DNA from: the human T2T-CHM13v2.0 reference genome, Homo sapiens
Direction of reading: 5' to 3'
Assembly (NCBI GenBank): GCA_009914755.4
Contig: CP086569.2
Location: 24,768,001 to 24,832,000, forward strand
Length of the DNA stretch: 64,000 nt
The notes below the pieces were generated by a model that was not told where the DNA came from, ran no database searches, and saw only the letters and a list, made by a program, of their open reading frames with translations. This document shows, piece by piece, positions 1 through 64,000 of the stretch. Both the position numbers and the translations under genes were made by a program. Positions within the stretch are counted from its first letter, which is position 1. Every line of letters begins with the position of its first letter.

Positions 1-1799
1 CTGCAATTCGAGTCACCAAGTGGTTAAGCTTACCAAAATCTCCTGTCATTCTCCAAGATCCACTTGTCTTCTGCACAGGTTAAATGGGAGAGTTGCTTTC
101 AGACGTGCTGGTAATGACCAACTGTGTGTCTTTCAAGTCGTTAATGATGGTACTAACCTTCACAATCTCTCTGGGGTTGTGATATTGTTTTTGATTTACT
201 GTATTTTCAGATAGAGGAAGCTCAAATGCTTCCATTTGCCTTTTCCCATTTTAGTAATCCTCACCCTACAGGTCAGGAAGCAAATGTGGGGTTCTACCAG
301 CAGCTAAGTGTGTCTATGTCAATAATGCATTCTGGCACTGGGAAAATGACCTTAGGATGACTCTAGGTACACGCTCGACCCACTGTAAGTCTGACGGGGG
401 CTAAAACTTTATTAATTGCCTGACCTTCATAAGGTTCTATTTTAACTGTAGAACCACAATGATGTTTCGGGTCTCCTGGAGTCAGTATCAGCTCAGATCC
501 AGGGTCCAGTAGCCTGAAAATTCTGATCATTTCCCTTTCTTCCAGGCATAGTTACCCTGACAAAATCCAGGCGTTACTTAAGGAACAATGAGAGAAAGAT
601 TCACTGCATAAATTGTTGGTAATGGAGTGGGGTCTTTCCTCAAGGGGATCCAGCCTCCCCTTCATTCAAGGGGTTCTGTGTCTTTAAATTGGCTCTGGTA
701 TGGAAATAGGTTGAGAAGCTGTGGTTCTGTTTTTATAATTTAGAATAGTTCTTCATCTATTTGACACCAAAGTTTTCTGTTTCTATAACTTAAGTAGGAA
801 TGCAGTAGGCTTTCTATCAATTTCACTTCCAGGAACACCTTGATTAATTAGCCAGTGCCAGGGTTCTACAGGTGTCAGACTCTTCTGATTGCTGCTTTGC
901 GACAGCTGTCCATTATGGTACCTACACCCACCTTGCCTTTGATGGTCGAGTGTTGCCACTTGGTTCCTGCCACCTTGGGATTCAATTATCCCTAGTGTAT
1001 TTAAATGTTATAGTTAGTGGCTGCAGTTCCCGCCCTTAGATCTGACACACAGAGAAGAGTAATTACAGAGCTGTTCAAAGATGCAGGTACTGCTCTGCTT
1101 CACAAGGCATTGATCAAGAATATATCCTCTGGACTCTCTCAGCTGGGATGAGTAGGTCTAAAGTGAACTAATCTACTCCACCATTCCAATCTCCCAAGGC
1201 CTTTGGATTTCATCCTTTACTTTAAACCAATGGAGAGCGGACATTTATAGAGCTCACTCACAGTGGGCCATCTTTGAATTCATATTTTAGCTAACCAAGC
1301 AGATAAACTATGAGAAATTCTTAGCTCCCTGTGCTGCATCTTTAAATGCAGAGTCCCTACTAGGTCAGCCCTAGTCAATAAATTCAGCCTGATACAACCC
1401 TGTGTTCCTTCTGCTATTATCCCATACCCTTAATATCCATTTGCTTCTGTGTTCTCTAGCCTGCTGTTCATGTATATTATAGAACTCAAACAGTTGTTCT
1501 TCAGTTTACCACAACTTCTCATGGGTTGCACTCTCAATATCACCGTAAAGAGCCCGCCAGTACTTTAGTTTAGTTATAGGCTTAGAACCAAACAGAGATG
1601 TTGGGGGTGGCCTCTGAGAAGAATCAACATTATCATACCTGGCAACTGACTCAGGGGAGGCTATCACTGTGGCCTCAGCCAGCACATGGTTTATCTCTAT
1701 AGGTAGAGGTGGAAAGACTGAAGGCAGCATGTACCTCTCTCTTCTGGGATGCAGAACAATAATTTGAGATCAGCTGACTATCAGGGCTGAATGACCTGT

Positions 1800-2330
1800 A
1801 ACACAACTATGGATAAAACTCGCCCCCTTGCTTATCGTAGTGTGGAACACAAAAATAAGAGGACAGCTGTGGCCCTTCAGGGTGCACAGACTTAGGGGCT
1901 CTCGATGCCATGACTGTGACACCCTCTTAGGGGCTTTGCATTTTCTGGCATCTCCAAGCTTCTGGGCCCCACTACGTTTCACAGTATCAGCTGTGGATGC
2001 TGCCTGCAGTATGCCTGGCCCAGCTGCTGCTTCTCAGTGAGACGGAACTTCTGCTGGCACCTAAAATTTCTTGTTTTGCCACAGCTGGCATGCCTGGATG
2101 AGTTTAGTGGTTGGAGCCCACACTTGCTCATACAACACTCACCACTCCACCATGCTTGCCCTTGGCAGGTGATAAATGCTGGCTCTTAATGCAAGCTGAG
2201 TGCAGCCTGTCAGGCAGAGTGGGTAGAACACATGTAGCAGGCCTGGGAAAAACTCAAGCAAAGGCACCACTGGCCACAGGGGTTTTCATCTGGCAAAGTG
2301 ACTCCCCTAAAATTCTGTAACAAAAGAAGC
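1800..2330 (-). repeat. Unclassified ~500-bp interspersed repeat (LTR-like), copy A; inverted relative to copy B at 18590-19085
   Basis: The reverse complement of 1900-2320 aligns along its length at ~85% to 18600-19010 (e.g. gaaaacccctgtggccagtggtgcctttgc...cccactctgcctgacaggctgcactcagcttgcatta...ccagctgttgcaaagcaagaaattttaggtaccaacagaag). The ORF-track peptides are shared: ...LAGDKCWLLMQAECSLSGRVG (2111..2320, +) versus ...LAGVKSWPIMQAECSLSGRVG (18573..18917, -). Confidence 0.75.
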
Positions 2331-2863
2331 ATAGCTAATTGTGTTTAAATGCCTTACTTCTCTTAAATCCTGAGACACTGATAATTGAGTGTCAATACCC
2401 TGAATATTTTCATATTTTATCCTTATTTGGAAAGTATTATATTTCAACATTATTTAGAAATAAAATTTGCATAATTGGTATTTGCGTTGAACCACCTGAA
2501 TCCCAAGAACATATTTGCATGGAACCACCTGATTCTCACAAAATATATTTCTGAAATATAGGCATTGGGCTTCAGATTAGCATTCTTTTAGCAGATTATG
2601 AAACTTGCCAATGGAACACAATTTCTAATCCCTGGATTTTGACATTATATACTCACATACTTTTTTTTTTTTGTGGAGGCACTTTTGCTGTGCATTGTAA
2701 GAGGATGAGCAGCATTTCTGACCTTTTCCACTAAGTGCAATAGTAGCATCCTTTTTCCATGGTTGAAATGTCCAAATATCTTAGTGTCTTCTGGAAGCTA
2801 AATTGTTGACATTGACTATTCTAAAGAGTTATGAAGAATGAATAAAAAAACCAGTTTTAACAA

Positions 2864-3165
2864 TTTTGCAGAGGCCATGCAGGGTGGTTCACACCTGTAA
2901 TCCCAGCACTTTGGGAGGCCAAATTGGGAGAATCACCCTAGGTCAGGAGTTGGAGACCAGTCTGGCCAACATGGTGTAACCCTGTCTCTACTAAAAATAC
3001 AATAAGTAAACAAACAAACAAAATTAGCTGGGCATGGTGACAGTCGCCTGTAATCCCAGCTACTCGGGAGGTTGAGGCCAGGAGAATTGATTGAAACCAG
3101 GAGGCGAGAATGAGCTGAGATCATGCCATTGCACTCCAGCCTGCATCACAATAGCGAACTCTGTC

Positions 3166-3196
<31 letters not shown>
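2864..3196 (+). mobile_element. Alu (S-type) with (AAAAC)n tail
   Basis: ggccatgcagggtggttcacacctgtaatcccagcactttgggaggcc...gcactccagcctg... followed by aaaacaaaacaaaac. Confidence 0.9.
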
Positions 3197-3197
<1 letters not shown>

Positions 3198-3499
3198 TAC
3201 ACAAATTTTATATGAGATCTTATTTTTATCTAACTTTCTGCTGTTCTAATATCCTGTCACTTACGCAATGAACCAGAATGTCCTGCATGTACCCTGGAAC
3301 TTAATACAAAACAAAGTTAAAGAAATTAAATAAAACTAGAAAGGCTTTCTTTTCTTAGAAGTGAGGTTATAGTAACTGAAATGTGTGCCACACTTTATTT
3401 AAGACATTTTCTAATTACAAATCAGGGTTGTCACAAACTGCATTGAAAAGCAAATAAGTAGAATATCTCAATTCTTAATTGATCAAATTTATTTTCTTT

Positions 3500-3767
3500 T
3501 ATTCTTAGAATGGAATCCCACACTGTCTCTTTGGATGGTGTGCAGTGGTGCAATCTTAGCACACTGCAGCACCCTGCCTCCCAAGTTCAAATGTTCATTC
3601 TTCCTCAGCTTCTTGAATAGCTGAGATTACAGGTATGCACCAACACACTCGAAGGGTTTTCACCATATTGGCCATGTTGTCTCAAACTCCTGGCTTCAAG
3701 TACTCTGCCTGTTTTGGCCTCTAAAAGTGCCGGAATTACAGGCATGAGCCACCAAGGCTTGCCGGCC
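3500..3767 (-). mobile_element. Alu, minus strand (older subfamily)
   Basis: ...gcctcccaagttcaaatgttcattcttcctcagcttcttgaatagctgagattacaggtatgcacc...tctcaaactcctggcttcaagtactctgcctgttttggcctctaaaagtgccggaattacaggcatgagccaccaaggcttgccggcc is the reverse complement of an Alu. Confidence 0.85.
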
Positions 3768-5003
3768 CTCGTCTGAGTTTCCAATTGAGAAATACACTGG
3801 TCTTACAAACCTTATTTTTTATATCATATTTTTGATGAGTTTCATTTTATGTCTCATAATTCACAAAGATAATTTAAGTGCATTGTCTCTCTATTGGAAA
3901 TGAATTTATTTCCATTAATACATAATTAAAAGAGTAGGTTTATGTAGAAAGTCATTTTTCTATGGTGAAGAGTTCTCACATCTTAGAAATTGCTTTACAT
4001 ATCTCATTTGGAAAACTCATTGCATTTATTGATTACACTTGCATTTTTTTTTCCTTTGCATTTTCTTTTGTAAGAGTATTCTAAATTGTTTCAAGATACA
4101 ATAAGATGTTTAATTATGTCAAATAAACTTAAAAGGTATTTTCTTCGAAAGACAACTTTTTCTTAAGCTATGTTTCTACTAATACTGTGTGATTACTTTT
4201 TGTATGTTACTAGGAATTAATTGATGTTTAAATCTTCCCAGCATCCAAAGTTCATCTGCAATATTTAAGAAATAAAGAACTGCTAGCAGAGCAGGCTGTT
4301 CTGGTCCATAGTTCACCCACTACCGTCAACCCTGGTTTTGAGCTACCTGCAGCACAAGATTGGCTGGGTAAAAAAATCTCAAAAAGATATCAGTCTGTTT
4401 GATGGAAATATATTACATAGACAAAGAAATGACTAGTGGGTATTTAAAATCATAAAGAGGTTTTTTATCGTTAATAACAGTTTTGTTTGAAATTCTATAT
4501 TTACATTTAGAAAAAATTAACTCATCGCTTTTGTGTTGCTTTGTTTTTAATCAACTAGCTTAACATTTTGTAGCCATCAGGTATATAATTAAAACCATTT
4601 CTATCAGAGAATATTATTTTTTTAAATAAGATGTATTACTTAAATGCTCTCATATATGGTTTTGGTAATTTAACACAGTGGAATTGATTTAATCATATAC
4701 AAAAAAATAGTAAGACTGTTGAGTAAGAAGAAACCAAATTTAATGGTACAAAAAGTTTATACTAAAAATGTATACATTAAAAAGATTTTTCTAACCCAAA
4801 CATTGAAGTTGCTTAATGTTGTTTTAGTTAAATTCCAAGAGAAGTATTATTTTAAAATCATAATGTGAAAAGAGATCATCTGAGTGCATGTTATTACTTT
4901 TAAATGTCCACGTCAATTAAACAAAATGGATAGCAATGTTCAAATCTTACGCAGAACTGAAACTCATAGCGAGAGGTAATGTAAGTAAATTGAAAAACAA
5001 TAG

Positions 5004-5324
<321 letters not shown>

Positions 5325-5787
5325 TCAAGGGAAATCAGAGAGTTACAAATATAATTAACAACAGTATTCTGTACAGATATTTAATTGAAAATGTGAAATT
5401 ATGTTAGTTTATATGTTTCTCTCTGTGAGTATATTTTTTGGTACATTGCAGGAGTTTCTAGCTAAACTCACTGTTTAAAAGGACAGATCTTTATTTGTCC
5501 TGTGGGATCTATGTAAAGAGGAGAGTTTCCTTTTTAAAAACACAGACTTTTGTTAATTTATTTAACTATTGTATTGGCAGAATAAATAAATATTTTTAAA
5601 ATTTTTTTAAGCAACCACTACTGTTATGAAACGTTAAGTCAATCTTTTCTTTCCTTGTGGTTAATGTATATTTCCAAATATATAAGACGGCATGCAATAA
5701 AAATTATTAACTTGCCATGAATATTGTATTTCTGGTCCAGAGATGTTTTTTGAAGTATATGCACGTCTTCATACATAGAGCTATTTC

Positions 5788-5822
5788 CTCTTCTTCTTCT
5801 TCTTCTTCTTCTTCCTCTCCTC
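5788..5822. repeat. (TTC)n/(GAA)n microsatellite
   Basis: ctcttcttcttcttcttcttcttcttcctctcctc. It drives the poly-Glu pseudo-ORF 5707..5895 (-). Confidence 0.9.
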
Positions 5823-8800
5823 TTTTTTTACAGAAATGAGAATATAAAATATACAATATAGTTATTTGTTTTTTACTTAGTGACACACCTGTCAATACAT
5901 GAAGATCTGTTTATTTCTGTTCTGTGCTACATAACTTGGCATTCAATGTACTCTAATTTATGCAGTCCACATCTAAGATGGATTGATGTGTAAGTTGTGT
6001 TCAGTTTTATAAGATAGAGAAGATTTCTAGTTCTCACAGGGATTTTAAATACACCGCCTAATTGACTTTATCTCATAATAAAATGAATATAAATTAATCA
6101 TCACTATGTAATGAGGAAAAAAGCAGATATTTATGTGAAGATTATAGTTTTTAGGTTTGAGAACAATAACTTGTATGCAGTGCTCAGTTTGAACTGAGAA
6201 AACTCTAATGTCCTATTTATATAAATTTCTGATGACATTGTATTGAATACACTTATTTTAAGTACAAAAGTTTTTCAATCAGTTAACACACAATGATTAA
6301 AGTTAAGTCTGTGTTAGCACTTGGAAATTTAATATTATACCACCTTATATGACTTTTTCAAATAAAACTGTTACAGAAGCAATGCCATTAAAAATGCAGA
6401 ATTAAGATATCTCTAGTTAATGGTGCATATATTGGATCATGTTTCTGATGATATAAAAATTTAAGGTACCATTTGAAGAGTGCTGTGTTAGCCTGATAAA
6501 GTGAATTTCCCAGCCTGATTAGAAGAACTATGGACAGAGTCATCATTTTTGTAGCATAAGCATAGTTCTTCTTCTCTGAGGTTGTGAAACACTCAGATAG
6601 TAGGAATATTTGCCCCCGATCAGACCCTGCCCACAAAAATGACTTGTGGGACTCAAAGAGGCTGGTGTGACTAGTCACATAAATTGTGTGATCTAGCAAC
6701 TATACATAATCTTAGTGGTTAGAAACAGTAGCTCTACAATTAGAAACACATGTGATGATGTAGACAATGATGGTTCAAAGATGAGTAACAAAGGTGTGAG
6801 TTAAATTTTAATTATTTATTTGTTTTTAATATTCTGATACCAGGTACTGTTTTTCTTCCTGAGATTACTGTACTTTCATGAGATTTTGTAAGGACTGCAT
6901 TTTGACAATATGGCTAGAATGTCTGAGATACTATGAATGGCATATTTTTCATGCTCACTATCTAATAACTTGAAAGTTTACTTGATAATTTTTATTATTT
7001 TTTGTTTGTTTTCAAAGTATAATTGATACAATCATATTTGTATGACATGGTAAACGCAATTCAGAATTTTAAGAATAAAAAAATATTTATTTTAATAAGT
7101 ATATTCTCATCTTGTATTTGAAGTATGCTATTTAATTTTTAACTTTAATTTTATCTGTGTTATATAAGTTGTGTTTATTTTTAGGATTTTCTGTATATTT
7201 TCCTCAAATTAGCTATTTTTCTGCTTAAGAAAAAAATCGTTTTTCAGATAATGCTACATGGACCTGTTATCAACATTATTTCACAATTACAATAAGGCTA
7301 CTAAAGGTATAAAAGCACCTGGTTGAAAATAAAAAGTATTCGGTTGATCATAAGGCAGCAAAAAGTTAGGCTTTAGTGGCAGATCACATATTTAAGATGC
7401 AGCTATTAAGTAAGTTAATACAGGAAACCTGAATTTTGGAAATGTTTACACTCAAACTGTTTACCATTCCTTTACTTTTTTCGCATAGATATTGATAGAA
7501 ACTAAAGAAAGAAATTAGAATATTTTAACTGTAGTAAACAGTTCCAAAATTTCTACATTTCTTTTCCTCAGTGGTCAGAAATAACTTTGCCTTCAAATAA
7601 CATCTTGGCACTTAAAGTTTACAGAGATTACAAAACACACACTTGCCTCTGCCTTTCTAGATATGACAGATCACACTATGCAGACATTACAACTTGGGTA
7701 ACATTCCTTTTAGTAGGATCTCATTATGGGATGTCCACTCTTACTTGGTTAACAGCCACTACTGGACAAAAAGATAGAATTTGGTTCTTGACCCTCTAGC
7801 TCGTTTTTCCTCTAGGGTTTGGAATTGAAAACTGATCGAGATGGCAAATTGTACTGGCAAGAAGCGAATGAAGTAGACAGAATATAGCATTCAAATTAAG
7901 TCCCCACCATTGTGCTTAGTTGCTTGTGCTTTATGTTGTCTCAGCCCTTTACTGTGGCATGCATGTCTGCCTAGCTACTTTTCTGTGCCATGAACTTCAT
8001 CAGGACATGAAGCAGATAATTTTTATTTCTCTGTCATAAACCTCAGATGCATACCAAAGCATAGAGAAACATGTTGCATATGTGTAAAACAGCTGTATTT
8101 TGTTCTGTAGCTACAAGGAAATTATGACCTTTGGAGCTTCTGTGTATGCTCTCGATCCTTCCACAACTACTCTTAAGGGCCATATTTATTGATTTGTAAT
8201 AATTCTCAATACATCACATAAATTATACCATGTAAATATCAAAAATGCATGATACTCACAAGAAGACACTGCATTCCAGGAGAAAAAAGTACTTAGTTCT
8301 TGTAAGTTATTTATGGCAGAGCACTGATTTCTTTCCAATCTTGTCGACTTGAGAAGATTGTAGTCTATTTTCTTACCTGTGAGGTATGTTATTATTTTAT
8401 TATTTCTACTGATAACTTTTCTGTATACTCTTTATGATGGTCCACCTGTGAAATAAACACTAACGCTAAACATTAAACACAGTAAGTTCTTTGAAAATAC
8501 TACAAAAATTGCGAATCATTTCATTAACTCAGTTTTGGTATATATTTCATTCAACTACTTTCACAATACTTTTAAAGATACTGCCTTTTGGCTTCTAGAG
8601 TAAGGCTCATCCTCACGATGATGTATTTAAGTATTATCATAAATGTGAAGACAAACTAGCATTAAACAAGACAGAAGATAGTAAAGAGTACAATATTGGT
8701 GTCCTAAGACAGCTTCAGGTCAATCTTTTGATTTAGCTGCTTTCTGACTACAATTCTACGTACCCAAAAGTTTTTGGAAACAGTTCAGGTAAATTATGGG

Positions 8801-9223
8801 TGAGTTATCATTTAATTTTGATGAAATCAACTCTACATAAACTGAAATTTTTAAATATATCTTAAAATCCATAATGCATTTGATGTTAAATATTTAAACA
8901 AAAGTAATATTATAGCTGTCTTTCTTGGTCACTTCTACTAGTATTATCCCCATAGAAAGAGACAAAAATTGTCACAGCAAAGACAGGCCATGTATTCTTT
9001 CATCACTTAAAATATAATTAAATTCTTATTATAATAAGATTTCTACTCTATATATAAACTAAACATTAAAATGTAGCCATTTCCTTGATCTAACAGTTGT
9101 CTAATGAAGTAAATCTCAATTATATAATTTTATCTCTATAAGTGTTAGAACACATCTGTAAAGATTTTCCTTAAAAAGTTGACCATGGTGCTGTCATCAC
9201 ACATAATAAAAATTATTTCATAA

Positions 9224-9318
9224 GCTTGGGCAACATGGCAAAAACCAGTCTCCACAAAAAATACAAAAATTACTCAGGTGTGGTGGTTTGAGCCTGTAGT
9301 ATCAGCTACTTGGGAAGG
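9224..9318 (+). mobile_element. Partial Alu (central fragment)
   Basis: gcttgggcaacatggcaaaaaccagtctccacaaaaaatacaaaaattactcaggtgtggtggtttgagcctgtagtatcagctacttgggaagg. Confidence 0.6.
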
Positions 9319-9549
9319 TAAAATGCCATTTCATTCACTGACTTTCGGTGTATGCTTAAAGTTCCTTCATTACTCTTTTCAAATTAGATTAGTGCATCAA
9401 TGATGTCTTTTAGTTTCTAGAGTAATGTTTATCCATGAGATTATGTATATCAAAGATCAACATTACTCAACATCAAATAAACATTTTTTCTTATCAAATG
9501 AACGTTTTCATCACTGTCAAGATAGTACCCCTTTCTAGCCCTGCAAGAA

Positions 9550-9700
9550 AATATATATATATGATAAACTTATATGTACATATATAATGTGTAACTTTAT
9601 ATAATACATATGTGTATGTGTATATATATGCATATATGTGTGTGCGTATCTATATATATATTTGCAAATATATATATACAACATATATAAATGCAAGCTT
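9550..9700. repeat. TA/TG/CA-rich compound simple repeat
   Basis: atatatatatgataaacttatatgtacatatataatgtgtaac...tgtgtatgtgtatatatatgcatatatgtgtgtgcgtatctatatatatatttgcaaatatatatatac. Confidence 0.85.
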
Positions 9701-9705
9701 GTGCC

Positions 9706-9890
9706 AGGCACGTTCCTTCGCACTGGTAGTCTTAACATTTTGGGAAGCCAAGGCAGCCAGATTACTTGATTTCAGGAGATCAAAACCAGCCTGAGTAACG
9801 TGGTGATATATCATCTCTATTAAGATGCAAAAAGCTAGCTAGGTGAGTGTAATTGTCTGCACCTGTAGTCCCTGCTACCTGGGACAGCTT
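9706..9890 (+). mobile_element. Diverged Alu/FLAM-like monomeric SINE fragment
   Basis: gccaggcacg...cattttgggaagccaaggcagccagattacttgatttcaggagatcaaaaccagcctgagtaacgtggtgat...gcacctgtagtccctgctacctggga. Confidence 0.4.
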
Positions 9891-11442
9891 GTTTTAGAAA
9901 CTAGAAAGAGCTATATGTTACAGTATACAGTAAAAAGTTGTGTGACAGTGTTTTATTGTCATGCATGCCACAAATTAGACCTGTTTATTGTTCTTTCAGG
10001 AAGGTAATTCATAGATATCTCAGAGGTAGAAAGAAAAAGGGATCTTCTGATTTCTGGGCTTCCTTCTGTTTCACTCACAGCAGCTCCCTTCTCTGTATTA
10101 GCATATCACTTAGATTTCTTTTAAATGTCTGCAGTGCACCTGTAATGCACTGACTCCCCATTGTATCTCTCAGTTTGAGGTTCTAGATTCCGTAGCTAAA
10201 CTGTAAACTTAGGGTTGTAAGTGTAATTTGCATACGTAATTCTTATTGAACTATTTCGGTTCTATAGCCTCACGTGTGACCAACACTCCCTTTTTCTTGC
10301 ATCAACAAGTTATTTTCATTTATTTGATCTACTCAAGACATTTTTTTTCTGAAATCTAGTCAACATTTCTGTTCTTTTTCATTCAAATTACTATAACACT
10401 ATGAGTTTCTGTCTTCAAAACTTTTACTCAATAATTTATGTGTGCATGCATCTATGTGTGATTGTTTGCAAACAATTGGCACACGGGACCTGTTTTGTGA
10501 AAGACAATTTTCTATTATCTTCACTGGAAAACCAAACCAAACAAAACCAAACAAAAACATGAAGAATATATATTTATAATTTATTTCTTTAAAATATCTT
10601 TAGGTACAAATATGAAAAATATTTTAACACTTTAAATGTGGACATTAACAGTCATCAAAATCTTCTTGAATCTTTGGTATAGTATATCCAATGGAAGGGG
10701 AAAATCCACATTGTTGTAAAATGGGATAAAATGTATGTTTTTTTCAGTTTTGAAAAAAAAAAAGATCTCATTCAACAAAACCAGAAGACATTAGAGTTGT
10801 TTGTGCTCATCCACAAAATTAACTTCTGGTTTCTCTTTACTGTTTTAGTGGTATCAGACAGGTAGTTAAGATGATAACTTGTTTAAAGGAAAATAATATT
10901 GACAAAATACAGTGACTGACTTGAGGAAAAATGATTGTTATTAAATGAATAATTTTGGATGTAGACGATCTCACAGAGGGTTCTCATCTGTCCTCTATGA
11001 TAAATTGCAATTTAATGATTGAATATTGAAGAGTTGACAGAAGAAAATATTATTCTTTTTCTATTACAGATACCTCTTCATTTTATGCGGTTACAACAGA
11101 TGTTAACAACCACGAGTAGTTTCACAAACAGATTTCATTCTTTAGGCCTAACCAGCCCATTTTACCTCTTTGGAACTTGTTTGGGAGATGGAATGAAGAA
11201 CTATCTTGGGAGACGTAAGCTAAATAACATGGATGTCTTTCTTGGCCTTCATAACTTCTCACCTCCAAGCTGTCTGCATTGCTGTGAACTTAGCTGTCAT
11301 TTAGATTGTGGTTCATTTGTAACATCATATTGCCTGCTCTTCACATCTCTGAGAAATGAAACAATTTATTTCACCCTTTCACTCTTAATGCAAACCTCTT
11401 AAAATAACTATATATAGGTCTTAATGTTGTATTTTATTTTAT

Positions 11443-11754
11443 TTACTCATTTTTTATTTATTTTTGAGATAGAGTCTCACTCTGTCACCCAGGCTGGAGT
11501 GCCGTGGCCCGGTCTATGCTCACTGCAACTCCAACTTCCAGGTTCACGCCATTCTCCTGCCTCAGCCTCCAGAGTAGCTGGGACTACAGGCGCCAGCCAC
11601 CACGCCTGGCTAATTTTTTAGTATTTTTAATAGAGACAGGGTTGAACCGTGTTAGCCAGGATGGTTGGGATTTCCTGACTTCGTGATCTGCCCATCTCGG
11701 CCTCCCAACGTGTTGAGATTACAGGCGTGGGATTACAGGTCACCGCGCTCGGCC
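11443..11754 (-). mobile_element. Alu, minus strand
   Basis: tttttgagatagagtctcactctgtcacccaggctggagtgccgtggcccggtctatgctcactgcaactcc...gcctcagcctccagagtagctgggactacaggcgccagccaccacgcctggctaattttttagtatttttaatagagacagggtt... Confidence 0.9.
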
Positions 11755-11784
11755 AGGTCCTAAACGTTTTTTTTATAAGACAGT

Positions 11785-12045
11785 GAGACCGGCCTGGCCA
11801 AAAGGGTGAAACTCCACCTCTGCTAAAAATATGAAAATTAGCCAGGCGTCGTGGCATATGCCTGTAAAATTAGATACTGGGGAGGCTGAGACAGGTGAAT
11901 TTCTTGAATCTGGGAGGCATATGTTACAGTGAGCGGAGATCCTGCCATTGCACCGCAGCCTAGGGGAAGAGAGCAAAACCCTATCATCTCAAAAAAAAAA
12001 AAAAAAAAAAAAAAAAGAAAGAAAGAAAGAAAAGAAAAAAAACTG
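11785..12045 (+). mobile_element. 5'-truncated Alu with long A / (GAAA)n tail, abutting the preceding minus-strand Alu
   Basis: gaccggcctggccaaaagggtgaaactccacctctgctaaaaatatgaaaattagccaggcgtcgtggcatatgcctgtaaa...gagcggagatcctgccattgcaccgcagcctagg... then A25 and gaaagaaagaaagaaaag. Confidence 0.8.
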
Positions 12046-13304
12046 TGAGAATTAAACACATTAGTGTCTGTGTGTCTCTTAGTGTATTACCTCTTCTTTA
12101 AGTGCTATAAATATCAGCTGCTATTATTGCTTATCATGTATCTTCAATTTACTCACACCAAATTCTGCTTCATAGCATAAAAGAAAACAGAACAGTAACA
12201 GTCAGATAGTAGTGGCTATATGGAACCACAAAAGCATCAGTGTCTGTGTCAGTAATCTTTTGTAATTTATGACAAATAAGTGACCTTTTACACCTACAGA
12301 TTCTGCAAACATAGATTTCTTAAAACCTAAACTGTACTCAGTGTAACAATTTAGATTTGCTTCTTATGATAAGTAATTTGTGTTTGGCTTGTAGGAGTTT
12401 TTACAAGGTATCGAATGTGTTTAATCTATTTCTTCAGTCTTCTTGTTCTTTCTTTATGAAATCATTAGATCTAATTTATATGAATGTGTTGCCTTTTTGG
12501 TTTAGTTATTTCAAGGTAAAATATTTAAGATATCTTTACCTTAGAATATTGGTTTTTAATATATGGAAATATGGAAGAGCATTTATGTATTATATTAATT
12601 ATTACTTTTTACTTAAGCAGTTTGAAATACGAGTCAGTGAAGTAATCACTAAGATTTGGCTTAACTAACAAATATTTTATTAACAGCTTGAAAATACAAA
12701 TGTTTTTGACTATATATATAATTTTTTTTGAACAGTAGAATTATTTTCTGCATGAAGGAAAAGAATTTTCTATGATTAGCATACAAATTGCCTCTATATT
12801 CATCATTACCACAGGATGTTACACCAAAAAATGTTTGTGTTCCTGCCAGTGACTGGTACATGGCTTTGGATTTCACTCATAATGTAATTATAATTGGTTT
12901 GATTGTCTATTATGCCACTTTATATTTCCTAACAGTAAAATTATTATTTCAATTTTTAAATACACGAAAAACATTTTTGCGGTAATTGTGTGAGAATTCT
13001 TGGTAAACATAAAATTCTCTAATCTAAATATGCATTTTTTAATTAAAAATTATCTCTGTCTTCAAAAAATTTGTATCATAGCTTATTCTACTTTATCATT
13101 CAGTATTAAGCTTTATCTATTCTAAACAAAATCTTTACTTATAATTTAAAAAGTGGATCAGGTTTTACATCAGATTTTGTTTCTCATGTTGATAATTCCA
13201 ATAATTTGGAAGGGCAAGGAAAAAAGGACAATTGAGGCCAGGAATTTGGAACAGAGTTTGGCAAAATCCTGAAACACCATCTTTATAAAAAGTTTTTTAA
13301 AATG

Positions 13305-13612
13305 AGAAGATGTGGTGGCTTAACACTGGTAATCTTGTCACTTAATGAGGCCAAGATGGGTGGATCACTTTAGGCCTAGGATTTGAGGCCAGCCTGAGTA
13401 ACACTGCAAGATTCTGACTCTAAGAAAAAATTAAAATAAATATATAAATTAAATAATTAGCTGAGCCTACTGGCCTTTTCTTCTAGATGTAGCTAATTGG
13501 GAGGCTGAGGAAGCAGGACGACATAAGTCCAGGAGTTGGAAGCTGCAGTTAGTGACGATGGCACCACTGTATTCATTCCAGCTGGAGCACTAGAAAATTG
13601 TCTCTTAAAAAA
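13305..13612 (+). mobile_element. Old Alu (AluJ-like)
   Basis: gatgtggtggcttaacactggtaatcttgtcacttaatgaggccaagatgggtggatcactttaggcctaggatttgaggccagcctgagtaacactgcaag...ctaattgggaggctgaggaagcaggacgacataagtccaggagttggaagctgcagttagtgacgatggcaccactgtattcattccagctgg. Confidence 0.75.
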
Positions 13613-13867
13613 AGTAAAATGGCTTTAGTCTTAAGTTAGTACAAATTATACAAGTATAGAGTACATTATAATAACTTGACTTCACAACTCTTTCTGCCTT
13701 GTTTTTATTAAAAGATGTTAATAAAATGTTGCTGAACTAAAAAGTGTTTGATATACATTTTCAGAGACCTACGTATACTTGCATTTTATTTACTTCTTGA
13801 CTTGACTGTGAAACTGAAGTTTCAGAGCTTTATTAGTCAATATGACATTTGTACTATATTTGTACAT

Positions 13868-14945
13868 TTTCATGCACTTATAAAGACATACGCTAGACTG
13901 GGCAATTTATAAAAGGAAGAGCAGTTTATGGACTTAGAGATTTATGTATCTGCCAAGGCAAAGAGGAGCAAGTCACATCTTATATGATGGCAGCAAGCAA
14001 AGAGAGAGCTTGTTCAGGGAAACACTGATGTTTAAAGCCATCAGATCTGATGAGACTTATTCACTGTCACAAGATCAGAACAAAAAAACACCTGCCCCCA
14101 CAATATGGTTACTCCCTATCTCATCCCCCTCCACCACATGTAAAAATGTAAGATAAAATTTCGATGGGGACATAGTCAAATCATATCATTCCAACCCTGG
14201 CCCCTCCAAAATCTCAAATCCTCACATTTCAAAACCAGTCATGCTTTTCCAATAGTACTGCAATGTCTTAACTCATTCAAGCATGAACTCAATAGTCCAA
14301 AGTCTGAGATTTTATCTGAGACAAGGCAAGTTTTTTTCTGCCTATGAACCTGCAAAAATTAAAGCAAGTTAGTTACATCCTAGATACAATGAGGGTACTG
14401 GCATTGGGAAAATACAGGCATTCCAAATATGAGAAACTGACCAGAATAAAGGGATTACAGGCCCTAAGTACATCTGAAATCTGATGAGGCACTAAAAATT
14501 TAAGGCTCCAGGATGATCTTCTTTAACCTAATGTCTCATATCCAGGTCATGCTGATGCAAGAGGTGGGTTTCTATGGTCTTGAGCAGATCCCCCCATGAG
14601 GCTTTATGGGGTACAGCCTTCCTCCCAACTGCTTTCACCATCTGGCATTGAGTATCTATGGGCTTTTCTGGGCACACCATCAAGCTGTCAATGGACTAAC
14701 CATTCTGAAGTCTGGAGGATGAAAACCCTCATTTCCCATCCCCACGATCATCATCTATGTCACTACCTGTGTTTTCAATGGTAGAAATGCTGTTGCCGAT
14801 GACAGGGATCAGGTATAGCTGCTGGATCACAGAATGTGTTTGATAAGTAGCTCCAGCGTCTTTGAGTCCCACAAATACTTTTGTTGGGTGGGGTCCAACA
14901 GGGGCAGATAGTCCCACTCAGTAAATGTTTCACAAGCTGAGATAA
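13868..14945 (-). mobile_element. MaLR (THE1/MST-type) LTR plus partial internal sequence, minus strand
   Basis: 13868-14190 is the reverse complement of a THE1-like LTR (...gactgggcaatttataaaaggaagagcagtttatgg...gcaagcaaagagagagcttgttcagggaaacactgatgtttaaagccatcagatctgatgagacttattcactgtcacaagatcagaac...cacctgccccc). 14190-14945 matches the MaLR internal consensus (ccctggcccctccaaaatctcaaatcctcacatttcaaaaccagtcatgc...gagacaaggcaagt...ctgcctatgaacctgcaaaaattaaagcaagttagttacatcctagatacaatgagggtactggcattggg...). Confidence 0.7.
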
Positions 14946-17204
14946 GAAGAAAAAAAAAACGCTTTCTTTGAAAGAGTTATAGAAGATGGCGTAGTATTAA
15001 ATTTTCATGTGTTAAACACAGACTTAACTTTGATCATTATGAGTTTGCTCATTAAAAACTTTTGCACTTAAAATGATTGTATTCAATTCATTGCCATTAG
15101 AACTTTACATTAAAAAAATGAGAGTTTTCCCAGTTTTAATTGAGCACTTCCTTTAAGTTATTGTTCTGACTCATAAAGCTATAACTTTCATGTAAATATC
15201 TGCTTCTTTCCTCAGCAAATAATGATAATCACTTTGCCTGAACTCAGAATTTTGTTGTGAGATGAAGTCAACGAGATGGTGTGTTTAAAATTATGGTGGA
15301 AGTGTAAATTCTTCTTTATTTAGTGTAAAACTGAATACCACTTACACGTCAATCCATCTCAGTGGTGGACTGCATAAATTAGAGCACACTGAATTGCAAG
15401 TTATGCAGCTACAAACAAAATTAAATGGATCTTCATATACTGACAGACGTGTGACGAAGTACAAAACGAAGTTAACAATATAGTCTATTGTATATATTCA
15501 TTTGTGTAAAAAATAAATAAATAGCTATATATATGGATTACTGCAGGCACAGAGATAATCTCTGGAACAGGAATATAAAATTGGTGGTCAGTTAATAATT
15601 GTTAGTATATATCATCCTATATAGTGAAAATATATATAAACTATGTAAAACAGTTAGCTAAAGCATTTAACAACAGCAGTGTTTGTTTAAAAAAAACTCA
15701 TTTGCAAATATATATTTACCATGTCAATACAATCATTAAATAAATTAACAAAAAAAGTGTTTTTTAAAAGCAAGTTTTTCCCTCTACATAGATCTCACAA
15801 TGCAAATGAAGATTTGATCTTTTAAGCAGTGAGTTAGCTGGAAACTCCTACAATGTGTTAAAAAAATACTTACATGGAAATATATATATATATATATAAA
15901 ATTTCGTATTTACTAATTACAGGCCTATACTGAATATGTTTGTTAATTACATACTTAACACTTAGCTTAATCTTGAAATACACTAAGTTTTATGTTACTG
16001 TATGTTAATTTGCTTACATTACCTTCCACTTTGAGTTTCAGTTCTGTGTAAGTTTAAACATTGCTACCTTTTTGTGGAACTTATTTGGATATTTAGAAGT
16101 AATAAAGTGCACTCAAATGTTTCCTTCTAATATCATGATTTTCAAAACCATTCCTCTTTTAGAATTTAATTAAAATAACAAGCAACTTCAGTGCATACAT
16201 TTTAAATATAACATTTTATAGCATTAAGTTTGGCCCCTCGTTAATGTAACATTTCCATATTTTTTCACATATGATAAAAACAACTCATGTGTTAAGTTAC
16301 CAAAACCAGCTACAGGAAACCATTAAAGAAAGGCATCTTCTTCAAAAAAATTGTATTCTCTCACTAAAGTTCTTCTACTTACATACCTGATGACTACAAA
16401 ATGTTGGGCTAGTTGACCAAAAACAAACAAACAAAAAAAAGTGAGTTACTTCTTTTTCTAAATGAAAAAAATAGTATTTCAAACCAAAGTAAATGAATAT
16501 TAATGAATAAAATCAGATTTATAATTTAAACCACTCACTAGTTATTGCCTTGTCTGTGTCATATATTGCAGTCAAAGAGCCTACTCTCATTTTTAGATTT
16601 TTTTACGCAGTCAATAGCTGGCGCAACAAGTAGCTCAAACTAGGATTCATGGTAGTGGGTGACCTACCTCTTGGAAATGCCTGTTCTGCTGGCAGTTCTT
16701 ACTTCTTATACATTGCAGGTGAACTATTGATGCAGGGAAGAGGAAAACATAAATTAATTTTAGGAAGAGAAAGTAATCATAATATTATTTGTAGAAAACC
16801 TAAATTAAGAAAAACCTGTTTTCTCAAAGAAAATACCTTTAAGTTTATTTGATATAATTAAACATCTCATTGTATCTTCAAACAATTTTGAATTTTCTTA
16901 CCAAAAAAGATCCTTAAAAAACAAACATTTATGTCAAGAAATGTAGTTTCCAAAGTAATATTTTTAAAGAAATTTCTAAAACCCCAGAGTTTTACACAAA
17001 AGAAAAATGATATTCTAAATAAACTTTCTCTTTTAATTACATATAAATGGATACACATTCATTTCCAATGAAAAGAGAATGCATTAAAATTATATTATTT
17101 TTCTTGACTTATGAGACATATGAAGAAACTCATAAACGTATGATATAGAAAATAAAGTTTTGCAACATGGATAAGTTTCTCAATTAGAAATTCATTCAAC
17201 TGCC

Positions 17205-17475
17205 AGACATCCTGACTCACACCTATAATCCCAGGACTTTCAGATGATGAGGCAGGCAGATTACTTGACATCAGGAGTTTGGGACTAGCCTGGCCAACAT
17301 GGTTAAACCCCATCACCTGTGTTGGTGCACACGTGTAATCTCAGCTAATCAAATGGCTGAGGCAGATTAATCCCTTGAAGCTCGGAAGCAGGGGTTGCAG
17401 CATGTCAAGATTGCACCACTGCACTCCAGCTGAAGACACTGTGTAAGATTCTATCCTCAAAATGAAAGAAAAGAA
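17205..17475 (+). mobile_element. Alu (5'-truncated by ~12 bp, internal deletions)
   Basis: cctgactcacacctataatcccaggactttcagatgatgaggcaggcagattacttgacatcaggagtttgggactagcctggccaacatggttaaacccc...ggaagcaggggttgcagcatgtcaagattgcaccactgcactccagctg. Confidence 0.8.
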
Positions 17476-17624
17476 ATTCAATCAACTGAGAATTGAAATA
17501 TACTACTTATTTACTTTTTGGTGCAGTTTGTCAAAACTCTGATTTATAGTTATTTTATAAAATCTCTTAAATAAGATGTGGCACATATTCCAAAGTTACT
17601 ATAACTGCTACAAAAATGAAAGCC

Positions 17625-18570
17625 TTTTAATTTTAATTTAATTTAATTTAAATTTATATTAAGTTTCATGATATGTATGCAGGACATGCAGATTTATTTC
17701 ACAGGTAAACGTGTGCCATGGTTGTTCACTGAACCCATTACCCCATCACCTAGGTATTTATCTCTGCATAAATTAGCTATTTGTCCTGAAGGTGTTGTTT
17801 TCCCACTTTCTTTATCCAGTCTGTCACTCATAGGCATTTGGGTTAATTCCATGACTTTGAATTTGTGAATAGTGCTGTAATACACATACACAGGCATGCG
17901 TCCTTGTAATAGAATGACTAATTTTGCAGGTGCTATACACCCAGTAATGAAATTGCTGAATCCAGTGGGATTGGGATTCTGAAAGACTAAAAGTGTGAAT
18001 CACCACACACTTTTCCACATTGTCTGTACTGATTTACATTCCAAAGAACAATGTAAAAACATTCCTATGACTGCACTAGCTCACTACCATCAGTTTTTTC
18101 ATGGGTATTAACTTATACGATAAAGATAGCCATCAATTTTGTTTCCACAAGACACAAACATATTTGGGCATTTCTTCCATGGGGAAAAAAAAAAGGCATT
18201 TACAATTGCACTTAATGGAAGAGGCCCAAAATGCTGCTCATCATCCTGCAATGCACAGCAAAAGCTCCTCACATAAAGAAATTTTATGAGTACAAAATGT
18301 CAAAATCAGAAATTCTGTTTCATCAGAAAGCTTTATAACACAGTGGAAGAGTGCTAACCTGAAGCCCAATGCCATGGGTTACAGAAGTATATTCTCAGAG
18401 ACTAGATGTCTGTGCAAGTAAGAGGGATAGGATGTTTCAGTGGAAATACCAGTCTTTCAACTTTAATTTCCAAAAGATTTTGAAATATAATGATTTTCAA
18501 ATAAGGTTTAAACATTCCAAATTGTAGGAGACTGAATTTTAAGTAGTTCAAGATCCAACAGAAGAAAGGC
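17625..18570 (-). mobile_element. Older L1 (L1PB/L1MA-like) 3' end fragment, minus strand
   Basis: The reverse complement reads ...gataaatacctaggtgatggggtaatgggttcagtgaacaaccatggcacacgtttacctgtgaaataaatctgcatgtcctgcatacatatcatgaaac followed by an A-rich tail, which is the L1 3'UTR/ORF2 end. ORF 17824..18018 (-) ...HTFSLSESQSHWIQQFHYWVYSTCKISH resembles the old-L1 ORF2 C-terminus. Confidence 0.65.
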
Positions 18571-18589
18571 ATTTAAACGCAACTAGCTA

Positions 18590-19085
18590 TGCTCCTTTTG
18601 TCATGAGATTTTGGGAGAGTCACCTTGCCAGTTGAAAACCTCTGCGGCCAGTGGTGCCTTTGCCTGCGTTTTCTCAGGCCTGCTAAGCTAGCTTTACCCA
18701 CTCTGCCTGACAGGCTGCACTCAGCTTGCATTATGGGCCAGGATTTAACACCTGCCAAGGGCAAACGTGAGGTAGAGTGGCAATGGTGTTTGAGCAAGTG
18801 TGGGGTCCAGCCGCTATAGACAGCCAGGCCTACCAGCTGTTGCAAAGCAAGAAATTTTAGGTACCAACAGAAGTACCATCTCACTGAGATGCAGCAGCTG
18901 GACCAGGCATACTGCAAGCAGCTTCCACAGCTGATACTGGGGAATGTAGTGGTGCCCAGAAGTTTCAGGATGCCAGAAACAGCAAAGCCCTAAAGAGGGT
19001 GTCACAGCCCTGGTTTTGAGATAGCCTAGCTGTCCTCTTACTTTTGTCTTTCACAACGTGATGAGCAAGAGACATTTTTTTCCCT
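18590..19085 (+). repeat. Unclassified ~500-bp interspersed repeat (LTR-like), copy B
   Basis: See copy A. It lies between the old L1 fragment (ending ~18570) and the 67-bp minisatellite/ERVL region. Confidence 0.75.
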
Positions 19086-19249
19086 GTTTGTGTTACAGTT
19101 CTTTCAGCACCACCATTCAGTGATTCTCAAATAATAGTTCTTTATCCAGGAAGAATGAGGTAGATGGACACGTGGAGAGTGAGACATTTATAGACAAGAT
19201 TTACTGAGGGACAGAACTCAAAAGAGATCCTGATTGGGTAGGTCTTCTC

Positions 19250-19690
19250 CACAGGCTGGATGTTCTGATGAGTGTCCAGCTCTCAGTGGAGAGACGGCTT
19301 TAGAGTGGGCAGCTTATCTTTACAGGCAAGTTGTCAAGGCTTAGTGTCCAGCTCTCAGCAGGAAAGAAACCCTGGACTTGGTAGCTTCTCCATCCAGCTG
19401 GTCATATTGTGAGATGTTAAGCTCTCCACAGAGTGAAGACCCTGGAGTGGGTAGGTCTACTTCACACCTGGTGGTTCCAAGATTGGCTAAGCCTTCAGCA
19501 AAAAGAAGACCCTCGACTGGGTAGCTCCTCACTCTAGCTGGTCATCCCATTATCTCCCCAGCTTTCAGCAGATACTGTGGTGGGTAGCTCCAGCCCACTG
19601 CTGATAGTCCTGACATCTCCTAAGCTTGCAGGAGAGAGATGGCCCTTGGGTAGGTAGCTCCTCTCCACAGCTGGTAGTTTGAATAGTCCT
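19250..19690 (+). repeat. Minisatellite: 6-7 imperfect tandem copies of a ~65-70 bp unit
   Basis: The units are ctctcagtggagagacggctttagagtgggcagcttatctttacaggcaagttgtcaaggcttagtgtccag / ctctcagcaggaaagaaaccctggacttggtagcttctccatccagctggtcatattgtgagatgttaag / ctctccacagagtgaagaccctggagtgggtaggtctacttcacacctggtggttcc... / ...cagcaaaaagaagaccctcgactgggtagctcctcactctagctggtcatccc... / ...cttgcaggagagagatggcccttgggtaggtagctcctctccacagctggtag. Confidence 0.8.
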
Positions 19691-19699
19691 CAAATGTGG

Positions 19700-22600
19700 C
19701 TGAGTCCAGGAATATTATTTGCTTCAAAGGAAAGAAAGTGCTTGCTGATTGGATTATTTGGCAACCATGCGTGCGTTTTAGAAAAAAGCAAAAGTGGTTC
19801 CCATTCTTGTCCATCAGCCTAGAACCTAGACTTCAGGCTGTAACTGGCTTGAAGGTGGAGCCTCAGTGGGGACCAGCAAATTTATCGCCAAGAGCCTGTG
19901 ATGGCTAACACTGAGTATCAATTTAACTGGATTGAGAGATACAGAGTATTAGTTTGGCATGTGTCTGTGTAAGTGTTGCCTAAAAGAGATTAACACTAGG
20001 GGCAGTGGGCTGGAGAAGGTAGTTCCACCCTTAATCTGGTGGGCACAATTGCCCTGTAATTGCTCTTCTCTGGAAACCACAGTCATGCAACGACAAAATT
20101 TAAATATGTTGAGAATAGTTGGATCCCGATGTGACAGGGGTCAAGTGGCACCACTCAAACATCAAAGGTGTGGGTACAGCGAAGGGATAGTGGCAGTCAA
20201 ATATTATGACTCCTGTAGAGCCTTGCCATTGGTTAATTAGTCACGGTGTTCGTGCAAGTGAAATTGATGGAAAGCTTACTGCATTCATACTTATGTTATA
20301 CATACAGAAATCGTTGCGTCAAAAGGACAAATCACTATTCGGAATGATGAAAACAGAGAAGTACGGCCCCTCCATCAATTACCAGGCTAGAGACAGTTTA
20401 AAGACCGAGAATCCATCGAATGAAGAGGAGGCTGGGTTCCCTTGACCAAGAAACCCACAACACAACTGACTATTTATGCAGTGAATCTTTACACAATCTT
20501 TCCCCAAGAAGACCTCCAGGCTTTACCAAAGTAATTGTGTACTAGGGAAAGGGAAATAGTCAGACTTTGGAGAAACTACTGGCCACTAGCTCTGTGCTGA
20601 TGTGGGTTCCAGGGGACCCAAAATGTTACTGTGGTCCTGCAGTTAAAGTAGGAGCTCAGGGAGGTCAGGTAATTAATAGTGCTTTAGCTTATTAGGTCAG
20701 ATTTACAGAGTGCCCAGTGAGTCCCTGGAGTCATCCTGTGGTCATTTTCCCAGTGCTAAATTGCATAACTGGCATAGATATACTTAGCAGCTGGCAGAAT
20801 CCCACATTTCCATGACCTCCAAGGTGAGGGCTACAACAATAGAAAAGGTTAAATGGAAGCCACAAGAGCTGCCCCTACCTAGAAAAATAGTAAATAAGAA
20901 ATGATATCAAAACCCTGAGAAGATTGTGAAGATGGGTGCCACCATCAAAAATTTCAAAGATGCTGGATTGGTAATTACCAGCACATTCTAATTCAACTCT
21001 CCCATTTGGCCTGTGCAAAAGACAGGTGGACCTTGGATAATCACATTGGAGTATTGCAACTTAATACAGTTGTGAATCAACATGCAGCTGATATTCTAGA
21101 TATGGTTTATTTTTTGAGCAAATTAATACATCTCCTGTCACATGGTATACAGCCATTCACTTGGCCAGTGCCCTTTTCTTTATTCCTTTCCATAAGGACC
21201 ACCAGAGGCAATTTGCCCTCAGCTGGCAAGGCCAGCAATACACATTTATTAACCTTGTTCAGGTGTATATTAACTTTCTGGCTTCCTGTCATAATCTTAC
21301 TCAGAGAGACCTTGATTGCTCTTCACTTCTGTAAAGTATCACAATGATTTCATCCATCTCATTGATGAAATTAGGCTGATTTGATGAGTGAGCAAGAAGT
21401 AGCAAGCACATTTGAATTATTGGTGAGACATTTATGTACCAGAAGATGTGAAATAAATGTGACTAAAATTCAGAGACCTTCTACCTCCGTAATGTTCCTA
21501 GAGGTCCAGTCTTGGGAAGCCTGTCAAAATATCCTTTCCAGGGAGAAGAACAAGTTGTTGTGTGAGGCCCCTCTTATAACCAAGAAAGAGGCACAATACT
21601 TACTAGGCCTAGTTGGATTTTTGAAGCAGTACCTTTTTTATTTGAATATGTCCCACTGGCCCACTTATTAGTGACCCAAAGGGCTGCCAGCTTTCAGGGG
21701 CATCCAAAACAGGAAAAGACTCTGCAACTACTTCAGGCTGTGTTGCAAACCCCTCTACTCTTTGGGCCATATGAACCAGGAGATTCAATGATGCTTGAAG
21801 TTTCAGTGGCAGATAGGAATGTTGTTTGGAGCTAAATAACTGTGGCAGCAGTGTCCTGCTCATTAAATCTACTTGTCTTACCATGTTTCCCATTATCCTG
21901 AAGGAGCTGGATAAATAGAATGGTTAAGTGGCTTTTTGAAGTTACAATTACAATGCCAACGATGTGACAATACTTTGCAGTGCTCCCACAGGTGAATCAG
22001 ACCATACATCTCTAGGATTTTGAAGCAAGGCCCTGCCATTTTCTGCAGATAACTAGTATTCTTTGGAGAGACAGCTCTTGGCCCATTGCTGGGCTTTGGT
22101 GAAACATTTCAATGTTGGTCATCAAGTCACCATGTGAACTACACTGCCTATCATGAACTTGGTGCTTTCTGACCCATCGAGTCTTAAAGTGGGTTGTGCA
22201 CAGCAGGATTTCATCATGAAATGGATGTGGTATACATGTGGCCAGGCTTAAGCAGGTCCTAAGGCACAACTAAGTTACCTGAGAAAGTGGTTCAAATGCT
22301 CACGATCTCCACTGCAGCCACCCCATCTTCACTCCTTCAGCCTATGTCGATACCCAAATGGCCAGATTTCTGACTATATACTGATTCATGGTCCATAGCT
22401 AATGGTTTGTCTGGGTGTCAGGCACTTGGTAGATGCATGATTAGAATATTGGTGAGAAAGATATTTGAGGAAGACGTATGTGGACGGACCTTTGTGAGTG
22501 GTCAAAAGCTGTCAAAATATTTGTATTCCATGTGAGTTCTAACCAACGAGCAGCCTTAGTAGATAAAGAGTTTAATAATCAAGTGGATAAAAACACTGGT

Positions 22601-23790
22601 TCCAGGGACACCACTCTGCCTCTTTCCCCAGCCACCCCTGTCATTGCCCGATGAGTCCATGAACAAAGCGGCCATGGTGGCAGAAATTGAGGTTACACAT
22701 GTGCTCAGCAACATGGACTTCCACTCACAAAGCCTGACCTGGCTATGGCCACTGCTGAGTGCCCAATTTGCCAGTACCAGAGGCCAAAACTGAGCCCTCA
22801 GTATGGCCCAGTTTCTTGGGGTGATCAGCCAGCTACCTGGTGACAGATTAATTATACTGGAACTCTTTCATCAAGGAAATGGCAGAGGTTTGTCCTCACT
22901 GGAATAGCCACTTACTGTGGATATGGGTTTCCCCATTCTTCATGCAATGCTTCTGATAAGACTACCATTCATGAACTCACAAAATGCCATATTCACCATT
23001 ATGGTGTTCCACACAACATTTCCTCTGACCAGTGCACTAACTTTACAGCTAAAGAAATGTGGCAGTGGGCTCCTGCTCATTAAAACGCTGGTCTTACCAT
23101 GTTTCTCATTATCTTGAAGCAACTAAATTAATAGGATTGTGAAGTGGCCTTTTGAAGTTACAATTGCAATGCCAACTATGTGACAATACTTTGTAGGGCT
23201 GTGGCAAAGTTCTCCAGAAGACCATATGTTCTCTGAATCAGCATCCAATATATGGTATTGTTACTTCTGTAGCCAAAATTCGCTGGTCCAGGAATCAAGC
23301 GATGGAAGTAGAAATTTCACCACTCACTATCACTCCTGTGCTTCACTAGCAACATTTTTGTTTCCTGTTTCTTATGATATTATGTTCTGCTGGCCTAGAG
23401 GTCTTAGCTCCCCAAGGAAAAGCGCTGCCACCAGATGAAACAAAACTGATTCCATTAAACTGGAAGTCAAGATTGCCACCTGGACACTTGGGCCTCCTCC
23501 TACCTTTACGTCAGCATTGTAAAAAGGCAGTTACAGTGTTGACTGAGGTGATTGACCTGAACTATCAAGATGAAATCAGCCTACTCCTCCACAATGGAGG
23601 GAAGAAAGAGTGTGGCATAAAATACAGAAGATGCATTAAGATGTGTTCCAGAATTACCATGACGTGCAACCAAGGTCAGTGGAAAACTACAACAGCCCAA
23701 TTCTGACAGGGCTACAGTTGGATCAGACCCTTCAGGTATTAAGGTTTGGGTCACTCACCAGGGTAACAACAACAAAAGGAACAACAACAA
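19700..23790 (+). mobile_element. ERVL (class III endogenous retrovirus) internal region: degraded gag-pro-pol with C-terminal dUTPase
   Basis: ORF 21006..21347 contains reverse-transcriptase palm/fingers motifs (...DILDMVYFLSKLIHLLSHGIQPFTWP...GNLPSAGKASNTHLLTLF). ORF 21381..21671 is the RT thumb (...FLEVQSWEACQNILSREKNKLLCEAPLITKKEAQYLLGLVGFLKQY). Integrase-like frames run ~22560-23120 (...ECPICQYQRPK... HHYGVPHNISSDQCTNFTAKEMWQWA). ORF 23374..23706 is a dUTPase-like domain downstream of the integrase (...LNWKSRLPPGHLGLLLPLRQHCKKAVTVLTEVIDLNYQDEISLLLHNGGKKE...), which is diagnostic for ERV-L. Many stops and frameshifts are present. Confidence 0.75.
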
Positions 23791-23999
23791 CAAAACAATA
23801 AAAACCGCAACCTGCTGAGGTGCTTGAGGAAGATAAAAGGAAGGCAGAATGGGTGTTAGAAGAAGTTAGTCATCCATATCCGCTATAAACAAGTGACCAG
23901 CTGCAGAAATGAGGACGTTAATTGTTTTAAGTATTTCGTCCTTCTTTTGTTAAAAAAAAAAAAGTTTGTGCATGTATACACATGTACTAAGAAAATTTT

Positions 24000-24590
24000 T
24001 TTTATTTTCCTTTATCATGCTACATAAGATTTATTGAGTTCTTATCAACATTTGTGTATTGTAAACTTTATGAAATAGTGTTTGGATTGGAGATTGCTGC
24101 ATTCCTGGTTGTAAGAGGATAATTGTATTATGTTAGGTGTAATTATTACCTCATTTCTGTCTGCATTTGAAGATTATGTATTATAGCAGGAGATGTGATT
24201 TGATTCGAGTTAACAAGGGGTGGACTTGTGATGCTTAATACTGAGTGTCTCATTCATTGGATCGAAGGATAGAGAGTATTAATCGTGGATGAGTTTCTTG
24301 GGTGGTTCACCCCCAAAAATTAACATTTGAGTCAATGGGAAGATCTACATTAATCTGATGGGCACAATCTCATGAGCTTCTAGCGAATATCAAGCAGACA
24401 GAAACATGTCAAAAAGCGAGATGGGACTAGCTTCGAAAGCATACATCTTTCTTCTATACTGGATACTTTTTCTCTCAGACAGTGGGCTCCAAGTTCTTCT
24501 AGGTTTGGGACTCAGACTTGCTCTCCTTGTTCCTCAGCTTGCAGGCAGCCTATTGTGATCATGTACGTAAGTACTTATAACCTCCCATAA
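24000..24590 (+). mobile_element. MLT2-like LTR, presumed 3' LTR of the ERVL remnant
   Basis: The 3' end gggactcagacttgctctccttgttcctcagcttgcaggcagcctattgtgatc resembles the MLT2/HERVL LTR terminus (ggactcagactgcaa...ccagcctgc.ggcctgccctgcagatt). It sits directly downstream of the dUTPase region in the same orientation. A matching 5' LTR is not recognisable. Confidence 0.45.
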
Positions 24591-24665
24591 ATATTTATAT
24601 ATACATATACACAGGCACACACACACACTCACACATATACATGCATATATAAAAATATATAAAGG
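24590..24665. repeat. (CA)n/(TA)n-type simple repeat between the ERVL LTR and the L1 polyA
   Basis: tatatatacatatacacaggcacacacacacactcacacatatacatgcatatataaaaatatata. Confidence 0.8.
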
Positions 24666-24708
24666 GATGGAAAACTAAACAGTCTGTAAGTATTTTCAAA
24701 AAGTATTC

Positions 24709-30914
<6,206 letters not shown>

Positions 30915-42755: not shown

Positions 42756-44690
42756 GTAGAAAGCTTTCTGTACTACACCAGAGAGTAAGAGATGTGGATT
42801 TAGCTACTCTCACTTGAGGCTACTAAGCCAGCTATCATGCACCATGAGACAAAGCCCAAGCTGTCCCACCAGGGCATAATTGTGGAGAGCCTAAAGCCCA
42901 TAGCATAGCTGCTATTTCAAACAATTTTCACTACGTCAGTGGTGATGAAATAGAATAGGCTCATCCATACGCAGAACCTGGTAAAGAACTGGAGGCAGAA
43001 AGAAGTGGCTATGTGGAGATGCAAATGAAACAAATTTGGCACAGCAACTACTTCAATCCTGTGTCTTTCTTCCTGGCTTTCCAGGAGTTTGAGGTTGAAA
43101 CTATTGTTGACAAAAGACGAGACAAAAATGGAAAGACAGAGGCCAGGCACAGTGGCTCATGCCTGTAATCCCAGCACTTTGCAAGGCTGAGGCGGGCAGA
43201 TTACGAGTTCAGGAGATGGAGACCATTCTGGCTAATACAGTGAAAACCTCTTTCTACTAAAAATCATAAAGTTAGCCAGGCGTGGTGGCAGGCCCCTCTA
43301 ATCTCAGCTACCCGGGAGGCTGAGGCAGGAGAATCGCATGAACCCAGGAGGTGGAGGTTGCAGTGAGCCGAGATTGTGCAATTGTGCCACTGTACTCCTG
43401 CCTGGGTGATAGCTCAAGACTTTGTCTAAAAAAAAAAACAAAACAAAACAACAACAACAACAACAAAAATTTTTGGTGTTGCAAAGGTTAAGAAGAAACG
43501 GTATGACACTTGGGAACCAGAGCAGCACCGGTCAAAAATATATATATTACTTTAACAGATGACAGACTGAAAAACAGAAAAAGTAAAAAAGTGGCATGGA
43601 CCAGAACAACTAGAACTTTTTCAAACAATACCAGAAGATGAACTTCTACATCTACCAAGCCCAACTTTTCTAAGAATACTCCTAAAACGCTAGTGTCTGG
43701 CCAACACCACAAATTCAAAAGCAGCCAGTTATGTTCTGCCAGCCAGAATGTTAGCAGTAATCCAGGGTCACCTCTGTCCGACCCAAAGAATATGGAGCTA
43801 CTGTGTTCAACTATCAAGAAAGACACTTGCCCCTTACAACCCTTTTAACAACAAGAACACAGTGAGTGGCATTCAGGAACTCTAGAATCTGGACCCTATT
43901 GCAGCAGATCAGCAGGATACAGTGGTCTTCAAGGAGGAGGAAGGGAAGATCATCAGGGCTTTATCAGATCCCAGGGCAGGACATTGTGGAATAGAGAGCA
44001 AGACCCAGATTCACCCACTATTTTCTCAGAGGTCTGGCTCAGTTACGGCTTCCATGGCTGCAGACTCAGCTACCAAAAAAGGTATAGTGGTATTAATGGG
44101 CCAATCGGCAGCCAATGGAAAAACAGATGTGCATACATTAGTTGCAAGAGTGAAAGTTGGGCAAAGAAATGTTACTGACGGTGGCAGAGACCAGCTTTTT
44201 ATCCAGAAGATGTACCTCATCATAGGCCTAGCAGAAAGTGCCAGCACATACAGAGATATTGCAGTGAAGAAAGAGGACAGATTCACCCAGATGTGCCTAT
44301 AAACTAGATCAACATAAAAAATGTACTGAATATAGAAGTAATTAAAGCAATGGTTAATGCTCTGAATAGGGCTGCTGTGGGTGGCAGCAAGCTTGTGCTG
44401 TTCAGTGCAGCTGGAAGTGTCTTTTGCTGTGGTCTCGATTTGGGGTACTTTCTGAAGTATTTAAGGAAGGACAGAAACAGAACAAGCCTTGAGATGGTGA
44501 ACACCATCAAGAACTTTGTGAATACTTTCAATCAATTTTAAAAGCCTGTTTTTGTATCAGTCAGTGGCCCATCCTTCGGAATAGGTGCATCCACACTGCC
44601 TCTTTGTGATTTCTTCTGAGCTAATGAAAAGCCTTGGTTTCAAACCCCTTATATGACATCTGGACAGAGTCCAGATGGCTGTTGTGTTAC
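42756..44690 (+). pseudogene. CDY-like pseudogene: the upstream copy of a tandemly duplicated CDY unit, interrupted by an Alu and by stops/frameshifts, 3'-truncated
   Basis: Nucleotides 42756-42900 align to 46555-46700 (the CDY 5' flank), and 43050-43140 aligns to the chromodomain codons (ccaggagtttgaggttgaaactattgttgacaaaagacgagacaaaaatgg). An Alu is inserted at 43141-43468. ORF 43922..44302 (MVFKEEEGKIIRALSDP...[20 protein letters not shown]...STYRDIAVKKEDRFTQ) and ORF 44350..44541 ([60 protein letters not shown]) are ~78% identical in protein to CDY residues ~175-300 and 330-395. There is a stop after ...FTQMCL and frame changes. Homology ends at ~44690, corresponding to CDY residue ~450. 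Confidence 0.8.
43141..43468 (+). mobile_element. Alu inserted into the chromodomain-coding region of the CDY pseudogene copy
   Basis: ggccaggcacagtggctcatgcctgtaatcccagcactttgcaaggctgaggcgggcagattacgagttcaggagatggagaccattctggctaatacagtgaaaacc...cactgtactcctgcctgggtgatagctcaagactttgtctaaaaaaaaaaacaaaacaaaacaacaacaac. The flanks gacaaaaatggaaagacagag | tttttggtgttgcaaaggttaagaagaaacggtatgacacttgggaacc correspond to contiguous CDY sequence gataaaaatgggaatacacag|tatttggttcggtggaaaggttatgacaaacaggatgacacttgggaacc in the intact copy. Confidence 0.9.
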
Positions 44691-44699
44691 TTTAGTTCC

Positions 44700-45130
44700 T
44701 ACTTGAACTTTGCATCATCCAGCCTCCTTAATTATTGTGGCCATGAGACATTACTTCATCCCTTGATTGATCCCAGGCCAAGGTCTCAGGCCAAGCTGTC
44801 ACTTCAGCTCCTTCTTGGTCCAGGGCCAAGTTCCAAGGCTGAGCCTTGTAGCTTCTACAAATCATCACTTCAGCTCCAGATGAATCCAAGGCCAAGTTTC
44901 AGGGCCAAGCCAAATGACACCTACTCCAAGAACACTAACCACATTTCTTTACTTCTCTGTCCTTAGAAACTGTAAAGCACAGCCTCATAGTAGGTAAACC
45001 ACTCACATTCCACCCCCACTGTGAAGAGTTTTTTACTTTCACTTATAAAAGTTTTGATTCAACCTTTTTGCATCCATCCTCCTTAATTTTCTTGGCCATG
45101 AGACAAAGAACTCTGTGTGATATCTCACAA
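44700..45130 (+). repeat. Unclassified repeat element with internal GGCCAAG(G/T)TC-type sub-repeats, copy 1; begins exactly where CDY-pseudogene homology ends
   Basis: tcccaggccaaggtctcaggccaagctgtcacttcagctccttcttggtccagggccaagttccaaggctgagcc...ccaaggccaagtttcagggccaagccaaatgacacc, then ttttgcatccatcctccttaattttcttggccatgagacaaagaactctgtgtgatatctcac. It is homologous to 51050-51440. Confidence 0.55.
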
Positions 45131-45179
45131 TTAGAGTTTTCTAGGTCGTAGTGCACTAATGAGACTGCAATGATTGAAG

Positions 45180-46550
45180 TCTGGGAATTGAGCTCTGGGA
45201 TGCATCAGCCTTGCGAGACCAACTGACACACTGTCCCCACACTGTGATACACACCCTTCGGGTCAGTCAACCATATAGTGGTCACCAATGGAGTCTGAAA
45301 AGGGGCAAGGCAGATTTATACAGCCTAGAAACCTGAGGGACACCATCAAGCAGCCATACATATGCATTTTGGAAGTTCCAAGGAAGAGACAAAAACTCAT
45401 GGATACTATTTAACAACATAGTCATAAAGAATGCAACAATTTAAGACAATAAGTAAGCACCCAAGGAGCTCAACAGACTCCAAGTAACAAAAACTCAAAG
45501 AAACAAACTCAAACTTACCTGATAATTAAACTGTCTAAAATAAATACAAAGAGAACCTTGAGGATTTTCAAGGGAAGCAGGGGAAGTAGCTAGTCATGTA
45601 AAAGGGACCCTAAAAATAACCAGTGGATCACTTATCTGAATAACCACCGAAAAGCAGTAGATTTCTTATCTGAAAACTGAGATAGAAAGCAGTAGCCTCA
45701 TATATTCCAAGTGATGTCAGAAAAAACTGTCAAGCCTAAACATTATGATCCACCAAACTGTCCATCAAAGGTGAGGGACAAATTATGACATTCCCATATA
45801 AAAACTGGCACCTTTTACAAGTAGACTACCCTTTAAGAAATGTCTTATGGAGTACTTCAGGGTAGAATGGACAGATACTCAAAAGCAGTATGAACAAACA
45901 AAGATTAAGGTAAAGATAAATACATGAACAAATATGTAAGATAAAAAATTTGGCTGGGCTCAGTGGCTCACACCTGTAATCCCAGCATTTTGGGAGGCTG
46001 AGGTGCTTGGATCACGAGGTCAGGAGATCGAGACAATCCTGGCTAACATGGTGAAACCCCGTCTCTACTAAAAATACAACAAATTCGTAGGGCCAGGTGG
46101 CAGGTGCCTGTAGTCTCAGCTACTCGGGAGGCTGAGACAGGAGAATGGCATGAATCCGGGAGGTGGAGCTTGTAGTGAGCCAAGATCTCACTACTGCACT
46201 CCAGCCTCATTGACAGGGCGAGACTCCATCTCAAAACAAAACAAAACAAAACAAAACAAAACGAACAATTAACAATGTGCACCTCCACAATTTGTTCTCC
46301 ACATAACTTAAAACACAAATATATTTAATAAAAAAACTACCACTAATTTGTGTTTTTGACATAAAATCAATAAAGGTATAATTTTGAGAACTCAGTAAGT
46401 GAAATAATGGAGGTACATTATACAGGAGTAAAGGCTTTGTATGTTACTGAAGGTAAGCTAGTGTAACTTTAAAAATGTTATAACATTAGAATGTTCCATA
46501 TAATCGTCATAGCAACCACAATTAAACAAAGAAACACAAAAGAGTAACAG
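45180..46550 (+). mobile_element. Ancient L1 (L1M-like) ORF1 segment upstream of the intact CDY, carrying an Alu at 45952-46264
   Basis: agaaacctgagggacaccatcaagcagccatacatatgcattttggaagttccaaggaag translates to LRDTIKQPYICILEVPRK, which is L1 ORF1-like. It is colinear with 41925-42740 of copy 1. Confidence 0.45.
45952..46264 (+). mobile_element. Alu with (AAAAC)n tail, present only in the intact-CDY copy of the duplication (~600 bp upstream of the CDY 5' flank)
   Basis: ggctgggctcagtggctcacacctgtaatcccagcattttgggaggctgaggtgcttggatcacgaggtcaggagatcgagacaatcctggctaacatggtgaaaccccgtctctactaaaaatac...gcactccagcctcattgacagggcgagactccatctcaaaacaaaacaaaac. It is absent from the homologous position in copy 1 (~42500). 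Confidence 0.9.
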
Positions 46551-46554
46551 GCAG

Positions 46555-46871
46555 GAAGAAAGCTTTCTGTACTACACCAGAGGGTTGGGGCTGTGGATTT
46601 AGCTACTCTCACCTGAGGCTACTGAGCAAGTTGTCATGCACCATGAGACAAAGCCCAAGCTGTCCCACCAGGCAGTAAGTATGGAGAGGTTCAGGCACAT
46701 GGCATAGCTGCTATTTCGCACAATTTTCACTACACCAGTGGTGACAAAATAGAAGAGGTTCATCCATACACAGAACCTGGTGAAGAGTTGGAGGCAGAAA
46801 GAAGTGTCTATGTGGAGACGCAACTGAAACAAAGGTGGCACAGCAACTGTTCCAATCCCGTGTCTTTCCTC
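46555..46871 (+). promoter_or_regulatory. CDY 5' flank / 5'UTR segment, conserved between the two tandem copies (42756-43050 is its counterpart); presumed promoter/UTR of the retrogene
   Basis: Colinear homology between the two copies of the duplication lies immediately upstream of the chromodomain codons. No CpG island or clear TATA box was identified, and the transcription start cannot be placed from sequence alone. Confidence 0.3.
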
Positions 46872-48494
46872 ATGGCTTCCCAGGAGTTTGAGGTTGAAGC
46901 TATTGTTGACAAAAGACAGGATAAAAATGGGAATACACAGTATTTGGTTCGGTGGAAAGGTTATGACAAACAGGATGACACTTGGGAACCAGAGCAGCAC
47001 CTCATGAACTGTGAAAAATGTGTACATGATTTTAATAGACGACAGACTGAAAAACAGAAAAAACTGACATGGACTACAACCAGTAGAATTTTTTCAAACA
47101 ATGCCAGAAGAAGAACTTCCAGATCTACAAAAGCAAACTATTCTAAGAACTCTCCTAAAACGCCAGTGACTGATAAACACCACAGGTCCAAAAACCGCAA
47201 GTTATTTGCTGCCAGCAAGAACGTTAGGAGAAAGGCAGCTTCAATTCTCTCTGACACAAAGAATATGGAGATAATAAATTCAACTATTGAGACCCTTGCA
47301 CCTGACAGCCCCTTTGACCACAAAACTGTGAGTGGCTTTCAGAAACTTGAGAAACTGGACCCTATTGCAGCAGATCAGCAGGACACGGTGGTCTTCAAGG
47401 TGACAGAAGGGAAACTCCTCCGGGACCCTTTGTCACGTCCTGGTGCAGAACAGACTGGAATACAGAACAAGACTCAGATACACCCACTAATGTCGCAGAT
47501 GTCTGGCTCAGTTACTGCTTCTATGGCCACAGGTTCAGCTACCCGAAAGGGTATAGTGGTATTAATAGACCCATTAGCAGCCAATGGGACAACAGACATG
47601 CATACCTCAGTTCCAAGAGTGAAAGGTGGGCAAAGAAATATTACTGATGACAGCAGAGACCAGCCTTTTATCAAGAAGATGCACTTCACCATAAGGCTAA
47701 CAGAAAGTGCCAGCACATACAGAGACATTGTAGTGAAGAAAGAGGATGGATTCACCCAGATAGTGCTATCAACTAGATCGACAGAAAAAAATGCACTGAA
47801 TACAGAAGTAATTAAAGAAATAGTTAATGCTCTGAATAGCGCTGCTGCAGATGACAGCAAGCTCGTGCTGTTCAGTGCAGCTGGAAGTGTCTTTTGCTGC
47901 GGTCTTGATTTTGGGTACTTTGTGAAGCACTTAAGGAATAACAGAAACACAGCAAGCCTTGAAATGGTGGACACCATCAAGAACTTTGTGAATACTTTTA
48001 TTCAATTTAAAAAGCCTATTGTTGTATCAGTCAATGGCCCTGCGATTGGACTAGGTGCATCCATCCTGCCTCTTTGTGATCTCGTGTGGGCTAATGAAAA
48101 GGCTTGGTTCCAAACCCCTTATACGACCTTTGGACAGAGTCCAGATGGCTGTTCTTCTATTACATTCCCCAAAATGATGGGTAAAGCATCTGCCAATGAA
48201 ATGTTAATTGCTGGGCGAAAGCTGACAGCAAGGGAGGCATGCGCCAAAGGCCTGGTCTCTCAGGTATTTTTGACTGGAACTTTCACCCAAGAGGTTATGA
48301 TTCAAATTAAGGAGCTTGCCTCATACAATCCAATTGTACTGGAAGAATGTAAGGCCCTCGTTCGCTGTAATATTAAGTTGGAGTTGGAACAGGCCAATGA
48401 GAGAGAGTGTGAGGTGCTGAGGAAGATCTGGAGCTCAGCCCAAGGGATAGAATCCATGTTAAAGTATGTTGAAAATAAAATTGATGAGTTTTAA
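46872..48494 (+). CDS. CDY1: Testis-specific chromodomain protein Y (CDY family), intact intronless 540-aa ORF with N-terminal chromodomain and C-terminal enoyl-CoA hydratase/crotonase-like domain
   Basis: The six-frame ORF 46788..48494 contains the first in-frame ATG at 46872 ([54 protein letters not shown]...). This region is a classic chromo box. Residues ~285-540 (...[20 protein letters not shown]...[37 protein letters not shown]...) have a crotonase fold, and the protein ends ...[11 protein letters not shown] recognise this as human CDY; the 540-aa length matches what I recall for CDY1 rather than the 541-aa CDY2, but the paralog assignment is uncertain (~0.55). The 28-codon N-terminal extension in the ORF track is a TTG-start artifact. 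The ORF is uninterrupted over 1.6 kb, consistent with a retrogene. Confidence 0.9.
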
Positions 48495-49524
48495 TTGTCA
48501 GTCTGTCTGCTCAGGACACAAGAACTAAGGGGCAACAAATGCATCATGAGTTGCAAGATGCCCTAATCCATCTTCATAGCCCAAAACAATTTCACCCATA
48601 GCTAAGGCTTGGAAACAGAACTGGAAATGTCCAAGCTATGTATTTAAATTATCACATCATTTTTAAGCACTGTAGCTTTACAAGGAGTAACAAAACAGCC
48701 TCTTTGCCCAAATGTGATTATTTTATGCACACCTAAGCCCAAATATAAAAACAGACTCTTCTTGCAAGCTCTAATATGTATCTATGGCTACTACTATATA
48801 TAAGACCAGAGTTGTGTTTTATTAGATGTTTGTGACAGAGAATCCTGTAATAATGTTGATTTTTTCTTATTTTTATATCCTAGAATACCTCTGTTGGGAT
48901 ATAAAGCAGCCTTCCCTCCCAGAAAGACACAGAATGATCAGAGATGGTGCCCTTGACTTTATAGTGGCACAAACGCTTCAGAGACACACAATTATAAGAG
49001 ACTTATCTTTTAGCATAAATACTTATGGCTCAAAATCCACTGACGATCATTCTCCTAAACTGAACACATGACTAGAATTGGTGGTGAGATATCGCTTGAT
49101 TTTCTTTTCCTTTATAAATGTCTAGTTCTTACCCAGTTAACAAAAGAAAACTTTATCGCTCTAAAGTAAAACTTGTTACACCACATTAGTGAATTATGGA
49201 ATGATTTTGGTGGAAATATCCAGGTTCTAATGTGTGGAATGTGCAGATTTAGGTTACTTTAGTGTATGTTCTAGTTAATAAGTTAAAATTCTGGACACAT
49301 TATTAAAGGCAGAAACTTCTTTCAAAGCAAACACCGCTACACTTTGTATGACCTTTACAATTATCAGTGTCTCTTTTTATGAGCACACAATTTTCTAGAA
49401 CACTGTATGTGCTCAGTTATGCAAAAGCTCTATGAATCCTGTCTTGTTGGTTTTTATCGAGGCTCCATTACATAGACATAATTGAATAATCCACTGGCCA
49501 CTGGTGATGAATGTCATCTTTGTC

Positions 49525-49945
49525 ACAAGATCTCTAGGGTGTCACTTCACCAGCCAAGAACCTCTGTGGATGATGGCACCTTTGTGCAAGGTTCCCTTGA
49601 GCCTGCTTTTCTAATTTTACAAACCCATCTTACAGGCTGCACTCAGCTCAAACTATGGGCTTAGGTTTCATTTTGCTATGGATGCACCAGGCACAGACTG
49701 GAGGCAGATGCATGAGTGAGTGTTGGTTCAGTCCAGCCACTGCACACAGCTTTGCCTGTTATCTGTGATGAGGTAAGCAGGTCAGGTGCTGGTACAGGTG
49801 ACAGCTCCCTGCAAATCTTTAGGTGAATCAGGCATACCACAAGCTTTCTCTTCTGCAGGCACTGAAGAATGCAGTGGCATCCACAAAAGAAGAAATGCCA
49901 GAAAATGCAAAGGCCCAAGGACGTCATCCTAGCCCTGGCATGGGA
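49525..49945 (+). repeat. More diverged copy (C) of the same unclassified repeat family, same orientation as copy B
   Basis: tttgtcacaagatctctagggtgtcacttcaccagccaagaacctctgtggatgatggcacctttgtgc... cttacaggctgcactcagctc... ccagaaaatgcaaaggcccaaggacgtcatcctagccctgg aligns with the B segments tttgtcatgagattttgggagagtcaccttgccagttgaaaacctctgcggccagtggtgcctttgcc / cctgacaggctgcactcagcttgc / ccagaaacagcaaagccctaaagagggtgtcacagccctgg. Confidence 0.55.
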
Positions 49946-51049
49946 AAGGTTTAGAGCTGGGGTATCTAAAGGGCCAATGTCCTGCTTTCTTTTTCCTTTT
50001 TTCTTTTTTTTTTTTTTTTTTCTTATCTATGGGATCACTATGACTTAAATTAGGGTTTTCAAAGGGCTCTGTCTCTCTTTCTACTGGAAATTAGCATCTT
50101 GTCTTTTCTTCACTCTTTCTCTCTTTGACTGCTTTTTATTTACTATGACATGCTATAGAAGAAATGCGTCTTGGCCCAGCATCTTTCTGTTGACTGTAGG
50201 GCTATTTGTCAGAAGCAGTAAGATTTTGGCTCAGCAATAAGGTAACATCTTCCCATTTAAGACCAAAAAAAGGGCTAGATATTAGAAAGGCTCTATATAT
50301 TTATTGATGTATCAGAAAACTTCCCCAGGTCTTACTTTATTTGTTTAAGGTACTGTAATGAAAAAGAAACTTGCACTTTACTGGCACCTCATTCATTGGG
50401 CATTTCCTATAGGGGTAGTAAGGAACGTGGAGGGTTGGATGTAAAAACTGGAAAAGCTGATGATGATGTGACTAAAAGGTTCTCTGCATCAAGAAGATGA
50501 GAAAACCTGTGGTAACAAATGTGGTTTTGAGTGTTTCCAGGGAGAATGTTTCTCTGACGTTTGGGAGTTGTTTCTTGTGGGCTTTTCTGATATGACTGCT
50601 AAGAAAGCAGGAACAATTTTACAGTATTTACAAAGATGTGGGTGGTTTCACAGGGCAAAAAGCCTTGCACATAGGGAACTTCAAACAATGTGCCTTTGAC
50701 TCTCAGAAACTATCTAGGTTTTCAATAGTATTGACAAAGAAAAGCTACATAGTTGTGGTGGATTATTGGTAAAATTTCTGCAAGCAGAGAAACAGCCTGA
50801 AATATCAGGCTGCAGACACAAATTTAAGAATCCTGCACAATCCTGTGGCACAAGCAAATAATTTTTTTAAAAAAGCCCAACTTTTTGTGTGTGTGTGCTT
50901 AAGACATGCCCACAGCTACTCAGATAAAAAAAAAAAAAAAAAAAAACAAGACCCCGCATTAAAATGTTGTGTCTTTTGTGTAACCAGAGTGCTTCCAGGA
51001 AATAGTCTCTCTCTTTTTTAGAACTTGTACATATTGGACTCCAATGTGT

Positions 51050-51440
51050 TACAAAGGGTACCTTATATTACTAAACATACTTCAGACTCCGAGCCAAATT
51101 TCTGTAAATTATCATTTAAGACTCTGGTCCCAGGCCAAGGTCCTGGGCCATGCTTTCCCTTTAGCTCTTGTGTGGCTCAGGGCCAAGTTCCTGAGCCAAG
51201 CTGAGTCATTACATCCGCCATTAATAGTTCCAGGCACAAGGACCCAGAAAAGATGAGAAGTGCTTTCTTCAAAACTAGTTAGTACCTTTTCTTCCTTCTG
51301 AGTCCATAAAAATATGAGACTCTTTCTCAAAGTGGGCAACTGACTCTACTCCACCAGAAGTTAACATATTAAACATTTACTATCATCTCACCTTTTGCAT
51401 TCCTAATTTTTAATTTTCTTGAAATTAAAAAGATCTGTGT
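51050..51440 (+). repeat. Unclassified repeat element, copy 2 of the GGCCAAG-rich element
   Basis: ctctggtcccaggccaaggtcctgggccatgctttccctttagctcttgtgtggctcagggccaagttcctgagccaagctgagtcattacatccgcc...ttttgcattcctaatttttaattttcttgaaattaaaaagatctgtgtgtcacc is colinear at ~75% with the 44776-45125 segments. Confidence 0.5.
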
Positions 51441-51545
51441 GTCACCTAAAAATGAGAGACTGATACATTGTGGTTCACTGGGGGACAGCAAGGTTTGTTT
51501 TTGGTTCATGGACTTGGAAAGGCCTTAATTAAAAAGGTCAGTAGG

Positions 51546-51838
51546 GGCTGGGCATGGTGGCTCATGACTGTTATCGCAGCACTTTGGGTGGCCAATGTGG
51601 GAAGATCAGGAGGAGATCAAGATGGAGATCATCCTGGCTAACATGGTGAAGCCCTCATGAAGTCTACCAAAAATACAAAAAATTAGCAGGGTGTGGTGGT
51701 GGGCACCTTTAGTGACAGTTGCTTGGTAGGCTAAGGCAGGAGAATGGCATAAACCCGGGAAATGGAGCTTGCAGTTAGCCAAGATCATGCAACTGGACTC
51801 CAGTTTAAGTGACAGAGAATCCATTAGAAAAAAAAAGT
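51546..51838 (+). mobile_element. Alu
   Basis: ggctgggcatggtggctcatgactgttatcgcagcactttgggtggccaatgtgggaagatcaggaggagatcaagatggagatcatcctggctaacatggtgaagccc...gcagggtgtggtggtgggcacc...ggcaggagaatggcataaacccgggaaatggagcttgcagttagccaagatcatgcaactggactccag. Confidence 0.85.

Positions 51839-64000: not shown

What the first reader, a model, noticed from the sequence alone, without database searches (positions are those of the whole stretch)
44690..45130. CDY-pseudogene homology breaks exactly at a GGCCAAG-rich repeat element that recurs at 51050-51440, with related motifs at 54900-55080 and 60270-60440
The pseudogene copy is colinear with CDY through ...ggacagagtccagatggctgt and then switches into an element with internal sub-repeats (cccaggccaaggtctcaggccaagctg...ccagggccaagttccaaggctgagcc...ccaaggccaagtttcagggccaagcc). 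A second copy of this element (~75% identity, including the trailing ttttgcat.c.t...ttaattttcttg...tgtgtg...tc.c block) lies 2.5 kb beyond the intact CDY. Looser GGCCCAGG / GACCAATCAG..CTGAAGT.A.GATTCA-containing relatives are at 54900-55080 and 60270-60440. Within 44712-45125 there is also a ~50-bp direct repeat (ttgcatcatccagcctccttaattattgtggccatgagaca versus ttgcatccatcctccttaattttcttggccatgagacaaag). I cannot assign this to a named family. Its position at the truncation point suggests it either inserted into copy 1 or marks the duplication breakpoint, in which case copy 2's counterpart would be the 51050 copy and the duplicon would be longer than the CDY gene.
Basis: seen in the sequence. 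Interest (0 to 1): 0.5.

Follow-up and report, generated by a model that had tools for sequence, protein, structure and literature searches.

The report
Rearrangement scar beside CDY pseudogene
The repeat-rich stretch that cuts off the CDY pseudogene is a 630-base piece of old downstream flanking DNA, moved next to the truncated gene copy by an ancient duplication-and-deletion event on the primate Y chromosome; it is a structural scar, not a new kind of element.

Summary
CDY-pseudogene homology ends at 44684-44696. The GGCCAAG-rich block that follows has three relatives in the window: 51104-51507 (+), 55093-54650 (-) and 60440-59900 (-), with nhmmer E-values from 1e-11 to 1e-23.

In squirrel monkey, which has a single CDY, the whole inter-copy stretch 44690-45319 aligns contiguously to a segment about 4 kb downstream of CDY (313 bits, K2P 0.30). 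That is orthologue-level divergence. So the block did not insert as a transposon. It is ancestral 3' flank, and it closes a roughly 7-kb tandem duplicon that starts in an L1 fragment upstream of CDY. Copy 1 then lost about 4 kb, the CDY 3' third plus flank. That loss joined CDY directly to the block.

The 51104 copy is not its counterpart. It is twice as diverged (K2P 0.55) and lies on the wrong side of the neighbouring repeat. The true counterpart in copy 2 was deleted at about 50000-50019.

The four copies belong to an ancient low-copy module with weak LTR-like features. I could not name it without Dfam. Apes share the whole arrangement. The finding is ordinary genome archaeology and of low interest.

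The parts
41914..42476 (+). L1 ORF1-derived fragment (a). This is the left end of duplicon copy 1. The ancestral upstream flank Z continues to its left.
   Evidence: It is homologous to 45318-45949 (69%) and to L1 ORF1 regions at 29238-28896 and 34285-33993, which carry recognisable L1 ORF1 and ORF2 reading frames. The Pfam Transposase_22 hit on copy (b) is weak (E=0.066). The Z | L1 boundary is continuous in squirrel monkey.
42477..44689 (+). Truncated CDY pseudogene: 5' UTR plus about the first 430-455 codons, interrupted by an Alu at 43142-43470.
   Evidence: It is 82-83% identical to 46253-48153. Only short ORFs remain. K2P to CDY is 0.19, and it groups with catarrhine CDY at 100% bootstrap.
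44684..44696 (.). Junction J1: CDY coding sequence joined to the middle of the repeat module. About 4.3 kb of squirrel-monkey sequence (L004 11297-15609) is missing here.
   Evidence: Junction sequences are. A short shared GTTA-type motif is visible on both parental sequences by eye. There is no GT/AG splice signal.
44690..45319 (+). It is an internal fragment of the ancient repeat module, contiguous with squirrel-monkey L004 15609-16207.
   Evidence: nhmmer gives 313 bits, E=3.8e-95. blastn gives 73.4% over 593 bp. K2P is 0.29-0.31 with clade support 1.0.
44751..44911 (+). Three tandem 47-66-bp sub-repeats (CACTTCAGCTCC...GGCCAAG...GGCCAAG) carrying 5 GGCCAAG sites.
44703..44750 (+). Upstream copy of a 48-nt direct repeat; its partner is at 45058-45105. 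It is the remnant of a ~175-bp internal duplication that J1 cut short.
   Evidence: The full duplication is still present in squirrel monkey, L004 ~15490-15665 against ~15833-16000 (score z=12.2).
45306..45320 (.). Junction J2: the end of duplicon copy 1 (tail of X) joined to the start of copy 2 (L1 fragment b).
   Evidence: X/squirrel-monkey homology stops at 45305-45309. L1 fragment homology starts at 45312-45320. The sequences show a possible GCCT(T)AG microhomology.
45320..45949 (+). L1 ORF1-derived fragment (b), the left end of duplicon copy 2.
46269..49290 (+). Intact CDY retrogene: ORF from ATG 46872 to stop 48494, 540 aa, followed by 3' flank. An Alu lies just upstream at 45953-46268.
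   Evidence: ORF. Homologues carry Chromo and ECH domains, and the best hit is 98% identical. The region is colinear with L004 9436-12423.
49292..50019 (+). Repeat R2, orthologous to L004 12868-13593. It is truncated on the right compared with squirrel monkey and with other copies in the window.
   Evidence: K2P 0.32, bootstrap 1.0.
50000..50019 (.). Junction J3: a deletion in copy 2 of L004 13593-16680. That interval held the counterpart of X (up-X-T) and the first ~320 bp of repeat I. The junction lies between two T-rich tracts.
50013..50733 (+). P_B, a fragment of repeat I and the orthologue of squirrel-monkey I (L004 16681-16933).
   Evidence: K2P is 0.39 to squirrel monkey against 0.66-0.69 to I_C and I_D, with bootstrap 0.98.
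50749..51507 (+).
54650..55492 (-). Older paralogue C (55093-54650) with 'up' (55492-55114). On the minus strand it is followed by repeat I_C (54659-52098).
59900..60846 (-). Older paralogue D (60440-59900) with 'up' (60846-60462).
61023..63888 (+). Tail-like segment T' (61023-61362) plus repeat I_D (61362-63888). I_D is an inverted paralogue of I_C.
   Evidence: K2P between I_C and I_D is 0.63 over 2448 bp.

Best explanation
The block at 44690-45319 is not an inserted element. It is a fragment of the DNA that originally lay about 4 kb downstream of the CDY retrogene.

The ancestral order is still seen in squirrel monkey: upstream flank Z, L1 fragment, CDY, 3' flank, repeat R2, then an ancient repeat module [up - X - tail - I].

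Early in the catarrhine lineage, about 7 kb running from the L1 fragment to the tail of X became tandemly duplicated. The junction of that duplication is J2 at 45306-45320.

Copy 1 lacks about 4 kb, namely the last third of CDY, its 3' flank, R2 and 'up'. That loss fuses CDY codon ~455 directly to the middle of the module (J1, 44684-44696). The result is the truncated pseudogene.

Copy 2 kept the intact gene. It lacks about 3 kb that included its own copy of X (J3, ~50000-50019).

The three junctions could come from one duplication followed by two deletions. They could equally come from a single replication-based event with three template switches. The data cannot separate these.

The copies at 51104, 55093 and 60440 are much older paralogues of the same module. 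The scar has no indicated function.

Shown: the colinearity, the distances, the trees and the junction positions. Inferred: the order and mechanism of the events, and the microhomologies, which were read by eye in sequences about 30% diverged.
For: 1. The whole stretch between the CDY break and the second L1 fragment (44689-45309) aligns as one piece to squirrel-monkey L004 15609-16207, downstream of a single CDY.

2. K2P between X and the squirrel-monkey element is 0.29-0.31. This equals the orthologous neutral divergence of neighbouring segments: L1 fragment 0.33-0.38, R2 0.32, I 0.39. The clade X + squirrel-monkey element has bootstrap 1.0.

3. Copy 1 keeps the ancestral left flank Z, which is continuous with L004 8505-8852. 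Copy 2's homology starts exactly at the L1 fragment. This is the pattern expected from a tandem duplication.

4. The pseudogene and CDY group together to the exclusion of the New World monkey CDY genes (bootstrap 1.0 in the CDY part, 0.76 in the L1 fragment). K for L1 fragment a against b is 0.31.

5. In copy 2, R2 (matching L004 up to 13593) abuts the orthologue of I (matching L004 from ~16680). The interval holding up-X-T is missing. R2 continues to ~14213 in squirrel monkey, as it does in other R2 copies in the window. The deletion is therefore on the catarrhine side.

6. Orangutan and siamang Y loci are colinear with window 37000-58500 at about 90%. The arrangement is therefore at least ape-wide.

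7. There is no splice signal at the break and no Rfam family.
Against: - Only one outgroup species, squirrel monkey, shows the ancestral arrangement. Marmoset and tamarin CDY loci lose homology about 800 bp after the stop codon and give no information. No Old World monkey locus could be retrieved.
- If squirrel monkey itself were rearranged, the direction of the events would be less certain. However, the module integrity seen in the paralogues C-I_C and T'-I_D supports its order.
- The L1-fragment tree supports a post-split duplication only at 0.76. The duplication could therefore slightly predate the catarrhine/platyrrhine split, with squirrel monkey having lost one copy.
- The microhomologies at the junctions are short and were judged by eye.
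Confidence: 0.8

Rival explanations
1. One reading: the 51104-51507 copy (B) is copy 2's counterpart of X. On this view the duplicon ran from the L1 fragment through B, and copy 1 lost only the interval between CDY codon ~455 and the element.
For: X and B are on the same strand and are each other's best match inside the window (77 bits, against 66 and 53 bits for C and D). X + squirrel monkey + B form a clade against C + D (bootstrap 0.945).
Against: K2P between X and B is 0.53-0.56. That is nearly twice the 0.31 of the co-duplicated neutral L1 fragment and twice the X/squirrel-monkey distance. The squirrel-monkey element groups with X at bootstrap 1.0. B lies downstream of P_B, the orthologue of squirrel-monkey I, whereas X's counterpart must lie upstream of I. 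The X/squirrel-monkey colinearity also covers 44690-44767 and 45190-45309, which B does not match.
Confidence: 0.07
2. A solo LTR or other transposon inserted into, or landed next to, copy 1. The pseudogene's truncation was caused by that insertion or followed it.
For: The family has weak LTR-like traits. These include sub-repeats in a U3-like region, a CCAAT motif, a TATA-like CATA(A/G)AAAC motif and an ATTAAA signal. There is also a TGGTGCA... stretch after ...ACA that resembles a primer-binding site, and purine-rich tracts before 'up'. There are four copies within 16 kb.
Against: CDY homology does not resume after the block and there is no target-site duplication. Both ends of X fall inside a larger module: 'up' continues to the left in B, C, D and squirrel monkey, and tail/I continues to the right. 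The block with its flanks is orthologous to a pre-existing squirrel-monkey segment. Its divergence from B, C and D (K 0.53-0.70) far predates the CDY duplication.
Confidence: 0.05
3. The pseudogene is a retrocopy of a spliced CDY transcript, whose second exon lies in the downstream element.
For: From my own knowledge, not checked in a paper here: CDY1 is reported to have a minor spliced isoform (Lahn & Page 1999). The siamang gene model spans 2.1 kb for a 556-aa product. The break-then-downstream-sequence pattern looks superficially like an exon junction.
Against: There is no GT at the break and no AG before the block, in human or squirrel monkey. The pseudogene shares 560 bp of non-genic L1 flank upstream. 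There is no poly(A) after the block. Instead the block abuts the start of copy 2.
Confidence: 0.02

Closest known systems
Complex tandem duplication with deletions, or with junction-inserted nearby sequence (microhomology-mediated repair; FoSTeS/MMBIR-type rearrangements)
   Same: It has direct-orientation duplicated segments and a single-copy ancestral state in an outgroup. Its junctions join points a few kb apart and share only short similarity. All pieces come from within about 8 kb.
   Different: The event is tens of millions of years old and the sequences are about 30% diverged. Microhomology and single-step versus multi-step origin therefore cannot be established. No polymorphic or intermediate state is available.
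Solo LTRs and LTR-plus-internal fragments of ancient mammalian endogenous retroviruses (ERV1-, ERVL- or MaLR-age families)
   Same: The size is about 0.7-0.95 kb when 'up' is included. It has sub-repeats, promoter-like and poly(A)-signal-like motifs and a PBS-like stretch. One arrangement (up-X-T-I-up_B-B) resembles LTR-internal-LTR. Copy-to-copy K of 0.55-0.7 is typical of very old families.
   Different: There are no clean TG...CA termini and no target-site duplications. The 2.5-kb 'internal' repeat I has no gag or pol signal. The four copies are clustered locally and share flanks, as segmental duplicates would. The family could not be matched to a named consensus.
Non-processed (duplicated) pseudogenes in Y-chromosome ampliconic regions, for example the numbered CDY pseudogenes
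   Same: It is a truncated, disabled gene copy lying in tandem with its functional parent. It shares non-genic flank and is conserved in position across apes.
   Different: Nothing unusual. The parent happens to be itself a retrogene, derived from CDYL according to Lahn & Page 1999 (listed as a reference in PMC2918367).

Membership tests
Transposon insertion into the pseudogene | Host (CDY) sequence resumes after the element, with a target-site duplication | tested here: not met
   After 45319 the sequence is the start of duplicon copy 2 (L1 fragment, then CDY from its 5' end). There is no resumed CDY 3' part and no TSD.
Transposon insertion into the pseudogene | The ends of the block coincide with the natural termini of the repeat family | tested here: not met
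   B, C, D and squirrel monkey continue leftwards into 'up'. X, D and squirrel monkey continue rightwards into tail/I.
Tandem segmental duplication scar | Two direct copies share non-genic flank, and an outgroup has a single copy | tested here: met
   L1 fragment + CDY is duplicated. There is a single copy in squirrel monkey, marmoset and tamarin loci within +/-10 kb.
Tandem segmental duplication scar | Copy 1 keeps the ancestral left flank, and the junction joins the duplicon's right end to its left end | tested here: met
   Z is continuous with L1 fragment (a), as in squirrel monkey. The tail of X (matching L004 ~16205) abuts the start of L1 fragment (b) (matching L004 8852).
Tandem segmental duplication scar | Microhomology at the junctions | tested here: inconclusive
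   Short shared motifs are visible by eye: GTTA at J1, GCCT(T)AG at J2, and T-rich tracts at J3. Divergence is too high for a firm call.
LTR retrotransposon / solo LTR | TG...CA termini and a 4-6-bp target-site duplication | tested here: inconclusive
   A ...ACA end followed by TGGTGCA-like sequence is visible. The 5' ends of 'up' are inconsistent: TGTGGTGG in B, TTAGC in C and D. TSDs cannot be assessed.
LTR retrotransposon / solo LTR | The internal region encodes gag, pol or env remnants | tested here: not met
   No Pfam family at E<=1 in three frames of the 2.7-kb I_C region. I_D was not scanned.
LTR retrotransposon / solo LTR | Match to a curated consensus (Dfam/Repbase) and dispersed genomic copies | not testable with these tools
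   No repeat library or primate whole-genome search was available. No further copies occur in the other 44 kb of the window.
Processed (retro-) pseudogene of a spliced CDY transcript | Exon junction at canonical splice sites, a poly(A) tail, and no shared non-transcribed flank | tested here: not met
   No GT/AG at the break. The upstream L1 flank is shared. There is no poly(A) after the block.
Structured RNA family | Rfam covariance-model hit | tested here: not met
   0 hits at gathering threshold in 41000-64000.

The most novel reading that the evidence does not exclude
The rearrangement placed a promoter-bearing fragment of an ancient LTR-like module about 1 kb upstream of the surviving catarrhine CDY, in the same orientation. 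The fragment carries CCAAT-, TATA- and poly(A)-signal-like motifs and sub-repeats. On this reading it contributes to CDY's testis-specific transcription. A related possibility is that the clustered module copies represent an undescribed ancient Y-linked retroelement family.
Probability: 0.04. Interest if true: 0.4.

Novelty: already known. Interest (0 to 1): 0.15.

Why it matters
It matters little beyond local annotation. It explains why this CDY pseudogene is truncated where it is. It shows that the CDY duplicon in apes was originally about 7 kb rather than gene-sized. It dates the event to early catarrhine evolution. It also shows that a 'repeat at a breakpoint' can be relocated flank rather than an inserted transposon. 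This could be a small, useful data point for reconstructing how the CDY-bearing Y amplicon was assembled.

Tried and rejected
- **Splicing or retrocopy origin of the junction.** Rejected: there are no GT/AG signals and the upstream flank is shared.
- **X as an L1 5' UTR continuous with the following L1 ORF1 fragment.** Rejected: the L1 fragment starts mid-ORF1, and repeat I, which follows copy C, has no L1 similarity.
- **The 48-nt direct repeat as templated filler made at the deletion junction.** Rejected: the duplication is present and longer in squirrel monkey.
- **'up' + X as two tandem copies of one unit.** Only the X/squirrel-monkey lineage has a ~175-bp internal duplication. B, C and D show none.
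- **Pfam scan of the 2.7-kb repeat I_C.** Nothing found; the first attempt failed on stop codons.
- **Exact-protein look-up of the window's CDY.** Not on record.
- **Marmoset and tamarin loci.** Uninformative: homology ends ~800 bp after the stop codon.
- **Literature search.** It gave background only and no description of this junction.
- **Tandem Repeats Finder.** It does not call the sub-repeats.
- **Pattern scans of the public contig collections for further family members.** Considered and not run. Any pattern short enough to match 25-30% diverged copies would be swamped by chance bacterial hits.
- **Naming the family.** Tried from memory of consensus sequences, without success.
Full report
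**What the window is.** The region holds an intact 540-aa CDY open reading frame, from ATG 46872 to stop 48494. Its homologues carry Chromo and enoyl-CoA-hydratase domains. Window 46425-51745 is 98.8% identical to a human-contaminant contig from a gut metagenome that encodes a 541-aa CDY. The wider region is about 90% identical and colinear over 37000-58500 with orangutan and siamang Y-chromosome CDY loci. I infer that this is a great-ape, probably human, Y-chromosome CDY locus. The species is not proven. CDY is a retrogene derived from CDYL (Lahn & Page 1999, listed as a reference in PMC2918367).

**Checking the observation.** Self-comparison shows that 41912-44683 is homologous to 45318-48153 once one Alu in each copy is set aside (43142-43470 and 45953-46268). 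Identity is 82-83% in the CDY part and 69% in an upstream fragment. That fragment derives from L1 ORF1. It matches L1 copies elsewhere in the window that still show ORF1 and ORF2 reading frames. It also gives a weak Transposase_22 hit. The duplication was therefore a DNA-level event that included non-genic flank.

Homology stops at 44684-44696 on one side and 48154-48170 on the other. The intact copy continues with CDY coding sequence. The pseudogene continues with the GGCCAAG-rich block. Five of the window's 14 GGCCAAG sites lie in 44776-44909. The block contains three 47-66-bp sub-repeats and a 48-nt direct repeat pair, 44703-44750 and 45058-45105.

The block has three relatives in the window:
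- 51125-51498 on the plus strand
- 55093-54665 on the minus strand
- 60440-59944 on the minus strand

nhmmer E-values for these range from 1e-11 to 1e-23. For the first, a local alignment scores 153 against 26 +/- 3.6 for shuffles. Identity to the 51-kb copy is 60-72% depending on how gaps are counted, not ~75%. The two 'looser' relatives are full reverse-strand copies.

**Wider anatomy.** The relatives B (51 kb), C (55 kb) and D (60 kb) share a further 300-400 bp on their 5' side, which I call 'up'. A second repeat, I, of about 2.5 kb, is associated with them:
- 54659-52098 on the minus strand, directly after C
- 61362-63888 on the plus strand
- a fragment, P_B, at 50013-50733 just before 'up' of B

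I has no Pfam signal. Block X lacks 'up' on its left and I on its right. Both of its ends therefore fall inside a larger module. This already argues against a clean transposon insertion.

**The decisive comparison.** I retrieved CDY loci from other primates by exact-protein look-up. In squirrel monkey (L004), which has a single CDY, the order is as follows:
- flank Z
- L1 fragment (8852-9440)
- CDY
- an Alu
- repeat R2 (12868-13593, continuing to ~14213)
- 'up' (15212-15610)
- an X-like segment (15610-16207)
- a tail
- repeat I (16360-16930)

Window 44689-45309 is exactly the stretch between the CDY break and the second L1 fragment. It aligns as one piece to L004 15609-16207. The scores are 313 bits (E=3.8e-95) and 73.4% over 593 bp by blastn. 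The alignment includes the 50-60 bases at each end that the other window copies do not match.

Distances and trees point the same way:

| Comparison | K2P |
|---|---|
| X vs squirrel-monkey element | 0.29-0.31 |
| L1 fragment, human vs squirrel monkey (orthologous neutral) | 0.33-0.38 |
| R2, human vs squirrel monkey | 0.32 |
| I (P_B), human vs squirrel monkey | 0.39 |
| X vs B | 0.53-0.56 |
| X vs C | 0.61-0.70 |
| X vs D | 0.66-0.69 |

The X/squirrel-monkey distance matches orthologous neutral divergence in the neighbouring segments. The squirrel-monkey element groups with the ape X sequences at 100% bootstrap. The 48-nt direct repeat is the stump of a ~175-bp internal duplication that is still intact in squirrel monkey. 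It is therefore not junction filler.

**Reconstruction.** Copy 1 retains the ancestral left flank Z. Copy 2's homology begins precisely at the L1 fragment. The tail of X abuts that start at 45306-45320. This is the signature of a tandem duplication of about 7 kb (L004 8852 to ~16207).

Relative to that unit, copy 1 lacks L004 11297-15609. This interval holds the CDY 3' third, its flank, R2 and 'up'.

In copy 2, R2 (up to L004 13593) abuts P_B (from L004 ~16680) at about 50000-50019, between two T-rich tracts. P_B is the orthologue of squirrel-monkey I: K is 0.39, against 0.66-0.69 to the other I copies, with bootstrap 0.98. So copy 2's own up-X-tail was deleted.

B lies after P_B. It therefore cannot be X's counterpart by position, and its divergence rules it out as well.

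The pseudogene and CDY cluster together, apart from the New World monkey genes (bootstrap 1.0). K for L1 fragment a against b is 0.31, just below the human/squirrel-monkey value. This dates the event to early catarrhine evolution. Orangutan and siamang share all the junctions.

Whether there were three separate events or one replication-based event with three template switches cannot be decided. The short motifs shared at the junctions (GTTA, GCCT(T)AG, T-runs) are suggestive only.

**What the repeat family is.** A five-lineage alignment shows weak LTR-like features:
- sub-repeats in a U3-like region
- CCAAT- and TATA-like motifs
- an ATTAAA signal
- a conserved ...CTCTGTGTG...AGAGACTG.TA.. 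end followed by TGGTGCA(C/T)TG, which resembles a primer-binding site
- purine-rich tracts before 'up'

The ancestral order up-X-tail-I-up_B-B resembles LTR-internal-LTR. However, the termini are not clean and no target-site duplications can be seen. The 'internal' part has no retroviral protein signal. The copies are clustered locally and share flanks, as old segmental duplicates would. Without Dfam or RepeatMasker I cannot name the family. There is no Rfam hit.

I rate 'ancient LTR-derived low-copy module' as plausible but unproven. This uncertainty does not affect the main conclusion.

**Function.** None is indicated. Ape-to-ape divergence of X (0.06-0.08) equals that of the neighbouring neutral segments (L1 fragment 0.07-0.10, B 0.07), so there is no sign of constraint. 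A speculative reading is that the relocated LTR-like fragment, now about 1 kb upstream of CDY in the same orientation, influences its transcription. The data do not exclude this and do not support it either.

**Verdict.** It did not insert into the pseudogene, and the 51-kb copy is an older paralogue rather than its counterpart. This is an ordinary ancient rearrangement scar in an ampliconic Y region, and the interest is low.

Noticed in passing
window 26400-30450 and 31490-35380 (minus strand): Two L1 copies about 5 kb apart, both on the minus strand, with recognisable ORF1 and ORF2 (reverse transcriptase) reading frames. Both match squirrel-monkey L004 18005-21622 very strongly (E down to 1e-144).
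   Followed up: partly
window 41317-41778: Two tandem units of about 230 bp, roughly 80% identical, just upstream of the first L1 fragment. They are also present in orangutan and siamang.
   Followed up: no
window 52098-54659 (-) and 61362-63888 (+): An ancient inverted pair of a 2.5-kb non-coding repeat (I), with K2P 0.63 and both ends defined. A third, fragmentary copy lies at 50013-50733. There are no Pfam hits and its nature is unknown.
   Followed up: partly
window 49511-50005, 18589-19050 (+), 2331-1850 (-): Another interspersed repeat family (R2) with three copies in the window. The copy next to CDY is orthologous to squirrel-monkey L004 12868-13593 and is truncated on its right side in the ape lineage.
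   Followed up: partly
L003 (Callithrix, record CM111789.1, 167 Mb) and L008-L010 (Saguinus): In callitrichids, an intact CDY with the same upstream L1 fragment sits on a 167-Mb chromosome in marmoset. In tamarin it is present on several contigs. Homology to other primates ends about 800 bp after the stop codon. This suggests a different, lineage-specific duplicon.
   Followed up: partly
L005-L007 (siamang Y, 19.35, 20.6 and 21.9 Mb): Three near-identical copies of the whole pseudogene-X-CDY-B arrangement, spaced about 1.25-1.3 Mb apart. The scarred unit was therefore later amplified as a block.
   Followed up: no
window about 60920-60966; 50926-50947; 49990-50022: Three simple tracts: a (GTT)n microsatellite between 'up' of D and the tail-like segment; a 22-nt poly(A) run inside 'up' of B; and a long T-rich tract at junction J3.
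   Followed up: no
window 46872-48494: The exact 540-aa CDY product is not on record in the gene-position collection. The nearest cluster representative is a 541-aa protein, 98% identical, from a human-gut metagenome contig that is clearly human contamination.
   Followed up: partly

What the first reader, a model, noticed from the sequence alone, without database searches (positions are those of the whole stretch)
46872..48494. Intact CDY retrogene ORF (chromodomain plus crotonase-fold), with an ORF-track N-terminal extension that is an alternative-start artifact
The ORF is a complete 540-codon open frame with a chromodomain (residues ~6-60) and an enoyl-CoA hydratase-like fold (residues ~285-540) and no introns. 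This is consistent with established knowledge that CDY arose by retroposition of CDYL mRNA onto the Y and is testis-specific. The ORF track begins at 46788 (MEAERS...), but the track demonstrably translates GTG/TTG starts as M: ORF 20..214 starts with gtg. The first genuine ATG is therefore at 46872 (MASQEF...). An AATAAA hexamer lies inside the last codons (gaa aat aaa att) and should not be over-interpreted as the polyA signal.
Basis: partly seen in the sequence, partly recalled or inferred. Interest (0 to 1): 0.55.

Follow-up and report, generated by a model that had tools for sequence, protein, structure and literature searches.

The report
Human CDY1 gene, intact copy
This is an intact copy of the well-known human Y-chromosome gene CDY1, a testis gene that arose as an intronless copy of the CDYL messenger RNA.

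Summary
The ORF at 46872..48494 (+) is real. It is 540 codons plus a stop and is by far the longest ORF in the window. Its product is 100% identical, end to end, to human CDY1 isoform a (CDY1_HUMAN), and differs at 11 positions from CDY2.

It has a chromodomain (Pfam Chromo, residues 6-57) and a crotonase-fold domain (ECH_1, residues 294-536). The crystal structure of CDY1 (2FBM) matches with no mismatch over residues 282-531.

The 28-codon upstream extension starts at a TTG. It has no in-frame ATG and carries stop codons in marmoset, so it comes from the ORF tool's start-codon rule.

Removing 48464..48883 (420 nt, GT..AG) reproduces the RefSeq isoform b exactly.

The locus is colinear with spliced CDYL mRNA from one base before the ATG to about 49400, without interruption. 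The mouse parent gene spans 203 kb. This supports a retrogene origin.

An ATTAAA at 49302, shared with the CDYL 3'UTR and with orangutan, is the better poly(A) candidate.

Verdict: observation confirmed, interpretation supported, already known, low interest. One side observation: a dead tandem CDY pseudogene lies at 41912..44750.

The parts
46872..48494 (+). CDY1 coding sequence, major isoform a (540 codons plus TAA)
   Evidence: The translation is identical to CDY1_HUMAN / NP isoform a. The ORF is listed.
46788..46871 (+). In-frame upstream stretch that the ORF tool adds as an N-terminal extension (TTG start). It is most likely 5'UTR and not coding.
   Evidence: It has no in-frame ATG. The TTG is CTG in orangutan, and the marmoset equivalent has two in-frame stops. 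The database proteins start at MASQEF.
46887..47042 (+). Chromodomain (residues 6-57), with aromatic cage F6/W28/Y31 and clasp residues E5/N46
   Evidence: Pfam PF00385, E 1.4e-19. PDB 6V41, CDY1 chromodomain, E 9e-38. The cage residues named in bioRxiv 10.1101/820647 are present in the sequence.
47043..47714 (+). Hinge region between the two domains (residues 58-281), the fastest-evolving part
   Evidence: No Pfam domain matches here. dN/dS over residues 65-281 is 0.65-0.69, against 0.27-0.30 in the ECH domain. Conservation is low in alignment A1.
47715..48491 (+). Crotonase-fold (enoyl-CoA hydratase/isomerase-like) domain, residues 282-540
   Evidence: Pfam ECH_1 covers 294-536, E 1.2e-34. 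No mismatch to PDB 2FBM (CDY1) over residues 282-531; 4 differences from 2FW2 (CDY2); 76% to CDYL 2GTR; 39% to ECI2 2F6Q.
48464..48883 (+). Optional 3' intron (420 nt, GTATGT...polypyrimidine tract...TAG) used by the minor isoform b
   Evidence: Joining 48463 to 48884 gives a 554-aa product identical to NP_001003895.1 isoform b. The donor and acceptor are conserved in orangutan and marmoset. The span is colinear with the CDYL stop codon and 3'UTR, so the intron arose after retroposition.
48884..48956 (+). Coding part of the second exon of isoform b (…K IPLLGYKAAFPPRKTQNDQRWCP, then stop)
   Evidence: A similar C-terminal tail is annotated in the macaque CDY protein P0021.
48264..48883 (+). Alternative longer intron (donor CAG|GTATTT, same acceptor) that yields the predicted 470-aa isoform X1
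   Evidence: The spliced translation equals XP_011529786.1 (P0005). This is a model prediction only.
48474..48479 (+). AATAAA hexamer inside codons 535-537 (E-N-K), probably not the main poly(A) signal
   Evidence: It is absent from CDYL mRNA at this position, where the sequence is AGAGGAAGAT. Isoform b requires transcription at least through 48956.
49302..49307 (+). ATTAAA, candidate poly(A) signal of the CDY1 transcripts
   Evidence: It is the first hexamer downstream of the isoform-b stop. It is conserved in orangutan and aligned with an ATTAAA in the CDYL 3'UTRs L004 and L001. Its use was not tested.
46871..49404 (+). Span detectably colinear with spliced CDYL mRNA (CDS plus 3'UTR). This is the recognisable retroposed segment.
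   Evidence: blastn of L004 333-2688 matches 46871-49202 and L004 2865-3049 matches 49225-49404. Mouse L001 matches to 49381.

Best explanation
**What it is.** The feature is an intact copy of the human Y-linked gene CDY1 (CDY1 or CDY1B; the two copies cannot be told apart here). CDY1 is a processed retrogene derived from a CDYL mRNA.

**Gene structure.**
- The real start is the ATG at 46872. The 28-codon upstream extension comes from counting TTG as a start codon.
- The major product (540 aa) is made from an unspliced message.
- A minor product (554 aa) arises by removing a 420-nt intron (48464..48883). That intron evolved inside what was formerly the stop codon and 3'UTR.

**How the protein most likely works (inferred, not tested here).**
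- The N-terminal chromodomain docks on H3K9me3 through the F6/W28/Y31 cage. This has been shown for this exact sequence in the literature.
- The C-terminal crotonase-fold domain binds CoA or an acyl-CoA.

My estimates for what the C-terminal domain does:
- About 0.5: it acts like its parent CDYL as a crotonyl-CoA hydratase and corepressor that lowers histone crotonylation locally in spermatids.
- About 0.35: it is a non-catalytic CoA-binding scaffold.
- About 0.15: it is a histone acetyltransferase, as originally proposed.
For: **Identity**
- Exact look-up finds the 540-aa product as CDY1_HUMAN / 'testis-specific chromodomain protein Y 1 isoform a' / 'chromodomain Y-linked 1B' (identity re-checked).
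- It differs from CDY2 at 11 positions, including the one-residue length difference.
- The spliced products equal isoform b and the predicted isoform X1.

**Domains and structures**
- PDB matches 2FBM, 2FW2 and 6V41 are.

**Start codon**
-.

**Retrogene origin**
- The CDS is contiguous in human, orangutan and marmoset. In each the called gene is 1623 nt.
- The locus is colinear with spliced CDYL mRNA over 46871-49404.
- The mouse Cdyl gene spans 203 kb for a 593-aa product.
- The protein is colinear with the 544-aa CDYL over its full length, at 63-65% identity.

**Selection**
- dN/dS is 0.41-0.51 within the CDY lineage and 0.27-0.30 in the ECH domain.

**Mechanism**
- The aromatic cage and H3K9me3 selectivity (Kd about 0.5 uM) are reported in bioRxiv 10.1101/820647.
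- Residues of the crotonase core motifs are identical between CDY1 and CDYL.
- S463 lies in the invariant GLVSQVF motif. It is the probable equivalent of CDYL S467, whose S467A mutant lacks hydratase activity.
- The histone acetyltransferase activity was reported as not reproducible (PMC6408431).
Against: **Identity.** Nothing argues against it.

**Retrogene hallmarks that are missing**
- No poly(A) remnant or target-site duplication was found.
- Homology to the 544-aa-isoform CDYL mRNAs starts only one base before the ATG, so the 5' end of the retroposed transcript is undefined.

**Mechanism**
- Both catalytic glutamates of the canonical hydratase ECHS1 (E144, E164) are replaced, by S397 and Y417. 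The same is true of CDYL.
- Hydratase activity has been shown for CDYL, not for CDY1.
- One Cdyl knockout study saw no global change in crotonylation (cited).
- The mapping of S467 to S463 rests on the four-residue difference in length between the 544-aa CDYL and CDY1, together with the gapless alignment of the two proteins over the crotonase domain. That S467 is numbered on the 544-aa isoform is assumed.
Confidence: 0.97

Rival explanations
1. The ORF is CDY2 (CDY2A/B) or another CDY paralogue, not CDY1.
For: CDY2 is 98% identical and falls in the same 90% cluster. The CDY2 crystal-structure chain 2FW2 scored slightly higher than 2FBM in the PDB search, because it extends to the C-terminus.
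Against: The product has 11 differences from CDY2, including a one-residue deletion (540 aa against 541 aa), and none from CDY1. 2FBM (CDY1) has no mismatch in the aligned region, while 2FW2 has 4.
Confidence: 0.01
2. The protein really starts at the TTG at 46788, giving a 568-aa proteoform with the MEAERS... extension by non-AUG initiation.
For: The frame is open for 28 codons upstream of the ATG in human, and also in orangutan.
Against: There is no ATG in the extension. The TTG is CTG in orangutan. The marmoset equivalent has two in-frame stops. All database proteins, and the crystallised chromodomain construct (residues 2-63), start at MASQEF. The chromodomain's N-terminal strand with F6 forms part of the peptide-binding site.
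Confidence: 0.02
3. CDY1 protein is a histone acetyltransferase that drives histone H4 hyperacetylation in spermatids. This was the original functional proposal (Lahn et al. 2002).
For: UniRef and GenBank entries for near-identical sequences carry the name 'histone acetyltransferase' (P0013). Reviews cite Lahn et al. 2002 for a chromatin-remodelling role.
Against: No acetyltransferase family matches the protein. The only catalytic-type domain is the crotonase fold. [quoted passage not shown] The closest non-CDY relatives are enoyl-CoA isomerases (ECI2, 39%).
Confidence: 0.15
4. The crotonase-like domain is catalytically inert and serves only as a trimerisation and CoA-binding or protein-docking module. 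On this view CDY1 is purely an H3K9me3-reading scaffold.
For: Both ECHS1 catalytic glutamates are replaced, by S397 and Y417. dN/dS is raised about tenfold relative to CDYL (0.4-0.5 against 0.05). A Cdyl knockout without a global crotonylation change is cited.
Against: The same two substitutions occur in CDYL, for which hydratase activity and an inactivating S467A mutant are reported. The ECH domain is still under purifying selection (dN/dS 0.27-0.30). The core motifs are invariant from marmoset CDY to mouse CDYL.
Confidence: 0.35

Closest known systems
Human CDY1 / CDY1B (UniProt CDY1_HUMAN; RefSeq isoforms a and b)
   Same: The 540-aa product is identical residue for residue. The spliced 554-aa product is identical to isoform b, and the 470-aa product to predicted isoform X1.
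   Different: Nothing differs at the protein level. These tools cannot decide which of the two palindrome copies this is.
Human CDY2A/CDY2B
   Same: Same architecture, 98% identity, and an identical chromodomain.
   Different: Eleven differences: R109C, I125T, +K150, R189H, I203M, D263G, S281I, I317M, K352R, N357D, P487A. CDY2 is 541 aa.
CDYL (autosomal parent gene; 544-aa isoform)
   Same: Colinear over the full length, with the same two domains. The crotonase domain is 76% identical, with the core motifs and S397/Y417/S463 unchanged. The mRNA is colinear with the CDY1 locus through the 3'UTR.
   Different: Overall protein identity is only 61-65%. CDYL is a multi-exon gene spanning about 200 kb in mouse. 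It evolves about ten times more slowly at non-synonymous sites. Cage residue 6/7 is Y in CDYL and F in CDY1. CDYL binds both H3K9me3 and H3K27me3, whereas CDY1 is selective for H3K9me3.
ECI2 / PECI (peroxisomal enoyl-CoA delta isomerase 2), crotonase superfamily
   Same: It is the closest non-CDY fold relative (39% identity over about 250 residues). It shares the NGPA(I/V)G and GQSP(D/E)GCS motifs.
   Different: ECI2 has no chromodomain and is a metabolic enzyme. It has E where CDY1 has D425 in GQSPxGCS. Neither protein has the two ECHS1 glutamates.

Membership tests
Human CDY1 gene | Protein sequence identical to CDY1 isoform a and distinct from CDY2 | tested here: met
   Exact look-up and string comparison give 540/540 identical residues, with 11 differences from CDY2.
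Human CDY1 gene | A short 3' intron that yields isoform b | tested here: met
   Removing 48464..48883 gives a 554-aa product identical to NP_001003895.1.
Human CDY1 gene | Location in the AZFc yellow amplicon (palindrome P1) of the human Y chromosome | not testable with these tools
   No human genome is searchable here. There are only indirect hints: the source names give Homo sapiens 'chromodomain Y-linked 1B' on contigs of about 62 Mb, and the literature places CDY1 in the yellow amplicons (PMC2918367).
Human CDY1 gene | Testis-specific expression | not testable with these tools
   No expression data are available. The literature supports it.
Chromodomain (Pfam PF00385), HP1/Polycomb-like methyl-lysine readers | Profile match above the curated threshold | tested here: met
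   70.2 bits against a cut-off of 25.1, over residues 6-57.
Chromodomain (Pfam PF00385), HP1/Polycomb-like methyl-lysine readers | Three-residue aromatic cage | tested here: met
   F6, W28 and Y31 are present. The structural study names them as the cage. W28 and Y31 are invariant in alignment A1.
Chromodomain (Pfam PF00385), HP1/Polycomb-like methyl-lysine readers | Binding to methylated H3K9 | not testable with these tools
   Published for the identical chromodomain, with Kd about 0.5 uM (PDB 6V41).
Crotonase (enoyl-CoA hydratase/isomerase) superfamily | Profile and fold membership | tested here: met
   ECH_1 scores 120 bits against a cut-off of 27. The solved structure 2FBM is of the same sequence.
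Canonical enoyl-CoA hydratase (ECHS1 type) | Catalytic glutamates E144 and E164 | tested here: not met
   Alignment with rat ECH 1DUB gives E144 to S397 and E164 to Y417. CDYL has the same residues. CDY1 is therefore not an ECHS1-type hydratase. Any hydratase activity must use another arrangement.
CDYL-type crotonyl-CoA hydratase | The serine needed for CoA binding and activity (CDYL S467) | tested here: inconclusive
   S463 in the invariant GLVSQVF motif is the residue four positions lower in the gapless C-terminal alignment. That S467 is numbered on the 544-aa isoform is assumed.
Processed retrogene | Intronless coding sequence where the parent gene has introns | tested here: met
   The CDY1 CDS is contiguous. 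Mouse Cdyl spans 202.7 kb for a 593-aa product.
Processed retrogene | Colinearity with the mature parental mRNA beyond the CDS | tested here: met
   The CDS and about 900 nt of 3'UTR of spliced CDYL mRNA contigs align without interruption to 46871-49404.
Processed retrogene | Poly(A) tail remnant and flanking target-site duplications | tested here: not met
   There is no A-rich tract where homology ends (about 49400) or where a full-length 3'UTR would end (about 49800). This is expected for an old insertion, so the result weighs little.
Histone acetyltransferases (GNAT, MYST, p300 families) | A recognisable acetyltransferase domain | tested here: not met
   The Pfam scan returns only Chromo, ECH_1 and ECH_2, plus two sub-threshold chromo-like hits.

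The most novel reading that the evidence does not exclude
The CDY retrocopy may not always have been Y-bound. An intact, intronless marmoset 'CDY1-like' gene lies at 146.5 Mb of a 167-Mb chromosome record. Its non-coding 5' flank is colinear with the human CDY1 5' flank. So the locus moved between the Y and another chromosome by DNA-level transposition, or else the original insertion was not on the Y. A neighbour-joining tree also places the CDY clade outside all eutherian CDYL sequences, which fits an insertion far older than simians.
Probability: 0.15. Interest if true: 0.35.

Novelty: already known. Interest (0 to 1): 0.07.

Why it matters
CDY1 is one of the four protein-coding gene families of the AZFc region, and deletions of AZFc are a leading genetic cause of spermatogenic failure. 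Recognising the gene correctly, with the right start codon and isoform structure, matters for annotating this window. It adds no new biology. The open question is what the crotonase-like domain of CDY1 does: crotonyl-CoA hydratase, acetyltransferase, or scaffold. Sequence analysis cannot settle that.

Tried and rejected
- **Exact-product look-up of the human gene's contigs** found nothing on record. The copy (CDY1 or CDY1B) and its chromosomal coordinates therefore could not be established.
- **Rfam scan of the whole window** returned no match at gathering thresholds.
- **Lahn et al. 2002 (PMC124363)** is not held in the library. A search for 'CDY1 minor' / 'CDY1 major' found no paper, and PMC4971549 has nothing on transcript structure.
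- **CDYL genomic DNA for mapping exon junctions onto CDY1** was not available, because the gene range is too long. Only the 203-kb span could be used.
- **Search for a poly(A) remnant or target-site duplication** beyond 49400 found nothing convincing. The alignment with the distal CDYL 3'UTR decays into noise after about 49400.
- **CDY2 identity** was rejected (11 differences).
- **A coding N-terminal extension** was rejected.
- **Structure prediction and fold search** were not run, because crystal structures of the same sequence exist.

Full report
**1. The observation**

The ORF tool lists a single long ORF at 46788..48494 on the + strand. It is 568 aa and starts at TTG. Reading the DNA and re-translating it shows that the first in-frame ATG is at 46872. 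From there the frame runs 540 codons to a TAA that ends at 48494. None of the 28 codons between 46788 and 46871 is ATG, and in-frame stops lie further upstream.

That ORF does begin with GTG. The AATAAA hexamer is at 48474-48479, inside the codons gaa-aat-aaa-att.

The ORF is more than twice as long as any other in the 64-kb window. The runner-up, at 257 aa, is an L1 ORF2 fragment.

**2. What it is**

An exact-sequence look-up finds the 540-aa product in public collections as 'Testis-specific chromodomain protein Y 1' (CDY1_HUMAN), as 'isoform a', and as 'chromodomain Y-linked 1B [Homo sapiens]'. A string comparison confirms 540/540 identity.

CDY2 differs at 11 positions, including one extra lysine, and is 541 aa. 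So this is CDY1 and not CDY2.

Pfam places a chromodomain at residues 6-57 and an ECH_1 crotonase domain at 294-536, both far above their curated thresholds. The PDB search returns three relevant crystal structures:
- the CDY1 crotonase-like domain (2FBM), with no mismatch over residues 282-531;
- the CDY2 domain (2FW2), with 4 mismatches;
- the CDY1 chromodomain (6V41).

**3. Gene structure**

Joining 48463 to 48884 removes a 420-nt intron. It has a GTATGT donor and a polypyrimidine tract followed by TAG. The join gives a 554-aa product identical to RefSeq isoform b, with its stop ending at 48956. An upstream donor at 48264 joined to the same acceptor reproduces the predicted 470-aa isoform X1.

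The donor and acceptor dinucleotides are conserved in orangutan and marmoset. A macaque CDY protein carries an isoform-b-like tail.

The intron span aligns at 64-67% with the stop codon and 3'UTR of CDYL mRNA. So it is an intron that arose inside formerly exonic sequence after retroposition.

The AATAAA at 48474 is specific to CDY. CDYL has AGAGGAAGAT at that position. It is also the only canonical AATAAA within 3 kb downstream. Isoform b requires transcription past it.

An ATTAAA at 49302 is conserved in orangutan. It aligns with an ATTAAA in the CDYL 3'UTRs. It is the best poly(A) candidate, but its use is untested here.

The upstream extension is not conserved as coding sequence. The TTG is CTG in orangutan, and the marmoset equivalent contains two in-frame stops.

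**4. Retrogene origin**

A homology search finds CDY proteins only in simians:
- orangutan and siamang, 90-91%;
- macaque, 83%;
- squirrel monkey, marmoset and tamarin, 67-73%.

After these come CDYL proteins of all mammalian orders at 61-65%. CDYL is colinear with CDY1 over its full length.

Spliced CDYL mRNA contigs were fetched from transcriptome assemblies: mouse (L001-L003) and another mammal (L004, L005). They align to the window without interruption from 46871, one base before the ATG, through the CDS and 3'UTR to about 49400. The mouse parent gene occupies 202.7 kb of genome for a 593-aa product. The CDY genes of human, orangutan and marmoset are each a contiguous 1623 nt.

This is the expected signature of a processed retrogene. 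Two classical hallmarks are missing:
- No poly(A) remnant or target-site duplication could be recognised.
- The 5'UTR of the 544-aa-isoform CDYL mRNAs is not homologous to the CDY1 upstream sequence.

The literature attributes the origin to retroposition of CDYL (Lahn and Page 1999, cited). PMC4772468, citing Dorus et al. 2003 among others, dates it before the eutherian radiation.

My neighbour-joining tree puts the CDY clade outside eutherian CDYL in 157 of 200 bootstraps, and never with primate CDYL. This agrees with the old date. The long CDY branch makes long-branch attraction a real caveat.

**5. Is it functional, and how does it work?**

dN/dS within the CDY lineage is 0.41-0.51 overall and 0.27-0.30 in the crotonase domain. 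Between two CDYL mRNAs it is 0.05. So constraint is relaxed but purifying selection is clear.

The chromodomain carries the aromatic cage F6/W28/Y31 and the E5/N46 clasp. A structural study showed that these make CDY1 a selective H3K9me3 reader, with Kd about 0.5 uM. The residues were read.

In the crotonase domain, alignment with rat enoyl-CoA hydratase shows that both catalytic glutamates are replaced: E144 by S397 and E164 by Y417. I entered the rat sequence from memory, and it proved 100% identical to PDB 1DUB. The same two residues occur in CDYL. The closest non-CDY relative is the isomerase ECI2, at 39%.

CDYL is reported to be a crotonyl-CoA hydratase, inactivated by S467A, a CoA-binding defect. 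The residue four positions lower in the gapless C-terminal alignment is CDY1 S463, in the invariant GLVSQVF motif. That S467 is numbered on the 544-aa isoform is my assumption.

The original histone-acetyltransferase proposal is reported as not reproduced. No acetyltransferase domain is detectable.

I therefore favour an H3K9me3-anchored, CDYL-like acyl-CoA-binding module. My estimates are hydratase or corepressor about 0.5, inert scaffold about 0.35, and acetyltransferase about 0.15. None of these activities was or could be tested here.

**6. Context**

The surroundings of CDY1 in the window are as follows:
- **Upstream pseudogene.** Immediately upstream lies a tandem, dead CDY copy at 41912..44750 (+).
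  - Its 5' flank and body match the CDY1 flank and CDS at 69-85%.
  - The start codon is CTG.
  - An Alu is inserted at about 43142-43471.
  - There are many frameshifts and stops.
  - It is truncated near the position of residue 430-449.
- **Age of the duplication.** The pseudogene-plus-gene arrangement is present in orangutan, where the locus is colinear over 41087-54501 at about 90%. Marmoset has a single copy.
- **Alu.** An Alu sits at about 45952-46263 in the CDY1 upstream region.
- **Marmoset copy.** The marmoset gene used for comparison lies on a 167-Mb record, too large to be a Y chromosome. Even so, its 5' flank is colinear with the human one. A marmoset T2T preprint reports CDY on the marmoset Y as well.

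**7. Verdict**

The feature is the known human gene CDY1. Nothing in the ORF departs from the reference protein. Novelty is 'already known' and interest is low.

Noticed in passing
window 41912-44750 (+): A tandem, degenerate CDY pseudogene lies directly upstream of CDY1. It is a DNA-level duplicate that includes more than 1 kb of 5' flank (69-85% nucleotide identity). It has ATG changed to CTG at 43073, an Alu insertion at about 43142-43471, multiple frameshifts and stops, and truncation near the equivalent of residues 430-449. The same arrangement is present in orangutan (L006) but not in marmoset (L007).
   Followed up: partly
L007 4001-5623 (marmoset, CM111789.1 at 146.47 Mb of a 167.4-Mb record): An intact, intronless 'CDY1-like' gene lies on a chromosome record far too large to be a Y. 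Its non-coding 5' flank is colinear with the human CDY1 5' flank (window 45320-45948 and 46264 onward). Homology stops at window 49226. This suggests DNA-level movement of the CDY locus between chromosomes, or an assembly issue.
   Followed up: partly
window 48464-48883: The optional CDY1 3' intron lies in sequence colinear with the CDYL stop codon and 3'UTR. It is therefore an intron created after retroposition, out of formerly exonic sequence. The splice dinucleotides are conserved to marmoset.
   Followed up: yes
alignment A1 and the neighbour-joining tree; dN/dS: The CDY clade branches outside all eutherian CDYL sequences (157 of 200 bootstraps) and evolves about ten times faster at non-synonymous sites than CDYL. 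This is compatible with a pre-eutherian retroposition, as stated in PMC4772468 citing Dorus et al. 2003, but long-branch attraction is not excluded.
   Followed up: partly
window 45952-46263 (+): An Alu element with an (AAAAC)n tail is inserted in the CDY1 upstream region, about 600 bp before the ATG. It is absent from the paralogous pseudogene flank and from the marmoset locus.
   Followed up: partly
window 25272-27051 and 32158-32931 (-): Broken ORFs on the minus strand have L1 ORF2-like (reverse-transcriptase and endonuclease-type) sequences. They were judged by eye from the translations only.
   Followed up: no
window 49986-50025: A long T-rich run (ttttccttttttctttttttttttttttttttct) lies about 600 bp beyond the end of detectable CDYL-mRNA homology. 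It is on the wrong strand to be the retrogene's poly(A) tail. Its origin was not examined.
   Followed up: no
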